This document shows positions 1-64,000 of a stretch of 64,000 nt of DNA, one piece after another. Numbering within the stretch: the stretch's first letter is position 1; each line of letters begins with the position of its first letter. This DNA is from an uncultured virus (IMG/VR IMGVR_UViG_3300025853_000072). Lineage: Duplodnaviria; Heunggongvirae; Uroviricota; Caudoviricetes; Crassvirales. The notes beneath the pieces are model-generated. The model was not told the DNA's origin and did no database searches. It saw nothing but the letters and a program-made list of their open reading frames with translations. The position numbers and the translations under genes were made by a program. The DNA lies in IMG/VR virus record IMGVR_UViG_3300025853_000072. The stretch is one strand, 5' to 3'.

Positions 1-98
1 AAGGGGACACTCTCTGCACGGGAGCAGCAGGATCTTCTTGATCAAGAGGGTCGATTTAGAAAGGCGGCACGCCGTCGACGACCATACACACTTGGTCT
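1..98. repeat. Terminal direct repeat, left copy
   Basis: Identical to 63903-64000 except at position 21 (G vs T) and 28 (C vs A). Confidence 0.95.
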
Positions 99-1194
99 CC
101 CACTCGGGATGGGTGCAGGACTCGGTGCTGCAGCGCTGATGGGTGGTGACATCTTCAGCAGACTGGGTGGTGCGAAGAAAGAAGATGTTCCTCCAGGGGA
201 TCCAGTAGGTGCTGGGGACGTGTCCGAAACGTCTGAGCTGTTGAAGAGGCTTGAGGCGATGGGGGTAGATGCAGATCCACAAGAAACTACCGATGATGCA
301 AAAGAACAACCAACCTCTGAAGCAGGAGGAGTGGGGGAGACCGCTTCTGAACCTGCATCCGATGATGAACTCATCAGAGACATTGAAGAAATTGAGCAGG
401 CTGAAGAGACCATCGACGATGAGTTGGCGCGGGCGTCCTTGATGGACCCCTCTATTTTTTATAGCGGTGCCTCAAGGCTCTCTGATGGTATCGACGGTAT
501 GAGAAGTGATGCTGAGACTGGGGAGGTGTCTGGCGGAAGGCCAGTTGGAGGTGATGTTGAGTTCACGCTCGAAGATGCGCCTAGACGAGCGACCAATCCA
601 AATCAAAGAAGCTTTATGCGTGACGCTCTTGCCGATCTATCTGGGCGAAACATCGATGATCCTAGAATGGAGGCTGTCAGAAGATTGGAGGCCAGCCCTA
701 TCTACGATTACGTTGCGCCTCCTGGGGAAGGCACACCTACCTCCCAGGGTAGAGACGCACAGCAGCGGGCACAGAATCAACTCGCCTCGGCACGTATGCA
801 AGATGCGCTGGACAGAGGTAACGAGTACAATGAGCTTATGCGCCGCTTGAGAGCGGGCGCAAACACCATCGGCACCATCGAAGACATTCCGCTGTCGGAA
901 GAGGCGGACATCCCGCTGGAGTTCGGTGACGCTTACTTGCCGCTCAGAGGTATCGAGAACTTCGATATGCCAGAAGAAGCCGACATCCCGCTTGAGGATT
1001 TCCCCATGAGCACCAGAAGGGAGAGAGCTGCGATGGCTAGAGAAGCTGCAAGAGCTAGGAACAGAGCCAGAAGAGCAGGCGTTGACGGGATCCCAGTGAG
1101 ATCCACTGGCCCAAGAGTCCAGGCCATGGGAGGTAAGAACCCATCCACTGCAAAACTCATGAAGCGCATCAAGGCTAAATACGGAATGAAGTAA
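1..1194 (+). CDS. 3' part of a ~418-aa hypothetical protein spanning the junction (start at 63840); possible internal virion protein
   Basis: Frame +1 is open from base 1 and continues the ORF starting at ATG 63840; acidic; EEADIPLE repeated. Confidence 0.8.
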   Translation, partial: KGTLSAREQQDLLDQEGRFRKAARRRRPYTLGLPLGMGAGLGAAALMGGDIFSRLGGAKKEDVPPGDPVGAGDVSETSELLKRLEAMGVDADPQETTDDAKEQPTSEAGGVGETASEPASDDELIRDIEEIEQAEETIDDELARASLMDPSIFYSGASRLSDGIDGMRSDAETGEVSGGRPVGGDVEFTLEDAPRRATNPNQRSFMRDALADLSGRNIDDPRMEAVRRLEASPIYDYVAPPGEGTPTSQGRDAQQRAQNQLASARMQDALDRGNEYNELMRRLRAGANTIGTIEDIPLSEEADIPLEFGDAYLPLRGIENFDMPEEADIPLEDFPMSTRRERAAMAREAARARNRARRAGVDGIPVRSTGPRVQAMGGKNPSTAKLMKRIKAKYGMK

Positions 1195-1670
1195 TGGCTA
1201 CACTAGACGTCACAATCACAGAGTCGGTTACACTCAACGGAAAGGATCGAGGATCGGAGAACTTCCTGTCCATCACCTCCGTAAACGAAGTACTGCACCG
1301 CATCGTTACATGCCCCGCAAACGAAGACACCACGGTTGCTCTGTTTAAGAGCGCAGTAGGAGGTGTCACTGGAGGGAAGGGGGCTCTGGACCTCGGGGAT
1401 GTCAAGTACATCCGTGTGACCAACCTGGACTCCGCCAATCCGATCAACCTTTCGTTACAGGTGGAGACAGGGGAGGACGACAGCGCGGCAGACTCTTCTG
1501 CAACGATTCTCGTTGCGGCGGGTCGCAGCTACATCATGGGTACGCCAGAAGACGGGATTGCAGTGAGCGACGCCAACGCAACCATCGTAACAACACTCAA
1601 CGACCTGGAGTCGATCCTCGTCGACCCAGGATCTAACGCGATCTCAGTAGAGGTCTTTATCGCATCGTAA
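1194..1670 (+). CDS. Small beta-rich protein, probably virion structural
   Basis: 158-aa ORF, TAATG-coupled; DVKYIRVTNLD motif resembles 16611 and 17012. Confidence 0.6.
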   Translation: MATLDVTITESVTLNGKDRGSENFLSITSVNEVLHRIVTCPANEDTTVALFKSAVGGVTGGKGALDLGDVKYIRVTNLDSANPINLSLQVETGEDDSAADSSATILVAAGRSYIMGTPEDGIAVSDANATIVTTLNDLESILVDPGSNAISVEVFIAS

Positions 1671-2680
1671 TGCCAAAGATTAAAAGATACAAGAAGGGAG
1701 GTAAGTCCTTCCCAGATTTGACAGGAGACGGAAAGGTTACCTACGCCGACGTCCTGAAGGGGAGGCTCAAAAAGAACAAGAAGTCTCAGGGAGAGGGCGG
1801 TAAGGTAGAGTACGGTTTGGGCGGTGCAATCATGGCTGGAGTCAATGCCTTCAAGCAGGGTAAGGGTCTCGTCGGTGGCATCAAGGATGTGGCCAAGGCC
1901 TACGCCACTCCAGGCAGCGGAATCGCACAAGGTGCTAAATTTTTGGGAGGCATGGCACAGAACAGCAACAACCCCTTGCTTCAGAAGGTCGGAGGTGTTG
2001 CTGGCATGGCTAGCAACTTTATGCCAGGCGGTAACCCTATGGCAGCCCTTTTTGGATTGCCTGGGCTCTTGCAGGCCAAGCACGGCATGGCAGTGCCTAA
2101 GTACCGAATGAAGTACGCGGAAGACGGGATGGCCGTTCCAGAGGGAGAGGATCCACCCGTGGCCGACTTCCTCCTCAACACTGCACCCGATGCTGACGTG
2201 AGAGACTTTAGAGACATCAACGATCTCCAGCAGTCCAGAGCCGACAGACAGTCAGCCTTCGGTACCGCATCCACCGACGTATACATGCCAGTGGGTGATG
2301 TGCCCACCATGCCAGAACCCGAACCTGCAGACGAACCTGCAGCTAGACCTGGGGACCTCGCTCCTATTGCGCCTAGATCCGCACGACTTCTGAAAGTCGG
2401 TGCGGATAGAGAACTCCAGGGTGGTATGCAGGACATGCCAGGCAAGATGCAGGATGACTTTACTGGATTCATCACGGCCCCATACTTGCGTACAGGTCAG
2501 GTGCCGACAAACATCAAGGTCCGCAACCCCAAGACTCGCCAGTTCGAGGACCGTCAGATGGAACCCGAGGAGATCGCAGACTACATCTTCAAGAATCAAG
2601 TGCGCAGATCACCACGCCAGATGATGACGAGGGAGAAGGCCTACGAGAAGGCACTACAGATCATGAGATCTAGATCATAA
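1670..2680 (+). CDS. Hypothetical protein with FPDLTGDGKVTYADV (EF-hand/dockerin-like loop) and repeated xxG(G/M) motifs
   Basis: 336-aa ORF, translationally coupled, ends at a terminator. Confidence 0.7.
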   Translation: MPKIKRYKKGGKSFPDLTGDGKVTYADVLKGRLKKNKKSQGEGGKVEYGLGGAIMAGVNAFKQGKGLVGGIKDVAKAYATPGSGIAQGAKFLGGMAQNSNNPLLQKVGGVAGMASNFMPGGNPMAALFGLPGLLQAKHGMAVPKYRMKYAEDGMAVPEGEDPPVADFLLNTAPDADVRDFRDINDLQQSRADRQSAFGTASTDVYMPVGDVPTMPEPEPADEPAARPGDLAPIAPRSARLLKVGADRELQGGMQDMPGKMQDDFTGFITAPYLRTGQVPTNIKVRNPKTRQFEDRQMEPEEIADYIFKNQVRRSPRQMMTREKAYEKALQIMRSRS

Positions 2681-2710
2681 AAAAAGGGGCGCGAGCCCCT
2701 TTTTCTTTTC
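2679..2710. terminator. Bidirectional intrinsic terminator
   Basis: A7-GGGGC-GCGA-GCCCC-TTTTTCTTTT between convergent genes. Confidence 0.85.
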
Positions 2711-2722
2711 ATGTACTTTGGA

Positions 2723-2899
2723 TTACTCCTGCCCAGGGAGTGGAGACGCCATGTGGCGGAGGAAGGCGATGTCGGATTCGATCTGTGCCCCGTTGAGGGA
2801 GACCTGACCACGACGTGCTACGTGTGCTTCGGTGTCGATGAAGACAGATCCGACGGCGACGATGGCTGCAAGAGCGAGGGTGAATTGAAACTTGTTCAT
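2723..2899 (-). CDS. 58-aa peptide with N-terminal signal/TM segment (absent from ORF track)
   Basis: MNKFQFTLALAAIVAVGSVFIDTEAHVARRGQ...PGQE*; AT-rich leader; ends just before the terminator. Confidence 0.65.
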   Translation of the reverse strand: MNKFQFTLALAAIVAVGSVFIDTEAHVARRGQVSLNGAQIESDIAFLRHMASPLPGQE

Positions 2900-2925
2900 G
2901 GGTATAGGTATTAAATTAGATTTCG

Positions 2926-2933
2926 TAACTTTG
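2926..2933 (+). promoter_or_regulatory. Bacteroidota -7 promoter element (TAACTTTG) upstream of endolysin
   Basis: TAnnTTTG match in intergenic DNA. Confidence 0.55.
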
Positions 2934-3084
2934 GCTGATCGCTGATCTCAGTATATGGAAAACTTTCAATACCGTCCAAATTTTGGAGCGTGAAAATTCG
3001 TTAAGAGGATGAAGAAGTTTTACTTCAACTCGAAAAGAAAGAACCAAAACACTGCAGTCGCGAACGAAAAAAGACGACTAAACA

Positions 3085-3564
3085 ATGAATCTGTCAAAAA
3101 ATTTATCTCTAAGGGAAGTCACCAAAAGCCGAACGGCGGTGCGCCTGGGAATTGACAACACACCAGATGACTGGACCATCGAAAATCTACGAGCCGTTGC
3201 AGAGGATATTTTTCAACCTCTGCGCAACGCTTTCGGAACTGCTATATATGTGTCGAGCGGCTATCGTTCGGAGGAGCTCAATGTTGCGATCGGTGGGTCG
3301 AAGCGCAGTCAGCATGTACAGGGCAGAGCTCTTGATCTCGACGCAGACGTATTCGGAGGTTGTACAAACGGTGAGATCTTCCAATACATTCTCAACAACC
3401 TTACGTTTGATCAACTCATTTGGGAGTTTGGTGATCAAGACAATCCTGATTGGGTCCACGTTAGCTATGTGCGCGATGGTCTTAATCGTGGAAGGTGTCT
3501 CAAGGCTTGCCGAGACGATGACGGAAAAGTTTACTACGAACCTATCTTTGGCAAAGGCCTCTAA
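3085..3564 (+). CDS. Endolysin, peptidase M15 family (Zn D-Ala-D-Ala peptidase fold)
   Basis: SSGYRS, SQH-x6-D and WVHVS motifs. Confidence 0.9.
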   Translation: MNLSKNLSLREVTKSRTAVRLGIDNTPDDWTIENLRAVAEDIFQPLRNAFGTAIYVSSGYRSEELNVAIGGSKRSQHVQGRALDLDADVFGGCTNGEIFQYILNNLTFDQLIWEFGDQDNPDWVHVSYVRDGLNRGRCLKACRDDDGKVYYEPIFGKGL

Positions 3565-3582
3565 GAAAGAAAACAACAACAA

Positions 3583-5967
3583 ATGAGCTTATACGACGAC
3601 GCAGCGTTTATCTGTTTGCCTACGGGTGGGGCTGTAAAGAACGAAACGGTTTACAACCTCAAACCTGAAGAACTCCTTCACAGTGAGGAGCTTGTAATCA
3701 ACGGTGACTTCACGATAGGTGGTGATGGCACTGATGGAGCCTTGCAGAACGGCACCTACGGCGACTGGGGCTGGAACATTGACAGTGCCCAACAGGGTGC
3801 TGGTGCTACTTCCAAGATTGCAAACGGTGTTCTCACCTTAACAACTGGAGCCAACGCCGCAGCAAGAGCGTATGCTACGAATCCAGACGGATCATCCAAC
3901 AGAAATCTCTTTCCAGAGGCTAGTGGGTATTTCAAGCTGACTTACACTGTCACTTCAACTACCTCCGATGGTGACGACATCCTTAGAGTGTACTTTGACG
4001 GAAGCCACGACCCCGTTCCAGACACCCTTGGGACTCACTCTATAGAAATGTACAGAGGAGATTCAGTGTCAAACACGCTGTTTCTCTTTTCCTTGATTGA
4101 AGCAAACCACAGCATCTCTATCGACAACGTCTCTATCAAGAGAATTAAGCAGAGAGCAAAGGACTTCACCACCTTCTCAAGAGGTAGCGATATGACAGCT
4201 ACTCGCGTCGGTGCAGACGGCATGATCCAGAAGGGTAGGAAGAACCTCATGTTCAACACGGTGTTTGCTGGTGCTGGCACTGACACAAAAGCTACTGGTC
4301 ACGGAAACTCTGTTGTCCAGGGTGGCACAAGTTTCGCTCCTCACAGTAGCCTTAGTGATCGTATTGTATTTGAAGTCACAGACGCAAGTGGAGGAAGTGA
4401 CCGAGCTTTCATGGTCTCAAACTCGTTCTCTTCGGAAGGCATCTACACTTCATCCGTGTATGTGAATGCAGTCACGGGTACGGCACCTCGAGTAAACCAG
4501 ATTCTGGGGGCCAATGCTGGCACTAAGACCAACATCGCGTATTTTGAAAACGGAATACCTATCTCTGCTACAGACACAATCTCTGCCAACAAGCGATATG
4601 CTGTGTCTGTAATTATGACTGGTACTCTTACGATGAGATTCGGCCTAGGAACAAGCTCTGACATCGAGGCCACCGCCACAGTCACCCTGTCAAAGCCTCA
4701 GGTGGAAAGAGGCCAGGTGCCTACTTCCTACATCGAGAACAAGTCTACGAGTGCAGAGAGTGCTGTTGTGGGGATGAGCGACGACGAGCCTCGCATCTGC
4801 TACGAGGGGGCTATCGGTGGATGCCCATCTCTTTTGCTGGAGCCCAAGAGGGTAAACGTCGTGGATCACACTGAATACTTTGCGGATTCGACAAAAGGTG
4901 GAGATTTTACACTTACAAACGCCACAATAGAAAGCTGCCCCGCTCAGAAGAATGATTGGTTTGGATCTGGTAGCGACCTGAACACTCGGTCACCTGAAGG
5001 GCTGTACAACGCCACGCTTATGACAGAGACTGCGGCGACTGGCAAACACAGAATACAAGCGCCACAAGGGTTTGACAATACCGAGTACTACACGTTGTCT
5101 ATTTACGCAAAAAAAGCGGGTAGAGACAAGTTTAGGGTTGAGGCAGGAAACTTCACAAGGTTGCCCCTTAAAGTAGAGTTTGATCTAACCGCAGTGACGG
5201 CTACAAATTATACAGTTGGATCAGACACTGGAACAGGGAATCCTTACATCTACGACGTAGGTAACGGATGGTACAGGTGCTGCATCGAGGGTGTTCAGTG
5301 CGGCGATACAGGCGACACTGGACCTAACATAAAACTCGTTAACGGCAGCAGCGAGGATTACGCTGGAGACACAGGCAAGGGTATGCTGTTCTACGGCTAT
5401 CAAATCGAGCGTGCAACTACCTCGTCGCCAGACGGTGATGGAAGATGTGTGACGTCCTACATCCCTAACTACGGCGCTGGAAGCTTGACCAGGAACCATG
5501 ACGAAGCAGCGCCTAATAATGGCAACCTCGATCTTGCAGACTACATGGTTGGTGAGAATGTCACTTGGTTTGTCGAGCTTGCAGAAAACAGAGACATACC
5601 TAGAGATTACGGAGGCAGCACCATCACGATTAGCGCCGCTAGCAACCTCGGTAGCTTAAGAATCTACAGATCAGCCACCAACCAGCAGAGACTTACCACA
5701 GTGTTCCAAGACAAAGATGGGTTGTTTGTCCCCTCAGGCATTGAGCATACAGGCACCGCACCAAAGTTTTGCATCACAAGAGATTGGGGAAGCGGCAGGA
5801 TCAAGGTCTTCCACGACGGCGTTGAAGTAAAGGATGACGTGAACACGAATATGGAAAGATGGAATAGGATCCTCCTGGACGGCGAGTCAACTCCCATCAG
5901 AGTCAAGCAAATCGCCGCCTGGGACAGAGTGCTCACCGATCAAGAGTGTATCGACCTGACATCGTAA
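3583..5967 (+). CDS. Fibre/spike protein with carbohydrate-binding-like and head-spike-like modules
   Basis: 794 aa; FSRGS..ATRV, LLLEPKRVN, GWYRC and TSYIP motifs; INGDF CBM-like start. Confidence 0.7.
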   Translation: MSLYDDAAFICLPTGGAVKNETVYNLKPEELLHSEELVINGDFTIGGDGTDGALQNGTYGDWGWNIDSAQQGAGATSKIANGVLTLTTGANAAARAYATNPDGSSNRNLFPEASGYFKLTYTVTSTTSDGDDILRVYFDGSHDPVPDTLGTHSIEMYRGDSVSNTLFLFSLIEANHSISIDNVSIKRIKQRAKDFTTFSRGSDMTATRVGADGMIQKGRKNLMFNTVFAGAGTDTKATGHGNSVVQGGTSFAPHSSLSDRIVFEVTDASGGSDRAFMVSNSFSSEGIYTSSVYVNAVTGTAPRVNQILGANAGTKTNIAYFENGIPISATDTISANKRYAVSVIMTGTLTMRFGLGTSSDIEATATVTLSKPQVERGQVPTSYIENKSTSAESAVVGMSDDEPRICYEGAIGGCPSLLLEPKRVNVVDHTEYFADSTKGGDFTLTNATIESCPAQKNDWFGSGSDLNTRSPEGLYNATLMTETAATGKHRIQAPQGFDNTEYYTLSIYAKKAGRDKFRVEAGNFTRLPLKVEFDLTAVTATNYTVGSDTGTGNPYIYDVGNGWYRCCIEGVQCGDTGDTGPNIKLVNGSSEDYAGDTGKGMLFYGYQIERATTSSPDGDGRCVTSYIPNYGAGSLTRNHDEAAPNNGNLDLADYMVGENVTWFVELAENRDIPRDYGGSTITISAASNLGSLRIYRSATNQQRLTTVFQDKDGLFVPSGIEHTGTAPKFCITRDWGSGRIKVFHDGVEVKDDVNTNMERWNRILLDGESTPIRVKQIAAWDRVLTDQECIDLTS

Positions 5968-5971
5968 GACA

Positions 5972-6334
5972 ATGAGAAAATTTAGAAAGTACGAGTTCGG
6001 CAGCAAGTCTGCCGCCACAACGAAGATCAAGGCCCTGGGGGTGGATGAAGAAGGGCACCCTTCTCACCCCCACAGCATCGTAGTCCTTGGCAACATCGTA
6101 ACCAAAAAAGGGGTGTATGATGCAGACGACAATGAAGTCACTGCACCTGTATTCTCTTCTAGCTGGCACGTCGATGTTCTCTGGAATGGAGATCCAGATC
6201 CAAGCTGGGACAACCAGATGATCTGGTGTGTCTACCCTGGCGTCCACTCCTTCGGCAACTCCGCAGCAGAAGAGGAGTTCATCAAGGAGTGCAAAGTGCA
6301 GCAGCCTGATCTCTACGCTTCAGAAGAAGAGTAA
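5972..6334 (+). CDS. Hypothetical fibre-associated protein
   Basis: 120-aa ORF following the fibre gene; WHVDVLW and GVHSFG. Confidence 0.6.
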   Translation: MRKFRKYEFGSKSAATTKIKALGVDEEGHPSHPHSIVVLGNIVTKKGVYDADDNEVTAPVFSSSWHVDVLWNGDPDPSWDNQMIWCVYPGVHSFGNSAAEEEFIKECKVQQPDLYASEEE

Positions 6335-6711
6335 TGCTAGGACTAGGTACATCTATTCTATCTAGCTCCTCTGCGTTCTCTATCGAGGCCTTGGCGCTCT
6401 CGAACTTCAAGCTGAGGGTAGAGAGAGACGGGGGTAGCACAGATAATCCTAGCTGCCTTACAAGCGCGTTTGACAACCTGGACGACGACTTCCTTGACAG
6501 AAACATTGTCAGGGACTTTGGTTTGAGGGTAGTTAGGGACGGTGGTTCTTTCGAAGCCAACAACTGTGCCCTCACAGAGGTTTCTACTTTGAGTGCGAAT
6601 CACTCAAGAGATGTTCAGATAATTGTTGACTTCCAGTCCAGGGTCAGCAGAGATGGTGGTTCATTCGAGAGCCCCAACTGCGCAAGGATTGAAGTGGACT
6701 CTCTGCTCTGA
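6334..6711 (+). CDS. MLGLG-start protein with three F..RV.RDGGS.(D/E)...C repeats
   Basis: Three internal repeats visible in the translation. Confidence 0.7.
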   Translation: MLGLGTSILSSSSAFSIEALALSNFKLRVERDGGSTDNPSCLTSAFDNLDDDFLDRNIVRDFGLRVVRDGGSFEANNCALTEVSTLSANHSRDVQIIVDFQSRVSRDGGSFESPNCARIEVDSLL

Positions 6712-7134
6712 TCAACCCTCTAGCTCTCTGTAGAACTTCTGTACGAGTAGCCTAGCCCTCTGTGTGAGGGCGTAGCGTACTCGGTAGTTGTACTTGGTCT
6801 CGTCTCTGAAGAGGTGATCCTCGTACGTGTCGGATGGGGTGAGCTTGTCGAAGTGCTTGTACAGATACTTCTTCCTCTGCAGCGGATAGATGACCCTGTT
6901 CGATAGATTCGTCTTGTTGGCACCCAGGTCCTGGGCGGCATAATCTATCGTGAAGAACTGAAGGTCGTACCCCCAGAGCAAGAACTCCAGGTCGGAGAAT
7001 GAGATTTCCCATTCCGACTGTACCCTCTGTCTCACCTGTTTGAGTCTCTTGAGATTGTTCCTACGCAGATACTTCTTATCTTGCTTAGCAAAGTCGCGGA
7101 ACATCTTCTTGGATGATACTTTACTCCTCGGCAT
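6712..7134 (-). CDS. Winged-helix (MarR-like) DNA-binding protein
   Basis: SDLEFLL...AAQDLG helix pattern and wing motif RYALTQRAR; antisense to its neighbours. Confidence 0.6.
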   Translation of the reverse strand: MPRSKVSSKKMFRDFAKQDKKYLRRNNLKRLKQVRQRVQSEWEISFSDLEFLLWGYDLQFFTIDYAAQDLGANKTNLSNRVIYPLQRKKYLYKHFDKLTPSDTYEDHLFRDETKYNYRVRYALTQRARLLVQKFYRELEG

Positions 7135-7149
7135 AATAAACTACAAGAT

Positions 7150-7440
7150 ATGAAGCAAGACGACTTCCTCATGGAGATTCAGCAAAAACTTATGGAGATC
7201 GACGAGATCATCGACAAGTACGAAATGAGAGATCAGTTAATGTCTATCTTTGTAGTCGGTGTTCTAGAACCATACACTGACACTAAGTCTACGATGAAGA
7301 CAATGTATGGGTATTCTCTGGATTCCGAAGAAGAACTAGACACTATAATCGATTTTATTAAAGAGACCTGGAAAGAGCAGAAGGACATCGGGGGAGACCT
7401 CGACGATCTACTCAACGGTCTCGGTATTTCATTAAACTAA
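7150..7440 (+). CDS. Hypothetical acidic protein
   Basis: 96-aa ORF coupled to the next gene. Confidence 0.65.
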   Translation: MKQDDFLMEIQQKLMEIDEIIDKYEMRDQLMSIFVVGVLEPYTDTKSTMKTMYGYSLDSEEELDTIIDFIKETWKEQKDIGGDLDDLLNGLGISLN

Positions 7441-7676
7441 TGGACGGACTTATTAGAAAGATTGTCATCGGCAGAGATCCAAAGGATGCCATGGCGTACT
7501 ACGTCGGGATGAAGGCAGGCACGGGCAATGTGTCGGCAATCGTGTTGGACGACGAGCACCTATTCAGGTACAGTAAAAAAAGATACCTCGTATATTTACA
7601 GACAGATGACGGGCAGGTTCTATGGAAATCTGTAGACGACATGCCCTGCATCATTGAATACGACTGTAACTTTTAA
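7440..7676 (+). CDS. Conserved hypothetical protein (LIRKIxIGRD..DAM.Y.VG) preceding GroES-like gene
   Basis: 78-aa ORF; motif recalled from Bacteroidota phages. Confidence 0.7.
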   Translation: MDGLIRKIVIGRDPKDAMAYYVGMKAGTGNVSAIVLDDEHLFRYSKKRYLVYLQTDDGQVLWKSVDDMPCIIEYDCNF

Positions 7677-7679
7677 TTC

Positions 7680-8267
7680 ATGCGCACCTACAACTATTTT
7701 GTTGTTGAGCTAGAGAAGCTCATCAACGACACCCTCGTGACCGACAGCGGCCTAGAGCTTTACATCGATCATAAATACAACGAGAACGGGGAATTCGAGA
7801 ACCGAGTCACTGAAGGCCCTGTCGTCTGTTCACCATTTAAGATTGATACGGGAGTACGCCCAGGAGACACTCTTTACTTTCATCACCTCGTTGTCATGCA
7901 GGGCGGTCAGGTTCTTACGGGGGACGACAAGCACTACATCGTAAAGTGCAGCGAGGAGGCGCTGAGCAATCAGGCCATTGCATATAAGGACCAAGACACG
8001 GATGAGATCAAACCGCTTTTCGGCTGGTCGTTGCTCGAACCTGTAGAAGAGGAGGAGTTCCCGAACGATCTGATCGAGATGGTGCAGTTGACGGAGAAGC
8101 TCCCCACCAAGGGCAGGGTTGCGTTCGAGTCCGAGGAACTGAATGACATCGGAGTAGAGGTAGGCGATGTCGTGGGTTTTAAGGAGAACAGAGATTACCG
8201 AATCAAGATCGACGGCAAGGAATACTACCGCACCAGGGTAGAGGATCTTTTATACGTAGAGGCATGA
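7680..8267 (+). CDS. groES: GroES-like co-chaperonin (two tandem GroES-like domains)
   Basis: TDSGLEL mobile-loop-like segment, VRPGDTLYF, IKPLFGW, VEVGDVVGF..IDGKEYY...EDLL. Confidence 0.75.
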   Translation: MRTYNYFVVELEKLINDTLVTDSGLELYIDHKYNENGEFENRVTEGPVVCSPFKIDTGVRPGDTLYFHHLVVMQGGQVLTGDDKHYIVKCSEEALSNQAIAYKDQDTDEIKPLFGWSLLEPVEEEEFPNDLIEMVQLTEKLPTKGRVAFESEELNDIGVEVGDVVGFKENRDYRIKIDGKEYYRTRVEDLLYVEA

Positions 8268-8533
8268 TTGACAGAGAGCACCTTATGGAGATCCTGGAGG
8301 AGGAGGAATGCCTCACCGCCGATGGATTCGACGAGGCCCTGGTAGGCTGCACCTACGGGGCCAACGTCGTAGCCGTGTACGACATCAACAAGATGATCGA
8401 AATACTTATCGCAGAAGGGATGGAGTATGACGACGCGGTGGAGTTCATTGAGTACAACATTGTCGGAGCCTACATGGGCGAGAAGACACCTCAATACGTA
8501 AACTTTGTCACGCAAGAAATTCACAACGATTGA
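8264..8533 (+). CDS. Conserved phage hypothetical protein (ADGFDEALVG...AYMGEKTP)
   Basis: 89-aa ORF with a common phage motif. Confidence 0.75.
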   Translation: MIDREHLMEILEEEECLTADGFDEALVGCTYGANVVAVYDINKMIEILIAEGMEYDDAVEFIEYNIVGAYMGEKTPQYVNFVTQEIHND

Positions 8534-8795
8534 AGCTGCACAGAGGCTGATGTCGAGCATGGAGGTTGCCATCAACAACATGATCGATGAAGTCAGGAAG
8601 CCTGTAGACCCAGAGGCTGGAGGCGCGGCTCGAAAAGCCGAGCTCCAGTCTATCAAGCAGACAGCCACGGATTGCAAGGAGTTGCTGGTCGAGCGCCAGC
8701 GTCTAGAACAAATGATTAAAGACCTAAAAGACCATGGAGGAATCGAAGAAGCCAAAGACTACTCAGGGGGATTCGCAGAAAAATTCTCAAAATAA
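8505..8795 (+). CDS. Putative terminase small subunit
   Basis: Helical 96-aa ORF (TTG start) shortly upstream of TerL; ends GGFAEKFSK. Confidence 0.5.
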   Translation: MSRKKFTTIEAAQRLMSSMEVAINNMIDEVRKPVDPEAGGAARKAELQSIKQTATDCKELLVERQRLEQMIKDLKDHGGIEEAKDYSGGFAEKFSK

Positions 8796-8907
8796 ATTCC
8801 CTTGGTGGCAGGATGAGGTGTACCTTGACAGGAGGATGAACATCATCGGCCAGAACGGAAACGACGGACATCATTACTTCTGGGAGGATTCCTGGAACGA
8901 AGAGTAA
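8734..8907 (+). CDS. 57-aa hypothetical protein (RMNIIGQNGNDGHHY)
   Basis: Open frame from ATG 8734 to TAA 8907 fills the gap before the tRNA; alternative ATG at 8836. Confidence 0.5.
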   Translation: MEESKKPKTTQGDSQKNSQNKFPWWQDEVYLDRRMNIIGQNGNDGHHYFWEDSWNEE

Positions 8908-8913
8908 TAGAAT

Positions 8914-8987
8914 GCACCTGTAGCTCAACGGGATAGAGCAGCGCACTTCTAATGCGCAGGTTCGGGGTTCGAGTCCCTGCGGGTGTA
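8914..8987 (+). tRNA. tRNA-Arg, anticodon TCT (8948-8950), CCA not encoded
   Basis: Acceptor GCACCTG/CGGGTGT; D-arm GCTC..GAGC; anticodon arm GCGCA-CTTCTAA-TGCGC; T-arm CGGGG-TTCGAGT-CCCTG. Confidence 0.95.
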
Positions 8988-9005
8988 CAAATTAAATCAA
9001 CTACT

Positions 9006-9191
9006 ATGGCAGATTACATTTGCGGATGCAAGGAGAAGCACGAAGAATCTAAGACGGGAGTCTCCATCAAGTTCGGAGAGGACGGGGCTTACCATGACAT
9101 CAAGTGTCCATGCGGTAAGTACATGGAGATCAAGAACCCAAAGACTGGAGTGCCATCGTTTAAGCGAGACAGCCACGGTCGTGTCTACTGA
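9006..9191 (+). CDS. Small zinc-ribbon (FmdB-like) protein
   Basis: MADYICGC...H...CPCGKYM; ATG follows an A-rich leader. Confidence 0.7.
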   Translation: MADYICGCKEKHEESKTGVSIKFGEDGAYHDIKCPCGKYMEIKNPKTGVPSFKRDSHGRVY

Positions 9192-11277
9192 TGCTGAGGA
9201 CATTATCGCAATTTGCCCCAACGGTACGAAAGGTGAAAGTCTTTCGATCGGTGGGCTACACATTGCACTTCCCGCTCAGCCTCCCGAAGAGGAGATTGAA
9301 GGACATGGACTTCCAAACCACATGCAGTTGTGGAAAAGGGTTTCTATGCCCAAGGAGTTGTCTCGGATTAAGTCTATGGATGAGTGGGCGGAAATGCCAA
9401 GGGAGTTCCGACAGAAGTTTCGTCCGTATATCGAGGAGGAGTTTCGCCGTAGGCGTGAGGGCTTTTGGTTTTTTAACGACGGTGAGCCTACATATATTAC
9501 GGGCAGGCACTACATGATGCTCCAATGGACTCGGATGGATATAGGCTATCCGAGCTTCCTTTTGTTCCAAAGAGATATTTTCTTACATTTGGCTGCGTGT
9601 GAGGCGGACGACCGATGTATCGGTCAGCTCTACACTAAGTGCAGACGAAGCGGGTACACGAACATCTGCTCGTCTGTACTTCTAGATGAAGCGACACAGG
9701 TCAAGGACAAGCTCCTTGGCATCCAGTCCAAGACTGGTAAGGACGCTCAAGAAAATATATTCATGAAGAAGGTGGTCTACATGTTTAGGCACTACCCCTT
9801 CTTCTTTAAACCCATTCAAGATGGAACGACCAATCCGCGCATGGAGCTGGCTTTTCGCGAGCCCTCTAAGAGAATCACGAAGAAGAATAAGAGTTCGCAG
9901 ACGGGCGAGGCTCTTAATACGGTAATCAACTGGAAGAACACTACCAACAACGCATACGACGGAGAGAAGCTACACATACTATATCTGGATGAGGCGGGGA
10001 AGTGGGAGAAGCCTACGGATATTCGTGACGCTTGGAGGATTCAGCGTACGTGTCTTATCGTGGGTCGCAAGATTGTGGGAAAGGCTCTGGTGGGTTCTAC
10101 TGTAAATCCAATGGACAAGGGAGGCAAGGAGTACAAAGACCTTTGGGCAGACTCCGACCCCAATCAACGAAACGCGAATGGTAGAACCAGATCTGGATTG
10201 TACAGATTGTTCATACCTTCGCACCAATCTTTAGAGGGATTTTTTGATGTTCACGGTAGACCCATTGTTGATGATCCTGCTGAGCCTGTGGATGGGCTTG
10301 ACGGCGACGCTGTTCTTATCGGTGCGAAGACCTATCTCAAAAATGAAAGAGAAAGTCTTAAGGGCGATCCTTCGGAACTCAACGAGGTAACCAGGCAGTT
10401 CCCGTTCACCACGGATGAGGCGTTCCGTGACAGCATCGACGGGAGCATATTCAACGTAGGTAAGATCTATCAGCAGGTCGAGTACAACGACGAGCTGTTC
10501 CCCAACCCTGTTGTCAAGGGCAACTTCATCTGGAAGGAGAAGGACAAGACTGTCGTGTTTTCTCCAGACGTCAACGGGAGATTCCGCGTGGCGTGGATGC
10601 CCCCGCAGGAGCAGCGAAATGTGAGGAGGATGGATGGTGGCAAGCTTGTCGCCCCGTTCGTCGATCGTGGATGTGGTGGGGTTGACTCGTACGACCTGGA
10701 TGCCACAGTGGATGGCAGGGGCTCGAAGGGAGCCCTGCATCTGTACAACAAGTTTCATATCGAGAACCCGTCAAACATGTTCGTCGTGGAGTACGCTTCA
10801 CGTCCAGACCTGGCCAAGATCTTCTACGAGGACGTGCTCATGGCTGCGTTCTTCTACGGGTATCCGTTGCTGGTAGAGAACAACAAGTATGGTATTGTAA
10901 GGTACTTTGAATCAAGAGGTTACGATGGATACCTGATGGACAGACCGAAGCACTTGATGTCTGCTAACGCAAAGGTGAATGTGAAGACAAAGGGTATCCC
11001 GTCCAACTCTCAGGATGTAATCCAGTCTCATGCTCAGTCCATCGAGCAGTACATCCACGATCACGTAGGTATGAATAACAATACAGGTGAGTACGGGAAG
11101 ATGTATTTCAACAGGACTCTGGAGGATTGGATCGGCTTTAAGATTAACGATCGAACCAAGTTTGACTTGACGATTAGTTCTGGTCTCGCACTCCTGGCTT
11201 CGCAGAAGTCGAAACCCGTTGAGCGTACGGACTTTACAGAGCGTCAGTTTTTCCGTCGCTACAAGACAATGGGCTGA
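9181..11277 (+). CDS. terL: Terminase large subunit
   Basis: Walker A-like KCRRSGYT, Walker B LYLDEAGK, nuclease GGVDSYD; probable GTG start at 9181 (ORF open from 8983). Confidence 0.92.
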   Translation: MSTDAEDIIAICPNGTKGESLSIGGLHIALPAQPPEEEIEGHGLPNHMQLWKRVSMPKELSRIKSMDEWAEMPREFRQKFRPYIEEEFRRRREGFWFFNDGEPTYITGRHYMMLQWTRMDIGYPSFLLFQRDIFLHLAACEADDRCIGQLYTKCRRSGYTNICSSVLLDEATQVKDKLLGIQSKTGKDAQENIFMKKVVYMFRHYPFFFKPIQDGTTNPRMELAFREPSKRITKKNKSSQTGEALNTVINWKNTTNNAYDGEKLHILYLDEAGKWEKPTDIRDAWRIQRTCLIVGRKIVGKALVGSTVNPMDKGGKEYKDLWADSDPNQRNANGRTRSGLYRLFIPSHQSLEGFFDVHGRPIVDDPAEPVDGLDGDAVLIGAKTYLKNERESLKGDPSELNEVTRQFPFTTDEAFRDSIDGSIFNVGKIYQQVEYNDELFPNPVVKGNFIWKEKDKTVVFSPDVNGRFRVAWMPPQEQRNVRRMDGGKLVAPFVDRGCGGVDSYDLDATVDGRGSKGALHLYNKFHIENPSNMFVVEYASRPDLAKIFYEDVLMAAFFYGYPLLVENNKYGIVRYFESRGYDGYLMDRPKHLMSANAKVNVKTKGIPSNSQDVIQSHAQSIEQYIHDHVGMNNNTGEYGKMYFNRTLEDWIGFKINDRTKFDLTISSGLALLASQKSKPVERTDFTERQFFRRYKTMG

Positions 11278-11282
11278 TTTGT

Positions 11283-11290
11283 TATATTTG
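11283..11290 (+). promoter_or_regulatory. -7 promoter TATATTTG, 5 nt before portal ATG
   Basis: TAnnTTTG match. Confidence 0.75.
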
Positions 11291-11295
11291 TGCCA

Positions 11296-13674
11296 ATGTA
11301 TAGCGACAACAATAAGAAGAAGGGTTTTCCAGATCCTCTAGCTGCTGCAGAGGCGAAGAGGGAAAAGTCCTATGGCCTCCAATATGCCATGGCCATCTAC
11401 TCCCAGTGGGGGCAGTCTACAGACACCCACTCTCTCTACGGTAGAAGAAACAAGATCTTCAGTCGCAACAGAGACTACGCGAACGGTACGCAAGATACTA
11501 CAATCTACAAAAAACTTCTAAGCTCACTCAACCCCATGGACGGGGACGGTAGTTTGCTTAATCTCGACTACACTCCCGTACCGATCCTCCCCAAGTTTGT
11601 CAAGATCGTCGCTAACAAAATCTTGTCAAGGGACCCCTATCCGAACCTGGAGTCCATCGACCCTGTCTCTTCCTCCGAGAAAAACAAGAAGAAGGACCGC
11701 ATCCGCATGCAGGTGGAGGCACGGAAGGAGTTGCAGCAGTTGAAGGAGCAGACGGGCGCAGTGCTCGACATGGACCCAGACGACATCCCAGAATCTTTGG
11801 AGGAGGCTGAGATGTTCATGGACACGAATATCAAGACGGACGCAGAGGTGGCCGCACAGCTTGCCACTGCGATGACTTTGTCTTGGGCGAACTTCAATGA
11901 CTCCACATTCCGCAGAGCTGTACTCGACCTCGTGTCCTTGGGTATGGCTGTCGTGAAGAGGCAGAACGATCCCAACAAGGGAATCGACGTGGAGTACGTC
12001 GACCCCGCCACCTTCGTCCACAGCTACACGGAGGACCCTAACTTCGGGGATATGGTGTACGCTGGTCACATCAAGCGCATCCCCATTCAGGAGCTGAAGC
12101 GGTTGGCGGGAGACGATCTTACAGAGGAGGACTACAAGCAGATCGCAAACAAGGTCAAGGACAAGTATTCCAACGACGCATCTAGGTTTAATTCGTCACA
12201 CTACGACGACAGGTACATGCGTACCATTTACGGATACGACGAGTACATGGTGGAGGTGATGGACTTCGAGTTCATCGGCGTCGATTGCATCTACTTCGAG
12301 GAGAAGGAGAACCGATTCGGTAACACTGGATTCTACTACAAGGGCGACTCCTACAAGGAGAGAGCTGGCACCGTGTTCGAAAGAAAGCCTCACAAGATGG
12401 AGGTTTCTTGCGTTTACGGTGGTTCGTTCATCGTCGGTACCGAGACCATCTACGGGTACGGCAAGAAGCAAAACATGCCGAAGAACGTACACGACCTCAG
12501 CCGTGTGACGTTGTCTTACTCTCCCGTAGCCACAAACATGCTGCGCATGGTCCCCAAATCCATGGTGGACAGCTGCACAGGGTTTGCGGACATGCTTCAG
12601 CTCACTCACTTGAAGATCCAGCAGGCGGTCGCCAAGGCCAAGCCTGATGGATTGATCATCGACATCGAAGGGTTGGAGAACGTCCAGCTTGGAAAGGGCG
12701 GTGAGCTTGAGCCACTGGAGATCCACGACATCTACGAGCAGACTGGTGTCTTCTACTACAGGAGCAAGAACCCAGAGGGTGGATTCCAGAATCCTCCAGT
12801 ACGGGAAATCGGCAATGCCATCAGGAACATTCAAGAGTTGGTGGCTCTGTACAACCACTACCTGCAGTTGATCAGAGATACGTCTGGCATCAACGAATCT
12901 ATGGACGGGACTACACCGAAGGGTGATATGCTCGTCGGGGTTCAGCAGAACGCCATCGTCCAGGGCAACAATGCAATCCACGACATCACCAACGCATCGA
13001 TGATGATGTACAAGAAGGTGTGTCAGGATATCGTCAAGTGCATTCAGATCATCCCATCCGAGTCCGTGCTGTTCAGGATCTACGCCAACGCTATCGGAGA
13101 GACCAACATGTCGGTCCTTGATTCATTCAGAGATTTGGCCATGTACAATTTCGGGGTGCAGGTCGTCAAAGAGATGGAGGACAAGGACAAGGAGTACCTG
13201 GAGCAGAACATCCAGGTGTCCATTCAGCAGGGTCAGATCGATCTTGAAGACGCCATCGCTGTTCGCACACTGAAGGATGTGAACCAGGCAGAGAGGCTGC
13301 TCGTCCTTCGCCGCAAGAAGCGAATGAAGCAGCAACAAGAGATGGCTGCACAGAATTCTCAAGTGCAGGCGCAGCAGGCTCAACAAGCTGCTGCCGCTGC
13401 ATCACAGGCAAAACAGCAGGAGATCCAGATGGAGTCTCAGCTCAAGCAGCAGGAAATCCAACTCAAAGGTCAGCTCGACATGCAGCTCATGCAGATGGAG
13501 CACGAGATGCGTAAGGAGATCGAGATGATCAAAGCACAGGCCACACTTGGTTTCCGTGAAGACGATCAGAACTTTAAGGAAAAGCTGGAGGTGATGAAGG
13601 AGGATGGCAAGAACGAAAGACTCACCCAGCAGCAAACTCAACAACAAGAACAACTAGAAGAAGATGGCCAATAA
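11296..13674 (+). CDS. Portal protein
   Basis: Follows TerL; LNLDYTPVPILPKFV and SGINESMDG motifs; Gln-rich coiled-coil C-terminal barrel. Confidence 0.9.
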   Translation: MYSDNNKKKGFPDPLAAAEAKREKSYGLQYAMAIYSQWGQSTDTHSLYGRRNKIFSRNRDYANGTQDTTIYKKLLSSLNPMDGDGSLLNLDYTPVPILPKFVKIVANKILSRDPYPNLESIDPVSSSEKNKKKDRIRMQVEARKELQQLKEQTGAVLDMDPDDIPESLEEAEMFMDTNIKTDAEVAAQLATAMTLSWANFNDSTFRRAVLDLVSLGMAVVKRQNDPNKGIDVEYVDPATFVHSYTEDPNFGDMVYAGHIKRIPIQELKRLAGDDLTEEDYKQIANKVKDKYSNDASRFNSSHYDDRYMRTIYGYDEYMVEVMDFEFIGVDCIYFEEKENRFGNTGFYYKGDSYKERAGTVFERKPHKMEVSCVYGGSFIVGTETIYGYGKKQNMPKNVHDLSRVTLSYSPVATNMLRMVPKSMVDSCTGFADMLQLTHLKIQQAVAKAKPDGLIIDIEGLENVQLGKGGELEPLEIHDIYEQTGVFYYRSKNPEGGFQNPPVREIGNAIRNIQELVALYNHYLQLIRDTSGINESMDGTTPKGDMLVGVQQNAIVQGNNAIHDITNASMMMYKKVCQDIVKCIQIIPSESVLFRIYANAIGETNMSVLDSFRDLAMYNFGVQVVKEMEDKDKEYLEQNIQVSIQQGQIDLEDAIAVRTLKDVNQAERLLVLRRKKRMKQQQEMAAQNSQVQAQQAQQAAAAASQAKQQEIQMESQLKQQEIQLKGQLDMQLMQMEHEMRKEIEMIKAQATLGFREDDQNFKEKLEVMKEDGKNERLTQQQTQQQEQLEEDGQ

Positions 13675-14104
13675 AGTAAACCTAGATATCTCCGAAAGGC
13701 TTGACATCACGTGCAAGCGCGGAGATACATTTAGCCTTGGCTTGTTGATCAAGGATTCGGCTGGCACAGCCATCACGCTCAGCACCAGCGGATACACGTT
13801 CTTGATGCAAGTGAAGGGGGACCCACTTCCAGACGGTTCCGATAGGGAGCTCATCATGGGTACGACGGACCAGGGCAGGTCTGCGACAAAGGTGAATGCC
13901 GACAGGGTCGAGGTTGCCACGAACTTCACCGTTACGGTGGACGATGACGGCAACGCCACGTTCACTGCAACGAGCGAGGCCATGCAGCTTATCGAAGCTG
14001 GCAACTACGTGTACGACATTCAGCAGACTGTGAACAGCGTAGCCACTACAATTCTTGAAGGACAGTTCACTGTCAACGACGACATCTCCAATCCGACTCT
14101 TTAA
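13664..14104 (+). CDS. Tail fibre adaptor (BppU N-terminal-like)
   Basis: LDITCKRGDTF...YVYDIQ...ILEGQFTV. Confidence 0.65.
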   Translation: MANKVNLDISERLDITCKRGDTFSLGLLIKDSAGTAITLSTSGYTFLMQVKGDPLPDGSDRELIMGTTDQGRSATKVNADRVEVATNFTVTVDDDGNATFTATSEAMQLIEAGNYVYDIQQTVNSVATTILEGQFTVNDDISNPTL

Positions 14105-15621
14105 TGGCGATTACGGTAAATACCACGAGCGGTAACTCTCTTACGGTTACTGTGTCTGGTACTACCCAGGCATCGTTTACCACGGAGAGTACGAGCGTTT
14201 CGGTCACACCCCCTGCATCTTCTTCTGTGTCTATTCTTCAGAAGGGACCCAAGGGAGACACTGGCCCCCAGGGAATCCAAGGCGTTCCTGGTAATAATGG
14301 CGTTGACGGTGCAGACGGTGCAGATGGTCAGGGTGTTCCTACTGGAGGTACTGCGAATCAGGTTCTGATCAAGGACTCTGGAACTGACTACGACACTTCC
14401 TGGGGGGCTGTTGCTTATTCGGATGTAACGGGGACTCCAAGTTTGGCTACTGTTGCAACAAGTGGAGCTTACTCAGATCTTTCTGGTAAGCCTTCTCTCG
14501 CTGCAGTAGCTACTAGCGGGGCATACTCAGACCTTTCAGGGGCTCCAACCATACCCTCAGGTGACGTTGTAGACGACACAACGCCTCAGCTTGGAGGGGA
14601 CCTTGATGTCAACGGGAACAAGATTGTATCTGCTTCTAATGGAGACATTGTTATTGATCCTCATGGTACAGGCAAAATTGTTTTGCAGGCTGACGAAATC
14701 AGAACTAGAGGAACTGGTTCTGTGGGGGTTGGAATAATTAAGTTGTACGAAGGTGATATTTTGCCAGATGACAACTTCGTTGCGCTTCAGGCTCCTATAT
14801 CTCTAGCATCTGATCTGACCTTCACTCTCCCTGCCGCTGATGGTGGCGACGGTCAAGTACTGAAGACCAACGGATCAGGAACCCTCTCGTTTACTGATGC
14901 CTTGGATGGTGTCAACGACACGCTTACTGGAGTAACTCAGATTAAAGACGCAGGAACTACCAGAGGCACGGTATCTTTCTACGACGACGCAGGAGACAAC
15001 TTTGTTGCTTTGAGAGGTGCCACTACCCTGACCTCTGACACTGTCTTTATTCTGCCCACTGCCGATGGAAGTGCTGGTCAGTTCTTAAAAACAGACGGAT
15101 CAGGAAACCTGTCTTTTGCGGCTGCAGGCGGAGGCAGTAGTACAACATTTAGGCAGGTACACTCAATGTCGTTCTTAGATGACATTGGGACTTCCTATCA
15201 CTATTTGCCATGGAAAGACATTAACGAGCAGACCACAATCTATCAGGAAGAGGCTGCCATGCTTATGCCATACGACGGAAGAATTGTTTCAGTGTCTATT
15301 CGTCCTGCAACTCTTTCAGGAAGCGGAGACCTTACGGTAAGAGTCTACACCGCGCCCACTGGAACTAATATCTTTGCCCCAGGCAGCTTTACGCAAGAGG
15401 AGAATGAGACTTTGGCTGTCACTGATACTGACGACCATCATACTTTCCATTTCGTGTTCGACAACGCTCAGCACTTCGAGGCTGGAGACTTATGTACGAT
15501 AGGTCTTAACGCTTCTGCCGATTTGTCCAGTACCACATACTGGTATGTGACAACTATTGTTGAGTTCGATACATCTGCAGACCTTGGCTCCAGCAGCACA
15601 GAACACCAGCAGAACCCATAA
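14104..15621 (+). CDS. Tail fibre with collagen-like and VATSGAYSDLSG repeats
   Basis: Gly-X-Y run; DTTPQLGGDLDVNG; duplicated LP.ADG..GQ.LKT.GSG.LSF. Confidence 0.8.
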   Translation: MAITVNTTSGNSLTVTVSGTTQASFTTESTSVSVTPPASSSVSILQKGPKGDTGPQGIQGVPGNNGVDGADGADGQGVPTGGTANQVLIKDSGTDYDTSWGAVAYSDVTGTPSLATVATSGAYSDLSGKPSLAAVATSGAYSDLSGAPTIPSGDVVDDTTPQLGGDLDVNGNKIVSASNGDIVIDPHGTGKIVLQADEIRTRGTGSVGVGIIKLYEGDILPDDNFVALQAPISLASDLTFTLPAADGGDGQVLKTNGSGTLSFTDALDGVNDTLTGVTQIKDAGTTRGTVSFYDDAGDNFVALRGATTLTSDTVFILPTADGSAGQFLKTDGSGNLSFAAAGGGSSTTFRQVHSMSFLDDIGTSYHYLPWKDINEQTTIYQEEAAMLMPYDGRIVSVSIRPATLSGSGDLTVRVYTAPTGTNIFAPGSFTQEENETLAVTDTDDHHTFHFVFDNAQHFEAGDLCTIGLNASADLSSTTYWYVTTIVEFDTSADLGSSSTEHQQNP

Positions 15622-15633
15622 AGCCTAGCTGTT

Positions 15634-15641
15634 TATATTTG
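15634..15641 (+). promoter_or_regulatory. -7 promoter TATATTTG, 4 nt before ATG
   Basis: TAnnTTTG match. Confidence 0.75.
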
Positions 15642-15645
15642 CAAT

Positions 15646-15939
15646 ATGGCACTTAACGAAAGCGATAAAAAGAAACTGAAAAGATTTGGTCTTAGCGGAC
15701 TGAACAAACCTAAGAGATCTTCAAGCGGGAAGAAGTCACACATCGTAGCGGTACGCGACGGCGGTAGAGTCAAGATCATCCGCTTCGGTGAACGTGGGGC
15801 GTCCACCGCAGGTAAGCCCAAGGCGGGTGAGTCTGCACGCATGAAGGCCAAGCGCAAGTCGTTCAAGGCACGCCACAGAAAGAACATCGCTAAGGGGAAG
15901 ACCAGCGCAGCTTACTGGGCTAATAAAGTAAAGTGGTAA
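15646..15939 (+). CDS. Small basic conserved phage protein (KIIRFG...SFKARH...SAAYWA)
   Basis: 97 aa, Lys/Arg-rich. Confidence 0.8.
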   Translation: MALNESDKKKLKRFGLSGLNKPKRSSSGKKSHIVAVRDGGRVKIIRFGERGASTAGKPKAGESARMKAKRKSFKARHRKNIAKGKTSAAYWANKVKW

Positions 15940-16127
15940 TGCCAAGCGTAGTCAAATACAACAAAGGGGGCAAGTTGAAGGTCAGCTCCAAGGCCATGGA
16001 TGTACCGCCTCCTTCGGGCTACCATTGGATGGAGGAGCGTGGTAGATACTTCCTCATGAAGGGAGATTACAAACCGCATCCAGGTGCAGTCAAGAGTGCA
16101 AAGTTCAAACTCGTAAATCATGCCTAA
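15939..16127 (+). CDS. Small basic protein (PPSGYHWM)
   Basis: TAATG-coupled ORF. Confidence 0.7.
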   Translation: MPSVVKYNKGGKLKVSSKAMDVPPPSGYHWMEERGRYFLMKGDYKPHPGAVKSAKFKLVNHA

Positions 16128-16314
16128 ACTCAACAAGAAAAGCAAGAGCCGCGTAAACGAGGCAGGTAATTACACCAAGCCAGGTATGCGCAAGAGAATC
16201 TTCAACAGAATCAAAGCTGGATCGAAGGGCGGCAGACCAGGTCAGTGGTCTGCACGCAAAGCACAGATGGTAGCCAAGGCTTACAAGGCCGCAGGCGGAG
16301 GATATAAAAACTAA
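16120..16314 (+). CDS. Small basic protein, DUF5872-like (GGRPGQWSARKAQ)
   Basis: Motif recognition. Confidence 0.75.
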   Translation: MPKLNKKSKSRVNEAGNYTKPGMRKRIFNRIKAGSKGGRPGQWSARKAQMVAKAYKAAGGGYKN

Positions 16315-16577
16315 TGCCAAAGCTCAAGAAGTCACAGCAGTCGCTCAAGAACTGGACGGGTCAAGAATGGATGACGTCTGGAACCCACGCAAACAAGAAG
16401 AAAGGAAAGTCCAAGGAGGTTAAGTCCAAGGGCAAGAAGCGGTATCTTCCTAAGGCTGCGTGGAGTGCGTTGAGTGCGGGAGAAAAATCTGCGACAAACA
16501 AAGCAAAGGCTAAGAGCAAGAAGCAGTTCGTAAAACAACCCAAGTCTATCGCGCGTAAAACTGCGCGTTACAGATAA
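16314..16577 (+). CDS. Small basic protein (SLKNWTGQEW...RYLPKAA), partner of the previous gene
   Basis: Coupled 87-aa ORF. Confidence 0.75.
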   Translation: MPKLKKSQQSLKNWTGQEWMTSGTHANKKKGKSKEVKSKGKKRYLPKAAWSALSAGEKSATNKAKAKSKKQFVKQPKSIARKTARYR

Positions 16578-16581
16578 TTAC

Positions 16582-16589
16582 TATATTTG
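16582..16589 (+). promoter_or_regulatory. -7 promoter TATATTTG for the head operon
   Basis: TAnnTTTG followed by an A-rich leader to ATG 16611. Confidence 0.75.
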
Positions 16590-16610
16590 CAGAAATAACA
16601 ACAAACAAAA

Positions 16611-17012
16611 ATGGCTACAACCACTGCATCAATTACGCTTTCTAGCTCTGATCTCACGGGAGACGCATTGTCCCTGAGCTCTACCGCAACCTTGACTAAG
16701 GCTGGTAGCGCTACTGGCCTGGATCAGACTACTGGCGTTGCTCGAAAGTTCTTTGCTGGAGCACAGACTGCTTACAACCTCGTCGCTGCTGCAGACTACA
16801 CTGCAGACAAGGCTCACAAGGTGTACATCAAGAACACCTCTACTAGCAATTCTGAGTTTATCACGATCGAACTTGGCGGCTCTAACGTTTCTCTTGGCAG
16901 ACTGTACGGAGGAGACTGGATGTTGATTCCTTACGATGGAAACAACGACATTGACATCGACACTTCTGATGTCAACATGACCGTCGAGTACCTCGTTATC
17001 TACGAAGCTTAA
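16611..17012 (+). CDS. Small virion structural protein (paralog of 17012)
   Basis: 133 aa; VYIKN and GGDWMLIP. Confidence 0.7.
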   Translation: MATTTASITLSSSDLTGDALSLSSTATLTKAGSATGLDQTTGVARKFFAGAQTAYNLVAAADYTADKAHKVYIKNTSTSNSEFITIELGGSNVSLGRLYGGDWMLIPYDGNNDIDIDTSDVNMTVEYLVIYEA

Positions 17013-17419
17013 TGGCTAACGTAACAGTATCACTTACTCTCGCGAGCAGCGACGTGCTTACGTCGCCTTTGAACTTATCTGTATCTGGTGGCATCAATGT
17101 CGATTCAGGTAGCTTGATTCGTGCGAAGGTGAAGGGTACTGCTGCGGACACGAACGACCTCGCTATCTACATCGCCAATCAGTGCGAAGACAGAGCCTAC
17201 CTCTACATCAAAAACCTGGAGGAGGATCTGGAGAACTATGTATACATTCACAATGACACCGACACTGGTCTCGTAGCCAAGATTGGCGGAGGTGAATTTG
17301 CGTTTATCCCAGTCGCTCCAGACAAGAAGTACGAGGTGTACGGCACAAGAGTCGACTCGTTGATCGAGTACGGTGTGTTCGGCAACGATGATTCAGACAA
17401 CCCATACGGAGGTTCCTAA
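17012..17419 (+). CDS. Small virion structural protein (paralog of 16611)
   Basis: 135 aa; LYIKN and GGEFAFIP. Confidence 0.7.
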   Translation: MANVTVSLTLASSDVLTSPLNLSVSGGINVDSGSLIRAKVKGTAADTNDLAIYIANQCEDRAYLYIKNLEEDLENYVYIHNDTDTGLVAKIGGGEFAFIPVAPDKKYEVYGTRVDSLIEYGVFGNDDSDNPYGGS

Positions 17420-17429
17420 TACATAAGAC

Positions 17430-17759
17430 ATGGCAACATTAGCAAACCAAGGAATGTCCTCTCAGGCTGCTTTCGGTCAACTCGGAAGCACGCACATCGA
17501 CAGCAATACAGCATGTACACCTCCTACAGGGATGGTGTACGTTGCTGTTACGTGCCTTGAGGACACCAAGTTCACCAAGCTCGAAGCAGAGGACAACACC
17601 AAGTACTTCGGTACCGACAGTGCAGATGACTTCGACGGCACTGGTGATCAGGTCGCGTCGACCACAGTCTTTCCAAAAGGTATGACCATCTATGGTCGTT
17701 TCGATGCCATCACCTTGGCATCTGGAAAGGTCTTGGCCTACCACGGCCCAGCGAAGTAA
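17430..17759 (+). CDS. Small virion protein (FPKGMTIYGRF..ITLASGKVLAY)
   Basis: 109-aa ORF in the head cluster. Confidence 0.7.
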   Translation: MATLANQGMSSQAAFGQLGSTHIDSNTACTPPTGMVYVAVTCLEDTKFTKLEAEDNTKYFGTDSADDFDGTGDQVASTTVFPKGMTIYGRFDAITLASGKVLAYHGPAK

Positions 17760-17778
17760 ACAAATCAATTAAAATATA

Positions 17779-18876
17779 ATGGAAGATAACAACTCACCCG
17801 TCGCAGGCTTTGAAGTCTTCGACTCGCCAGACGCCATGATCGCGTCTGAGCAAGTACAGGAAGAGACTCCCCAACAGGAGTCTCAGCCTGTTCAGGAGGA
17901 GCAGGCCCCAGAGCCCGCTACATACGAAGCCCCAGACGCGGCTCAACCTGAGCCACAACCAGAAGTTCAGCCAGAACCACAGGCCGAACCACAACAAGAA
18001 CAACCTGAGTACTCTCAGGAGGACATCGAATCAGCCGTTCTGAACTACGCCAGCGAAAGGCTCGGCATGCAGATCGAATCATTTGATCAACTCCAGGGAG
18101 CTCAACAACAGACTGCTCTAGATGAGAGAGTCGCTAAGATCGCAGAGTTCGTCGAAACGACGGGACGCGGTCCTGAAGATTGGTTTAGATATCAGTCGCT
18201 GGATCCATCAGGTATGGACGACCTCACAGCAGTGAGAGTCAATCTGGCATCTGAGTACCCTAACCTCTCCTCTAGCGAGATCAATCTTCTCGTACAGAAC
18301 AGTTACCCAATGGATGACAAGGCTAATGACGCCAACACCATCCAGATGTCGCAACTGCGACTGAAGGTCGATGCTCAAAAGGCACGCGCTGCAATCTCCG
18401 ATTTGAGAGATCGCTACACCGCACCTGCCCAAGAGCAAGACATGGACATGGATCCTATCGTTGATGATCAGTGGATCAGCACGATGTCAAAAGAAGTAGA
18501 TCAGATGACTGGGTTGGAGTTCGACCTGGGCGGTGACAAGAGCTTCACCTTTGGCTTCGACGACGCCACTAAGAATCGCGTGAAGGCATCCAACGCCAAC
18601 ATTGAAAACTTCTTCGACCCGTTCGTGGACGGCGAAGGCAACTGGAACTACGACGCTCTGTCGACTCACATCGCCGTGACACAGAACATCGACGCCATTG
18701 TACGCTCTGCGTATCAACAGGGGTTGGGTGACGGTCAGCGAGGTCTCGTCGACAAGGCTGCGAATGTTTCTACCGCCGCGCCAAAACAGACAGGTCAAGA
18801 ACAAAACAATCCTCTCTCCGATCAGGTGAGAAACCTCCTGAGAAACTCATCCTCAGGATTAACTTTTAAAATCTAA
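17779..18876 (+). CDS. Putative capsid scaffolding protein
   Basis: Acidic, E/Q/P-rich N-terminus; immediately upstream of MCP. Confidence 0.7.
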   Translation: MEDNNSPVAGFEVFDSPDAMIASEQVQEETPQQESQPVQEEQAPEPATYEAPDAAQPEPQPEVQPEPQAEPQQEQPEYSQEDIESAVLNYASERLGMQIESFDQLQGAQQQTALDERVAKIAEFVETTGRGPEDWFRYQSLDPSGMDDLTAVRVNLASEYPNLSSSEINLLVQNSYPMDDKANDANTIQMSQLRLKVDAQKARAAISDLRDRYTAPAQEQDMDMDPIVDDQWISTMSKEVDQMTGLEFDLGGDKSFTFGFDDATKNRVKASNANIENFFDPFVDGEGNWNYDALSTHIAVTQNIDAIVRSAYQQGLGDGQRGLVDKAANVSTAAPKQTGQEQNNPLSDQVRNLLRNSSSGLTFKI

Positions 18877-18889
18877 AAACTAAGAAACT

Positions 18890-20335
18890 ATGGCTAACAT
18901 TAAATCAGGACAGCCAACCCTCGACCCTACTTTGAGCTCACCAAATGTGGTGGTTGAAAGAAAAAATCTCAGCCGTGCTTTTAAAGCCTCTCCTGAGAGC
19001 TATACTACTATTGACGACCTCGTTAAGGCAACGAAGGAGGACGTCATGCCAGACCTCGTCAAGACCTACGGTGATCAGGGTATCACTGGATTCTTGAAGT
19101 TGACAGGCGCCATCAACAGCGGTGGTTCTTCAGACCAGGTCGACTGGTGGGAAGAAGGCCGTCGCCACAGATCATTCACCATCGCGGCAGACACTGCCCA
19201 GTCTGATGACACCGACGGTTTCGCCGTCTCCGATGCCACCTTCAAGACTAATGTTCAGGTGAACGACGTCGTTATGGAGGCAAAGACTGGTGCTCGTTTC
19301 ATCGTTCAGGCTGGTGGACTTGCATCTGATGGTACCAACAGTAACGTGACTTTGGTCAAGCTCGACGGAAGTCACACCGACGCGGTTGACATCACTGCAG
19401 GTGCAGGCAACTGTACTTTCGTTGTTCTCGGAAACTTGTACGCACAGGGTACTGAACAGCCTCACGCATTCACCGACCCAGGTATGGTCCGCTACACCAA
19501 CCCATATATGATCGTAAAGGATCGCTACGAGGTCAACGGATCTCAGGCTACCAACATCGGTTACGTGAACTTGGGTGGCGGAGACTACAGATGGTTCATG
19601 TACGGTGAGAAAGAGGCACGTGCTCGTTTCGAAGACAAGCGTGAGTTGATGATGCTCTTCGGTGAGAAGCGTAGCTCTTCCGAGGCTACAGATCTCACTG
19701 GCGCAAGAGCAGGCTCTGAGGGTTACTTCTCCGCCGTCGAGGACAGAGGTATCGTGATGCAGAACGCAGGAGCTAACCCCATGGACAGCTTCTCTGAGTT
19801 CGATGACTTGATCCTGGAGTTGGACAAGCAGGGCGCTCCTTCCGAGTACGCCATGTACGTCAACAGAAAGCAGGACTTGGCCATCGACGACATGTTGGCA
19901 TCTGGTATCGCTACTGGTGTGACTGCGGGTCTCCCAGGTCAGTTCGGTGCATTCCAGAACTCTGCAGACATGGCCGTGCAGTTGGGCTTCAAGAGCTTCA
20001 CTCGCGGTGGCTACACCTTCCACAAGCACGACTGGAAGTTGTTGAACGATCCAACCTTGTTGGGTGCTGTTGACAACGGAGTTATCCAGGGTGCTATGGT
20101 GCCTTTGAGAACTGTGAACGACGCCCGCAGCGGTGCTTCTGTTCCTGCGCTCTCTATGCACTACAAGGAGGCTAACGGATATTCTCGTGAAATGGAGCAC
20201 TGGGTGACTGGTGGCGGCGTGTTGGGTCACAACAACAACGGCGACCTCGGTACAGACCAGGCTGTGTTCCACTACAGATCCGAAATCGCCCTTTGCGTCC
20301 GTGCTGCAAACCAGCACGTGGTCATCAAGGGATAA
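18890..20335 (+). CDS. Major capsid protein
   Basis: 481 aa; SDQVDWWEEGR, VNGSQATNIG, GSEGYF and LGFKSFTRGGYTFHKHDWKLLND; followed by a strong hairpin. Confidence 0.88.
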   Translation: MANIKSGQPTLDPTLSSPNVVVERKNLSRAFKASPESYTTIDDLVKATKEDVMPDLVKTYGDQGITGFLKLTGAINSGGSSDQVDWWEEGRRHRSFTIAADTAQSDDTDGFAVSDATFKTNVQVNDVVMEAKTGARFIVQAGGLASDGTNSNVTLVKLDGSHTDAVDITAGAGNCTFVVLGNLYAQGTEQPHAFTDPGMVRYTNPYMIVKDRYEVNGSQATNIGYVNLGGGDYRWFMYGEKEARARFEDKRELMMLFGEKRSSSEATDLTGARAGSEGYFSAVEDRGIVMQNAGANPMDSFSEFDDLILELDKQGAPSEYAMYVNRKQDLAIDDMLASGIATGVTAGLPGQFGAFQNSADMAVQLGFKSFTRGGYTFHKHDWKLLNDPTLLGAVDNGVIQGAMVPLRTVNDARSGASVPALSMHYKEANGYSREMEHWVTGGGVLGHNNNGDLGTDQAVFHYRSEIALCVRAANQHVVIKG

Positions 20336-20354
20336 TAATTAACCTGAAGTGAAA

Positions 20355-20376
20355 GGGAGGGGCTTCGGCCCTTCCC
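20355..20376 (+). terminator. UUCG hairpin after MCP lacking a U-tract (leaky terminator or stabiliser)
   Basis: GGGAGGGGC-TTCG-GCCCTTCCC. Confidence 0.6.
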
Positions 20377-20400
20377 CTTAGCTTCATAATACTTTCTATT

Positions 20401-20874
20401 ATGCCTACATATAAACACGGGTCAGGAGCTGTAACGGCTGCCAAGAGAGTTACTGCAACAGACGTATTTACTCAAGATGCCGATGGAGCTATTATTGAAG
20501 TCACTCAGCCTGCTGGAACTTTGTTGAGAGAGATTATCGTAAGGTTTACAAACACCTCCACGCATGGAGCTTCTAGTCAGGTCGGCTGGGAGATTGGATC
20601 AACCAGTAGTGGCGCCCAACTTGGAACCCAGGTAGATGGCTTTCTTGATAGCGGAACTTCTATTCCTGAAAATACAGTGTATCTATTGAACGGAGGACAA
20701 GGAAACCTTGATGCTGATACTAATTTTGAAAGCACAACTCATACTACTCCTGCTGCTGCCTTAGGGTACACAGATGTAGATAGGACTGTGTACTTGACGT
20801 TCTTGCACAGCGACCACGCGGTTACTGAAAACTCTAACGTAGAGGTAAACTTTGAGTTTACTCATCTGATTTAA
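20401..20874 (+). CDS. Putative capsid decoration protein
   Basis: 157-aa beta-rich ORF directly after MCP. Confidence 0.6.
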   Translation: MPTYKHGSGAVTAAKRVTATDVFTQDADGAIIEVTQPAGTLLREIIVRFTNTSTHGASSQVGWEIGSTSSGAQLGTQVDGFLDSGTSIPENTVYLLNGGQGNLDADTNFESTTHTTPAAALGYTDVDRTVYLTFLHSDHAVTENSNVEVNFEFTHLI

Positions 20875-20875
20875 C

Positions 20876-20906
20876 GAAAAGGGGCTTCGGCCCCGTTTTC
20901 TCTTTT
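20876..20906 (+). terminator. Intrinsic terminator
   Basis: GAAAAGGGGC-TTCG-GCCCCGTTTTC-TCTTTT. Confidence 0.8.
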
Positions 20907-20955
20907 ACATTAACAGTTAGGTGAGGATACTCCTCAGCTATAAAAAATAACTACG

Positions 20956-21285
20956 ATGTTAAAATTTTTATATTTCGCAGATGCCGAATCCGACGGTCGG
21001 GATTGTATCTGCATGCCTGTTTCATTGCTTCGTGCTATGAAAATAGACACAGAAAGCGACGGTGTCACTTTTGAGTTTAAAGACACTGGTGACGGAATAG
21101 GAGCCGAAGTCACCTTAAAGGCGTCAACCACAAGGAATAAGGCTCAAGATGTTATAGACGCCGTTGCTAATGCGATTAGGACGAGCAAAAAGCCTTTTAT
21201 TGTTGTGGCTGATACTCTAAGTAAAGAGTTTATTCACACCGATCTTCTTAATATTGAACTTCCTGGTGATCTTTCTATTCAGTAA
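20956..21285 (+). CDS. Virion protein, KFLYF/PVS family (domain alone)
   Basis: 109 aa; N-terminal similarity to 21288 and 22236. Confidence 0.65.
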   Translation: MLKFLYFADAESDGRDCICMPVSLLRAMKIDTESDGVTFEFKDTGDGIGAEVTLKASTTRNKAQDVIDAVANAIRTSKKPFIVVADTLSKEFIHTDLLNIELPGDLSIQ

Positions 21286-21287
21286 TT

Positions 21288-22160
21288 ATGGATCCTAATA
21301 AGAAATTTTTACACTTCAACCCTGACGAAGGGGATTCTGAAGGTGGAGGCAGTCAGCAAAATGCAGTCACAGTACCTGTGTCAACTTTTGCGGGGATGGA
21401 AACTACTACGGCGTCTAACTTGAGAATGTTTTTCAAGGAGTCTGTTGAGACTGATACTTTGGATCTAACTCTTTTGAGGACATCTGGCAGCAACCCAAGA
21501 GATTTGATGGAGCACATTGTTAATGAGATTAACTTCTCTAACAATGCAGTAATAACAATCGCTGATGATTTTACTGAGGAAACAATTCACCCTGACGTCA
21601 AGCAGATGACAGGTGTTGAATTTGCAGCTCACTCTCAAATTGTTTTCTCAAAAAAAGTTACTGCAATTTCAGACAACATCAATAGCTCAGGAGCCGACAT
21701 CACAACATCTGGTCGTATTGGTAATTACAACTCTGAAGTAGTTACTACGATTCTTATTGACTTTACAGATGGGCCTCTGCACTCTAGCGCTGTGGGTGAC
21801 CAAGTCATTGGAGAAGAGAATGGAACAGACTGCAGGATCACTCTTGTAAACAAGGCCAAAAACGGAGTGATCTATCGAGGCGAAATGATTTGCATCAAGC
21901 CGCTTACTGGAGGAGACGATGTGATAGAGTTGGCTAGACACGACAGTGAGTCCAAGGGAGAGGGAGAGGGATCAGGTCTGACTACGGTTGGTACTGCTCT
22001 TACTGCAGACACTGCTGGTAAGTCTGTTTCTTTTGATGTAAATCAAGCACTTGACGGAAAGTACCTTCATTTGATCCATACGGGCACGTCCCCAGACGGA
22101 GATTACACTGGTGGTCAAATTTTGATTAGACTTTTCGGAGCAAAAGAAGATGCATTGTAA
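21288..22160 (+). CDS. Virion protein, KFLHF/PVS family with C-terminal extension
   Basis: 290-aa ORF. Confidence 0.7.
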   Translation: MDPNKKFLHFNPDEGDSEGGGSQQNAVTVPVSTFAGMETTTASNLRMFFKESVETDTLDLTLLRTSGSNPRDLMEHIVNEINFSNNAVITIADDFTEETIHPDVKQMTGVEFAAHSQIVFSKKVTAISDNINSSGADITTSGRIGNYNSEVVTTILIDFTDGPLHSSAVGDQVIGEENGTDCRITLVNKAKNGVIYRGEMICIKPLTGGDDVIELARHDSESKGEGEGSGLTTVGTALTADTAGKSVSFDVNQALDGKYLHLIHTGTSPDGDYTGGQILIRLFGAKEDAL

Positions 22161-22178
22161 GATGTCTTGACTCAACAG

Positions 22179-22209
22179 AAAGGGCTCCTTCGGGAGCCTT
22201 TTTCTTTTT
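22179..22209 (+). terminator. Intrinsic terminator
   Basis: AAAGGGCTCC-TTCG-GGAGCCTTT-TTCTTTTT. Confidence 0.88.
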
Positions 22210-22211
22210 GC

Positions 22212-22219
22212 TATATTTG
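22212..22219 (+). promoter_or_regulatory. -7 promoter TATATTTG abutting the terminator
   Basis: TAnnTTTG match. Confidence 0.7.
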
Positions 22220-22235
22220 CGGTAACTTTATTGCA

Positions 22236-23480
22236 ATGAAGAAGTACTTCCTGTTTAGAAAGGAAGAGGTGAGTGCATTCAGCGTAACCGCCTCGGACTC
22301 AGGTATTGGCCTGAGTCTACTCGCGGTCCCCACGGACAGCGTGTCTTACATTTCTTCAGAGCTCGGGAAGGTCAAGGTTGTATTCAACAACGTGTCGATC
22401 TACGAAGAAGTAAACCTCAGAGACGGAGAGTCTCTTGAGAAGTCCTACGTATTTATCGGATGCGAGGAGGGCGGAGAGTTCGATCTTGTAGAATCCATGA
22501 TCAAGTTCATGACCAGTGAGAAGACCGCCTCCAACGTGATGCGGTTTGATGTGGTCGACGGGAAGTCTACTCTGGCACAAGCCGCGCTGGATACCGTCTC
22601 CCCTGTGATCCACCGCCGTCCGATCAATATGCAGACGGGCGACACCAGCACCAAGGCGAACAGAGACGCAGAGGACAGTGCTCTTATTGCAGGTATTGAC
22701 TTCGGCGTGAACCAGCCTCTCGTGGACTACAACCACGAGGGGCTTGCAAGCGTTTCAGATACGCACACGATCAACTCTTGGGACAATGCAGGCAGCGGTG
22801 GGGCGACGTACGACATCTCTTCCAACGTAGGGACCCCTGCATGTACAGACCCATCCGTAGCGCAGAGAGGGCTTAGGACAAAGGCTGCGTTCTTTGTGGA
22901 GGGTGAGCACTTCATAGTCCCCGCCATCAACGTGGACGGAGACTACACCCTGTACATGGTGTTCGATACGCAGTACACTGCAACGCTGTACAATCAATAT
23001 TTGCTTGTGGCGTACGGGGATGCAGCAGGAGAGACACTTGGTCCGAATGGAGTTCTGTTTGAAGACGGAACCGACATTAAAGGAGGACCTCTTCAAACCC
23101 TAAACACATTCCAGGCCAGGCATTCTGGACAGACTGGTGTTCCTGCGTCCACCAGCTCTAGCGTTGACTTTCCTAGAAAGTACAAGGTCGGCGCTACTGA
23201 TGCAGACAGCTGTCACGTTCTGATTGTGCGCAGAGACAGCGAAGGCAGGATGTTCTATCACTCAGGATTTGAAAGCGGGGGTGTGATTGGAGCGATCAAG
23301 CCACTGAAAGATGAAACGTCTGGTCGGCTAAAGATCGAAAGACTCGGAACCGCAAAGGACTTGGCCACAAATCACTTCAATAAGTCCAGCATCGCCAGGT
23401 TCGGGGTGATCGAAAAGGACGTCGGGGTCGACTCTGCTGCACAACTTGCACAAGATTTATTTAACCTATATAATTTTTAA
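22236..23480 (+). CDS. Virion protein with C-terminal ConA/LamG-like domain
   Basis: Start re-assigned to ATG 22236 (MKKYFLF); INSWDNAG, YTLYMVF and HVLIVRRD. Confidence 0.65.
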   Translation: MKKYFLFRKEEVSAFSVTASDSGIGLSLLAVPTDSVSYISSELGKVKVVFNNVSIYEEVNLRDGESLEKSYVFIGCEEGGEFDLVESMIKFMTSEKTASNVMRFDVVDGKSTLAQAALDTVSPVIHRRPINMQTGDTSTKANRDAEDSALIAGIDFGVNQPLVDYNHEGLASVSDTHTINSWDNAGSGGATYDISSNVGTPACTDPSVAQRGLRTKAAFFVEGEHFIVPAINVDGDYTLYMVFDTQYTATLYNQYLLVAYGDAAGETLGPNGVLFEDGTDIKGGPLQTLNTFQARHSGQTGVPASTSSSVDFPRKYKVGATDADSCHVLIVRRDSEGRMFYHSGFESGGVIGAIKPLKDETSGRLKIERLGTAKDLATNHFNKSSIARFGVIEKDVGVDSAAQLAQDLFNLYNF

Positions 23481-23484
23481 TTAA

Positions 23485-24309
23485 ATGGCACAACAAACCA
23501 AAAGGGCTCCTGGGCGCCCCAAAGCCCAGGCAGCTGCAGCAACTGCAGCACCGACAGCCCCCAAGAAGCGCGTACTCAAGCGCAAGGAGGAGGATAACAG
23601 AACCGTGGAGTTTGAGATCCCGCGACGTGCGGGCATCGTATTCATGCTCCCACAGAAAGGCATCACCGTCTACGACGAGGAGAACGACACCGTGCGTGAG
23701 ATGCGCTACTGTCCTAACGAACCCAGCATCTGGGCCGACGAGCAGAGCGACAACGCCGTGAAGCAGACCGTCGCATTCCGAGAAGGCAAGCTTTTCGTGC
23801 CGAAGGAGAAGCCGAACCTGCGCAAGTTCATGGAGTTGCATCCTATGAACATGACCAACGGTGGTTCAGTCTTCCGAGAGGTCAACAAGAAGAAGGACGC
23901 TGAGACTGCACTGAAGCGCGAATTTGCGCTTAGCGAAGCCATCGGTATGGTTCGGGATAAGGACATTACAGAACTGCTCCCTATCGCTCTGTATTTCAAA
24001 GTGAACATCAACAAGCCTACGACGGAGATTCGATACAACCTCTTGAACATCGCCAAGTCGAAGACCCAGGAGTTTATCGAAGCCTTTGATTCGCCACAGG
24101 TCACGACACGTGCGACCATCCAGCAGGCAGGTGACTACCAAATCATCAACCTGAAGAAGGACGGGGTGTACTGGTTTGATTCAAACTCCCTGATCGTATC
24201 GGTACCAGCGGGTCAAGAATCCATGGACGTCATGGTGAGGTTCTGCCTCACGGAGAAAGGGGCTCCAGTCCTATCAGATATCGAGAGTAGACTAGACAAG
24301 CTCGCCTAA
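23485..24309 (+). CDS. Conserved structural-module protein (MRYCPNEPSIWADEQ...FMELHP)
   Basis: 274 aa; motif recalled from the capsid neighbourhood of Bacteroidota podophages. Confidence 0.75.
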   Translation: MAQQTKRAPGRPKAQAAAATAAPTAPKKRVLKRKEEDNRTVEFEIPRRAGIVFMLPQKGITVYDEENDTVREMRYCPNEPSIWADEQSDNAVKQTVAFREGKLFVPKEKPNLRKFMELHPMNMTNGGSVFREVNKKKDAETALKREFALSEAIGMVRDKDITELLPIALYFKVNINKPTTEIRYNLLNIAKSKTQEFIEAFDSPQVTTRATIQQAGDYQIINLKKDGVYWFDSNSLIVSVPAGQESMDVMVRFCLTEKGAPVLSDIESRLDKLA

Positions 24310-24312
24310 CGA

Positions 24313-24344
24313 GAAGCCGCCTGAAAGGGCGGCTTTTCTTTTTT
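24313..24344 (+). terminator. Intrinsic terminator
   Basis: AAGCCGCC-TGAAAG-GGCGGCTT-TTCTTTTTT. Confidence 0.88.
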
Positions 24345-24345
24345 G

Positions 24346-24353
24346 TATATTTG
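24346..24353 (+). promoter_or_regulatory. -7 promoter TATATTTG, 4 nt before ATG 24358
   Basis: TAnnTTTG match. Confidence 0.75.
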
Positions 24354-24357
24354 TCTC

Positions 24358-25095
24358 ATGGCAAGTGTATTAAAGGTATACGAGGCACTGAAGGACATCA
24401 GCAACAAGGAGCAGAAAGGCTTCATCACACCTGCTGTCTTCAATTCATTTGCCCACATCGCGCAGATGAACGTATACAACGAGCTCTTCGATGACTTCAC
24501 GAAGGCGCAGGGGCTCATCCGTCAGGGGATGGACGCGGGCAGAGACAAGTCTGCACGTAAGTTCACATCCGAGGACGTCTCCATCTACGTGAGAGACGTG
24601 CAGCTTACAAAGAAGCAGGGCTCTACAAATAGATTCGGTAAGCCTAGCGACCTAAGCAAGATCATCTCATTGAGGGTGAATGCACTCGTAAGGAAGTTTG
24701 ATACGAACAGGACTCCGTGTGAGATCGTGTACGATGTCGAGAAGATGAACATGATCTTGGGCAGCAATCTTTCTACGCCTACCCAGGAGTTTCCCGTAGC
24801 CTTGATCTCTGAAGACATTGAGGTGTTCCCAGATACCATCAGGTCTACAACACTTACTTACTACAGCCTTCCCACTTCTTATGCGTACGGAACTACGGAT
24901 AAAAGGCCGTCGTTCCGACCATCGATCAACTTCATTCCTAACAGCTCAGCTGTAGACCCCGCAACATCGTACGACTTTATGATCCCAGACGAGTACGTGC
25001 CAGAGATTATTGCCGAGATGTGTGAGCTTCTCGGAGTTAGACTTAGAGACCAGAACCTCCAGGGATACGGGGCTCGCAAAGAATCAGCTGAGTAA
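24358..25095 (+). CDS. Tail tubular/ring (adaptor) protein
   Basis: NKEQKGFITPAVFNSFAHIAQ motif; position before the nozzle gene. Confidence 0.7.
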   Translation: MASVLKVYEALKDISNKEQKGFITPAVFNSFAHIAQMNVYNELFDDFTKAQGLIRQGMDAGRDKSARKFTSEDVSIYVRDVQLTKKQGSTNRFGKPSDLSKIISLRVNALVRKFDTNRTPCEIVYDVEKMNMILGSNLSTPTQEFPVALISEDIEVFPDTIRSTTLTYYSLPTSYAYGTTDKRPSFRPSINFIPNSSAVDPATSYDFMIPDEYVPEIIAEMCELLGVRLRDQNLQGYGARKESAE

Positions 25096-25919
25096 TGAGT
25101 ATGAACAAAGTAAAGCTGAGTCAGATCATCAGGGACTTCATCATCACCCTTGACGGTGATGACTACGTAAGCAATGCATCGGACGTGGCGATTAGAAACT
25201 TCGCCCTGCGTGGCATTCGTGAGATCGGGTTCGACCTGGGCAAGAAGATCAAGTCTCTCAAGCTGGCCATCGATACAAGCAACGATACGGTCGCCCTACC
25301 CGATGACTTCGTGGACTTCTCGAAGATAGGGATTGTGGACGAGGACGGCATCATCAGATCACTGGTGCAGAACAACAACATCAACTACTCCAGCAAGAAG
25401 GTGACCACAGGGGCTGAGACGGAGAGTGCGAAAGGACCGCTTAACATCGACGCCAACCTCGTGGACGACGTGGAGGCCAGCAAGACTGCTACAGGATCTA
25501 CACCAAAGAACCCAGACGACAGCTTCGTGTTCGACAACTACACGTTCCAAGGTGGTACGGGTAGACTCTACGGATTCGGTGGAGCGCAGGCTGCAGGACA
25601 CTACCGCCTCAACCTTCAAGACAACAGGGTCGAGGTGGAGTTGCACACCAACGCCAGCGAGGTCGTCATGGAGTACATCGCAGACGAGGCCAGGTCCACA
25701 GACCCAGAGGTCCACGTCTACGCAGAGGAAGCCCTCAGATCCTACATCTACTACAAGCTCGTCGAGAGAAAAGCTAGCGTACCTGCAAATGAGAAGTCGA
25801 GAGCGCGTGCAGAATACTACAACGAACGTCGGAAGGCGAATGCACGTCTCAGCACCTTCACCAAGGATGAGGCAATCAAGACAATTCGTAAGAACTTCAG
25901 GCAGGCACCTAAATACTAA
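25095..25919 (+). CDS. Tail tubular/ring protein
   Basis: ALRGIREIGFD, LPDDFVDFSKI and VHVYAEEALRSYI. Confidence 0.7.
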   Translation: MSMNKVKLSQIIRDFIITLDGDDYVSNASDVAIRNFALRGIREIGFDLGKKIKSLKLAIDTSNDTVALPDDFVDFSKIGIVDEDGIIRSLVQNNNINYSSKKVTTGAETESAKGPLNIDANLVDDVEASKTATGSTPKNPDDSFVFDNYTFQGGTGRLYGFGGAQAAGHYRLNLQDNRVEVELHTNASEVVMEYIADEARSTDPEVHVYAEEALRSYIYYKLVERKASVPANEKSRARAEYYNERRKANARLSTFTKDEAIKTIRKNFRQAPKY

Positions 25920-28900
25920 TGATCGATAAGCTTACCCCTAGGTTTCTAGATAAGAGCACCGACGAAAAGCTGGTTCAAAAGACCAGCTTTGTCGACGCGC
26001 TCAATGTGTACGTGGACGGTGATCTGGACTCAGAGTCTGCAGGTGTAATCAAGTCCATCAAGGGTAATTCACCTATTGCGTTTGCAAGTGACGAGCTATC
26101 TCTTGACGGTGACCAAGGAAGTTGGTATTGTCTGGGATCGACCGTAGACCAGAACACTGGCATTGTGTACTTCTTCATGGTGGGAGAGGGTCGTGGTAAT
26201 CACGGGGTGTTTGCCTACGACCACAGAGGAGTACTCCCGAGCAAGGTGAGAGATGATGATGGAAACATCACGGGCTTCGACACGCCTACGCCAGGTAAGC
26301 TCAGAAGAATTATCGTGTCTAATGACTTCGCCTTTCCGTCCAAGGGTTTCGTGAAGGGTGATGTGGTCTACACGAACACCAGCACATTCAGGGAGTACGA
26401 CCAAAACGGCCCAGAGAAAGACGTCTTGTTGTACTTCACGGACAACAAGAACGAACCCAGGAAGGTCAACGTTTATAGGGCGTACTTTACAGATGGTTTC
26501 TCTAGCGAGGATCGCCAACCTAGAAGAGACCAGATTAACGCCTGCCCTCGTGTCCCGCTCGGCAAGGTGACTTTCACTTTTGTCAACGATGAGTCTCTGA
26601 GTGTAAACAACTTTGCAGCCTCTCCTGGCTTTCAGTTTGCATATCAGAACATCTACAAGGACGGGTTGGAGAGTGCCATCTCTCCGTACTCTGATATTGC
26701 GTTTCCTCCGTCCATTGTCAACAGAGGAGCTGCCAACAAGGACAACATCCTGGCACACAACAAGTGTGTGCTGACCATCCCAAGGCAGAACGTAGAAGTC
26801 GAAAGCGTCAGACTGCTTGCACGATACGGGAACGGAGCCAACTTCATTGAGATCGACGAGATCCCAAACGTCGATCCAGGAAACGACATCACGTTCGACT
26901 TCCTGAACGACAGGGTGCCAGGCGGTGTGTCCAAGCAAACTACGGACAAGACCTTCGACAACTTGCCCAGACGGGCAGAGTCCCAGACAGTGGTTTCAAG
27001 CCGACTCGTGTACGGGAACTATGTAGAGGGGTTCGACAACGTAGACTGTAAGGGCGTTGAGTTGGAGCCAGTGTATACAGACAGGCCCGCAGAGATTCTT
27101 GAGTATACCGTAGACGTGTCACCATCCATCGAGATGGTAGACCCCGACGGCCTTGTCCCAAGCGCTCAACGAAACAAGACCATCGGATTTAAGATCGATT
27201 CAGATCAATTTGCAGATCAGATTTCTGCAAACACTCAGATCTCTGTATCGTTAAAGTTCTCCCCAGACAACAACTTTCACCTGTATGACGTTTCCAACAT
27301 CACACCAAGTGGCGGGTCAAGTGGGTTTGATTTTTCTTCCTATCACCAGTCTAGGCATGTGGGGGATCAGTCTAAAAATCTAACAGGATACAAGACCGAG
27401 GGTGTCGTTGATCAATCGCCAGCGTTTTTCCAGGATCAGAACTACCAGAGCGAGGAACACGCGGGAGGTAAGTTCTTGCAAAAGTTTAACGAAAACTACT
27501 TTGGCTTCAACAGAGGTGTTGGGGGCGGGGGGACTGGAAGCAACAGCCCTACCGAAGACCTTACATACTGGAGAAACGTATTGGATCAAGGCGACTTGGG
27601 GGAGTACTCCTTGGATGCCAATCAAAACAGACCGATTGTATACGGGACTAGCGCGGGCAATCCACTCGTGCTTCAGGGTGGTACATTGATCTTCAAGACT
27701 TCGTTCAGAGTCCTTGAAACCATTGAGGGTGGAGGTGGTCAGCTCATCGTTTCTGTAATCAACGGACTCCTTGAGGGCTTGACTATCGAAGAGGTTGCGA
27801 GTGAATATGGATTTAGTGATGATCTTGTCGAGGTTCTCGAAGTCAAGAGGACTCACGATCACGAGATTAGCCTGGGATTGGAGGACTACACCTCCATCCC
27901 AGTCAACAGTGGGCTGGGTAATCTTATCTGTGGGGCTGGTGTCCTCTTCAACAACAGTCAAAGCATTTCTGATAAGCTTCAAGACAAGCCTCCCTCTTGT
28001 GCGTTTATTGTAAACAAGGCTACCGTTAGATTCTACCTAGAGAGGAGCGCACCCAAGAGGTTCAGAATCTGCATCTCTAAGGTCGTGGTCGACGATAGTG
28101 ACGGTGTGATGACATGCGTCAGAGATCTCGATCCTAAATCTCCATGGTGGGCCATCTCTAAAGACACTTTGAATAGCCCATCGTTTCAGGCTAACTTCAA
28201 CTCAATCTGGCAAAACAACTTGAGGGTTTCCAGCAGAGTGTTCCTTGAGGTGCCAGTGGGTACTACGGGAGGTGGTGTGTTTAGAAACTTCTCGTCGGTG
28301 TTTAGCAAGGGTTATGAAGTCGATGAAGACACTAGCGCTTTCACAACAGTCCATTCATCCAAGCCCGTCATGGAAGCGTGCTTTGGATTTTTAGAGGTTG
28401 GTGTAGACGATGATGGAGAAAGAAACCTGTTGAGATTTGCAGCCGACTCCACGGGGTCTGCTCAAAACTTTAGATACTCCTTGATGGATGGAGAGGGAGG
28501 TCCAGGAGGAGTCGGTTCTGAGGGAGATGCTTACGATTTTGTGGGGGCTGACAGATACGGCACCATCGCGGGACAAGTCTTCGTGGGTTACGACCAAGAC
28601 GCAATCTCCAAGGTTGCAGAGTATCCAGGGGGCGATCAGGATGGTTTGTCTTCTGCGCAGGCGTACTGTGGTGTAGACGAGACTGGAGACGTTATGGGGC
28701 AGCAAAGAGGTTTGTTGCTTATCGCAAACGACAATGTCGCAGAGGACTTGGGCATCATTGACTCAGATCCTATCGACGACCTGGGGTATAGGCACACAAC
28801 AGTTCTCATGGGTCCGTACTACACGGGTAAGATTGTGCTAAACAATCTAACCGCCTCTGCAGAGAACGCAAGTTCTGCTTACGTAAACCCTTCAGGCACA

Positions 28901-31900
28901 ACCATTTCTGATTCGTGGACACCGATTACAACGTGCCCTCAGATCTGGTACTCTAGCTGGACCAAATACTCGAACAACGCTTCTGTTGAATCGGACCCCT
29001 TGATTGTAGCAGGAGGGATGGCGGCCAGCGATCTGAACGCCGAACCCACAAACGGAGATTATTCCGACCACCAGGTGTCATATCCGTATCCTATCGTTAT
29101 ACCAGGAACGGGTGGATTCGACGGGGAGGGTGGCTTGACTAGCGGAGAGATTGAGCAGGACCCATTCGGGACTGGCTTTAACTCTGTAGACTTTGAGAGA
29201 CTTCACTCTCATTGTGAGCTGTCGAACGCCGTTACAAACTACGAGCCATCAACGTTTGTTGGAGGTACGTCATTTAAGAGCGGAGCCTCTCACGACTTTG
29301 GAATCATCTACTACGATGAAAGAGGACGCCACGGATATGTAAATCCAGTGGGGTCCGTGTACGTGGAGACACTCGGCGGAAGAACTGGACCGAACACGAA
29401 GGGAGCTGCCTTCATCAAGGCGTCAAACATTACTCATACGCCACCACCGTGGGCCAAGACGTATAAGTTTGCGTACAGCAAGAACACCAGTATTGACAGG
29501 TTTATCCAGTACAATGCAGGTGGTGCATTCGTGGCCAACGCGGACTACGAAGGAGGCAACTCCAGCGAGATCTACGTCTCGTTGAACTACCTGCAAGGAC
29601 ATCCTATCTCGTACAGCAATTCGTTTGGAGCCAAGGGTGAGGACGGAACACCTGTGATGTATTCATTCACCCCAGGTGATAGGCTCCGAGTGCTGTCATA
29701 CATGACCAGCATGGATGGGGCAAACATCAGCAGGGTGTACCCCAACAATATAGAGTTTGAGGTTACGGGGGTGACGCAGTTTGACGACACCGCATCCAAC
29801 CCATTTGCAGAGACTGACGACGCGGGTGACACCGTAGTAACAGAGGCTCAGAAAGGTCTGTTCTTGGTGTTGAAAAACAATATCGACGCTCAAGGATTTA
29901 GGCTGCAGGATGTGGAGCAAGGCAACGACAACTGGGGAAGCAACTGCATCTTTGAAATCTACTCTCCGAAGAAAGAGGTGGACGAAGACGCTAGGCTGTA
30001 CTACGAGGTGGGGGCTGCGTATCCTATTGTAAGCGTACCGACAGAAGGTCAAAGCGTTTTGACTCACGCCAATGCAGAGGTGCTGTTGACTCAGGGAGAT
30101 GTGTTCTTTAGAAGGCACGCCGTAAACCTTAGGGAGTCTCAGGGAGGCGAAGGGTTTGTGGACCTCTTGACACCTGTAGACAACGACGAAGAGGTCGTGG
30201 CTCCAGAGGCAAACTTCAAGAGCTACTACCTAGAGTCGGAGGCGGCTACAGATTTGTTCCCTTCAAGGGCTGTGTCCATAGGCAGACCTAACATTGTAAA
30301 AACGGACGCAAGGGAATCGAACAGGGAGGCTAGTTTGATTCACTCAGACAGAGATGTAGTCGAATCGAGCAAGGTCGGGTACTCGTCCTTTAACAGGACG
30401 ATCCCCTCGGACATGGAGATCGACTTTAAGGCAGGCCCTATCCACTACCTGTGCAACCATCAAGACTCGTTGTTCTTTGTTCAGAACAACAAGTGCGGTC
30501 ACATTCCAGTAGACAGGACCCTTATCTCAGATGTGGCTGGATCTCAGAGTCTTATCGCCTCTAGCAAGTTCTTGGGCACGCCCAGATACTATGCAGGAGA
30601 TGCAGGATGTGACGGAGACCCGTCGTCCGTGGTCAACGTAGACACAACCGCCTACTTCGTAAACAAGTCTGTCGGCAAGGTGTACAAGGTTCACCCCGCC
30701 AATGGGGTGAACGTCATCTCCGACGCTGGCATGGCTGGATTCTTTAGAGAGGAGTTGGCCAATGCGGTGAGTCAGGGCAAGAGAATCATCGGAGGCTACG
30801 ACCCTCAAAAGAAAGAGTACTTGCTTTCCATTGTTGATGAATCTACCGTAATCTCTGGGGTACTGCCTTCGGAAGATGTCGATGAGGGATTTGTAGCGTC
30901 TACAGTTGATGTGACTTCTGGAGGAGAGATCGTAGACATCACCGCATTCGAGGACCCGACTGATGAGTTCTTCGAACCAGACCAGGAAGTCGAAGCGGTT
31001 CACTCTGTCAGGTTCTTCTGGCAGCCTTCATTAGATTTGGATGAGGCATCTTGGAAGATGGTGTACAGAGACGGAACCGTTGCAGAGGATTTTTCTACGT
31101 TCAAGACAAAGAACACTACGTCTGGATATCTTCTCGGCAATCTCGTGATTAGAGTTGAGAACCCTCATCTCTCAGCAAAGGCGATAGACAGATACGATGT
31201 AACCCTGGCCACCCCAGAATTTGACGGTTTCGTCACCACAAGCGAAGCGGACGATCAAAAGGCTGAGTCTATATTCGGGCCTCAGGTAGACAATCCAGAC
31301 AGTCTATTCTCTTGGAAAGGGAGCAATTTTGTTGAGTCTGTAAGCGGTGGCCCGCTGACCAATGTGTTTAGCAATACACCTGCTCCGATCTTTCTTTCAC
31401 TTCCTAATACTTCTTCGCCTAAGCTAGAGCTTGATGTGAATATCTACAGATCTGGCGTAAACGGGCAGGCAGACTTCGAAGATGGAGATGTTTATGAAGA
31501 GGTCGTGCCTATCCAGTTCCCGATCGACATCAACTCTCCAGACGATCTTCAAACTTATAATGATTTATTTGTAGGAGATGTTCTTGCTTCATGGAACTCA
31601 ACCATCTCTGTGTCTGCAGAAGCGGGATCTCAGTTCAGGACAAACGCGCTGTCGCCACTACACGATGAGTATCAGCAAGATATGTTCGGTACTGTTTCAA
31701 TCCTGGGAGACGTGGAGACAGAGAACGAGTACAACAACATCGGTGAATTGCCTGTTACAATAGAGGTACTCGGAGAGAGCGTCAACTGGCCCATCTGTCA
31801 TCCCGAGATTGGCCTTTGGCAGCTTCTGCCTCCGTCATATTTTGATGCAGGAGGAACTATTTCCCAGGAGACCTACAGCGAGCTTGAACTCTTATTTGAC

Positions 31901-32185
31901 CTTCTAATCTGGTGGCAAGACAGAGGTCAAGCCGTTTACGAATACTTCCCCAATCTCGCAACTTTTGAATCACTCTCAGAGCAGGAGGCGGCACAAGCTA
32001 TTGCCGATATTCGAAACGCCTTGGTGGAAGCCATCAATGGCGGTCAGATAGCTTCGTTCACGTGCCCCAACATCGACTACAGCAAAATCAGCTGGGTGTC
32101 GCAGGACGGATTACAACCACCCTGGCCCGCCGCTTGGCCTCGTTACGACGACTGGCTAAGTGAATACATCAACGAACAACCATGA
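25919..32185 (+). CDS. Tail stabilisation/nozzle protein (P22 gp10-like beta-propeller) with large insertions
   Basis: 2088 aa; DALNV, LLYFTDNKNEPRKVNV, RLVYGNYVEGF, SFKSG..H.FGIIYYDERGR and IIGGYDP..KEYLL. Confidence 0.8.
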   Translation: MIDKLTPRFLDKSTDEKLVQKTSFVDALNVYVDGDLDSESAGVIKSIKGNSPIAFASDELSLDGDQGSWYCLGSTVDQNTGIVYFFMVGEGRGNHGVFAYDHRGVLPSKVRDDDGNITGFDTPTPGKLRRIIVSNDFAFPSKGFVKGDVVYTNTSTFREYDQNGPEKDVLLYFTDNKNEPRKVNVYRAYFTDGFSSEDRQPRRDQINACPRVPLGKVTFTFVNDESLSVNNFAASPGFQFAYQNIYKDGLESAISPYSDIAFPPSIVNRGAANKDNILAHNKCVLTIPRQNVEVESVRLLARYGNGANFIEIDEIPNVDPGNDITFDFLNDRVPGGVSKQTTDKTFDNLPRRAESQTVVSSRLVYGNYVEGFDNVDCKGVELEPVYTDRPAEILEYTVDVSPSIEMVDPDGLVPSAQRNKTIGFKIDSDQFADQISANTQISVSLKFSPDNNFHLYDVSNITPSGGSSGFDFSSYHQSRHVGDQSKNLTGYKTEGVVDQSPAFFQDQNYQSEEHAGGKFLQKFNENYFGFNRGVGGGGTGSNSPTEDLTYWRNVLDQGDLGEYSLDANQNRPIVYGTSAGNPLVLQGGTLIFKTSFRVLETIEGGGGQLIVSVINGLLEGLTIEEVASEYGFSDDLVEVLEVKRTHDHEISLGLEDYTSIPVNSGLGNLICGAGVLFNNSQSISDKLQDKPPSCAFIVNKATVRFYLERSAPKRFRICISKVVVDDSDGVMTCVRDLDPKSPWWAISKDTLNSPSFQANFNSIWQNNLRVSSRVFLEVPVGTTGGGVFRNFSSVFSKGYEVDEDTSAFTTVHSSKPVMEACFGFLEVGVDDDGERNLLRFAADSTGSAQNFRYSLMDGEGGPGGVGSEGDAYDFVGADRYGTIAGQVFVGYDQDAISKVAEYPGGDQDGLSSAQAYCGVDETGDVMGQQRGLLLIANDNVAEDLGIIDSDPIDDLGYRHTTVLMGPYYTGKIVLNNLTASAENASSAYVNPSGTTISDSWTPITTCPQIWYSSWTKYSNNASVESDPLIVAGGMAASDLNAEPTNGDYSDHQVSYPYPIVIPGTGGFDGEGGLTSGEIEQDPFGTGFNSVDFERLHSHCELSNAVTNYEPSTFVGGTSFKSGASHDFGIIYYDERGRHGYVNPVGSVYVETLGGRTGPNTKGAAFIKASNITHTPPPWAKTYKFAYSKNTSIDRFIQYNAGGAFVANADYEGGNSSEIYVSLNYLQGHPISYSNSFGAKGEDGTPVMYSFTPGDRLRVLSYMTSMDGANISRVYPNNIEFEVTGVTQFDDTASNPFAETDDAGDTVVTEAQKGLFLVLKNNIDAQGFRLQDVEQGNDNWGSNCIFEIYSPKKEVDEDARLYYEVGAAYPIVSVPTEGQSVLTHANAEVLLTQGDVFFRRHAVNLRESQGGEGFVDLLTPVDNDEEVVAPEANFKSYYLESEAATDLFPSRAVSIGRPNIVKTDARESNREASLIHSDRDVVESSKVGYSSFNRTIPSDMEIDFKAGPIHYLCNHQDSLFFVQNNKCGHIPVDRTLISDVAGSQSLIASSKFLGTPRYYAGDAGCDGDPSSVVNVDTTAYFVNKSVGKVYKVHPANGVNVISDAGMAGFFREELANAVSQGKRIIGGYDPQKKEYLLSIVDESTVISGVLPSEDVDEGFVASTVDVTSGGEIVDITAFEDPTDEFFEPDQEVEAVHSVRFFWQPSLDLDEASWKMVYRDGTVAEDFSTFKTKNTTSGYLLGNLVIRVENPHLSAKAIDRYDVTLATPEFDGFVTTSEADDQKAESIFGPQVDNPDSLFSWKGSNFVESVSGGPLTNVFSNTPAPIFLSLPNTSSPKLELDVNIYRSGVNGQADFEDGDVYEEVVPIQFPIDINSPDDLQTYNDLFVGDVLASWNSTISVSAEAGSQFRTNALSPLHDEYQQDMFGTVSILGDVETENEYNNIGELPVTIEVLGESVNWPICHPEIGLWQLLPPSYFDAGGTISQETYSELELLFDLLIWWQDRGQAVYEYFPNLATFESLSEQEAAQAIADIRNALVEAINGGQIASFTCPNIDYSKISWVSQDGLQPPWPAAWPRYDDWLSEYINEQP

Positions 32186-33045
32186 CGATAGCATTTTCTA
32201 CAACGTCAAACAGATGGACATCGAGATATAGCTTCGAGCCTAACGCTTACTTTCATGTGGACCAGCAGCTCGTGTCTTTACCCACGAGCGATCTGGGCCA
32301 CGACAAGAGAGCATGGAGACACGACGTCGACAATACCAATCGCAATAAATTCTACGGAACCAGCTACAACACCGAGTTCGAGGTGGTGTCCAACAACAAT
32401 CCGTCGGCAACAAAGAACTTCGAGGCGGTATCGCTGGAGACTCCAGTGGACGCCAGCTGGCGCATGGACTTCGAAACGATAGACGAAGGGGCTGCGACGT
32501 CTGTGTTCACAAAAAAAGAGAACGACTTCTACGCAGAGGTGCCCAGGACTTCGGACCTGCGCAACTCAAGATTAGTTCACATCGGCAGCATCAGCGCCGA
32601 GGACTTTACGGTGGAGGCGATCCAGAGAGGAGAGGGCATGAATCTTAAAACCGTATCTTCTCAGATCGTAAACGGTCCGCTTGTGTTTACGAAGGCAGAT
32701 AAAGAACTGGCGGTGCTTAGAAAGAATCCACAGTATGGCACATCTCAGGGAGGATATCAATCATTCCTGGACGGCAATGTTGCTGGATTCGCTATCTTTT
32801 GCATGAATTATGACGGGAGGCTTCAAGTACAGAAGTTTACTTCTGAAGAAACACCACCCGCGATCGAACTCAACGGCCAGCGGGAGGTGCAGCTATACGC
32901 CATCGACCTGTCATCTGGGAGACCGCTTCGTGGGGACTACCTCAAGATCAAAGTAACTGCAAATCCTGTGGACTTTGAGTTGTTTGCGATCAACGTGGAC
33001 CACCACAACACAAACCTTGACCACAGTTTGGGTCAAAATAACTAA
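32182..33045 (+). CDS. Separate C-terminal part of the tail stabilisation protein
   Basis: TIAFS...RWTSRYSFEP, NNNPSATKNFEAVSLE, KKENDFYA, LRGDYLKI and ELFAIN. Confidence 0.65.
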   Translation: MTIAFSTTSNRWTSRYSFEPNAYFHVDQQLVSLPTSDLGHDKRAWRHDVDNTNRNKFYGTSYNTEFEVVSNNNPSATKNFEAVSLETPVDASWRMDFETIDEGAATSVFTKKENDFYAEVPRTSDLRNSRLVHIGSISAEDFTVEAIQRGEGMNLKTVSSQIVNGPLVFTKADKELAVLRKNPQYGTSQGGYQSFLDGNVAGFAIFCMNYDGRLQVQKFTSEETPPAIELNGQREVQLYAIDLSSGRPLRGDYLKIKVTANPVDFELFAINVDHHNTNLDHSLGQNN

Positions 33046-33050
33046 ATTTG
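33043..33050 (+). promoter_or_regulatory. -7 promoter TAAATTTG, 4 nt before ATG 33055
   Basis: TAnnTTTG match. Confidence 0.7.
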
Positions 33051-33054
33051 TAGT

Positions 33055-33996
33055 ATGAACGAGCAGTATTTAAAGTACTTGGCGTCTATCCAGAGCCCAC
33101 AGACGCAGAGGAGTCAGGGTCTGGTGAGTACGGGTGCTGGGGTTGTGGATCTTTTGCGAGGTCGCGGCATGCAGCGTGGGGCCGAACAGCAGATCGAGGA
33201 GCTCGGCGCCAACGTAGATGACATCCAGTCTCGCATGGGCCAGCTCACTGCTCCGAGCATGATGAGCGACGAGGTTCTTGCGGCGGCCACCAGGAACGCG
33301 GCAATCCTGGGTCAACAGTTTCAGCCAGATCCCTCGGAGGAGCTGGCAGCTGCGAAGACAGCCATCGAAGCTGGCGCAGATCCCGCCACAGTAGCACGCA
33401 TGCAGGCCGAGGCCCAGACCAGAGAGCAGCAGCAGAATCAGGCTCAGGGACAACAAGCCTTTCAGCAGGGTATGCAGTTCGGTCAGCAGGACGCCTTCAA
33501 CGAATACGCTCAGCAACAACAGGCCCTGGGTACGGAGATGGACCTTGCGCAGCAGCAACTCGAAGCAGCTCAGAGAGAGTCACTTATGGGGCAGCAACTC
33601 GCACAGGCTGGAACCTCAAACATCGGCAAGGGCGTGGGTAAGTTCATTACGAACTACGACCCCACCGCTGCAGGAGAGGGCGCAGGTTTCTTCCAGAACC
33701 TGGGTGCCAATATCTTCCAGGCCGAGGAAGGCATGAAGGTGCAGAAGACTCCAGGAGAGTTCGATCACGACACCAACGACATGGTTCTCATGGCCCAGAC
33801 AGAGGGTGGTTTGGTGGACACTGGCATCCGCCAGACGGGAGGTGAGTTCGTGCTCAACCCCGAGCAGGCGGATGGTCTGGAAGAGGCGTACGACAACGTA
33901 GACAGAGACGACCCTACATACGATCAGCTGTTGGCACTTTACGAGGCCGCTAGATTCTTGGACGAGCCACAGTTTGACGACGATTACGCAGCATAA
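33055..33996 (+). CDS. Putative internal virion/ejection protein
   Basis: Q/A-rich helical 313 aa; TPGEFDH.TN and TGGEFVLNP. Confidence 0.6.
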   Translation: MNEQYLKYLASIQSPQTQRSQGLVSTGAGVVDLLRGRGMQRGAEQQIEELGANVDDIQSRMGQLTAPSMMSDEVLAAATRNAAILGQQFQPDPSEELAAAKTAIEAGADPATVARMQAEAQTREQQQNQAQGQQAFQQGMQFGQQDAFNEYAQQQQALGTEMDLAQQQLEAAQRESLMGQQLAQAGTSNIGKGVGKFITNYDPTAAGEGAGFFQNLGANIFQAEEGMKVQKTPGEFDHDTNDMVLMAQTEGGLVDTGIRQTGGEFVLNPEQADGLEEAYDNVDRDDPTYDQLLALYEAARFLDEPQFDDDYAA

Positions 33997-35573
33997 TGGC
34001 AAAGGAAAAGTACTACGACCACCTCAAGCCTCAGCTAGGCCCTGTAAGCTTCTCTGATGCGATTGATCAGCAGATCGAAATCGTCAATCAGCAGCGCCGT
34101 CAACGCGCGGCGATGGAGTTTAATCTTGCAAAGGACCGTCAGAAGCAGCTTGAAAAGCAGCAGAAGGAGACGCTTGGGTTCGACGTGGCAGACCTGTCAG
34201 AGATCGACAAGCAGACGTTCGGGAACAAGATGGACTGGGTGAAGAGTAGGATCAACAACTACTACTACACGGGAGGCAATACGGCAGAGTTTGCCGAGGA
34301 CATCAACGGTCTGAAGACACTGCACTCCACCCTCAAGAATCACGCAGATAACGTGAATACTTCCAGATCCAACCTGGAGGGCTGGGTTACGGGGACCAAG
34401 CAGTGGACCAACAACGAGTTGGAGTTGAAGGACAGCATGGACACCTTCAATCAGAAGGCCATGATGTGGGAGATGTCGGGCATCGACCCAGAATCTATCA
34501 GGATTGACGCGAACGGAGACACCTACGCCTACTACACGGACATCAACGGAAACCGCCTCAAAGGTCAGGACGGCAAGGACCTGTTTGGTCTTGCCTCTAT
34601 GTCTCCTACCCGTGGGTCTCAGGAGTTCTTCTCTCCTACGGCAGCACCGTACGCCAACCTCTTGCCTGGAAAGTTCTCCAAGGAGTTCGCTTCAGCCGCC
34701 ACCAGACTCAAGAAAGACGAGAGCACCAGCTACGATCAGAAGGTGCAGCAGCTCAGCAAGTGGGTCACGGCCACGGCCATGCAGAACCCATCGGTACAGG
34801 CCACGGCATTGAACGTATTCAACGAGAATTACGGCAATGCTGCACAGGCCGCCATCCAGGAAGACGCTGCGTCCCTTCAAGAGGGCGCAGCTCCTATCCA
34901 TGTCAGGGAGTATGTAGACGAAACGATGAGGTTCCTTGTCGGTAACCTGCAGGCTAAGAGCGACGAGTCTGGAACTAAGATCAAGCCTATGCCTTCGTTC
35001 TCTACATTTAACCCCAGCAACTACGCATTCTACGGTGAGATGGGGCCAGGCTCTACAGGCCAGCCTGTGGCAGAGGGGATTACAAACATGCTCGTCCCGT
35101 CTACAAGCGCAGGCGGTTCCAGCATGATGATCAAGAGGAGCTACGTCCCGCAGACCGCAGACGATCCTAGATACAACGAGGTCAGCGACCAGTACAAGGT
35201 GCTGTCCGTCGCCCTGGATACGCAGAAAAACCTGTTTGTCGATGCCGAGATGTACTTCGAGTTGACTGGAGACGAACTTGCCAACGACCCAGAGCTTCAG
35301 GCACGTAGGGCAAACCTCATCGCCTTGGGGCTTTCCACAGACGCGGCTAAGATCAGCCGCAAGAAGCGTACTTCAAACATCATGGTTGCACCGACACTCA
35401 TGAAGGACGGCAGGAATGTGCGCAATCCAGAATACATGTCCATCTTGGCCAAGCTTGCATACATCAAGGGATATAGAATCGACGACACGGTTCAGGCAGC
35501 GGCCAAGGGTATGGATATTCTTGAGGCATTCAACGACGAGCAGGCGCAGATCGCCGCGTCGATGCCTCAATAA
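33996..35573 (+). CDS. Putative internal virion/ejection protein
   Basis: 525-aa helical ORF between the tail genes and the giant protein. Confidence 0.6.
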   Translation: MAKEKYYDHLKPQLGPVSFSDAIDQQIEIVNQQRRQRAAMEFNLAKDRQKQLEKQQKETLGFDVADLSEIDKQTFGNKMDWVKSRINNYYYTGGNTAEFAEDINGLKTLHSTLKNHADNVNTSRSNLEGWVTGTKQWTNNELELKDSMDTFNQKAMMWEMSGIDPESIRIDANGDTYAYYTDINGNRLKGQDGKDLFGLASMSPTRGSQEFFSPTAAPYANLLPGKFSKEFASAATRLKKDESTSYDQKVQQLSKWVTATAMQNPSVQATALNVFNENYGNAAQAAIQEDAASLQEGAAPIHVREYVDETMRFLVGNLQAKSDESGTKIKPMPSFSTFNPSNYAFYGEMGPGSTGQPVAEGITNMLVPSTSAGGSSMMIKRSYVPQTADDPRYNEVSDQYKVLSVALDTQKNLFVDAEMYFELTGDELANDPELQARRANLIALGLSTDAAKISRKKRTSNIMVAPTLMKDGRNVRNPEYMSILAKLAYIKGYRIDDTVQAAAKGMDILEAFNDEQAQIAASMPQ

Positions 35574-35578
35574 TTTAT

Positions 35579-35586
35579 TATATTTG
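35579..35586 (+). promoter_or_regulatory. -7 promoter TATATTTG upstream of ATG 35601
   Basis: TAnnTTTG match. Confidence 0.7.
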
Positions 35587-35600
35587 TAAAAAGCATTTAG

Positions 35601-38600
35601 ATGTCTGACAATCTTGACTTTCTAAACGGGATCGAACCCGAGGAGGATTCTTTTTTTTTTAGAGGACGGAGTATTCCCAGGAGTCCCCGTTCTTTCAAGC
35701 TCGGACTCAGCTTCTCAGCTGGGTTCGTCGGCGTATACGCCACTACCTCAAGACGCACCTACAGGCTCGGGTATTCAGCCCACTCTTGATTTCTCCCTCC
35801 TCCCTGCAAATGTGCAGGAGCAGATGGAGGGGTTGGGGTACACGATGCCCCAGGACGTGGAGATGCCAGAGATTCTATCCACGTTCAACAATCAGTACGA
35901 GAGTATGCAGGACGCATACGATCAGTACATGCTGGCCGCCACACCAGAGGGTGGCTTCCAGAGTCAGGAAGAACTCAGCGCAGCAAACGATGCGTTCACT
36001 ATGGATGTACAGAATCCATACAGTGAATCATTCGACTCGTACAAGAAGTCCATCGACGAGCAGAACAAGTACAGACAGGAGTACTCAAGTGCGCTCATGC
36101 GGGTGGCCACACCATCCAGCCTAAACGACGCATTCTCTTTCGTCAAAAAAGACTCTGACGTCTACGCACTGGACAAGGTCGAACTGCAGGACGCAGAGGA
36201 TTACCAGTTCAATCTTCCAGGGATGAACAAAACCCAAGTCGGTGCTATCAGAGGGACCGACTTGTTGTTCTCTATGGCTCCTGACAAGGAGGGCAAGTCA
36301 CTCCCGTACTTCGAGAAGGTCATGACCGATGACATCGTCAGGGGCATCGACCAGGCAGGCTACCTGGTGGACCAGGCCAAGACGGAGGTGGTGCCTACAG
36401 CTCTCGGAGAGAAGTGGATGAAGGAGACGTTGGACCCTGAAGCCATGAAGATGGTGGCACTCAATGTCGAGAAGATCGAAAACGCCATGGCTCTTCGCAA
36501 CTCCGTGGGTCGCACCACACAGCAGCTTTCTTCTGCGGTGAACGACCTCATGGACGGGTTCGGAATCAAAAGAGCGAAGGGCCTCAGGGACATGACTGTC
36601 GCTGAGAGGAGAGAATTGATGGCTGAGATCGACGACGCCTACAAGGACATGAAGGAGAACATGGTGAAGAATCAAACACCATACTCCGAAAGGCAACTCA
36701 ATGACGCCAGACTTACGGTCTGGATGGACAAGCTAGCAAAGAATGTCAGAGAGAACATTATGATCTCTGAGGAGGAGTTCAAGTCTCTGTATCCAGAGCA
36801 AGAGTATGTAGAGTACGAGAAGTACATGGAGCTCAAGGTAATGGAGGATCTCATGACCGACGAGCAGTCTGCTCTTGCCGCATCTTACTTCGGAGAAGAC
36901 TCCGTGAAGCTGCTGCTCGACATGGACAGTGCGGTAGGCGAAAGAAACAAGAGGTTTACCGACAAGAAGATTGCCTTCAAGCAGGGATTGATCGACTTCG
37001 ACAAGAGCCTCGACGCCCTTGCAACGGCTACGGGAGGCTTCGAGGTTGCTGGAGTATCTTCAATGGGTCCTGCATTTACACCAGCAGTATATACGCAGGA
37101 GCAGAGAGAAGAGAGGGAGAGACAGCTCAGGCTTAGAGACGTTGCGAAAGACGAGAAAATCCAGGAGCTCCAAGATCAGAGAACGAAGTACGCATCTGGT
37201 GCGGAGCTCGTAGATAAGTTTGGAGACAACGCATTGCTGAGCAGCAGCGAGTTGATGAACAAGTTCAACAGACTGCAAAGCGAGATCAAGAGCGACGTGG
37301 AATTTGAAACATTCCACGCGCCTGCTATCAGATCTTTGCCTCAGTCTCTGTCTGGCCAAGCCCTAGGTCTTGGTGCCACCGTTCTTACGGGTGGTAATGC
37401 CGCCGTCGGTGCGGCAGTCAACGGCGCATGGACTCACAGCCTTGTGTCTGCACGGTCGTACTACGACACCTACATGGACCCGAGGTTCGACGACATGTCG
37501 GAGACTCAAAGAAAGATGTACGCTCAGGTCAAGGGTGCGACAGAAGGTGCAGGTGAGGCGGCTCAGTTCTACCTTCTTGCCAGCGGAGGCAGAATCATCA
37601 ACAGTGTAGGGACTAAGGCAGGTGCCCAGGCGTTCTCAAGGGGTGCGTACGACAGGTACAGAGCCGTGTTCAATAGAGGCAAGTTTACAGGCGTAAGAAA
37701 CAGAACGTCTACTGAGGCAATCGGAGACTGGCTGTTAGGTAGGTCTGCATACATGGGTGTCAACGCGGCAGGTGAGTACGTAGCTGAAGGAACCACTGGT
37801 GGTTTGGGATATATCGCAGATCGTATAGCTCTTGGGGAGCGCATTGACGGAGAGCAGATGCTCGATATCATGCATCACGACGGCAAGATCGGCATGTACT
37901 CTACGCTCTATCTTGGTGGCGGAGGCGCCCTCGTGCAGGACGCCATCGCCGCCACTCAGCTTGGACTAGAGAAAGCGAAGATCTCTGACGCATTCGGAGC
38001 TAGAGCACGCGCTGCATTCCACCAGTCTCTTGTCAAGTCTGGTCAGATGTCTGGCATGGGCAACGCTGCGAAAACAAAAGCTCTTAGAGAAGCACAGACT
38101 AAGCTGTCAGATCTGCTCAAGCAGAGACAGGTTGACTTGACTGCAGACATGAAGGCCGCTCTGGAGAGAGGGGAGGATGTTTCCGAGCTCGACCTAAACA
38201 AGGAGGAGCAAGAGGTAATGGATCAAATCAAAGGTCTAGTTACTTCGGAGCTTCAGAATAGAGAGGATCTTTCTGGTGTGTACGCCAAGTTGTTCGACGA
38301 AGGAAGGTTTGACATCCTTGCAGAACTGATGGAGCGTGACAACGCTGACAAGTTTTATGACTGGGTGTTGTCATTTGACGAGCGAGGCATCACCATCGAT
38401 GAGAACGGTGCAGCTAGAACTGCAGACGGCAAGCTTGCAAAGGGATACGGTTCTCGTCTTGACGCTCAGTACGGCAAGCTGTCAGATAAGGAGAAGGCAG
38501 AGTTCAGGGAAGCACAGAAAGACAACCGATTCAGAAAAAGAGTCATTCAAGAGACTGCGAATCTAGGTTACTCAAGGCTTACAGGTAGACTCATATCAGA

Positions 38601-41600
38601 TCCTAACAAGGGTACTCTGGATTCTGTTACGGAGAGCGCGCAAAACGGATTTGTTCTGTTCACGGATCAAGAGGGGGAGCTTATCGGCGGCCTTACCGAA
38701 GAGCAAATCGCAGAGCTCGGTACAGACAAAGCCACCATTGTGGACAGGGCTATCGAGTACGCAAAAGAATCTAAAGGTCAGGTGCGTGTTGTCATTCACA
38801 AAGACAGAGATTCATTTAGTAAGTCTGTCAATGTAAAGGGGGATGCAGCCTATCTCGAAGCCTCTCAAGAGCAGAGAGATAATGGCGTTCAAGATGAGGT
38901 TCATATCGTGATCGACGAAAGTTCTACAGAACTTGACGTTTCTCAGCAACTCCTCCACGAGATCGGTCACTTTAAGTTTAGAGACTTAGTGAATGACGGT
39001 GCAAGGAGAGGAGAGTTACTTGCAGCTATTGAGAACCTGGCTCAGACAGAGAGAGGGGTAGCTAATCTAATCCAAGCAGTACGCGACAACTACAAAGACT
39101 ACGATCAAGCCTCTCTGGAGAAAGAGATCATCAACAACTACATGCAGGCTGTAGCGTTTGGTTACATCAATCTCGGAGGCGAGGTTACCAGAGTCCTGGG
39201 TAGTTCTCAAAATTTCTTTGGATTCACAAAGCGGGGGCTGAGTGTAAACGACGTAGACGCTCTTGCCGTGATCCAAAATCACGCAAGAGAGTTGGCCAAG
39301 ACTGGAGACTTCGGACGGTTCAGCAAGGCGGACTTCGAGGCGCAGGCCGAGCACGACAGACTTCAAGAGGAAGCCGAAAACATTCCAGAGAATCAGTTCG
39401 ACCCAACGCAAGAAGGCGAGAACCAGAACGCGATGGAGTCAAGGAACCTCGGTAAAAAGTTTACCTACCTGGAGAACACGGAGATCCACTACAAGGAAGT
39501 AGTTCAAACATACTCGGCGAAAGGTTCGTTCTACACAAGATCGAGACAGGTCACGACAACGGTCAAGGACTACAACCACTACAGAAATCTGTACGCCAAG
39601 CTCACTGGTAATGGCGTTTCTCCAGAGCGTATGATGAACGTGACTTACGTCAAGGACGGGAGGTCGTTTAACGTCAAGTCACCAAAGCCTGTAATCGACA
39701 GAGCAACTGGAGACTTAAAGGTTATGTCAGTACCACAGCCTAGAACCTGGGTACAGAAAGAGATCTCCAACCAAGTGGCTTCTGCGAGCAAGAGATCGGC
39801 CCTGACTGCAGAGATGGTAAGTGCGAGAAGAAAGATCCAAGACATTCACAGGGCGTCTAACCTTGCTACTGTATCTAACTGGGCTGCATTCCTACCCAAC
39901 GGACCATACGTTCAAGACGAGTTCTACTCATTGTCTGAGGATGATCAAGTGATTGTATTGCGTGCAGGCTTGAGAAACGCGAAGGCATACGCACTGAACC
40001 CAGTGACCGACCTGGACTCTAGGTTCAGACCAAACGTACCAAAGTGGTTGTACCCTAAGGACAACCAGGACATCTTCAACAGAGCTGGCGAGACAGTGCC
40101 TTCTAGAAGAGAGCTGCTCACGCAGCTTGCAGAAGGTGCAGAGCGTCACGGCATGAGACCATGGGAGTTCTTCCCGATGGGGTCGGAGGGTAGGAACATG
40201 AGGTACAGCAGCTTCTCTCTGCTCACAGCCGTCGAGATGGAGTCAGCTCTTGACAAGCTGGCTCTCCTCGACGAGGGACTGCAGGGCGAGAAGGGTATCA
40301 TGGACCTCGGGCCAGACGCACCGAAAGGACTTGAGCTTAGAAAGCTCGGCAAGAAAGCCGCAGGCAGAGGAGGAGTCGGTAAGTTTATTTACGCAGACCT
40401 CCCTGCATTCTTTGAGGCTCAGGGTGTGAGATCAGAAGATATTCAGGTCAGTGTACACAACCTGGACTGGACACGCTTTGGTACTGTATCGCTTGAGATT
40501 GAGGTCGACGGTAAGAAGACGGTTGCTGAGTTTCAACTTGCAGGCGGTCCGCTCGGTGCGGCAAGGGCCAACGCATTGGGCGTGCCTATACTGCACACTA
40601 ACACCAACCCTCAGTCCGCCATGGAGCTGGCCAACTACACGAGAGAGTCAGACGAGAAGCACTACATGGCACTGTTCGCTTTGCTTAACGAGGAGAACAG
40701 CTTGGGTAACCCTGCAGTGTTTAACATCGCTATGCAGATTACGATTGACTACATCAGCGGCATGGAAGCCACCGATCCTCGCGTCGCTCAGGCTGTCAAG
40801 ATGTTGAACGCTCTGTTTAACAATCAGGCGTCTACTTCAGAGTTCAGCAAGTACATTCCCAACGCAGTAGAGAACTCGGAGGAGTACATGAGTGAGGTGG
40901 TGAAGATGTCCAACAAGTTTGGATATACACTCAGAGGATTCCTCGGCATCAACAGCACGACTCCAGGCATTACGATTCAGGACAATGTCATGCAGATTGA
41001 TACCGCCTTAGATGCCAAAGCTCAGAAGGAGGCGGTCATCGATGTACTCAAGAGGCTTCAAAACAAGAGGGGGCGCCTCGGGTTTGCTATCCGAGGAAGT
41101 GTGCTCGACAAAGTGTTTCAAACCAAGGGTGGGCTTGGGTCTCAGAAAGGGTTCGTAGGAAGGCAACAGTTCCTCGATGCAGTTAACGACCCTGCATTGA
41201 AGAAAGGGCAGGCAGGAGACATCTTCTCTGCGTCGTTTGTCCCGAAGGGAGAGAGAGAAAAAGTGCAGTGGTTTGAGAGTGTTGATGAGGTCGCCAACTT
41301 GCCGACTGGCAAGAAGAAGTGGACCAACTTCAGGAGCGGCATGGCCTACACCACAGGAACGTACGTAGACGGAGGACAGGTCATCCCCGTCGTCTTCGAG
41401 AGAGCGATCCCCTCAAACACAATCACGGAGAAGGCAAGTGGTGAAGTCGAAGCAAGGCAAAAGACCACGGGGCTTATTGGTCTTCAGCCATTTGCTGGGG
41501 ACATCGCAGTTGGCGTGAAGAAGAAGGAGGGTGCCAAGCTTGAGTCCAGAAGACTCTTGGGCAGGGCGTATGTTCAGGGTCGGGATAAGTGGACCGCCTC

Positions 41601-44403
41601 TACTGCCACTCCGTATGGCGCTGTGCTTCAGAGACTTGCAATGAGATTGCAAGACAAATACTCAGACGTCATGCTCTTACAGCAGGACGTCGAGGTGTTC
41701 AAGGGGAACAAGGTTATTCAGTCTCAAGACTTCGAGATGGCGATGGACCTGTTCTACGGTCTGGTCCGAAACGATCTTGAACAGATCGAAGGCATGGTCG
41801 ATGAGATCAACGGCTTGGTCAAGGCATACGACATTTCAGCTGAGGATCTGTCAGACTTTCTATACGCCCGTCACGCTGCGGAGCGCAATGCATTCATCCA
41901 GACCAGAGACGCAAGCATTACCGAGGGGTCGGGCATGTCGGACCAGGAGGCACAGGATATCTTGGACAGACTCGACTCTCCAGAGATGAGAGCCGTAGCC
42001 TCCAAAGTGTACGACATGATCGCCTTCACCCGAAAGTACATGGTCGAGGGTGGTCTCGAAACCAGAAAGGTTGTCGACGAATGGGCTAAGAGATTCAAGT
42101 ACTACGTCCCACTCAACGGACTGGCAGAGGATCAGATGGATGCGTCTACATCGGCATACCCTTCGGGTGGTGCGGGCATGGCCATCTACGGCCCGTCGGT
42201 ACGCAAAGCCAAGGGTCGTAGCACGCAGACTGGAGTCAACATCTTCGGTAACGTAGTCATGCAGGCAGCGGCCACCGTGCAGAAAGCACGTAAGGACCAG
42301 GCCATGTTGTCTCTCTATAACTTGGTCAAGGGCAATCCGAACTCCGCCGTGTGGAGTGTCCACGGTCCAGACAGCAGGCTCGTTTCCATGGGTGTCAAGC
42401 TCAGTGACGAGGCCATGTTCGCAAGAGAGGACACCGTGCCACTGAGAATCAACGGTGTCCAACACTTCATCAGATTCAAGAACAAGGACTACGCCAGAGC
42501 CCTGAACGGTATGACATTGGAGAAGCTTGACTTCACATCGAAGCAAGCTGCCAAGTACGTGGGCTTCCTGCGTAACTCATACACCGTGTGGAACCCTGCG
42601 TTTTTCATCCCCAACTTCTTGCGAGATCTCCAGTCAGCGGTATACAACGCTGCCGCAGAGATCGACAGAGAGGGAGGCATCATGTCTGGCATGGGGTTGA
42701 CTACCAAGGAGTTCAACAAAGCGCTGATGCGCACCACAATGTCCAGCTTGAAGGCGCTTCTCGCAGACGCGCACGGCCTCCCGATGGATGCCGAGCTCAT
42801 CGCGTACATGGAGGAGTGGAAGAAGGCAGGAGGTAGGACTGGATGGTCCTACTCCGACACGCTCAACAAGGTGGTGTCAGACCTCAACGACAAGACAGTC
42901 GGCAAGTCAAGAGCTGGTGAGGCCATCGCCAAGATCTGGAGCAAGTCTCTCGGTGCCGTGGGTGAGTACGTAGAGGGAGTCAACGAGGCATTCGAGAATG
43001 CAATCAGACTCTCTGCGTACATCGAAGCACGCAAGGCAGGGGCTACGCCACAGAGAGCTGCACAGTTGTCGAAGAACATCACGGTAAACTTCAACAAGAG
43101 TGGAGAGCTTACCCCGTCCATCAACGCATGGTTCCTGTTCTTCAACGCAGCGGTGCAGGGTTCGGCTAGATTCACCAGATCGTTTGGAACGCTCAAGGAA
43201 GCGGTTCCTCAGCAGCCATCCAGGTCTAGAATCACGTCAGCTCAGAAGCTGGGTATCGGCGTAACCATGTTCTCGTTCATGCAGACCGCTCTCAACATCC
43301 TCGTGTCTGCGAGAGACGACGACGATGAATTGTGGTACAAGAAAGAGATCGCCGACTACAAGAAGCAGCGCAACCAGATCATCATGACTGGTCCGAAGGA
43401 CTACATCACGATCCCGCTCCCGTACGGCATGAACCTGTTCAACAACACAGGCATGATTGCTGCGGAGCTGGCGTTGGGTGTGCGCGACATTGACGATGGG
43501 GCTATGTTCCTCGCCTTGTCTGCGCAGTCTTCGTTCTCTCCGATCTCTTTCGGGCAGGGTGACAACCTGATCCAGGCTGGCGTATCTACGATGATGCCTA
43601 CGTTCCTGAAGCCTGCCACGGAGGTGGCCTTCAACTCCACATACTTCGGAGGCAAGGTGTACCAGGAGCAATACCCGTTCGGGACGGAAGTGCCAGACTA
43701 CACGCTCTCGTTCAGAGCCCCCGAGTTTATTGTGGAGATGAACAAGTACCTCAACGAAATGACAGGAGGTAAGGAGTATATCTCGGGCAAGGGTGACTTC
43801 AACCCAGACCCATACTATTATTTGATGCTATCGCTCCTCGGTGGTGCGGGTAAGTTTGCGGGTGACGTGGTCGACCTGTCCGTGACAGGAGGCGCTATCG
43901 TGAGGAACGCCATCAACGAGACGGACGACAACGTAGGATTCCTGCAGGCACTGGTCGAGACAGAGAAGCCCATCATCCGCCGCAACGAGATCCCGTTTGC
44001 GAAGATCATTCTGGGTGAGGCGTCAAGGTTCTACGACTACGACATGTTCGATCAGAACCGACTCGATGTCGAACAGCACATGGCACAGGCCAAGGCGTAC
44101 GCCAAGGGTGAGGATGTCGATGTGGATGGCGTGGACTTTACAGGGGTCCAGGCTCTGGAGGAGACGCTCAAGAATACGACAGACATGTTGTCTCAGATTA
44201 GAGAGGCACGTCGTAATCTCAGACAGTCCGACGTGGACTACATCAAAAAGAACAACGTTTTGTATCTGCTCGAAGAGGAAGAGAAGAAGACTCTCGTATA
44301 CTTCAACGCCAGATACTATGAACTTAGAGGACAATACATTAACCCAAGACCTCATGGTCTCATCCCAGAGATGACAGTGAGGCAAGCACTAGGAAGAGAA
44401 TGA
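35601..44403 (+). CDS. Giant polyvalent/ejection protein (zincin HExxH plus C-terminal LPD38-like region); frameshift at T10 35651-35660
   Basis: LLHEIGH; NPAFFIPNFLRD, FENAIRLSAY, ITVNFNKSG and FLFFNAAVQG; ATG 35601 joins the 35812-44403 frame by a +1 shift. Confidence 0.75.
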
Positions 44404-44837
44404 AAGAACAACAAAAAATCAAAGACACCAACCTCGGTAAGTGGATGGCGGACAAGGCACCTGCAGTATTGGGTGTGGTAGGCGAGCTGCTCCCTGATAA
44501 AGGAGCGCTCGGCATCGTAAAGAACCTGCTTCACAAAGAGCCAGAGGTTAAGAATGAAGATGCAGACGCAGTTGTGGATGCTGAACTTCAGTATCAGGAT
44601 GCGGTCACGCGCAGATGGGAGGCTGATATGGGTAGTGATGTGAAGCTTGCAAAGCTCATCAGACCCGTGACGTTGATCTGCCTGATGGCAATGTTCATGC
44701 TCACCATGGTGTTTGACTCCCTTGATAATCTACCGTTCAATGTAAAGGATAGCTACGTGTCCCTGCTTGAAATCCTCATGTTGACTGCGTTTGGTGCATA
44801 CTTCGCAGGAAGAACTATCGAGAAGGCAAAGAAATGA
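44400..44837 (+). CDS. Holin (3TM/GTA-holin-like)
   Basis: RRWEADM.SD..LIRP..L and GAYFAGRTIEK; hydrophobic segments. Confidence 0.8.
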   Translation: MKEQQKIKDTNLGKWMADKAPAVLGVVGELLPDKGALGIVKNLLHKEPEVKNEDADAVVDAELQYQDAVTRRWEADMGSDVKLAKLIRPVTLICLMAMFMLTMVFDSLDNLPFNVKDSYVSLLEILMLTAFGAYFAGRTIEKAKK

Positions 44838-46975
44838 GAGCCTTACTGTTGATGTTCTTGCCGCTGTTTGCAACAGCGCAGCAGGGATGGGTGTCTATTG
44901 CGATCCAAGGCGACGCATACGGGGAAGAGACTACGTGGTTGGTGCGGGACTCAAGCAACGCAATCGTTGCAGGGTCCGCTCCTCTGCAAGGAGAGTACCC
45001 CTACGTCGAGGCGTTCCTTCCCCTGCCGTTAGGCGATTACACCTTCACCATCTACGACTCCTTCGGTGACGGCATTTGCTGTGGCTATGGTGAGGGATGG
45101 TTTTCTGTAAACACTTGCGCCCTAGACACTACGGTATACGACTTCAGTACGTCAGAGCAAACCATTCCATTCGAAGTGCTGGCTTGCCCACCGCCTATCT
45201 TTGGTTGCATGCAGTCGGGTGCCATCAACTACCACCCATGGGCCAACGCTCCTGCACCTTGCGACTTCCCACCTGTACAATGCGAAGAAGAGTACAGTAA
45301 CATCCTTGTTACAGTTACGCCTGATACTTATGCAGCTGAGATCAGCTGGGATCTGATGACGTTCCCAGACGGTGAGGTGGTTGCAGAGGGGTCAGGCTAT
45401 TCTATTGTAGGGGCTCCCATTGTGGAGACGGTATGTCTACCTGTGGGGTCGGAGTTCAAGGTGAACGTATACGACGCCTTCGGTGACGGCATGTGCGGCA
45501 GCTGCTACGGCGGTGTCGATGGTAACCTACTGGTGGCCAACCTTTGCGGTGACGAGCTGTTCTACGTTGGCGACACCACTCAGTACGAGAGCATTGGTAG
45601 CGACATCATTGTCGTAGAGCCATGCCTTCCTCCCATTCCTCAAGGCTGCACCGACCCGTGGTTTACTGAGTATGACCCCATCGCTGTGATTGACGACGGC
45701 AGTTGCCAGACAGAAGTTATCTTAGGATGTACTGATTCTCAGTCAATTAACTTTAACGAGAATGCCAACACACTGGAGACAGAGGACAACTGTGACTTTA
45801 CTCTGACACTTACGGACGGAGCAGGTGATGGATGGTTCGGAAGCTGGCTTGGAGTTCAGCAAGGTGACGAGACCTGGGGGCCTTTCACCATGTATCCTGC
45901 CGATGAGTTTGAGAAGGAGATTCAGATCCCCTTGTATTCTGGAGAGGCAGTCAACGTCATGTTCTTTACGCAAGGCAACGCAGAGACTACAGCCAATCAA
46001 TGCGGGTTCTACTTCGACGGACCTAATGGTGTATTCGTAGAGGGCGGAACCAACCCGTGGTCAGATGCTATCAAGAAGTTCCCGTTTAAGTACGAAGGGG
46101 TGCCTGTCTGCGGAGACTTCTGCGAGCCTGCCATCGTGGGATGCACGCTCAGCTTCGCGTGCGACTACAACCCAGAGGCAAACGTAGACGGTGACTGCAC
46201 GTTCCCTATCGAGTACTACGGATGCGACAACGAGTGCATCAACGATACAGATGGGGACGGTGTATGTAACGAACTCGAAGTCGTCGGATGTCAAGACCCC
46301 ACCGCCTTCAACTACAACGAGGTGGCTACCGATCCAGCTGAATGCGAGGAGGTTGTGTTTGGATGCACTGACCCTACGATGTTCAACTACAACGAGCAGG
46401 CGAACACGGAGAACAACAGCTGCATCCCCTACATCTACGGTTGCATGGACCCAGATGCAATCAACTATGACGAAGATGCCAACACTGAGCTAGAGGACTC
46501 CTGCATCCCCGCAGTTTCTGGATGCATGGACATTGATGCGCACAACTACAACCCCGATGCCAACATGACAAGCGATGAATGCTTGTACGATGCTGGATGT
46601 ATCACTGGCCCAGGGGAACCATACTGGGCCAACGACTTCTGCTACTCGTGGGTGATCGAGGTTGACCCTTACTGCTGCGAAGTAGGATGGGATGAGGTAT
46701 GTATCCAGATGTACGAGTACTGCAGCCAGGGTGTGACTAGCGTGGAGAGCTATGGGCTATATCACATTCAGTTATGGCCCAACCCCACTAGAGGTGTCAT
46801 CAACTTCCAGGCACCTGTCGGAGCATTTGCAGACGTTTACAGCGCCTCTGGTCAGATCGTAGTATCTGGCACTACATCGGGGCATATCGATCTTAAATCG
46901 CTTCCTAACGGGGTTTATGAGGTTGTTGTAAATTACAAGGAAGGATTTAGTGTAGAACGAATCATCAAGCAATGA
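44834..46975 (+). CDS. Secreted Cys-rich protein with GCxD repeats and T9SS type A C-terminal sorting domain
   Basis: Signal peptide ..ATA|Q; two YD(S/A)FGDG.C domains; ~7 GC(T/M/Q)x repeats; CTD WPNPT...VYSASGQ...IDLKSLPNGVY...ERIIK. Confidence 0.85.
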   Translation: MRALLLMFLPLFATAQQGWVSIAIQGDAYGEETTWLVRDSSNAIVAGSAPLQGEYPYVEAFLPLPLGDYTFTIYDSFGDGICCGYGEGWFSVNTCALDTTVYDFSTSEQTIPFEVLACPPPIFGCMQSGAINYHPWANAPAPCDFPPVQCEEEYSNILVTVTPDTYAAEISWDLMTFPDGEVVAEGSGYSIVGAPIVETVCLPVGSEFKVNVYDAFGDGMCGSCYGGVDGNLLVANLCGDELFYVGDTTQYESIGSDIIVVEPCLPPIPQGCTDPWFTEYDPIAVIDDGSCQTEVILGCTDSQSINFNENANTLETEDNCDFTLTLTDGAGDGWFGSWLGVQQGDETWGPFTMYPADEFEKEIQIPLYSGEAVNVMFFTQGNAETTANQCGFYFDGPNGVFVEGGTNPWSDAIKKFPFKYEGVPVCGDFCEPAIVGCTLSFACDYNPEANVDGDCTFPIEYYGCDNECINDTDGDGVCNELEVVGCQDPTAFNYNEVATDPAECEEVVFGCTDPTMFNYNEQANTENNSCIPYIYGCMDPDAINYDEDANTELEDSCIPAVSGCMDIDAHNYNPDANMTSDECLYDAGCITGPGEPYWANDFCYSWVIEVDPYCCEVGWDEVCIQMYEYCSQGVTSVESYGLYHIQLWPNPTRGVINFQAPVGAFADVYSASGQIVVSGTTSGHIDLKSLPNGVYEVVVNYKEGFSVERIIKQ

Positions 46976-48006
46976 GATATATTACATCCATAATCCTGAT
47001 GATGCTGAGCCTCAGCGTCTCTGGTCAGTCACTGAAGAAAGCATTTAAGTTCGCAACTTTCTACACCGCCTTCAGTGGGGGAAACTCTTTGTCAGATCGA
47101 GAGGTGTTCTCTGTTGCAAACGGATTGGAGACAGACGTTGTTGAGACTCCGTTCGACTACTCGTTTACTGCAGGGGTTCGCAAGATCGCACGCTTTGGAT
47201 ACGAGAACAGAGCCAACACATTCTACAACGGAACGGAGAAGTCATACGGAGACGCCGCCACCATTGGAAAGGTGAGCGGCTTTGAGTTCCTGTTCGAGGG
47301 TGACTACAGGAGACAGCAGGGTGTCAACTACCTAGACCAAGACTACTTCCTGAGATACGTGGCTGACAAGTGGATCGGCAAGGTGGAGTTCCTGCAGGAT
47401 GGATTCGCAGACGTGAGATACTTCGAAGCATCACAGCGAGCAAGAGTCAAGCTGGGGAAGCTGTCCCTGAACGCTGGCGTCATGCAGAGACTGTCTGAGC
47501 CATACGGATACGACCCTCTAAATGAGTGGCTGCTTGACAACAATCAACTTCACTTTACTTCACTGGCACTGCAAGAAGGATACAACATCAATGTAAATAC
47601 GGGTGAGTTTTTTTCTCCAGACGGTGAGCTCGTGGCAAATAGTTATGACGTATGGGAACAGGTCGTTGTTCCTGAGTTTCTTGAGAACTATGTAGCGGAG
47701 AAGAGAAGTGAATTGCCCAACCAATGGGTTCATTCTGTGGTACTTGGGTTCGACTACTACCACTTCACCAAGAACTTCTGGGTACATACATGGGCCAACG
47801 TTATCCCGTATCACCTGGACACCGACGGGGAGTACTCTTACCACAGGTTCGTGAACAGTGATCAGTGGATGGATTATTCTGGAGGCCTTATCTTTGGAAA
47901 ACGTTTTAACAAAAGCTTCGGGGTATTCGCAGAGGGAAAGTATCACAAGTACTGGGACAGGTCATGGCATGACTTCTCTCTGGGAATCAACTATGTAATT
48001 ATCTGA
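46972..48006 (+). CDS. Putative outer-membrane beta-barrel protein
   Basis: Signal peptide ..VSG|Q; amphipathic aromatic-rich strands; ends FSLGINYVII. Confidence 0.6.
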   Translation: MRYITSIILMMLSLSVSGQSLKKAFKFATFYTAFSGGNSLSDREVFSVANGLETDVVETPFDYSFTAGVRKIARFGYENRANTFYNGTEKSYGDAATIGKVSGFEFLFEGDYRRQQGVNYLDQDYFLRYVADKWIGKVEFLQDGFADVRYFEASQRARVKLGKLSLNAGVMQRLSEPYGYDPLNEWLLDNNQLHFTSLALQEGYNINVNTGEFFSPDGELVANSYDVWEQVVVPEFLENYVAEKRSELPNQWVHSVVLGFDYYHFTKNFWVHTWANVIPYHLDTDGEYSYHRFVNSDQWMDYSGGLIFGKRFNKSFGVFAEGKYHKYWDRSWHDFSLGINYVII

Positions 48007-48007
48007 T

Positions 48008-48292
48008 ATGGCTCAGCAGATTGGGGAGGACACTAAGATTACGCTAGACTTAAAAACTATAGGTATGCTAGCTGCGGGTATTGGCACAATCGTAGCCATG
48101 TGGTTTGCTTTGCAAGCAGATATTGCAGAGGCAAAGGAGTTGCCTGCCCCACCCGAACCCGTGATCTCGCGCATGGAGTTTGACATGAAAGACCAGCTGG
48201 TCCGTCAGACAATCATGACAACGCAAGATGACGTAGCTGAAATCAAGGAAGACATCAAGAGGATCGAGGAGAAAATAGACAAACTAAGATGA
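48008..48292 (+). CDS. Small membrane protein with C-terminal coiled coil
   Basis: TM segment IGMLAAGIGTIVAMWF; heptads DVAEIKEDIKRIEEKID. Confidence 0.7.
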   Translation: MAQQIGEDTKITLDLKTIGMLAAGIGTIVAMWFALQADIAEAKELPAPPEPVISRMEFDMKDQLVRQTIMTTQDDVAEIKEDIKRIEEKIDKLR

Positions 48293-48298
48293 TGAAGA

Positions 48299-48664
48299 AT
48301 GAATCTAATATCAACCCTATCTGCACCATTTGCTCTGCTCTTGGCGGCCACCTTTGCGGGGGCTGTAGAGGATGAGACGGTGTGCAAGTCAGGCCTGTGT
48401 GTCGTTGAGTTCAACGCGAGCTTCAACGCACAGAACAGCGTGCCCTGGATCGAAAGTCTCAACGACTGCGAGACGGCTCGCGTCGACATTGTATCTTCTC
48501 CAGACCTTCAGAAGCAACACAAGATCGTGGTCGTCCCCACCATCGTGGTGTTCAATGACGGACAAGAGATGACCAGGTTCCAGGCCAACATCATGATGAC
48601 GATGGAGACTACTGCCGATGAAGTGCAAGAGGCTATTGATGAAGCCTTGATGAGCGACTTCTAA
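48299..48664 (+). CDS. Exported thioredoxin-fold protein lacking CxxC
   Basis: Signal peptide; VVEFNASFN, RVDI, cis-Pro VVPTIVVF and DGQE..RF. Confidence 0.75.
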   Translation: MNLISTLSAPFALLLAATFAGAVEDETVCKSGLCVVEFNASFNAQNSVPWIESLNDCETARVDIVSSPDLQKQHKIVVVPTIVVFNDGQEMTRFQANIMMTMETTADEVQEAIDEALMSDF

Positions 48665-48692
48665 AAAAGAAAGGGGGCCGAAGCCCCCTCTC
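48663..48692 (-). terminator. Intrinsic terminator where the two gene blocks converge
   Basis: Minus strand GAGAGGGGGC-TTCG-GCCCCCTTTC-TTTTTT. Confidence 0.85.
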
Positions 48693-48747
48693 CACCAATA
48701 GCGAAGTTCCACAGCTAACTAAACCCGTGTAACCCTACGAATATACG

Positions 48748-50421
48748 TTAGCCTTCGCAAACCGCACAGTTGAGGATGTCACGTCCCACTGCCTGCGCTT
48801 TGTTTACACCTCGCTGGTAGTACAAAGTCTTGATGCCCAGCTCCCAAGCCTTGATGACAAGCTGGTTCACGTCCTTCAGACTAACCTCATCTGATACTAT
48901 CACGTTCAGAGATTGCCCCTGGTCGATGTACTTCTGACGATCGGCAGCCTGCTGAACAACCTCCATCTGTGAGATCTCTCCGAACGTTTTGAACACGTCC
49001 TTCTCGTCCTGCGTGAGGAAGTCCAGGTGCTGGACAGAACCGCCTTTCATCATGATGCTCTTCCATGTAGCCGCATCGTCCTTGTCGTACTCGGCCAACA
49101 CCTCCTTGAGGTACGGGTTCTTGTATGTGAACTTACCCTTGGCCAAGTCCTTCGTGAAGTAGTTGGACTGCAGTGGCTCGATAGATGGAGACACCTGCCC
49201 CAAGATAAACGACGATGATGTCGTAGGAGCCACAGCCTGTAGGGTGCTGTGGCGCCTGTATCCTGAGTGCTTGGACCTGCCGAACTCATCGGCCAACTCG
49301 TGACTCATCTCGATGCTCTTGAGCTCGATGTCCTTGAACATCTCCTTGTTGATGAGCCTAGCCTGGATGCTCTCGAATGGAATGCGGTTCTTCTGTAGGT
49401 AGGAGTGATACCCCAGTGCTCCGATGCCGATGCTTCTGTGCTCTCTGGCAAAGCGCACGGCCTTCTCCATGAAGGGGATGTCCTTCGCCTTGTCGATGAA
49501 CTCAGTGTACACTGCGTCCAAGAAGGATGTCAGGATGTATACAGGATCGAACTCCATCGATGATCCCTTCCACTCGTCGTAGTGCAGCAGGTTCATGGAC
49601 GACAGGCAACACACGAAAGACTTGGTGTCGTCGGTGTACTCCATGATCTCTGCGCACAGTTGTGAGTGCTTGATCTTCATGTCGTTTTCCTTGTACCATT
49701 CAGGCGCTGCCTTGTTCACGTTGTCCGTGAAGAAGATGTATGGGTAGCCTGTCTCGCTGCGCTTCTTGTGGATCTTGGCCATGATGCCACGCTTCTCCTT
49801 GTCGCCATCAATCATAGACTGCATCCACTCGTCGCTGATGCACACAGCAAACGACACGTCCTGGATGGGGTGCCCCTCGCTGCGGATCTGCAAGAACTCT
49901 TCGATGTCTGGGTGCTCTACGTCTAGGTATGCGGCCCAGCTACCACGTCGCACCTTGCCTTGTGAGATGACATTGGTGGTGGTGTTGAACAGCTCCATCA
50001 TGGACACGGCACCGTTGGTTTCGCCACCGCTGGAGATCTTGGCTCCGCGTGGTCGAAGGTTGCCGAAGTACGTGGCAGTACCGCCTCCCACCTTACTCAT
50101 GGCTCCGATCTCTGCGGCACCACGCAAGATGTCGAAGGTGTCGTCCTGCACCTGCGTTCCGAAGCACGAGATGGGTAGGCCCTTGTCCTTGCCGAAGTTC
50201 ACCCACACGGGGGTGCTTAGGCTAAAGAACCCACGCTTCATGCAATCGTAGAAGTGGTCGCTGAAGTTGTCCCACTTGCCCGTTCCGTTCCGCTCAAGGA
50301 TAGACTGCGCATGATCGGCAATCTCCTTCACCCTCTCTTCGACCGACTGGCCTGGGTCAAGGTAACCCTTCTCCATAAACTGACGGGTCTCTTCTGTGAC
50401 CCAGTAAAAATCTTTGTACAT
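48748..50421 (-). CDS. nrdA: Ribonucleotide reductase class I alpha subunit, no ATP cone
   Basis: LPISC, SQLCAE, CCLSS, APTTSSS, TLYY and C-terminal CAVC. Confidence 0.95.
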   Translation of the reverse strand: MYKDFYWVTEETRQFMEKGYLDPGQSVEERVKEIADHAQSILERNGTGKWDNFSDHFYDCMKRGFFSLSTPVWVNFGKDKGLPISCFGTQVQDDTFDILRGAAEIGAMSKVGGGTATYFGNLRPRGAKISSGGETNGAVSMMELFNTTTNVISQGKVRRGSWAAYLDVEHPDIEEFLQIRSEGHPIQDVSFAVCISDEWMQSMIDGDKEKRGIMAKIHKKRSETGYPYIFFTDNVNKAAPEWYKENDMKIKHSQLCAEIMEYTDDTKSFVCCLSSMNLLHYDEWKGSSMEFDPVYILTSFLDAVYTEFIDKAKDIPFMEKAVRFAREHRSIGIGALGYHSYLQKNRIPFESIQARLINKEMFKDIELKSIEMSHELADEFGRSKHSGYRRHSTLQAVAPTTSSSFILGQVSPSIEPLQSNYFTKDLAKGKFTYKNPYLKEVLAEYDKDDAATWKSIMMKGGSVQHLDFLTQDEKDVFKTFGEISQMEVVQQAADRQKYIDQGQSLNVIVSDEVSLKDVNQLVIKAWELGIKTLYYQRGVNKAQAVGRDILNCAVCEG

Positions 50422-51404
50422 TAAAATAATTCGTCTGCTGTGAAACTCTTGGTGCTCTTTGCGTAGTCGATAGGCTTCTTGTGAAAGAAGTCAGACAACG
50501 CGGACGCATACACCTCCTCGTCCATCCACTCTGTAACGCCTAGCGACTCAGGATCCACAGGGAACTCGAAGGCGAAGCCGATGCGACGCATGCTCTCGTT
50601 CACTCTGTTCTTGAGGTAGTTGTTCAGGATGCTCTCGCTAAGGAACTCATTGTCAAAGCCTTGCAATATCCACCTGATCAGACTCTGCTCTGCATCGAGC
50701 GCAACTTGTGCCTCTTCCCAGATGCGTGTCTCAAGATCCGCGTCGAACAACTCAGGATGTTCGGCTCGGATCTGATTGACCAAAGCCATGCCGCCTTCTG
50801 CATGTAGGTTCTCCTCCTTCGAGGTGTACTGCACGACGTTGGCTGTGTCCTTGAGCACGGCCTTGAACCTGTTGAACCCAAGGATGGTGTAGAACTGACT
50901 GAAAAGTGAGACGTTTTCCGTGAAGAGCGTGAAGAGGATGAGACTGTAGAGGAACTGCTTCCTGTCATCTTCATATACGCGATCGACGTATTTGTTCAGA
51001 TAGGTAACGCGGTTCAGTACAGGCTCATTCTCTAGAAGAGTGGTGAACTCTTCTTCCAACCCCAGCTTCGTCAGGATCTCTGAGTAGGCACGGGAGTGGA
51101 TCACTTCCACGCCACCAAATACAGCACCCATGTCTGCAATCTCTGGCTTGGGCAGATGCTTGCCGATGTTTGACCAGTACGATTTCACCGCCACTTCTAC
51201 CTGGGAGATGAGCAGGATAGCACGCTTGATCACGTCGCGTTCCTGTTCGGTCAGGCTGGTATGGTAGTCCTGGACGTCTGACTTAAAATTAAATTCATTG
51301 TGTGTCCAGTGGCTTGCCCACATCGCATTGATGAGGGGGTCGGTGATTTCAGAATAGTCAAAGGGCTTGTAGCTCAGCCTCTTGTCAAAGATTGAGGTAG
51401 TCAT
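50421..51404 (-). CDS. nrdB: Ribonucleotide reductase class I beta subunit, class Id-like
   Basis: QVEVAVK (E..K), EVIHSRAY, TENVSLFSQF, EENLH and DFFHKKP.DY. Confidence 0.93.
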   Translation of the reverse strand: MTTSIFDKRLSYKPFDYSEITDPLINAMWASHWTHNEFNFKSDVQDYHTSLTEQERDVIKRAILLISQVEVAVKSYWSNIGKHLPKPEIADMGAVFGGVEVIHSRAYSEILTKLGLEEEFTTLLENEPVLNRVTYLNKYVDRVYEDDRKQFLYSLILFTLFTENVSLFSQFYTILGFNRFKAVLKDTANVVQYTSKEENLHAEGGMALVNQIRAEHPELFDADLETRIWEEAQVALDAEQSLIRWILQGFDNEFLSESILNNYLKNRVNESMRRIGFAFEFPVDPESLGVTEWMDEEVYASALSDFFHKKPIDYAKSTKSFTADELF

Positions 51405-51446
51405 GGGTTACTGTAAGTGGTGATTAAAAAAGGACTATGAAGATAG

Positions 51447-51953
51447 TTAATAATCCGTGTCATACTCCCACACTCTATAAGACTGTAACGTCTTGATATC
51501 GCGTAAGTTCAGTCGGGTTATCACATCTTCTCGATCCTTGCGAGTGTATCTTTTTAGGTAGGCATCCTTCTTGTTCCTGACCTGCTCGTCGCTTACGTGC
51601 TTCTCGCAGAACAGGGCAAGCTCTTGCCTATCTACAATGGAGAATCCTCCTTCCTCTGGCATGTCGAATGCGATGATCGTTGCACCGCCGTACAGCCAGC
51701 CTTGATTCCCTCTAACGTTCTTGAACTCCACCCAGATCTCATCTGGTAGGTTGTTCCCCTTCACATCCACTCCATGCTTCTTGCCCTCTGGTGACATGGC
51801 AAGCCAGTAATCGATGTGATGGTGTCTGTCCTCTGTGTGTGACGACTTCGTCACGGTCAAGCCTTTGCTCCTGGCGGCACGCACAAACCTAACCTCCGCT
51901 ACCCTTCCCGTACTGCCTGAATAAGCTCTGCGTTTAGAGCCTATGTTGGCCAC
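51447..51953 (-). CDS. PD-(D/E)xK-type nuclease-like protein
   Basis: E..F, HIDYW, VDVKG, WVEFKNV.G..GWLYG. Confidence 0.65.
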   Translation of the reverse strand: MANIGSKRRAYSGSTGRVAEVRFVRAARSKGLTVTKSSHTEDRHHHIDYWLAMSPEGKKHGVDVKGNNLPDEIWVEFKNVRGNQGWLYGGATIIAFDMPEEGGFSIVDRQELALFCEKHVSDEQVRNKKDAYLKRYTRKDREDVITRLNLRDIKTLQSYRVWEYDTDY

Positions 51954-52152
51954 TGTACTCTCCGATGAGTTCTCGAATCAGGTCAATCTCATTGTTGACC
52001 CACTCTCTGAAGTCTCTGATGTTCTGCTCGGTAATGAGTAGGTCACCGTGAGGCTCACCGTCGGGGTGCATGGCTTCATACATGTCTGTCGTAGCCTGGT
52101 GGATACGATCGCACGCTGTATGAATCCTATGACTTAGTTCAAATGTCTCCAT
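51934..52152 (-). CDS. Hypothetical protein
   Basis: 72-aa ORF in the operon. Confidence 0.6.
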   Translation of the reverse strand: METFELSHRIHTACDRIHQATTDMYEAMHPDGEPHGDLLITEQNIRDFREWVNNEIDLIRELIGEYSGQHRL

Positions 52153-52600
52153 CCTTGATTGATTTTAGAATTTCTTGAATAGCGTGGTCTACCTGACCGC
52201 TATTCTTCGCTAAAAATACAATCGTTTTGGAGTCAGTTCCAACTAATTGCCGAAGAAAAAGCTTCCACCTCATAGGGAAGTCATGGTGTGAGGGAAGGTA
52301 ACCCTTCGTCTCAATGATCCAATCGTGATCCCTGCCTACGAAGTCAGGCTTGTATGTGATAGGGAGTACGACGGACCCTGAACGGTCCGTCATCTCCTTA
52401 CCTTTCGCAGTCATCTTGAAGTACTTGTTGGGGAATCTGAATCGGTCCATCAACTCGAAGGTGTGTTCTTCGTAGTCAAAAGCTAACCCGTATTCCTTTA
52501 GCTGATCTGCACAGTACTTCTCAAGAGAACTTGCATAACGACCCAGCTGCTTCTTGCGAGCGCTGGATCGCTTGCGTGTTCCTGTCTTTTTACGTTTCAT
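52139..52600 (-). CDS. T7 endonuclease I-like Holliday junction resolvase
   Basis: YASSLE...L...F.YE, YKPDF and IIETKG. Confidence 0.8.
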   Translation of the reverse strand: MKRKKTGTRKRSSARKKQLGRYASSLEKYCADQLKEYGLAFDYEEHTFELMDRFRFPNKYFKMTAKGKEMTDRSGSVVLPITYKPDFVGRDHDWIIETKGYLPSHHDFPMRWKLFLRQLVGTDSKTIVFLAKNSGQVDHAIQEILKSIKDGDI

Positions 52601-52604
52601 GTAC

Positions 52605-52612
52605 CGAAGGTA
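52605..52612 (-). promoter_or_regulatory. -7-like promoter TACCTTCG, 4 nt before ATG 52600
   Basis: One mismatch to TAnnTTTG; same spacing as the + strand promoters. Confidence 0.5.
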
Positions 52613-52631
52613 CCTCAGCTATTTTTCAAAA

Positions 52632-54437
52632 TCAACTTTTTGTGGAAACAAAGTCCAGGTTGATCGGCATCGTAGCCTCCTTCGGAAACGTAATCGGCTT
52701 GTACAGAGCGCGTTGTCCAATGCGTGTCGTGAACCCTGTGTGTGATAAGTTCATGAGCATGCAGTATGGATCCTCCAGTGGAGTAGGCTGACCGCCTGTC
52801 TCCACCTCGCGCACCTTTCGAACATGTAACTCGCTCATCCTGCGGATGTCTTGCTCCATCGATTGAACCTTTCGGTGAATCGTGAGGAAGCAATCCGCTC
52901 TGTTTACGAACTTTCCGCCACCCTCTGTGTCTTCGGCGTAGGGGGCAACGGGCAAACCGTCTGGACCCTTGCGCCTCTGAGCTTCAGTGACAGCGTGCAT
53001 GTTCAACCACACGGCTACGTCATTCGCCTTGCTGAATGTCAGGAACTCCGACGCTGCCTCGTAGTGGTAGTCGTGTACCCCGATGCTCGCGTTCCTCATA
53101 TCCAGTTTGAGACTGTTGTACGGATCCACGAAGATCCCGTCCAAGGGCTGCTGCCTTAAAATCTTCTCCATAAAGAGAATGATGTCTCCGTACGTGTAGA
53201 TCTGATTGTTGTTGATGATGGTAAAGTGATTTCCTACCCATTTGTATGCTTGTTTACGTTCGAGATAAGTCATGTCCGCAACCTTCTTGTCCATGGCGAA
53301 CTGCATCAAGGACATCTTGACGGATGCGGTTTTGTTTTCTGAAGAGTAAATCGCCCACTTCCATCCGTGCCTGACTGCAGAGTTGGCAATCAGGTACAAC
53401 ATGGTGGTGGTCTTACCCACGTTAGAGTGTCCGTTCACGATGACGAACTCCTTCTTGTATCGGAAGTACTCGTCGAGCTTGGGGTCGCCTGTGTCCAGGC
53501 CGACCTCCACCTTGCCCTGGGAGTAGTCGTCGATCCATCGGAAGTCTTCATCGTCTGAAGAGATGAACGACATGTCGCCATCGTTCAGCAGCATCTCACG
53601 TTGAGCAGACTTCTCCTCCTCGATGACGTCACGGATGGGCATGTTCTTGCCGATCTCAATGCCGTCGAGGATGGTGTTCAGTGCATGCTCCTCGCTGTCG
53701 ATGTCACGCTTGCAGATCTCACGGTGCAGGATGCGCACAACCTCGTCGTGCTCCATCTTACCTGCGGCAATGTAACCACCGCATAGTCGGGATGCGTTGA
53801 CTAGGACTCGATGCTTGTCTCCGTCGGATGCATTGCGAATCATACGCGCAGCCAAGTTCAACTTCATGTAGTCCGTGTAGTCGTACGCCTCGTTGCTCGG
53901 GACCTGTGCCTCTGCGAACTCTGTGCTAAAGTGTCCGAACTTCTTGTAGTCTTCCTTGACAATGAGTTCAGGGTCGTGCGACTCGAAGCAGGCACGTGAC
54001 TCGTTGATGCCAGACTCATCGAGCTCCAGTCCATACTGGCGCTCGAAGTACTTGATCATTGCACGGAAGTGGTCTCTGTGTCGCTCTGGATTCGTGATGT
54101 GGACCAAGGCCTTGACGCCGTTGCCACTAGGCGAAGTCCAGCACGAGTGAATGAAATCATCCGTGGCAAGAGCCCGCTTGGTTTGGTCAACGTCAACGTG
54201 ATCAAAGTCCAGTACAACAAATCCCGAGTGCTCGAAGAGCGCGTCGTCAGCTCTTGACGAAAACTCCCCGCTGAAACATACAACGGGGAGCGCTTTCTTT
54301 TTCTCTTTGTTACCTGCACGTACCTCATCAATCACTGTACTCGACTTCCCAGTCTGAATCCTTTCCAACGCTTGTTGTAGTGGTATGTGATGGGGGTTGG
54401 TCTTGTCGAAGACGTTTTTGAATATCGTTACTTGCAT
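52632..54437 (-). CDS. Primase-helicase (BT4734/VirE-N AEP primase fused to DnaB-like SF4 helicase)
   Basis: KKALPVVCFSG, HSGFVVLDFD, SPSGNGVK and SRACFESHD; Walker A GHSNVGKT; VDPYN. Confidence 0.88.
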   Translation of the reverse strand: MQVTIFKNVFDKTNPHHIPLQQALERIQTGKSSTVIDEVRAGNKEKKKALPVVCFSGEFSSRADDALFEHSGFVVLDFDHVDVDQTKRALATDDFIHSCWTSPSGNGVKALVHITNPERHRDHFRAMIKYFERQYGLELDESGINESRACFESHDPELIVKEDYKKFGHFSTEFAEAQVPSNEAYDYTDYMKLNLAARMIRNASDGDKHRVLVNASRLCGGYIAAGKMEHDEVVRILHREICKRDIDSEEHALNTILDGIEIGKNMPIRDVIEEEKSAQREMLLNDGDMSFISSDDEDFRWIDDYSQGKVEVGLDTGDPKLDEYFRYKKEFVIVNGHSNVGKTTTMLYLIANSAVRHGWKWAIYSSENKTASVKMSLMQFAMDKKVADMTYLERKQAYKWVGNHFTIINNNQIYTYGDIILFMEKILRQQPLDGIFVDPYNSLKLDMRNASIGVHDYHYEAASEFLTFSKANDVAVWLNMHAVTEAQRRKGPDGLPVAPYAEDTEGGGKFVNRADCFLTIHRKVQSMEQDIRRMSELHVRKVREVETGGQPTPLEDPYCMLMNLSHTGFTTRIGQRALYKPITFPKEATMPINLDFVSTKS

Positions 54438-54690
54438 TGTCTCGTGCGATCATAAGGAGGATAAGATAACCTGCGAGGTCTTGCAACGTATCCTCCGTCG
54501 CGTCGATAAGACCTGCGTTTTTAATTCGCTTCAGCTTGTCGTCGATGCGCATCTTGATGCCCGACACAGCGTTGGCTTCTGAGAAAATGTTGAGAGGGTC
54601 GAGGGCCGAGTCACCATACTTGGCGTTCTTGCTTAGCAGCAGGTCCTCAAGGTCTTTACACTTGCTCTTTATTTTGTTGCTTGTGTTCAT
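54328..54690 (-). CDS. DUF1599/nucleotide-modification-associated domain protein
   Basis: KNAKYGDS, RIDDKLKRI and DTLQDLAGYLIL. Confidence 0.75.
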   Translation of the reverse strand: MNTSNKIKSKCKDLEDLLLSKNAKYGDSALDPLNIFSEANAVSGIKMRIDDKLKRIKNAGLIDATEDTLQDLAGYLILLMIARDNASNDIQKRLRQDQPPSHTTTTSVGKDSDWEVEYSD

Positions 54691-54949
54691 CTTTAGTCAG
54701 TGTAGAATGTGAGATGAGCTTCTTGTCTAGGATTTCCCTGATGATTATTTGCTTCTCCGACTTGGCGTTCTTGCCGTAGAGCTCATGCTCTAGGCGTGTC
54801 ATTGTTTTGATGTCGTAATTGCGGATGTCATTCGGGTTGTCGAAGACGGATACTATCCACACAACACGCTCGTGTACAACCTTCCGTTTCTTGAAGGCGA
54901 CACGAGCGGTCATGTAGTAGATAGGTGCCCTATCAGAATGGCAAGTCAT
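54656..54949 (-). CDS. Hypothetical protein
   Basis: ORF between SSB and DUF1599; start uncertain. Confidence 0.55.
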   Translation of the reverse strand: MTCHSDRAPIYYMTARVAFKKRKVVHERVVWIVSVFDNPNDIRNYDIKTMTRLEHELYGKNAKSEKQIIIREILDKKLISHSTLTKDEHKQQNKEQV

Positions 54950-55253
54950 CTGACTCAGCAACAGGTGCTGGGGCATCCTGTGCTGCTTGAGCCTTCGCTT
55001 CACGCTTGGCTTGGGCAGCTGCGCTGTTCGGATCGAACACCGAACAGCAAGGCTTGCCGTTCTTGGACATGAACAACTTGAGGTAGACGTTGCCGCCCTG
55101 TCCCTGATCGTTCACGGTGGTTGCATACTTGTCAATCATCTCTTGAAGTTCAGACTTCTTGAGTTTGACGGACCAAGATGAGAGGTTGTCCTCGTAGTAA
55201 CGAGGTTCTTCGGTGTACCCTACGAGTACGGAGTCATAGCTGTTATCGCTCAT
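54933..55253 (-). CDS. ssb: Single-stranded DNA-binding protein
   Basis: Acidic tail ESDDLPF; next to exonuclease and annealing genes. Confidence 0.7.
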   Translation of the reverse strand: MSDNSYDSVLVGYTEEPRYYEDNLSSWSVKLKKSELQEMIDKYATTVNDQGQGGNVYLKLFMSKNGKPCCSVFDPNSAAAQAKREAKAQAAQDAPAPVAESDDLPF

Positions 55254-55350
55254 GATGTAAATAAATTAAAAAAATTAAACAGGAAAGATATCGGTAAAGG
55301 TATAGTACAATGAGAATGCAAGCAAGCATTTCCAAAGTACCCGTGTAGTC

Positions 55351-56124
55351 TTATACAATAAAGTCGGCATAGTGTTTTTCTGTTGGTGTGCTGTCGTTCA
55401 GCCAGTTATTGATGTTCTCGATCGCTTCGTGAAACTTCATCTCACCCTTGAACAGGGTCTCGTCGGAGCACTTGACGTCTGCAGGGAAGAAGGGGTAAGC
55501 CTTCTCCTGCACGACCCAGTAGTACTCCTTGATGCCGAACACCTTGGTGTAGATGTAGGCCTGGATGTCGTAGCTAAAGCTGTTGACGTCGTACCTGAAC
55601 TTGTCGATCGAGCGTGATGACTTGGAGTCCACGATGAACTCCCCGTCACGCAGACAATCGAGGAACCCCTTGAGTGGGATACCGTCGAGGTCTGTATTGA
55701 ACTCAACCTGAAACTTACCACCTGCAAAACGCTTGTCGTACAGGCCGCAGTCTTTCAGGCGTTGGATCATCTCCTCAGCTCGCTTGACGTCAGCGGCAGG
55801 AGCTAGTTTCTTGTCCGCATTCGTCGCAGTTTGCCCCGCTTCGGCGACCCACTCCTTGTATCGTTTCGTGCTACGAGGGTTACGGCCACCAATGCTAGAC
55901 ACAATGTCAGCGTCATCGAGAGTGTAGTAGAGGTCATTGAATTTTTCAGGTTCGAACAGAAGCAAATCATACAAGGACCCGAACTGAAGAGCTTCTGATT
56001 CTTTCTTCAGCTGGCCTCTCATGTACATCTCCCAGAGCTTCATGTCTCCGAGAGCATACTTGAGCGAGGAGTAGGAGAGGTGGGGTTTGCCCACTCTCTC
56101 CTTGAGTTGCTCTCGCATTGTCAT
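55351..56124 (-). CDS. RecE/exonuclease VIII-like PD-(D/E)xK exonuclease (DUF3799-like)
   Basis: LSYSSLK, FGS..D..L.EP, KGFLD, IVDSKS and YDIQAYIY. Confidence 0.85.
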   Translation of the reverse strand: MTMREQLKERVGKPHLSYSSLKYALGDMKLWEMYMRGQLKKESEALQFGSLYDLLLFEPEKFNDLYYTLDDADIVSSIGGRNPRSTKRYKEWVAEAGQTATNADKKLAPAADVKRAEEMIQRLKDCGLYDKRFAGGKFQVEFNTDLDGIPLKGFLDCLRDGEFIVDSKSSRSIDKFRYDVNSFSYDIQAYIYTKVFGIKEYYWVVQEKAYPFFPADVKCSDETLFKGEMKFHEAIENINNWLNDSTPTEKHYADFIV

Positions 56125-56675
56125 CGCACAAACTTTCTCAGCCCTGCAACTTGTTTCTCTGAAAGCTGATCACCGTACTTCTTGGTGACAGAATCAAACG
56201 CCTTGCGCTTGTCCGTCTGTCCCTTGATGTAGGCAACCGCCTTGTCCATGATGTTCTCTACTGGCGCGTCGAGAGCTTTGCTAAGCTTCTGGACTTTAGG
56301 GTTGTCGACCATGGCTTGTTGTTGCGCGATTGCATCTTCAACTTCATTAGCTGACGCAATAGACGTGTCGATTCCGATTCCGAGAACCGCCAATGCACGA
56401 CCGACTGCTGAGGTTTCACAGTTTTCGACATAGCTTGTCTTGTTAATGTTGGACGATGACTTCACCTCATGAGCGTGACCCTGAGCCACGATAGTACCCT
56501 CTGCTGTAGTGATCGTACAGCGGCACATGCATTGTGTGTCGTCAATGATCGGGAACTCCGTGTGGATGCCCCAGTTTTTGAAGCGGTCCTCTTGGCGAAA
56601 GAACTTGATGCGCTCGTTCACTTCGACGTACTGCTTGCCACGTATGTTCGTGGTCTTGAACTTGTAATTAGACAT
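56121..56675 (-). CDS. Single-strand annealing protein (Rad52/Sak-like)
   Basis: GKQYVEVNERI and INKTSYVENCETSAVGRALA..GIG. Confidence 0.8.
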   Translation of the reverse strand: MSNYKFKTTNIRGKQYVEVNERIKFFRQEDRFKNWGIHTEFPIIDDTQCMCRCTITTAEGTIVAQGHAHEVKSSSNINKTSYVENCETSAVGRALAVLGIGIDTSIASANEVEDAIAQQQAMVDNPKVQKLSKALDAPVENIMDKAVAYIKGQTDKRKAFDSVTKKYGDQLSEKQVAGLRKFVR

Positions 56676-56684
56676 TGAATTGAA

Positions 56685-57155
56685 TTAGTTGTGGACAAAT
56701 GTAGGGGAAAGGTTCGACACATCCAAGGATTTGTCGACACTTTCTTCAATCTTAGCACGCCGACGCTTGAGCTGTACGATCGTGCGGTTGAGTGTCTCAA
56801 GCTCAGTCTTGACGCACAACACAGAGGATTCTAGCATGACTCGTTGAACCATATTGTGCTTGCTTGCAAAGTCCTCGATAACTTTAAGGGCCATGGAGTA
56901 ATTGAAGCGATAGAATGGTGAGCTCGCGGTGTACACCTCGTGTTGCTTCATCATGTGTACGATCGTGGAATGATCACCCTTGCCTAGCATGTCTGCTATT
57001 TGACGGAAGGTTGCGTAAGGTCTGATGGCGTTAGCCAAGGCTGACCGCACCTCCACCTTGTCTCGGCGTCGGCAGTTGGGTTCGATGCATTCACCGATGG
57101 CATCTTCGTACTCGATACGAATACGTTCGAGCAGTTGCTCAATTTTCATGTTCAT
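56685..57155 (-). CDS. DnaA C-terminal-like HTH protein
   Basis: RRRDKVEVR...IADMLG.GDHSTIVH. Confidence 0.75.
   Translation of the reverse strand: MNMKIEQLLERIRIEYEDAIGECIEPNCRRRDKVEVRSALANAIRPYATFRQIADMLGKGDHSTIVHMMKQHEVYTASSPFYRFNYSMALKVIEDFASKHNMVQRVMLESSVLCVKTELETLNRTIVQLKRRRAKIEESVDKSLDVSNLSPTFVHN
56696..56726 (-). promoter_or_regulatory. Bacteroidota promoter TTG-N20-TACATTTG for the recombination operon
   Basis: -7 element at 56696-56703; TTG at 56724-56726. Confidence 0.7.
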
Positions 57156-57537
57156 TGTAAAAAAATTTATATGCTAGTTCTTGTAATTCTAGGTAGGTCA
57201 ACATGGACTTCATGATGTCCAGCATGCCAGTGTTGAGTGAGTTGACTAGACCTTTGACGTCAATCTTTTCTGATTGGTCTATGCCTAGTTCGTCGAGCAT
57301 CTCCTCTTGACTCATGCTAACATTGAACTGATCCATCAATCCGTTGGATACCGTGACTGTCGCACCGATGTAGCCATGCACTACCTCTTGCGCCGTCATG
57401 TTGACGAACCCCTCCGCACCACGCTCGTCGATATCGGCCATGATGAAACCGACTGCGTTGTTGACGACGGGACAGTCAGGTACATCCCACTCATTCTTCT
57501 GGTTCAGAACCCACTGTGTTAGTTCCAGGTCTGTCAT
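57139..57537 (-). CDS. Hypothetical protein
   Basis: Probable start MTDLELTQ. Confidence 0.6.
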   Translation of the reverse strand: MTDLELTQWVLNQKNEWDVPDCPVVNNAVGFIMADIDERGAEGFVNMTAQEVVHGYIGATVTVSNGLMDQFNVSMSQEEMLDELGIDQSEKIDVKGLVNSLNTGMLDIMKSMLTYLELQELAYKFFYNEHEN

Positions 57538-57643
57538 TTGCTTTGAGTTTTTTGAGTTCACGTTCCATCAGTCGCCGCCTGTTTCGGGGGCTACCCTTCT
57601 CACCCTTGGCGAGGTTCCTCATAAATCTTAGGTACTTATCCAT
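57491..57643 (-). CDS. 50-aa basic hypothetical protein (absent from ORF track)
   Basis: MDKYLRFMRNLAKGEKGSPRNRRRLMER...; fills the gap. Confidence 0.45.
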   Translation of the reverse strand: MDKYLRFMRNLAKGEKGSPRNRRRLMERELKKLKANDRPGTNTVGSEPEE

Positions 57644-58025
57644 ATATGGCTCTGTTGTTTGTCATCATCGTTTTTATTTTGAGTCCGTCTCTGTTGTCGT
57701 GGGTGTCGGTGAACCAGTGAGGGTTCTTGCGTGGGTTGTACTTGTAGTGTGTCATGGCGGACGTGTCGATCTTGACCGTACCCGAGTCCCACACCTGAAT
57801 GTCGTCGCACGAAACCCATGCACAGACCGTCTTGTTTTCACCCTCGAAGATGCGCTTGGCCGTAGCAGGTCGGTTACCCAGCACACAGTTACGCATCATT
57901 ATTGTCTTGAAGGATGGGTCGAAGTAAGACTTCGTATTCTGCTGTCTATCAAACACTTGCCACTTCATAAAGTTATCACCCTTGGCGAGGTGAAAACGTA
58001 CGCGATATCTTTTGATGTTCTTCAT
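57636..58025 (-). CDS. Conserved phage hypothetical protein (RFHLAKG.NFMKWQV...YNPRKNPHW)
   Basis: 129-aa ORF. Confidence 0.7.
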   Translation of the reverse strand: MKNIKRYRVRFHLAKGDNFMKWQVFDRQQNTKSYFDPSFKTIMMRNCVLGNRPATAKRIFEGENKTVCAWVSCDDIQVWDSGTVKIDTSAMTHYKYNPRKNPHWFTDTHDNRDGLKIKTMMTNNRAIYG

Positions 58026-58170
58026 GCTGTAGTTTTAATCTCATTTTAGACTCCCAATCTCGGACCATGCAGTCCAACATCATCTTGTCTTGAGGGGATG
58101 CGGTCGCCTCAAAGCGCCGCATCTTCTCCTCTATCTCCGCCCACTTGCGGTCCATGTACTCGTCAGTCAT
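57976..58170 (-). CDS. Hypothetical protein
   Basis: 64-aa coupled ORF. Confidence 0.55.
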   Translation of the reverse strand: MTDEYMDRKWAEIEEKMRRFEATASPQDKMMLDCMVRDWESKMRLKLQHEEHQKISRTFSPRQG

Positions 58171-58492
58171 TTACATTTGATTTGATTACAAATTTTGCGT
58201 AGGCTTTCATTGCTTCACATTCGGAGGAGAGGTGAGTGTAAACCTCAAACACATCACCGTCCTCCATCTTCTTTCGCTTGCGCAACCTCCAGAAATCAAT
58301 CTTCCTATCGATTACGCCTTCGACTACGCCTTGGAATCTAGTCAAGCCAGGCAATACTGTTTGTCTGTCTAGGGAATAGATGTCAATTCTTTTTCTTTCC
58401 TTCAGAGACTGCCTCCCTGCTGGAACTGTTATGTGAGTTTTATTTTTGTAAAACGTAATGTCTTTAAGTTTTATTTTTTCCATGTCAGTCAT
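58163..58492 (-). CDS. Hypothetical protein (AT-richer than neighbours)
   Basis: Probable start MTDMEKIK. Confidence 0.55.
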   Translation of the reverse strand: MTDMEKIKLKDITFYKNKTHITVPAGRQSLKERKRIDIYSLDRQTVLPGLTRFQGVVEGVIDRKIDFWRLRKRKKMEDGDVFEVYTHLSSECEAMKAYAKFVIKSNVND

Positions 58493-59078
58493 CTTCGGGT
58501 TTGAATTTGTCGAGTACGTTCTTCTGATCGACCGTGAAGTACACCCTGTGTGGGCGACTTGGAACACTTGGGCTGTCGTGGATGCGCTCTGACTCGTCAT
58601 CCCAGACCGACTCAATCCATGTGCCGTCGAGCTGATTGAATACGTAGTAAAGGTCTCCCTCCTTGAAGGGGTAGACCTTCTCACCTGTGTACTTGGCGAG
58701 TCGTCGCTCAAGCATAGCAATCTGGTCGTCACGCAGGGCTACGAGTTCCCTTTGCTCACGCCATGCTTTCTTCATGGTGACCTCCTCGTGGGTGGAGTCC
58801 TTGTATGCCTTGGACAACTCTGCAAGTTGGTCATTGAGCGTGGCAATCTCGTCGAGTAGCTTGTCAGCATACCCCTTCATCCTGTCGTACTCCTCGGTCA
58901 TGAACGCAAGCTTCTTGGTGAGGGATTCTTCACGCCCTGTCTGTTCGTGCCATGCCTTGGTTGCCGCCTGCTGACGGAACTCCATCGACTCGATGGTTTG
59001 CTTGGCACGGCTGATGGCTGACTCGCAGTACCGCACAGCGGCTTCGAGTTCGTTCTTGTTTTCTTGTACTGATGTCAT
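58485..59078 (-). CDS. Coiled-coil hypothetical protein
   Basis: 197-aa ORF, ATGA-coupled. Confidence 0.7.
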   Translation of the reverse strand: MTSVQENKNELEAAVRYCESAISRAKQTIESMEFRQQAATKAWHEQTGREESLTKKLAFMTEEYDRMKGYADKLLDEIATLNDQLAELSKAYKDSTHEEVTMKKAWREQRELVALRDDQIAMLERRLAKYTGEKVYPFKEGDLYYVFNQLDGTWIESVWDDESERIHDSPSVPSRPHRVYFTVDQKNVLDKFKPEDD

Positions 59079-59314
59079 GAGTGGTAGATAAATGAAAAGT
59101 GTTCACGAATAGATCGTCCGTAGGGGCTGTGGAACCCGTAGCTGTGAGTGCCAGGCAGTGGCTTGTTCTCCACCATGAAGCAGAGAACATTGTAAGGGTC
59201 GAGTTTAAACGTTGCGCCTGTCTCGGTGGCTGCTTCGAGAAGCATCTCGGGGTCGTGCACGCACACCTCTTGGACAACGTAATCGAAGTAATCTTGGATG
59301 TCTGATAATGTCAT
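59075..59314 (-). CDS. Hypothetical early protein
   Basis: ATGA-coupled ORF. Confidence 0.65.
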   Translation of the reverse strand: MTLSDIQDYFDYVVQEVCVHDPEMLLEAATETGATFKLDPYNVLCFMVENKPLPGTHSYGFHSPYGRSIREHFSFIYHS

Positions 59315-59535
59315 GCGTTCTGTTCTTCGTGAATACTGATGATGTGTTCTGCCACCTGCTCTTCGATGCGGTCCACTACCTCGTCCACCTGATCGTAAGT
59401 GAACCCGTGGGTCTGACGTAGGTACTTCTGAAGTAGTTGGTATGCACTCTTGACGTGGGTGTCAAGGCTGTTGGCATTGAAGCAGTCGCTGACTGCCACT
59501 CGGATGTCGAGGTCTGTCTGTGATTCGATAGTCAT
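59311..59535 (-). CDS. Hypothetical early protein
   Basis: ATGA-coupled ORF. Confidence 0.65.
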   Translation of the reverse strand: MTIESQTDLDIRVAVSDCFNANSLDTHVKSAYQLLQKYLRQTHGFTYDQVDEVVDRIEEQVAEHIISIHEEQNA

Positions 59536-59672
59536 GCGTTTCGGTGTTGATTGTATTGATTCATGATTTGCTCAACGGTCATGCCGTCGTTCAGGGATTC
59601 AGGTCGCCTGTCCATCCAGTACACAAGGGAGCGGAGGTAGTTGGCGGCGTAGTCATAGGGTTGTTCATTCAT
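59532..59672 (-). CDS. Small hypothetical early protein (MNEQPYDYAANYLRS...)
   Basis: Start re-assigned to ATG 59672. Confidence 0.55.
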   Translation of the reverse strand: MNEQPYDYAANYLRSLVYWMDRRPESLNDGMTVEQIMNQYNQHRNA

Positions 59673-60267
59673 CGGTCTTGAGTTTCTTGGGGATACGGAA
59701 AGCGTGCATGGTGTAGTCGTCGATGTCGATGAAGGCTTCGTTGCGGTAGTACACAGAGGAGATGAACTCACCCATTTGTGCAAGGTTGTGCAGGGATTGG
59801 TGAGGATTGTCGTCGGTGCTGTTGTCCATCACATCGGAGGAGACACGAGCCACAAGTGACATACACAGGGGGTAGTAGTCCCATGCCACGCAGGAATCCT
59901 GTTGGTCCCACGTCAGCCAGATATGCTCGGTGGTGGAAGAGTTCTCGTATCGTGAGGCATCAACCTCGACGATGCGGAACACCTCGACACTCACGTCATC
60001 CATGTACTCTGCAACGTAGTCGTCGTGGTCCATGTCTGAGGGGACGCAAGCCTTGTAGTTGTCAGGGTCGCGGTCCATGGTGACAAAGGTGTGCATCATG
60101 TCACGGCTGTGTTCGATGTTGACACACATCTCGTCCTTGCGGTAGTCGTCGAGGTTTTGCTTGATGTGCTTGATGGCGGACTCTTCGTCGGGGAAGAACT
60201 CGCAAGTGGTGTCGGAGTAGCCTTCGTACAGGCCGCACACTCCGTGGATTACTGCATAAATTTTCAT
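59665..60267 (-). CDS. Acidic hypothetical early protein
   Basis: 200-aa ORF preceded by the TCAAACTTCAATTCA leader. Confidence 0.75.
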   Translation of the reverse strand: MKIYAVIHGVCGLYEGYSDTTCEFFPDEESAIKHIKQNLDDYRKDEMCVNIEHSRDMMHTFVTMDRDPDNYKACVPSDMDHDDYVAEYMDDVSVEVFRIVEVDASRYENSSTTEHIWLTWDQQDSCVAWDYYPLCMSLVARVSSDVMDNSTDDNPHQSLHNLAQMGEFISSVYYRNEAFIDIDDYTMHAFRIPKKLKTDE

Positions 60268-60310
60268 AGGTAGTGAATTGAAGTTTGAAAATGATTGATA
60301 AGTATTGTCT

Positions 60311-60350
60311 GTATATATACTCTCTTCACTCTGTTCAGAGAGATATATAC
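60311..60350 (-). promoter_or_regulatory. Conserved tandem-GA hairpin, copy A
   Basis: Minus strand GTATATAT-CTCTCTGAAC-AGA-GTGAAGAGAG-TATATATAC. Confidence 0.75.
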
Positions 60351-60360
60351 ATACATACTA

Positions 60361-60412
60361 TAGAAGGGAGGAGGGGACTCGAACACCTCGGACGCACCGA
60401 CTGCGCTCCCTT
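60361..60412 (-). ncRNA. tRNA-like element lacking an anticodon arm
   Basis: Acceptor AAGGGAG/CTCCCTT; D-like arm CGC-AGTCGGT-GCG; T-arm GAGGTG-TTCGAGT-CCCCTC; 3' CTA. Confidence 0.7.
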
Positions 60413-60430
60413 GAAAAAAGTCAGGGTTTG

Positions 60431-60480
60431 GCCTGACGCTTCAGGTAAAAAAGTGAGGGGATAGCCTGACGTTTCAGGTA
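60431..60480. repeat. Two copies of palindrome GCCTGACG(C/T)TTCAGGTA
   Basis: 60431-60447 and 60464-60480; CCTGA-N4-TCAGG. Confidence 0.8.
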
Positions 60481-60506
60481 GTTACCCCCTCGTGGTCAAA
60501 CTTCAA

Positions 60507-60704
60507 TTAACCAAAGTGAGATGCGTGGTACATGATGTCCTCGTCGTGGAGACGGAAGGACGTTGCATTCTGAAGTGCCGAGTCCCATACGCTGTCGATG
60601 TAGACAGCATACTGCTTGGGTTCGCACTCCACTACCGATGCGTTGTACCCATCATCTGTGAGTACGGAAACGCATTTGTCGCAAAGGTCTTGTGTGATTT
60701 TCAT
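60507..60704 (-). CDS. Hypothetical early protein
   Basis: Start MKITQDL, ATGA-coupled. Confidence 0.6.
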   Translation of the reverse strand: MKITQDLCDKCVSVLTDDGYNASVVECEPKQYAVYIDSVWDSALQNATSFRLHDEDIMYHASHFG

Positions 60705-60928
60705 GAGTTTACTGCGATTACATATTTTTCTTTGATAGACCACTTGAGCATCCGTTTCTTCTCCTCTTCGCTCTCCCAATCGAACATCATTGTGGCGTCA
60801 GCGATGTTCCGAATCCATTCAGGGTCGTGGCGTGAAACCACGTTCAAGCGGTCGAGGAACTCGCCGTAGTGAAAGCCGTTCAGGTACAGCACGGCGGAGC
60901 CGATGGTGGGGAAGTTTGATTCAGTCAT
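60701..60928 (-). CDS. Hypothetical early protein
   Basis: 75-aa ORF after the leader motif. Confidence 0.65.
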   Translation of the reverse strand: MTESNFPTIGSAVLYLNGFHYGEFLDRLNVVSRHDPEWIRNIADATMMFDWESEEEKKRMLKWSIKEKYVIAVNS

Positions 60929-60954
60929 GGGTTTGAAGTTTGAAGTTTGACATT

Positions 60955-61010
60955 GAGAGGGTTGTATATTACCTTCTTCATAAATTCAGAAGGTATATAT
61001 ACTACCTCTC
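60955..61010 (-). promoter_or_regulatory. Conserved tandem-GA hairpin, copy B
   Basis: Minus strand GAGAGG..GTATATATA-CCTTCTGAA-TTTA-TGAAGAAGG-TAATATAC..CCTCTC. Confidence 0.75.
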
Positions 61011-61012
61011 TA

Positions 61013-61198
61013 TTAAGGTTGGTCGGTGGTGCCGATGCCGAAGTAAGAGAGGTCGAGCCATGTGTCCTCGTTGTACGCCTCGGCAACCATTGAGGTTGCT
61101 TCGTAGTCGCGGCACTCGGAGTAGTAGGCGTACGCCTCGATGAGTTCGTCGTGACAAAGGTCACGGAATGGGTTGAAGTATTCGTTGAAGTTTGACAT
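61013..61198 (-). CDS. Small acidic early protein
   Basis: 61-aa ORF. Confidence 0.6.
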   Translation of the reverse strand: MSNFNEYFNPFRDLCHDELIEAYAYYSECRDYEATSMVAEAYNEDTWLDLSYFGIGTTDQP

Positions 61199-61204
61199 GG
61201 TAAA

Positions 61205-61444
61205 TCACTGATTTTGAATGACTTTGAAGGTTTTGTTCCACACGGTCCACCCCGTGTTTGCGAAGTAGTCCTGTGCCGAGCGGATGGCTTCCTCTTTCGT
61301 GAGAGCCTTGATTTTGTGAGGGCCGCGCCAATCATCGCGGTCCCTCCCGTAGTATACGTAGTACTCGAATGTATGAAGTCCTGCCTTTGCTTTCATGGCT
61401 TCGTAGTGTGTTCCCTTCGCAGGGTAGCGTTCCCAAATGTTCAT
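61205..61444 (-). CDS. Hypothetical early protein
   Basis: 79-aa ATGA-coupled ORF. Confidence 0.6.
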   Translation of the reverse strand: MNIWERYPAKGTHYEAMKAKAGLHTFEYYVYYGRDRDDWRGPHKIKALTKEEAIRSAQDYFANTGWTVWNKTFKVIQNQ

Positions 61445-61869
61445 GATGTTTGATTTTCGGTTTGACGTGCAGGCAACTCGACCTTCGTGGTGGCTCCACC
61501 AACAACGAAGTCGGGGTTGCGTACCTCTGACTGCGCTTGGAAGTCGTAGATGGCGATTTCGTTTCGGTGCTTCGCAAGTTCCAAGGCTACGTACTTGCTA
61601 CGAACCACGTCGGAAACCTCGATGAAGGCCATTCCTGCATCCACCCAGCCCCCGATCACCTGTGTGTCTGGGTCGAGCATCTCTGATGCCATGCTTGTCA
61701 TGGCAAGACAGAACTTATTGAACGAAAGGCTGTCGTTTTCAACGACAAGAGAAGGGACTTCGGTGCCGCCTACTGCGTAGCCACGGCCTGTGAAGGTCTT
61801 TTGGTCAGCGTTTACGCTGAAGCCCTCGCCGTCTTGCAGGGCCATGTAAAGAGATTGCAATGATGCCAT
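61441..61869 (-). CDS. Early protein, possible SAM-lyase-like fold
   Basis: Start ATG 61869 (MASLQSLY); IGGWVD...FIEVS...LA...NEIAIYDF. Confidence 0.65.
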   Translation of the reverse strand: MASLQSLYMALQDGEGFSVNADQKTFTGRGYAVGGTEVPSLVVENDSLSFNKFCLAMTSMASEMLDPDTQVIGGWVDAGMAFIEVSDVVRSKYVALELAKHRNEIAIYDFQAQSEVRNPDFVVGGATTKVELPARQTENQTS

Positions 61870-61888
61870 TGTAAATGAATTGAAGTTT

Positions 61889-61941
61889 GATACAGACACC
61901 CCAAAGGGGTGTTTCGCCTACTCAAGGCTCATCAGTGTATC
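61889..61941 (-). ncRNA. Type I hammerhead ribozyme; predicted cleavage between 61895 and 61894
   Basis: GAUACA-CUGAUGA-GCCU(UGAGU)AGGC-GAAA-CACCCC(UUU)GGGGUG-UC|-UGUAUC: complete core and three perfect stems. Confidence 0.93.
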
Positions 61942-61953
61942 TGTGATTGGATA

Positions 61954-62127
61954 TTACATATCCATCAAATCCTCCAGGGTCATCTGCTCAAGGCAAGACA
62001 TCTCATCCCACGTAGCCGTGGCACGGACTGATTCGAAGGAAAGGTGAGAATCGAGGAGTTCAGCAATCAGCTGAGAACGGACATCAGTGAATGTGTTCAT
62101 GATGAATTGAAGTTTGAAGTTTGACAT
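61954..62127 (-). CDS. Small early protein (start 62127 or 62100)
   Basis: ORF ending 12 nt before the ribozyme. Confidence 0.55.
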   Translation of the reverse strand: MSNFKLQFIMNTFTDVRSQLIAELLDSHLSFESVRATATWDEMSCLEQMTLEDLMDM

Positions 62128-62128
62128 T

Positions 62129-62191
62129 GAGAGGTTCTGTATATATACTCTCTTCACTACGTTCAGAGAGGGTATATATACTAGAACTCTC
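62129..62191 (-). promoter_or_regulatory. Conserved tandem-GA hairpin, copy C
   Basis: Minus strand GAGAGTTCT.GTATATATAC.CTCTCTGAAC-GTA-GTGAAGAGA-GTATATATAC-AGAACCTCTC. Confidence 0.8.
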
Positions 62192-62203
62192 TAGTAGTTG
62201 GGA

Positions 62204-62305
62204 TTATTGCCCTCGGCCCCTCAACAAGTTGAGAAAGGCGAGCACACAGAGAACACAGAGTGTTCCGTATACGCAGAGCATGAAGAGTTGGAGAATGATT
62301 GTCAT
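62204..62305 (-). CDS. 33-aa hydrophobic membrane peptide (absent from ORF track)
   Basis: MTIILQLFMLCVYGTLCVLCVLAFLNLLRGRGQ*. Confidence 0.5.
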   Translation of the reverse strand: MTIILQLFMLCVYGTLCVLCVLAFLNLLRGRGQ

Positions 62306-62315
62306 CTTCGATGAA

Positions 62316-62471
62316 TTAGAGTTTTTCCATTGACATTGCTAAAGCAATGAGACCGATTTGAGTCTCGTAGAGACTTGCGTTTTCAGGTATGCTTGAATCA
62401 ATTCCATTGATTTCAAGGATGTTATCGATTTCATCGATAAGACGGAGCACGAAGGAATGTTTGGTATTCAT
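62316..62471 (-). CDS. Small early protein
   Basis: Probable start MNTKHSF. Confidence 0.55.
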   Translation of the reverse strand: MNTKHSFVLRLIDEIDNILEINGIDSSIPENASLYETQIGLIALAMSMEKL

Positions 62472-62481
62472 TTTCAATGAA

Positions 62482-62985
62482 TTAGATGATGAATGGAACG
62501 TCGTCGAAGCCAACTTCGTTGATTGATTGAGGAGTCGAAGACTCCATGTGGATGGCCAAGCAAGCTGTCAGGGCTTCAACCTTGGCTTCCAAAGAAGCCA
62601 ACTTGTCATCCTCTGCCTTCACTTCGGCTTTCTTGGCTGCTCTCTGAGCAGCTCCTGTGTGCTCTGAGACAGCCTTGGCTGACTCAGCAGCTTCCTTAAC
62701 GGAAGCCTTCGGAGCCTTCTTGGAAGGCTTGACTGGCCCAACTTCGTTGGTCTTCATCGAAGCTCTGTCCATTTGGTCTGCCACCTTCTGTGAAGGTGTT
62801 CTCTTCGCCGTCTTACGACGGCCCTTCTTGGCCTTCTTCTTGGTCGGCTTAACCTCTTCGAGGTTATTGACGAAGTCCATAGCTTCTTGCAGAAGCTTCA
62901 GAGCCAGAGCTTTACGCTCTGAAGTAGGACGGAAGGTGGCTTGGTTCACTGCCTTACGGCAGTCTTGGAATTGGAAGTTATTCAT
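62482..62985 (-). CDS. First early gene: Lys/Ala-rich protein with SSB-like acidic tail
   Basis: 167 aa; KKKAKKGRRK; ends GFDDVPFII; preceded by the leader motif. Confidence 0.75.
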   Translation of the reverse strand: MNNFQFQDCRKAVNQATFRPTSERKALALKLLQEAMDFVNNLEEVKPTKKKAKKGRRKTAKRTPSQKVADQMDRASMKTNEVGPVKPSKKAPKASVKEAAESAKAVSEHTGAAQRAAKKAEVKAEDDKLASLEAKVEALTACLAIHMESSTPQSINEVGFDDVPFII

Positions 62986-63667
62986 TGAAAATGAATTTGA
63001 AGTTTGACCTAGAACCGACTTCTCAAGGCTCTAGGAGATAGTAGTAAGGAAGAGAAGTCGTAAGACTCCTCTTCTCTTTCTTACTACATCTCTACTCTGC
63101 CACCATCTTATTCCTTTACGAAGTAAAGTAATAGTTTGACCGAATCCTCGGTAGTGACAGGAAGCCAACAAGTTGGCTATGTGTGCTACTGACGCAGCGC
63201 ACCGCTCCGCCAATGGATTTTGATGTTGACAAAACATTCTCAATAACCCATGGTTATTGCAATTACCAACAGCATCGAGGTTGGTAGTGTCTAGTCAGGT
63301 TGGAGTAATACTCCAAGTTGGAAAGGGAAAGGGGGTGATTGTCAACGCATTATGCCTAGGAACAAGCTGCGTACCCTTTTAGCCAGTTCTCTGTTAAACC
63401 AAAGGTTTAAGCTACAGGTCTAAAGACCTGTCGGTGAGATGGTTAGCGTCAAAAGTTACCCCACAATCTTTGATTGTGTCGAAGGGAGGGGGGTCAGAAA
63501 ACTCGTTTTCTGTGTCGAATTGGCCTCTCGTCAGATACATATAATCCCCACCCTACGTATTTCTCACCCATTTTTCGAGGCGTGCGATCCGCTCGTCAAA
63601 GCGGGAGAGCACGTAACAGTCTCGTTAGGAAGCGGTTAAGGCTATTGATTAAAGTAACAATTCAATC

Positions 63668-63698
63668 TTGACTTTTAAGAATTTCTGTTATACCTTTG
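63668..63698 (+). promoter_or_regulatory. Bacteroidota promoter TTG-N20-TACCTTTG
   Basis: TTG at 63668-63670; -7 element at 63691-63698. Confidence 0.7.
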
Positions 63699-63827
63699 CT
63701 ATTCTATATGGGGTGCTTTGGCGCACCCACACTAAATCAATAAGGATGTATAACTGTTCAATACAGGTTAGCTGTGTCCAGGCGTTAAGAGGCGGTTCTT
63801 GATCATCTGAGGTAAAAACAAAAGCAT

Positions 63828-63835
63828 TATATTTG
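63828..63835 (+). promoter_or_regulatory. -7 promoter TATATTTG, 4 nt before ATG 63840
   Basis: TAnnTTTG match. Confidence 0.75.
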
Positions 63836-63839
63836 CTGC

Positions 63840-64000
63840 ATGGCTAGAAAAGTAGACAAGCGGAGCCGTGCTCTCAGGCGCAACCTGAGGAAGCAGGCCC
63901 GCAAGGGGACACTCTCTGCACGTGAGCAGAAGGATCTTCTTGATCAAGAGGGTCGATTTAGAAAGGCGGCACGCCGTCGACGACCATACACACTTGGTCT
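63840..64000 (+). CDS. 5' part of the junction-spanning protein (MARKVDKRSRALRRNLRK...)
   Basis: In frame with 1..1194 through the terminal repeat. Confidence 0.8.
   Translation, partial: MARKVDKRSRALRRNLRKQARKGTLSAREQKDLLDQEGRFRKAARRRRPYTLG
63903..64000. repeat. Terminal direct repeat, right copy
   Basis: 96/98 identical to 1..98. Confidence 0.95.

What the first reader, a model, noticed from the sequence alone, without database searches (positions are those of the whole stretch)
60276..63100. Candidate system: early operon punctuated by diverse RNA-processing elements
Seen, in transcription order: a long hairpin (63035-63092), hairpin C, a hammerhead, hairpin B, then twin CCUGA hairpins with a tRNA-like element and hairpin A. 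Each spacer ends in the same UCAAACUUCAA leader and a start codon. I found no TAnnTTTG promoter in this stretch. Established: T7 early mRNA is cut into units by RNase III hairpins. Inference: one long early transcript is diced by self-cleavage, RNase P/Z and RNase III-type sites into mRNAs with a standard translation leader.
Basis: partly seen in the sequence, partly recalled or inferred. Interest (0 to 1): 0.88.

Follow-up and report, generated by a model that had tools for sequence, protein, structure and literature searches.

The report
Ribozyme-and-hairpin punctuated phage early operon
The first genes of this uncultured Bacteroidota-type phage are separated by a genuine self-cutting hammerhead RNA, three copies of a conserved long hairpin and a tRNA look-alike, each followed by one shared leader; the hammerhead fits a 2011 idea, but the hairpin's tip recurs in unrelated phages and is unexplained.

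Summary
The leader occurs 9 times against 0.03 expected. The hammerhead descriptor hits once and in 0 of 200 shuffles.

About 25 related IMG/VR contigs carry the same operon. Covariation supports three elements:
- Hammerhead: 9 of 17 pairs compensatory.
- Hairpin family A/B/C: 19 of 26.
- First long hairpin: 17 of 33.

Genes sit in shuffled cassettes joined at the leader. The same downstream gene can follow a hammerhead or a hairpin.

The reading "one early transcript diced by several RNA-processing routes" is partly supported. The hammerhead is solid. RNase III, P and Z cleavage is inference only.

The A/B/C stems carry almost no G-U pairs. Their 19-nt tip recurs exactly on unrelated stems in other phages. 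In 7 of 7 GC-rich cases it lies antisense and in frame inside replication-initiator-like genes. A DNA-level role for the hairpins is therefore a serious rival.

Verdict: new variant of a known kind (Perreault 2011). This scan noted similar operons on other DNA.

The parts
63035..63092 (-). START long hairpin before the first gene (about 24 bp)
   Evidence: Fold -30.6 kcal/mol, z -4.4. In a 9-sequence alignment, 17 of 33 predicted pairs are compensatory and G-U pairs are present.
63008..63036 (-). Small hairpin abutting the leader. Its loop repeats the 5'-arm sequence of the long hairpin apex.
   Evidence: Invariant U-G pair in 9/9 sequences. The loop and the long-hairpin arm change together in window and L024 versus the 7 others.
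62997..63007 (-). Leader copy 1, before the 167-aa gene (62482-62985)
62123..62196 (-). Hairpin C, member of the HP family
   Evidence: Model R1 92.9 bits; fold z -6.3
62107..62124 (-). Tandem leader copies after hairpin C
61889..61965 (-). Type I hammerhead with an extra upstream hairpin. Predicted cut between 61895 and 61894.
   Evidence: RF03152 33.5 bits, E 0.007, below gathering score 56.3. Descriptor: 1 hit, 0/200 shuffles. Across 21 relatives, 98.9% of cells paired and 9/17 pairs compensatory.
61880..61890 (-). Leader after the hammerhead. Its first two bases belong to stem I.
61185..61195 (-). Leader sequence used as codons 2-5 of a 61-aa gene (ATG at 61198)
60949..61015 (-). Hairpin B, HP family subtype with a bulged A and a different loop
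   Evidence: R1 48.9 bits; fold z -5.6
60933..60950 (-). Tandem leader copies after hairpin B
60496..60506 (+). Inverted copy of the leader (anti-leader) directly after a stop codon
   Evidence: Conserved in relatives.
60447..60491 (-). GC-rich hairpin with inner CCTGA stem, followed by a T6 run; terminator-like
   Evidence: Fold. The apex is conserved in relatives, but the T-run only in some.
60414..60445 (-). Second CCTGA hairpin, or an alternative 6-bp hairpin, followed by a T6 run; terminator-like
   Evidence: Terminator scan hit 60437-60420
60364..60412 (-). tRNA-like element TLS-1: 7-bp acceptor-like stem, D-arm-like hairpin, T-arm with a tRNA-type loop, no anticodon arm
   Evidence: Across 11 relatives, 98.3% of cells paired and 3 pairs compensatory. 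Not called by ARAGORN or Rfam.
60295..60364 (-). Hairpin A, HP family
   Evidence: R1 59.5 bits; fold z -3.4
60278..60288 (-). Leader before the 200-aa gene (59665-60267)

Best explanation
This is the promoter-proximal operon of small genes of an uncultured podophage of Bacteroidota type. It is built from cassettes of the form leader, gene(s), 3' element.

Proposed mechanism:
- The stretch is most likely transcribed as one RNA from upstream of 63100.
- The RNA is divided at the structured spacers.
- The hammerhead cuts itself 4 nt before a leader (sequence and covariation shown; cleavage inferred).
- The roughly 25-bp hairpins (START, C, B, A) form in the RNA. They either cap the 3' end of the upstream message or are cut by a double-strand RNase, as at T7 early sites (inferred).
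- The operon ends at terminator-like hairpins.
- The tRNA-like element offers an RNase P/Z-type cut (inferred).
- Each downstream message then starts with the same G-free leader about 20 nt before its ATG. This suits hosts that do not use Shine-Dalgarno pairing (inferred).
- The shared leader also serves as the crossover point that shuffles cassettes between phages.
For: Hammerhead:
- All core positions are invariant in 21 relatives, 98.9% of cells pair, 9/17 pairs are compensatory, and 0/500 shuffles match.
- A G-U pair in stem I is kept in 20/21 sequences, so the structure is read on the sense strand.
- The descriptor hits once in the window and in 0/200 shuffles.

START hairpins: 17/33 pairs are compensatory, with G-U pairs including an invariant U-G in 9/9.

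HP family: 19/26 pairs are compensatory, 0/500 shuffles match. All 58 best hits are in gene orientation, and the window has exactly 3.

Position:
- Elements fill the gap between a stop codon and the leader.
- The hairpin base or the ribozyme cut lies 4 nt before the leader in most copies.

Interchange between relatives:
- Gene family F03 is preceded by HP 14 times, HP2 once and a hammerhead twice.
- F02 is preceded by a hammerhead in 16/16 junctions that have F00 upstream, but by HP in L014.
- With identical flanking genes, HP and the unrelated-sequence hairpin HP2 replace each other, 6 versus 3 and 6 versus 1.

Other support:
- No host-type promoter motif lies inside the stretch.
- Terminator-like hairpins with T-runs close the operon.
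- In 7 unrelated phage contexts the same hairpin tip sits in sense 5-30 nt before an ATG.
- Precedent: clustered hammerheads flanking prophage genes, proposed to cut long phage RNAs (PMC3088659, passages read).
Against: - No RNA data exist.
- The hammerhead scores below Rfam gathering thresholds (33.5 versus 56.3).
- The HP stems behave like DNA palindromes. There are 0 G-U cells in 17 central pairs of 44 distinct copies. Sense is more stable in 18 of 43 hairpins and antisense in 25.
- The HP tip is conserved exactly on stems as short as 4-9 bp elsewhere, too short for RNase III.
- The tip lies antisense and in frame inside replication-initiator-like ORFs in 7/7 GC-rich contigs.
- The tRNA-like element fails tRNA detectors.
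- The T-run after the terminator-like hairpin is not kept in all relatives.
- The strict same-flank swap is only hairpin for hairpin. Hammerhead-for-hairpin exchange comes with a change of the upstream gene.
Confidence: 0.45

Rival explanations
1. Hairpins A/B/C, and perhaps START, act as DNA rather than RNA. They would be a palindromic module used at replication origins, at unwinding or priming sites, or as a recombination junction. Only the hammerhead, and possibly the tRNA-like element, process RNA. The punctuation pattern would then be partly a by-product of cassette shuffling at palindromes.
For: - The central 17 pairs of the family are pure Watson-Crick in 44 distinct copies, with no strand asymmetry in stability.
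- The arms carry a self-complementary AT-rich 10-mer.
- The exact 19-nt tip occurs in 78 IMG/VR loci, on unrelated stems in about 19 unrelated contigs of GC 33-67%. It also occurs in 5 genome or MAG contigs.
- In 7/7 GC-rich contigs the tip lies inside a replication-initiator-like ORF. Pfam gives Phage_rep_O in 2, DUF1376 in 1 and HTH_36 in 1.
- In those 7, the tip is antisense and always in the same frame. In gene sense it is preceded by iteron-like repeats and AT- or purine-rich tracts. That layout is origin-like.
- Several other contexts are divergent intergenic regions.
- An earlier scan note reached a similar view on another genome (e1-5895089).
Against: - There are three copies within 2 kb here and up to 6 exact tip matches per related contig, some of them inverted duplicates. 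All lie between small genes.
- Orientation is always the same as the genes, at a fixed distance from leader and ATG.
- The purine-rich loop with a covarying 2-bp apical stem is on the RNA-sense strand.
- HP2 hairpins without this tip replace HP at the same junctions.
- No origin has been mapped.
Confidence: 0.3
2. Each hairpin-plus-leader unit is a promoter. The hairpin, perhaps extruded or single-stranded, is recognised by an RNA polymerase, and the leader is the initially transcribed sequence. The hammerhead junction would be the only true processing site.
For: - About 40 nt of sequence, loop included, are strongly conserved at fixed spacing to a conserved leader.
- No host-type promoter motif lies in the stretch.
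- In the crAss-like phage phi14:2, early transcripts made by the virion polymerase had no detectable common upstream motif, and the enzyme transcribed only single-stranded DNA in vitro (preprint 10.1101/2020.03.07.982082, passages read).
- In Microcystis phage Mvi-JY20 a sigma-70-like hexamer pair overlaps the 5' arm of a hairpin with this tip (my reading).
Against: - No virion RNA polymerase was found. The 2859-aa ORF is a DarB-like polyvalent protein, the 2088-aa ORF is a crAss muzzle homologue, and neither has a DFDxD motif.
- The first gene of the operon is preceded by a different hairpin, START.
- In L002 and L017/L026 the gene after the tRNA-like element has no hairpin, so read-through suffices.
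- The hairpins are far larger than known hairpin promoters.
Confidence: 0.1
3. The hairpins are selfish palindromic repeats with no function for the phage. They would resemble in-frame palindromic elements known from some bacteria, tolerated at gene junctions and in protein linkers.
For: - The family is multi-copy and located at junctions.
- The tip is present in frame, encoding the peptide SSLRSE, in 7/7 unrelated initiator-like ORFs.
- G-U pairs are absent.
- An earlier scan note describes palindromic cassette ends at junctions or in frame in Bacteroidota (e1-3920493; not tested here).
Against: - Only the 19-nt tip is shared between contexts and the stems are unrelated. A mobile copy would carry its arms.
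- Orientation and spacing to the leader and ATG are strict.
- No transposase or nuclease co-occurs. The widest protein family shared among apex-bearing loci covers 4 of 22.
Confidence: 0.1

Closest known systems
Clustered hammerhead ribozymes flanking genes in phages and prophages (Perreault et al. 2011, PMC3088659; passages read)
   Same: A hammerhead sits between co-oriented small phage genes, close to the next start codon. The authors proposed that long phage RNAs are cut into gene-length mRNAs. The HF1/HF2 example lies 13 nt before an early gene.
   Different: Here there is only one hammerhead per operon. The other junctions hold long hairpins and a tRNA-like element, all messages share one leader, and related phages give comparative evidence of cassette exchange.
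T7 early mRNA RNase III sites (Dunn and Studier 1973; seen only in a reference list; details recalled)
   Same: Long hairpins lie in the intergenic spacers of a promoter-proximal early operon. One precedes the first gene, and the operon ends at a terminator.
   Different: No cleavage is shown. The stems are near-perfect without the internal loop typical of T7 sites (recalled). The tip is sequence-conserved across unrelated phages, which RNase III recognition does not explain.
PeSL promoter-early stem-loop cassettes of T4-type phages (PMC2839356, listing only; PMC4122927, abstract read)
   Same: Small conserved intergenic stem-loop motifs are repeated between variable early genes. They serve as points of homologous exchange that shuffle gene cassettes.
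   Different: PeSLs are composite terminator/promoter motifs. No promoter motif was found in the units here, and a ribozyme and tRNA-like elements take part.
RAGATH-1 hammerhead (Rfam RF03152)
   Same: Best Rfam match over its full length. It has the hammerhead core plus an extra hairpin 5' of stem I.
   Different: The score of 33.5 is below the gathering score of 56.3. Stem II here is a regular 4-bp hairpin.
tRNA punctuation of polycistronic transcripts (mitochondrial model, recalled) and tRNA-like RNase P substrates
   Same: A tRNA-shaped element sits between coding units. In relatives there are arrays of several tRNA-like elements at the same place.
   Different: The element is not a detectable tRNA, lacks an anticodon arm in the window, and its processing is untested.

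Membership tests
Hammerhead ribozyme, type I | Conserved catalytic core (the CUGANGA and GAAA blocks and a non-G nucleotide at the cleavage site) | tested here: met
   The core aligns to the Rfam consensus. Core columns are invariant in 21/21 relatives apart from the free N position.
Hammerhead ribozyme, type I | Three helices around the core, supported by covariation, with stem I open-ended | tested here: met
   Stems of 6, 4 and 7 bp. 98.9% of cells paired, 9/17 pairs compensatory, 0/500 shuffles.
Hammerhead ribozyme, type I | Score at or above the Rfam gathering threshold | tested here: not met
   RF03152 33.5 versus 56.3 and RF00008 17.1 versus 48.5. RF00163 21.4 versus 34 in relative L018. 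No hit at gathering in 20 loci.
Hammerhead ribozyme, type I | Self-cleavage activity | not testable with these tools
   Needs in vitro transcription.
tRNA | Cloverleaf recognised by tRNA detectors, with an anticodon arm | tested here: not met
   ARAGORN finds only tRNA-Arg at 8914-8988. No Rfam tRNA hit at E up to 10 in 59600-64000. 0 tRNAs in 23 related loci. The window copy has no anticodon arm.
tRNA-like element (acceptor/T-arm mimic) | 7-bp acceptor-like stem stacked on a T-arm with a tRNA-type T-loop, plus a D-arm-like hairpin | tested here: met
   98.3% of cells paired in 11 sequences, with 2 T-stem pairs and 1 D-stem pair compensatory. The acceptor stem is invariant and so uninformative. 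One conserved mismatch in the T-stem and one extra base occur at the junction.
RNase III processing hairpin (T7 type) | About two turns (20 bp or more) of double-stranded RNA in an intergenic spacer | tested here: met
   About 24-25 pairs predicted for START, C and A, and about 20 for B.
RNase III processing hairpin (T7 type) | Cleavage by RNase III | not testable with these tools
   No RNA data. The same tip on 4-9-bp stems elsewhere argues that stem length is not what is conserved.
Intrinsic terminator | GC-rich hairpin directly followed by a T-run | tested here: met
   Scan hit 60437-60420 plus T6. The first hairpin plus T6 is seen in the fold. The T-run is absent in some relatives.
PeSL composite terminator/promoter | Stem-loop joined to an early promoter | tested here: not met
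   No TAnnTTTG motif in the stretch. On the gene strand no sigma-70-like site lies within the operon (60276-63100); the only minus-strand hit is a weak 9/12 match at 63599-63570, upstream of the operon, and the 11/12 site at 62121-62149 is antisense.
Hairpin promoter of a virion RNA polymerase (N4 type) | Phage encodes a virion RNA polymerase; short hairpin of a few bp with a tiny loop (recalled) | tested here: not met
   No polymerase was found in either giant ORF. The hairpins have about 25-bp stems and 11-nt loops.

The most novel reading that the evidence does not exclude
The 19-nt tip of hairpins A/C (CTCTGAACGTAGTGAAGAG) would be a new, widespread nucleic-acid module of tailed phages of bacteria and perhaps archaea. 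Its tandem G-A pairs flank a 2-bp stem and a triloop.

A factor common to many hosts would read it, or it would act by itself. It is deployed at early-gene junctions next to ribozymes and also at origin-like sites inside initiator genes.

In this phage family it would be the functional equivalent of the hammerhead: a new kind of RNA end-forming or processing signal.
Probability: 0.2. Interest if true: 0.85.

Novelty: new variant of a known kind. Interest (0 to 1): 0.6.

Why it matters
What most genomic hammerheads do is still an open question (review PMC6765202, passages read). This phage family offers a natural comparison. One operon design uses a ribozyme, long hairpins and tRNA-like elements at gene boundaries, always in front of one standard leader, and about 25 related genomes show the parts being exchanged. 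That makes the 2011 "ribozymes cut phage operons" idea directly testable with a few constructs.

It also suggests a natural counterpart of engineered insulator parts for hosts that lack Shine-Dalgarno translation.

Separately, the exact conservation of the hairpin tip across unrelated phages, including in frame inside replication-initiator genes, matched nothing relevant in the one literature search run for it. It deserves its own study.

Tried and rejected
No whole genome is held.
- Cultured relatives: there is no nucleotide match for 59600-64000 and no tblastn match for two early proteins in 50,697 phage records.
- Early proteins: 12 were scanned and none reached a Pfam curated cut-off. PHROGs gave only unknown-function or weak hits (best E 1.3e-05) and no RNase, RNA-binding or nuclease family.
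- Virion RNA polymerase: not found.
- Known RNA families for hairpins A/B/C: only chance-level microRNA and snoRNA hits. There was nothing at gathering in 20 related loci.
- Strand test for RNA versus DNA hairpins, using sense versus antisense energy and G-U counts: uninformative.
- Dedicated partner protein for the hairpin tip: no family is shared beyond 4 of 22 apex-bearing loci within 10 kb.
- Literature search for the tip as a 15-mer and an 11-mer, DNA and RNA spelling: 8 papers, all chance primer matches.
- My first classing of L001 (tRNA-like instead of hammerhead) and L022 (no element) was wrong. Both hold hammerheads with insertions of about 110-120 nt in stem III. The claimed hammerhead-to-tRNA-like swap was therefore dropped.
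- Reading the tip as a box C'/D'-type K-loop is a recalled resemblance only and was not tested.

Full report
**What the window is**

The 64-kb window is most of a tailed phage genome.
- The large terminase is 41-48% identical to those of Flavobacterium 'elemo' phages, Cellulophaga phages and an uncultured Caudoviricetes record.
- Terminase, portal, capsid, primase-helicase and ribonucleotide reductase genes are recognised.
- The 2088-aa ORF carries a crAss muzzle domain. The 2859-aa ORF is a DarB-like polyvalent protein.
It is absent from 58449-63690 on both strands.
- The finding lies on the minus strand, at the head of a block of minus-strand genes that runs down to the replication genes.
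- That the block is 'early' is inferred from position and gene content, not shown.

**Observation**

Reading the minus strand, every listed element is present.
- Predicted folds are much more stable than shuffles for the first hairpin (z -4.4), hairpin C (-6.3), B (-5.6), A (-3.4) and the hammerhead region (-3.4).
- The fold is not unusual for the tRNA-like element alone (z -0.95).
- The leader TCAAACTTCAA occurs 9 times against 0.03 expected, all within 60278-63007. One copy is inverted, directly after a stop codon.
- The leader follows the five structured spacers. In a sixth case it forms codons 2-5 of a gene. Four tightly packed gene starts lack it.

**The hammerhead**

- Rfam's best match is the RAGATH-1 hammerhead over its full length, at 33.5 bits and E 0.007. 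This is below the gathering score of 56.3, and nothing passes gathering.
- A descriptor of my own (core blocks plus three stems) hits once in the window, at 61889-61941, and in 0 of 200 dinucleotide shuffles.
- 21 hammerheads from related contigs align without trouble. The core is invariant, 98.9% of cells pair, 9 of 17 pairs show compensatory change, and 0 of 500 shuffles match.
- A G-U pair in stem I is kept in 20 of 21 sequences.
- The predicted cut leaves four bases and then the leader. The leader's first two bases are part of stem I.
- In two relatives stem III carries an insertion of about 110-120 nt.

**Relatives**

Exact-word scans of IMG/VR found the hairpin core in 32 loci and the doubled leader in 6. 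One contig is the same phage as the window. About 25 contigs carry the same operon. In order, it contains:
- a conserved, hairpin-rich non-coding stretch of roughly 600 nt;
- a START double hairpin;
- a 165-200-aa basic protein;
- a series of small genes separated by hammerheads, HP hairpins (the family of A, B and C), HP2 hairpins (different sequence, same size) or tRNA-like elements;
- a conserved anti-leader plus GC hairpin, with a T-run in some relatives only;
- one or several tRNA-like elements;
- a conserved 200-aa gene.

**The hairpin family**

- A covariance model built from 38 copies finds exactly three hits on the gene strand of the window, at 92.9, 59.5 and 48.9 bits. The antisense strand scores about half as well.
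- In the 58 best hits (44 distinct), 92.7% of cells pair, 19 of 26 pairs show compensatory change and 0 of 500 shuffles match. This includes a 2-bp stem inside the loop.
- The 17 inner pairs hold no G-U at all. Sense and antisense folds are equally stable: sense is better in 18 of 43, antisense in 25.
- By contrast, the START hairpins do hold G-U pairs, including an invariant U-G in 9/9, with 17 of 33 pairs compensatory.

**Exchange of elements**

Flanking proteins were clustered, then corrected after reading the loci.
- The gene after F00 is reached through a hammerhead in 16 of 16 junctions.
- F03 is preceded by HP 14 times, HP2 once and a hammerhead twice. In the hammerhead cases the upstream gene is different.
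- F02 follows HP in L014.
- With both flanks the same, only HP and HP2 replace each other (6 versus 3, and 6 versus 1).
- The picture is of cassettes joined at the leader, as in the PeSL cassettes of T4-type phages (abstract of PMC4122927).
- For a downstream gene, a ribozyme and a hairpin are thus interchangeable. That fits a common role in making or protecting RNA ends, but would also fit promoters.

**The tRNA-like element**

- TLS-1 has an invariant 7-bp acceptor-like stem, a D-arm-like hairpin and a T-arm with a tRNA-type loop.
- In 11 relatives 98.3% of cells pair and three pairs covary.
- The arm at the anticodon position varies in length and is absent in the window.
- ARAGORN and Rfam do not call it.
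- A different tRNA-like element in L001 reaches 28.3 bits against a gathering score of 29.

**The surprise**

- The 19-nt tip of hairpins C and most relatives occurs exactly in 78 IMG/VR loci. There are 49 distinct contexts, and 18 of them lack both the AT-rich arm and the leader.
- It also occurs in 5 contigs of the genome collection labelled as very different taxa.
- There the stems are unrelated in sequence and 4-34 bp long.
- In the 19 unrelated contigs the tip is single-copy and no hammerhead is near.
- Two settings recur.
  - In 7 contexts it lies in sense 5-30 nt before an ATG, often at the head of an operon.
  - In 7 GC-rich contigs it lies inside an ORF on the other strand. Pfam gives Phage_rep_O in two, DUF1376 in one, HTH_36 in one and none in three.
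- In those 7 ORFs it is always in the same frame and encodes SSLRSE. In gene sense it comes after iteron-like repeats and AT- or purine-rich tracts. That layout is origin-like.
- A cultured Microcystis phage has a variant on a hairpin of about 20 bp in a 600-bp intergenic region, followed by a CT-rich tract of about 140 nt.
- No protein family is shared among these contigs within 10 kb. A literature search for the tip found nothing relevant.

**Weighing**

- The hammerhead, the START hairpins and the terminator-like end speak for an RNA-level design like that proposed for prophage hammerheads (PMC3088659) and like T7 early RNA (recalled; reference seen).
- For hairpins A/B/C the evidence is split. 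Position, orientation and exchange with a ribozyme favour RNA. The Watson-Crick-only stems and the tip's life elsewhere favour DNA, or a factor that reads the tip rather than the stem.
- I put 0.45 on the RNA-punctuation reading as a whole, 0.3 on a DNA-level role for the hairpins, 0.1 on promoters and 0.1 on selfish repeats.

**Earlier notes of this scan**

Earlier notes describe similar operons on other DNA. One of them (e1-5895089) also judged its hairpin to be a widespread DNA-type palindrome. I reached the wide distribution independently.

Noticed in passing
window 63100-63690 (minus strand): The roughly 600-nt gene-free stretch upstream of the first hairpin is conserved and hairpin-rich in 13 relatives. 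It contains a nearly invariant block, GTGGGGATTATATGTA, at about 63541-63556, preceded by an A-run. This is a candidate early promoter or the start of a long structured leader RNA.
   Followed up: partly
window 63663-63698 and 63828-63835 (plus strand): A conserved TTGAC...TACCTTTG block and a TATATTTG motif face the divergent plus-strand gene that starts at 63840. They look like host-type promoters for the opposite direction.
   Followed up: partly
window 60496-60506 (plus), with 60278-60288 (minus): The inverted leader copy right after a stop codon is conserved in relatives. It could pair over 12-13 bp with the next leader about 210 nt downstream, enclosing the terminator-like hairpins, the tRNA-like element and hairpin A. 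Its function is unknown.
   Followed up: partly
window 62121-62149 (plus strand): The reverse complement of the leader plus the hairpin arm gives a near-consensus sigma-70-type site (TTGACA, 17 nt, TATACT; 11 of 12) pointing antisense to the early genes. It recurs wherever the hairpin is joined to the leader by AATG.
   Followed up: no
L001 2100-2270 and L022 2150-2320: Hammerheads whose stem III loop holds an insertion of about 110-120 nt, with the core and cut site intact.
   Followed up: partly
L017 5220-5460, L018 2709-3040, L022 4458-4700, L016 3541-4010, L008 1874-2284: Arrays of two or three different tRNA-like elements (up to about 140 nt), none called by ARAGORN, at the place where the window has one short element.
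   Followed up: partly
L124, L155, L166, L167, L174, L180, L193 (around the tip match): The reverse complement of the 19-nt hairpin tip lies in the same reading frame in 7 of 7 replication-initiator-like ORFs and encodes SSLRSE. It is flanked by a few complementary bases and, in gene sense, preceded by short direct repeats.
   Followed up: partly
L194 1320-1800 (Microcystis phage Mvi-JY20, PP438412.1): A variant of the tip caps a hairpin of about 20 bp in a 600-bp intergenic region and is followed by a CT-rich tract of about 140 nt. Three copies of a 26-bp palindrome that contains AAACTTCAAA flank it. The resemblance to the leader may be chance.
   Followed up: no
L001 2002-2112 and L032 (before its hammerhead): A 36-aa CxxC...CxxC mini-ORF has its stop codon inside the hammerhead core.
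   Followed up: no
L042 2440-2560 (Haloferax denitrificans contig): The same tip sits on a GC-rich hairpin that overlaps the 3' end of a tRNA-like sequence, with a second T-arm-like sequence about 90 nt further on. This may be the border of an integrated element.
   Followed up: no

What the first reader, a model, noticed from the sequence alone, without database searches (positions are those of the whole stretch)
61889..61941. Canonical hammerhead ribozyme between two early genes
Seen: complete CUGAUGA / GAAA / GUC core with perfect stems I (6 bp), II (4 bp) and III (6 bp plus the core A-U), on the coding strand, 12 nt after one stop codon. Cleavage would leave a 25-nt leader (UGUAUCAAACUUCAAUUCAUUUACA) on the next gene. 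Established: hammerheads leave a 5'-OH, which resists 5'-monophosphate-dependent decay. Phage hammerheads are known, but their roles are mostly unresolved.
Basis: partly seen in the sequence, partly recalled or inferred. Interest (0 to 1): 0.82.

Follow-up and report, generated by a model that had tools for sequence, protein, structure and literature searches.

The report
Self-cleaving hammerhead ribozyme in phage
A genuine self-cutting RNA (a hammerhead ribozyme) sits between two small genes of an uncultured marine phage and would trim the message so that the next gene begins with a fixed 25-base leader; the kind of element is known, but this family is a clean case for testing what such ribozymes are for.

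Summary
On the minus strand, 61941-61889 holds a complete type I hammerhead: CUGAUGA, GAA, A15.1-U16.1, GUC, with stems of 6, 4 and 7 bp. It lies 12 nt after a stop codon and 25 nt before the next AUG.

It is not a chance motif. 0 of 300 simulated 64-kb sequences held even a loose hammerhead descriptor. It belongs to a family in marine viral and metagenome contigs with 97 distinct contexts. In that family 99.4-99.8% of helix cells pair, and 11 of 17 and 6 of 17 pairs show compensatory changes.

Rfam does not call it: RAGATH-1-hammerhead scores 33.5 bits against a gathering score of 56.3.

The cleavage site lies 22-28 nt before the first AUG in 64 of 64 metagenome contexts. The leader UCAAACUUCAA also precedes neighbouring genes that follow long hairpin modules. 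Homologues of the downstream gene carry either a hammerhead or such a hairpin.

Most likely it processes a polycistronic message of a Shine-Dalgarno-less phage of Bacteroidota, defining the 5' end of the downstream mRNA. Cleavage itself is untested. It is a new member of a known kind and moderately interesting.

The parts
61954..62100 (-). Upstream cistron, 48 aa from ATG 62100, stop TAA 61956-61954. Its C-terminus (...QMTLEDLMDM) is conserved before the ribozyme in many relatives.
   Evidence: no Pfam or PHROG family
61949..61963 (-). Hairpin GGAUAU-GUA-AUAUCC that encloses the stop codon of the upstream cistron, 7 nt before stem I.
   Evidence: Arms covary in relatives (GAGAU/AUCUC, CUGC/GCAG, ACAGC/GCUGU), but a stable hairpin is seen in only 15 of 31 distinct upstream contexts.
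61936..61941 (-). Stem I, 5' strand (GAUACA)
61929..61935 (-). Conserved core C3-A9 (CUGAUGA)
   Evidence: invariant except N7
61916..61928 (-). Stem II (GCCU/AGGC) with loop UGAGU
   Evidence: 3 of 4 pairs have compensatory changes
61913..61915 (-). Conserved core G12 A13 A14
61896..61912 (-). Stem III (A15.1-U16.1 plus 6 bp) with loop UUU
   Evidence: 5 of 7 pairs have compensatory changes
61894..61895 (-). Predicted scissile bond: after C17 (61895), before U1.1 (61894)
   Evidence: Position in the hammerhead consensus. Cleavage was not tested.
61889..61894 (-). Stem I, 3' strand (UGUAUC)
61870..61894 (-). 25-nt leader left on the 3' product. It contains the motif UCAAACUUCAA (61880-61890) and has no Shine-Dalgarno sequence.
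   Evidence: (unpaired in the MFE fold)
61441..61869 (-). Downstream cistron, 142 aa, function unknown. It is followed by overlapping or abutting cistrons of 79 aa (61444-61205) and 61 aa (61198-61013).
62129..62191 (.). Long imperfect inverted repeat with two GTATATATAC palindromes, upstream of the 48-aa cistron and its own copy of the leader (62107-62122). It is a putative promoter or processing hairpin that starts this transcription unit.
   Evidence: (I1)

Best explanation
This is a functional type I hammerhead self-cleaving ribozyme inside a polycistronic message of an uncultured marine phage whose host is probably a member of Bacteroidota (Flavobacteriia-type).

The proposed transcription unit runs leftward. 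It starts at the hairpin module near 62190-62130, then carries the 48-aa gene, the ribozyme, and the 142-, 79- and 61-aa genes. Once stem I, the core and stems II and III have been transcribed, the RNA folds and cuts itself after C61895. This step is inferred from the class, not shown here.

The ribozyme body, with a 2',3'-cyclic phosphate, stays on the 3' end of the upstream 48-aa message. The downstream message is released with a 5'-OH and an unstructured 25-nt leader without a Shine-Dalgarno sequence (UGUA-UCAAACUUCAA-UUCAUUUACA-AUG).

The same leader motif, at the same 21-24 nt from the AUG, heads the neighbouring genes that follow long hairpin modules. The ribozyme therefore most likely serves to give an internal cistron the same defined 5'-proximal leader as the other units, uncoupling its translation or stability from the upstream gene.

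Odds: real self-cleaving ribozyme about 0.9; 5'-end or leader definition as its purpose about 0.6.
For: Shown by sequence: the complete core and three helices are present, and the native fold is the hammerhead with a free leader.

Not chance: 0 of 300 simulated windows hold a match, and there is a single strong hit in the window.

Relatives:
- A covariance model found 49 hits in 77 sources. These give 32 distinct sequences, 99.4% of 515 cells paired, 11 of 17 pairs with compensatory changes, and slid-partner controls of 28-51%.
- A separate metagenome set gave 82 hits and 49 distinct sequences, 99.8% paired, with slid controls of 28-54%.

Fixed geometry:
- ATG lies 24-29 nt after the cut in 35 of 39 distinct viral contexts.
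- The first ATG lies 22-28 nt after the cut in 64 of 64 distinct metagenome contexts, 60 of them at 25-27 nt, and the ORF stays open in 64 of 64.

Leader shared with units that lack a ribozyme: exact AAACTTCAA copies on the gene strand lie before the ATGs at 60267, 60928, 62100 and 62985, and the same holds in four related genomes.

Interchangeability, in 12 loci encoding relatives of the 142-aa protein:
- a hammerhead abuts the leader in 8 (one of them with an insertion in stem III);
- a long hairpin module plus the same leader stands there in 4.

Host translation: only 3 of 41 gene starts have a Shine-Dalgarno-like 4-mer, against 15% of random 17-mers. A T9SS sorting domain (PF18962) and flavobacterial-phage relatives point to Bacteroidota.

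Literature (passages read):
- Their role in processing polycistronic transcripts has been suggested but not established (PMC6765202).
Against: No cleavage, RNA-end or expression data could be obtained.

Limits of the covariation evidence:
- The alignments used for pair counts were fitted to the model.
- The sequences were retrieved with patterns that fix the core and parts of stem I.
- In the metagenome set one covariation measure is no better than shuffles (further pair types: 11 against a shuffled mean of 10.7; 319 of 500 shuffles reach it), and only 6 of 17 pairs show double changes.

No loop-loop or pseudoknot tertiary contact, usually needed for fast cleavage at physiological Mg2+, could be found.

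The transcription start sites, and hence the claim that primary transcripts begin near the leader, are inferred only. The hairpin modules may be promoters, RNase III-type sites or terminators.

The stop codon lies 12 nt from stem I, and in L002 a small ORF runs into the ribozyme. Ribosomes could therefore interfere with folding.
Confidence: 0.62

Rival explanations
1. The purpose lies upstream. The ribozyme makes the 3' end of the 48-aa message, leaving stems II and III and a 2',3'-cyclic phosphate as a protective 3' cap. It thereby sets different lifetimes for the two halves of the operon. The fixed distance to the next AUG is secondary.
For: In a type I hammerhead the whole ribozyme body remains on the 5' product. 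The upstream small gene and its C-terminus are conserved before the ribozyme in many relatives. Differential stability after ribozyme processing has been suggested for bacterial ribozymes (PMC6765202, passages).
Against: The distance to the downstream AUG is far more constant (60 of 64 contexts at 25-27 nt) than the distance to the upstream stop, which ranges from abutting stem I to lying inside the ribozyme. Upstream genes also differ among contexts. This reading is not exclusive of the main one.
Confidence: 0.2
2. It is a translation-coupled switch. Ribosomes finishing the upstream ORF, whose stop codon sits in a hairpin loop 12 nt from stem I, unfold or permit the ribozyme. Cleavage, and hence downstream expression, would then report on upstream translation.
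For: The stop codon sits in the loop of a covarying hairpin in four sequence variants. In L277 a stop abuts stem I, and in L002 a 33-codon ORF ends inside loop II.
Against: The hairpin is found in only 15 of 31 upstream contexts and is no more stable than control coding sequence (Wilcoxon p 0.70). The spacing between stop codon and ribozyme is not conserved.
Confidence: 0.1
3. It is a member of the Rfam RAGATH-1 hammerhead family, in which a 5' hairpin is an integral domain of the ribozyme.
For: RF03152 is the best Rfam match. It aligns end to end (model positions 1-77) and includes the upstream hairpin (E 7e-4 on 451 nt).
Against: The score of 33.5 bits is well below the gathering score of 56.3, and E is 0.1 on the whole window. 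None of 15 relatives' loci matches RF03152 at E <= 0.01. The hairpin is absent from about half of the contexts. Stem II here is 4 bp with a 5-nt loop, whereas the model annotates a single pair.
Confidence: 0.08
4. It is a chance motif or an inactive relic.
For: Only that no activity has been measured.
Against: 0 of 300 simulations hold a match. The core is invariant and helices are maintained by compensatory changes across 32 and 49 distinct sequences. Position is conserved in four near-complete related genomes.
Confidence: 0.03

Closest known systems
Type I and type II hammerhead ribozymes of bacteria, prophages and phages (Perreault et al. 2011, PMC3088659; passages read)
   Same: Same catalytic core and three-helix junction. 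Both lie between genes of phage operons, sometimes several per cluster (1-3 per related genome here), and both have been proposed to cut long phage transcripts into single-gene or operon-length mRNAs. The halovirus HF1/HF2 example lies 13 nt before an early-gene start.
   Different: This subfamily is tied to a specific leader without a Shine-Dalgarno sequence, at a fixed 25-27 nt from the AUG. It occurs in phages of a probable Bacteroidota host. No pseudoknot or loop-loop contact was detectable. It alternates with long hairpin modules before homologous genes.
Rfam RF03152, RAGATH-1 hammerhead
   Same: Type I topology, long stem III, and a hairpin 5' of stem I. It is the best-scoring Rfam model.
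   Different: The score is below the gathering score (33.5 against 56.3). The hairpin is not universal in this family. Stem II is longer here. I could not read a description of RAGATH-1: the term is absent from the main text of PMC5737381.
[quoted passage not shown]
   Same: A type I hammerhead with a long helix III sits a few nucleotides upstream of an ORF start. Cleavage creates the 5' end of the translated RNA (7 nt before ORF2 in one fusarivirid).
   Different: Those are eukaryotic RNA viruses and need cap-independent translation. This is a DNA phage of bacteria. A role in translation is only inferred here.
RNase III processing sites between the early genes of phage T7, and the synthetic RiboJ insulator (both recalled, no call)
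   Same: They work alike. An RNA element between cistrons is cut, so that each downstream message has a standard 5' end independent of upstream context.
   Different: T7 uses a host enzyme and RiboJ is engineered. Here the cut would be made by a natural self-cleaving ribozyme. Membership does not apply.

Membership tests
Hammerhead ribozyme class | Conserved core: C3 U4 G5 A6 N7 G8 A9, G12 A13 A14, A15.1-U16.1, H17 | tested here: met
   CUGAUGA 61935-61929, GAA 61915-61913, A61912-U61896, C61895. The core is invariant in 13 aligned relatives except N7.
Hammerhead ribozyme class | Three helices around the core, kept by evolution | tested here: met
   99.4% and 99.8% of cells are paired, with compensatory changes in 11 of 17 and 6 of 17 pairs, against slid controls of 28-54%. 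Caveats: the alignments were fitted to the model, and the retrieval patterns fix parts of stem I.
Hammerhead ribozyme class | G10.1-C11.1 closing pair of stem II and an N-U-H cleavage triplet | tested here: met
   G61928-C61916 (GC in 32 of 32 and 49 of 49 distinct sequences). The triplet is GUC at 61897-61895.
Hammerhead ribozyme class | Site-specific Mg2+-dependent self-cleavage giving a 2',3'-cyclic phosphate and a 5'-OH | not testable with these tools
   No experiment was possible, and RNA reads are not available for this window.
Hammerhead ribozyme class | Tertiary contact between stem I and stem II elements (loop-loop or pseudoknot) for fast cleavage at low Mg2+ | tested here: inconclusive
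   No covariation between loop II and the 12 nt upstream or 24 nt downstream (maximum mutual information 0.26 bits, 97 contexts). The first and last U of loop II and the CA before stem I are conserved.
Type I topology | Stem I open, stems II and III closed by loops | tested here: met
Rfam RF03152 RAGATH-1-hammerhead | Score at or above the curated gathering score (56.3 bits) | tested here: not met
   33.5 bits. No hit in the gathering-mode scan. None of 15 relatives' loci matches at E <= 0.01.
Rfam RF03152 RAGATH-1-hammerhead | 5' hairpin as a constant part of the motif | tested here: inconclusive
   It is present here (61963-61949) and covaries in one subgroup, but it is seen in only 15 of 31 distinct contexts.
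Rfam hammerhead clan CL00010 (Hammerhead_1, Hammerhead_3 and others) | Score at or above the gathering score | tested here: not met
   The best clan member is Hammerhead_3 at 17.1 bits against 48.5. There is no gathering-level hit.

The most novel reading that the evidence does not exclude
The hammerhead and the long inverted-repeat hairpins may be two interchangeable 5'-end-defining parts. Each would place the same leader (UCAAACUUCAA, 21-24 nt before the AUG, no Shine-Dalgarno sequence) at or next to the 5' terminus of each message in this arm. On that reading the phage uses a ribozyme as a stand-in for a promoter or RNase III site, a natural counterpart of the engineered RiboJ insulator. 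The leader would then be a 5'-proximal translation or stability element adapted to Bacteroidota ribosomes, which do not use Shine-Dalgarno pairing. Variants with insertions of roughly 100-130 nt in stem III (L436, L308) could be delayed or regulated versions of the same part.
Probability: 0.3. Interest if true: 0.7.

Novelty: new member of a known kind. Interest (0 to 1): 0.5.

Why it matters
What the many hammerheads of bacteria and phages are for is still open. The reviews I read say their role in mRNA processing has been suggested but is not defined (PMC6765202).

This family gives an unusually constrained case, for four reasons:
- One ribozyme sits per junction, with a cut site fixed at 25-27 nt from the start codon.
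- The conserved leader also heads units that have no ribozyme.
- Natural swaps between ribozyme and hairpin module occur before the same gene family.
- It is abundant in marine metagenomes, with at least 118 stretches in one scan.

That makes a direct test possible: active against dead ribozyme, and ribozyme against hairpin module, in front of a reporter in a flavobacterial host.

Curated Rfam models miss this subfamily at their thresholds, so routine annotation would not report it.

Tried and rejected
**Rfam.** The gathering scan of the window found only a tRNA. Permissive scans gave sub-threshold hammerhead hits only.

**Cultured phages.**
- blastn of 1.7 kb and of the 84-nt element against 50,697 phage records gave no match.
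- The closest cultured relative by primase/helicase is Maribacter phage Panino at 35% identity. It has no hit to my model.
- A loose hammerhead pattern in Panino, phi14:2, phi38:1 and Calle_1 gave matches no more numerous than the reversed-pattern control in most cells. I saw none with hammerhead-like helices by eye, and I did not check stems by program. This is a weak negative.

**Nearest held record.** G001 (50 kb, a fragment) lacks this stretch.

**RNA evidence and earlier findings.** Earlier findings are not open.

**Tertiary contact.** No covariation was found between loop II and the flanks.

**Upstream hairpin as an obligatory domain.** Rejected: 15 of 31 contexts, and no more stable than control coding sequence.

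**Function of the flanking proteins.**
- No Pfam family; PHROGs gave only phrog_17808, of unknown function.
- The 142-aa protein folds confidently (pLDDT 86.3) but has no informative structural match: Foldseek best E 0.057 with TM <= 0.26, and VIA-align best Z 4.1.

**Virion RNA polymerase.** The 2863-aa protein has no PDB sequence match. No DFDxD motif is present in five large ORFs. I therefore do not claim a crAss-type virion RNA polymerase, only a crAss muzzle domain (PF25731, E 1.3e-13).

**Literature.** Four searches found no description of this subfamily or of hammerheads in crAss-like or flavobacterial phages among the listed titles and abstracts. That is not proof of absence.

Full report
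**1. What is there**

The window's right-hand 16 kb is read leftward, with ORFs on the minus strand. On that strand, 61941-61889 reads GAUACA-CUGAUGA-GCCU-UGAGU-AGGC-GAA-ACACCCC-UUU-GGGGUGU-C-UGUAUC.

This is a complete hammerhead:
- all conserved core nucleotides;
- stem I of 6 bp, open;
- stem II of 4 bp with a G10.1-C11.1 closing pair;
- stem III of 7 bp including A15.1-U16.1;
- a GUC cleavage triplet.

The topology is type I. The cut would fall between 61895 and 61894.

The upstream ORF (48 aa from ATG 62100) stops at 61956-61954, 12 nt before stem I. The next ORF (142 aa) starts at ATG 61869, 25 nt after the cut.

The thermodynamic fold of 105 nt reproduces the hammerhead, adds a hairpin around the upstream stop codon (61963-61949), and leaves the leader single-stranded (z -2.36; 5 of 200 shuffles fold as well).

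**2. Chance**

A descriptor scan of my own required the core, GAAA, U-H and three helices. It found this site and no other in the window. It found none in 300 simulated 64-kb sequences of the same dinucleotide make-up, even with relaxed stems.

A covariance model built from relatives scores the site 80.7 bits. The runner-up is 14.6 bits, which is the palindromic stem III read on the other strand.

**3. The curated libraries do not call it**

The Rfam gathering scan returns only a tRNA at 8914-8987. With permissive thresholds the best matches are:
- RAGATH-1-hammerhead (RF03152) at 33.5 bits against a gathering score of 56.3, with E 7e-4 on 451 nt and E 0.1 on the whole window;
- Hammerhead_3 at 17.1 bits against 48.5.

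Across 15 relatives' loci, no hammerhead family matches at E <= 0.01 apart from one cross-reading of a tandem pair.

**4. The genome**

Pfam finds:
- a crAss muzzle domain in a 2088-aa protein;
- LPD38 in a 2863-aa protein;
- a T9SS C-terminal sorting domain, typical of Bacteroidota;
- a BT4734-type primase-helicase;
- both ribonucleotide reductase subunits and a PD-(D/E)XK nuclease.

No DNA match exists among 50,697 deposited phage genomes. By protein, the nearest cultured phage is Maribacter phage Panino (35% identity), followed by Cellulophaga, Flavobacterium and Nonlabens phages.

Gene starts lack Shine-Dalgarno motifs: 3 of 41, against 15% of random 17-mers. They are A-rich instead. This fits what I recall of Bacteroidota translation; I read no paper on that point.

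I call it an uncultured marine phage of a probable Bacteroidota host with crAss-like structural genes. I could not show a crAss-type virion RNA polymerase.

**5. Relatives of the ribozyme**

A contig identical over this stretch (L001) and an 83%-identical relative (L002) were found through the downstream protein. L002 already shows double compensatory changes in stem II, from GCCU/AGGC to GUCC/GGAC.

| Set | Hits | Distinct | Cells paired | Pairs with compensatory change | Slid controls |
|---|---|---|---|---|---|
| Viral loci | 49 in 77 sources | 32 | 99.4% of 515 | 11 of 17 (0 of 500 shuffles reach this) | 28-51% |
| Metagenome loci | 82, window included | 49 | 99.8% | 6 of 17 (2 of 500 shuffles) | 28-54% |

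In the metagenome set the covariation score is 0.237 against a shuffled mean of 0.091 (0 of 500 shuffles reach it).

Results against, or limiting, this evidence:
- In the metagenome set the count of extra pair types is no better than shuffles (319 of 500).
- Both alignments were fitted to the model.
- The retrieval patterns fix the core and part of stem I. The fully free evidence therefore comes mainly from stems II and III, and from the 5' strand of stem I.

Four near-complete related genomes (56-64 kb) carry one to three copies in the same arm of small genes.

**6. The constant feature is the downstream leader**

In 39 distinct viral contexts the ATG lies 24-29 nt after the cut in 35. The four exceptions are a tandem ribozyme, a 19-nt case, a contig end and a mis-parsed insertion variant.

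In 64 distinct metagenome contexts the first ATG lies at 22-28 nt in all 64 and at 25-27 nt in 60. The frame stays open in all 64. That pattern fixed only the first 10 leader bases.

The leader reads UGUAUC-AAACUUCAA, then a U/A-rich stretch, then AC(A/G)-AUG.

The motif is not peculiar to the ribozyme. Exact AAACTTCAA copies on the gene strand also precede the ATGs at 60267, 60928, 62100 and 62985. Each lies 21-24 nt from UCAAAC to the AUG.

Three of these follow long imperfect inverted repeats of about 24 bp that carry GTATATATAC palindromes. The same is seen in the four related genomes. In one of them the hairpin has a different sequence but the same shape.

Because the motif follows a ribozyme where no such module is present, it most likely acts in the RNA, on translation or stability, rather than as part of a promoter. 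This is inference.

**7. Interchangeability**

Twelve viral loci encode relatives of the 142-aa protein.
- In eight, a hammerhead ends right at the leader. Seven are standard. One, L436, has an insertion of about 125 nt in the stem III loop.
- In four (L433-L435 and L440), the same place is taken by a long hairpin module followed by the same leader, with hammerheads elsewhere within 450 nt.

Ribozyme and hairpin module thus replace one another before homologous genes.

**8. Mechanism proposed**

The unit starting at the module 62191-62129 encodes the 48-aa gene, the ribozyme, and then the 142-, 79- and 61-aa genes. The last two are joined by overlapping or abutting start and stop codons. A new module follows at about 61022-60960.

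Self-cleavage would release the three-gene message with a 5'-OH and the standard leader. The ribozyme body would stay on the 3' end of the 48-aa message.

- Shown: sequence, fold, conservation, geometry.
- Inferred from the class: cleavage and end chemistry.
- Inferred from context: the purpose, namely a defined 5'-proximal leader for an internal cistron in a host that does not use Shine-Dalgarno pairing.

Perreault et al. proposed that hammerheads process phage polycistronic RNAs. They showed cleavage of about 2-kb fragments of native polycistronic RNAs during in vitro transcription, and noted a halovirus hammerhead 13 nt before an early gene start (PMC3088659, passages). A 2026 paper reports type I hammerheads just upstream of ORFs in RNA viruses, exploited for translation initiation (PMC13725137, passages).

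For the crAss-like phage phi14:2, early transcripts made by the virion polymerase had no common upstream motif in primer extension (bioRxiv 10.1101/2020.03.07.982082, passages). I did not find hammerheads in phi14:2 with a crude pattern.

**9. What remains open**

- The 5' hairpin covaries where it follows the conserved 48-aa gene, with the stop codon in its loop. It is present in only 15 of 31 contexts, so it is not a constant domain.
- No tertiary contact could be identified.
- The flanking proteins have no assignable function.
- Whether the hairpin modules are promoters, RNase III-type sites or terminators is undecided.

**10. Verdict**

This is a real hammerhead and a new member of a known kind, in a subfamily that curated models miss. 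Its fixed-leader architecture and its natural swaps with hairpin modules make the old question of what phage hammerheads do directly testable. Interest is moderate.

Noticed in passing
window 62129-62191, 60960-61022, 60308-60342 and neighbours (minus-strand genes): Long imperfect inverted repeats of about 24 bp with GTATATATAC palindromes and an outer GAGAG/CTCTC clamp end 4-23 nt before the UCAAACUUCAA leader of three genes. In relatives L310 and L440 the hairpin has a different sequence but the same shape. They are candidates for promoters or for RNase III-type processing sites of this gene arm.
   Followed up: partly
L436 250-422; L308 about 3149-3296: Two hammerheads of this family carry insertions of roughly 100-130 nt in the stem III loop while keeping the core, stems I and II, and the leader. 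The inserts match no Rfam family in L436. They may be delayed or regulated variants.
   Followed up: partly
IMG/VR loci L004-L126: The stem III sequence CGAAACACCC...GGGUGUC is shared by many otherwise different phage hammerheads. Of 122 distinct matches, 40 have the CUGANGA core upstream (type I-like) and 70 downstream (type II-like). Most of the 12 others have variant cores. Outside this subfamily, type I examples often lie 23-47 nt before a Shine-Dalgarno sequence plus start codon.
   Followed up: partly
window 60496-60511 (+ strand): A copy of the leader motif (TCAAACTTCAATTAAC) lies on the opposite strand, antisense to the 3' end of the 65-aa gene (60507-60704) (I7/I8). A terminator-like hairpin with a T-run lies nearby on the minus strand at 60437-60420. 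An antisense transcript is possible; this was not examined.
   Followed up: no
window 61441-61869 (-): The 142-aa protein after the ribozyme has 220 homologues, nearly all from metagenomes including Tara. Its predicted alpha/beta fold is confident (pLDDT 86.3) but has no informative match in the PDB.
   Followed up: yes
L002 2838-2950 (= G004): In the 83% relative, a 33-codon ORF is inserted between the conserved small gene and the ribozyme. It runs into the ribozyme, and its stop codon lies in loop II.
   Followed up: no
window 8914-8987 (+): A tRNA gene (Rfam 65.6 bits) sits among the structural genes. By my reading of the alignment the anticodon is UCU (Arg). ARAGORN was not run.
   Followed up: no
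window, 41 gene starts: Shine-Dalgarno-like 4-mers occur upstream of only 3 of 41 starts, below the 15% seen in random 17-mers. The upstream regions are A-rich, with A the commonest base at -1, -3, -11, -12 and -13.
   Followed up: yes
L242 / L045 / L308 (G002 21595-21800): Two hammerheads stand in tandem with a single base between them. The second is the stem III insertion variant.
   Followed up: partly
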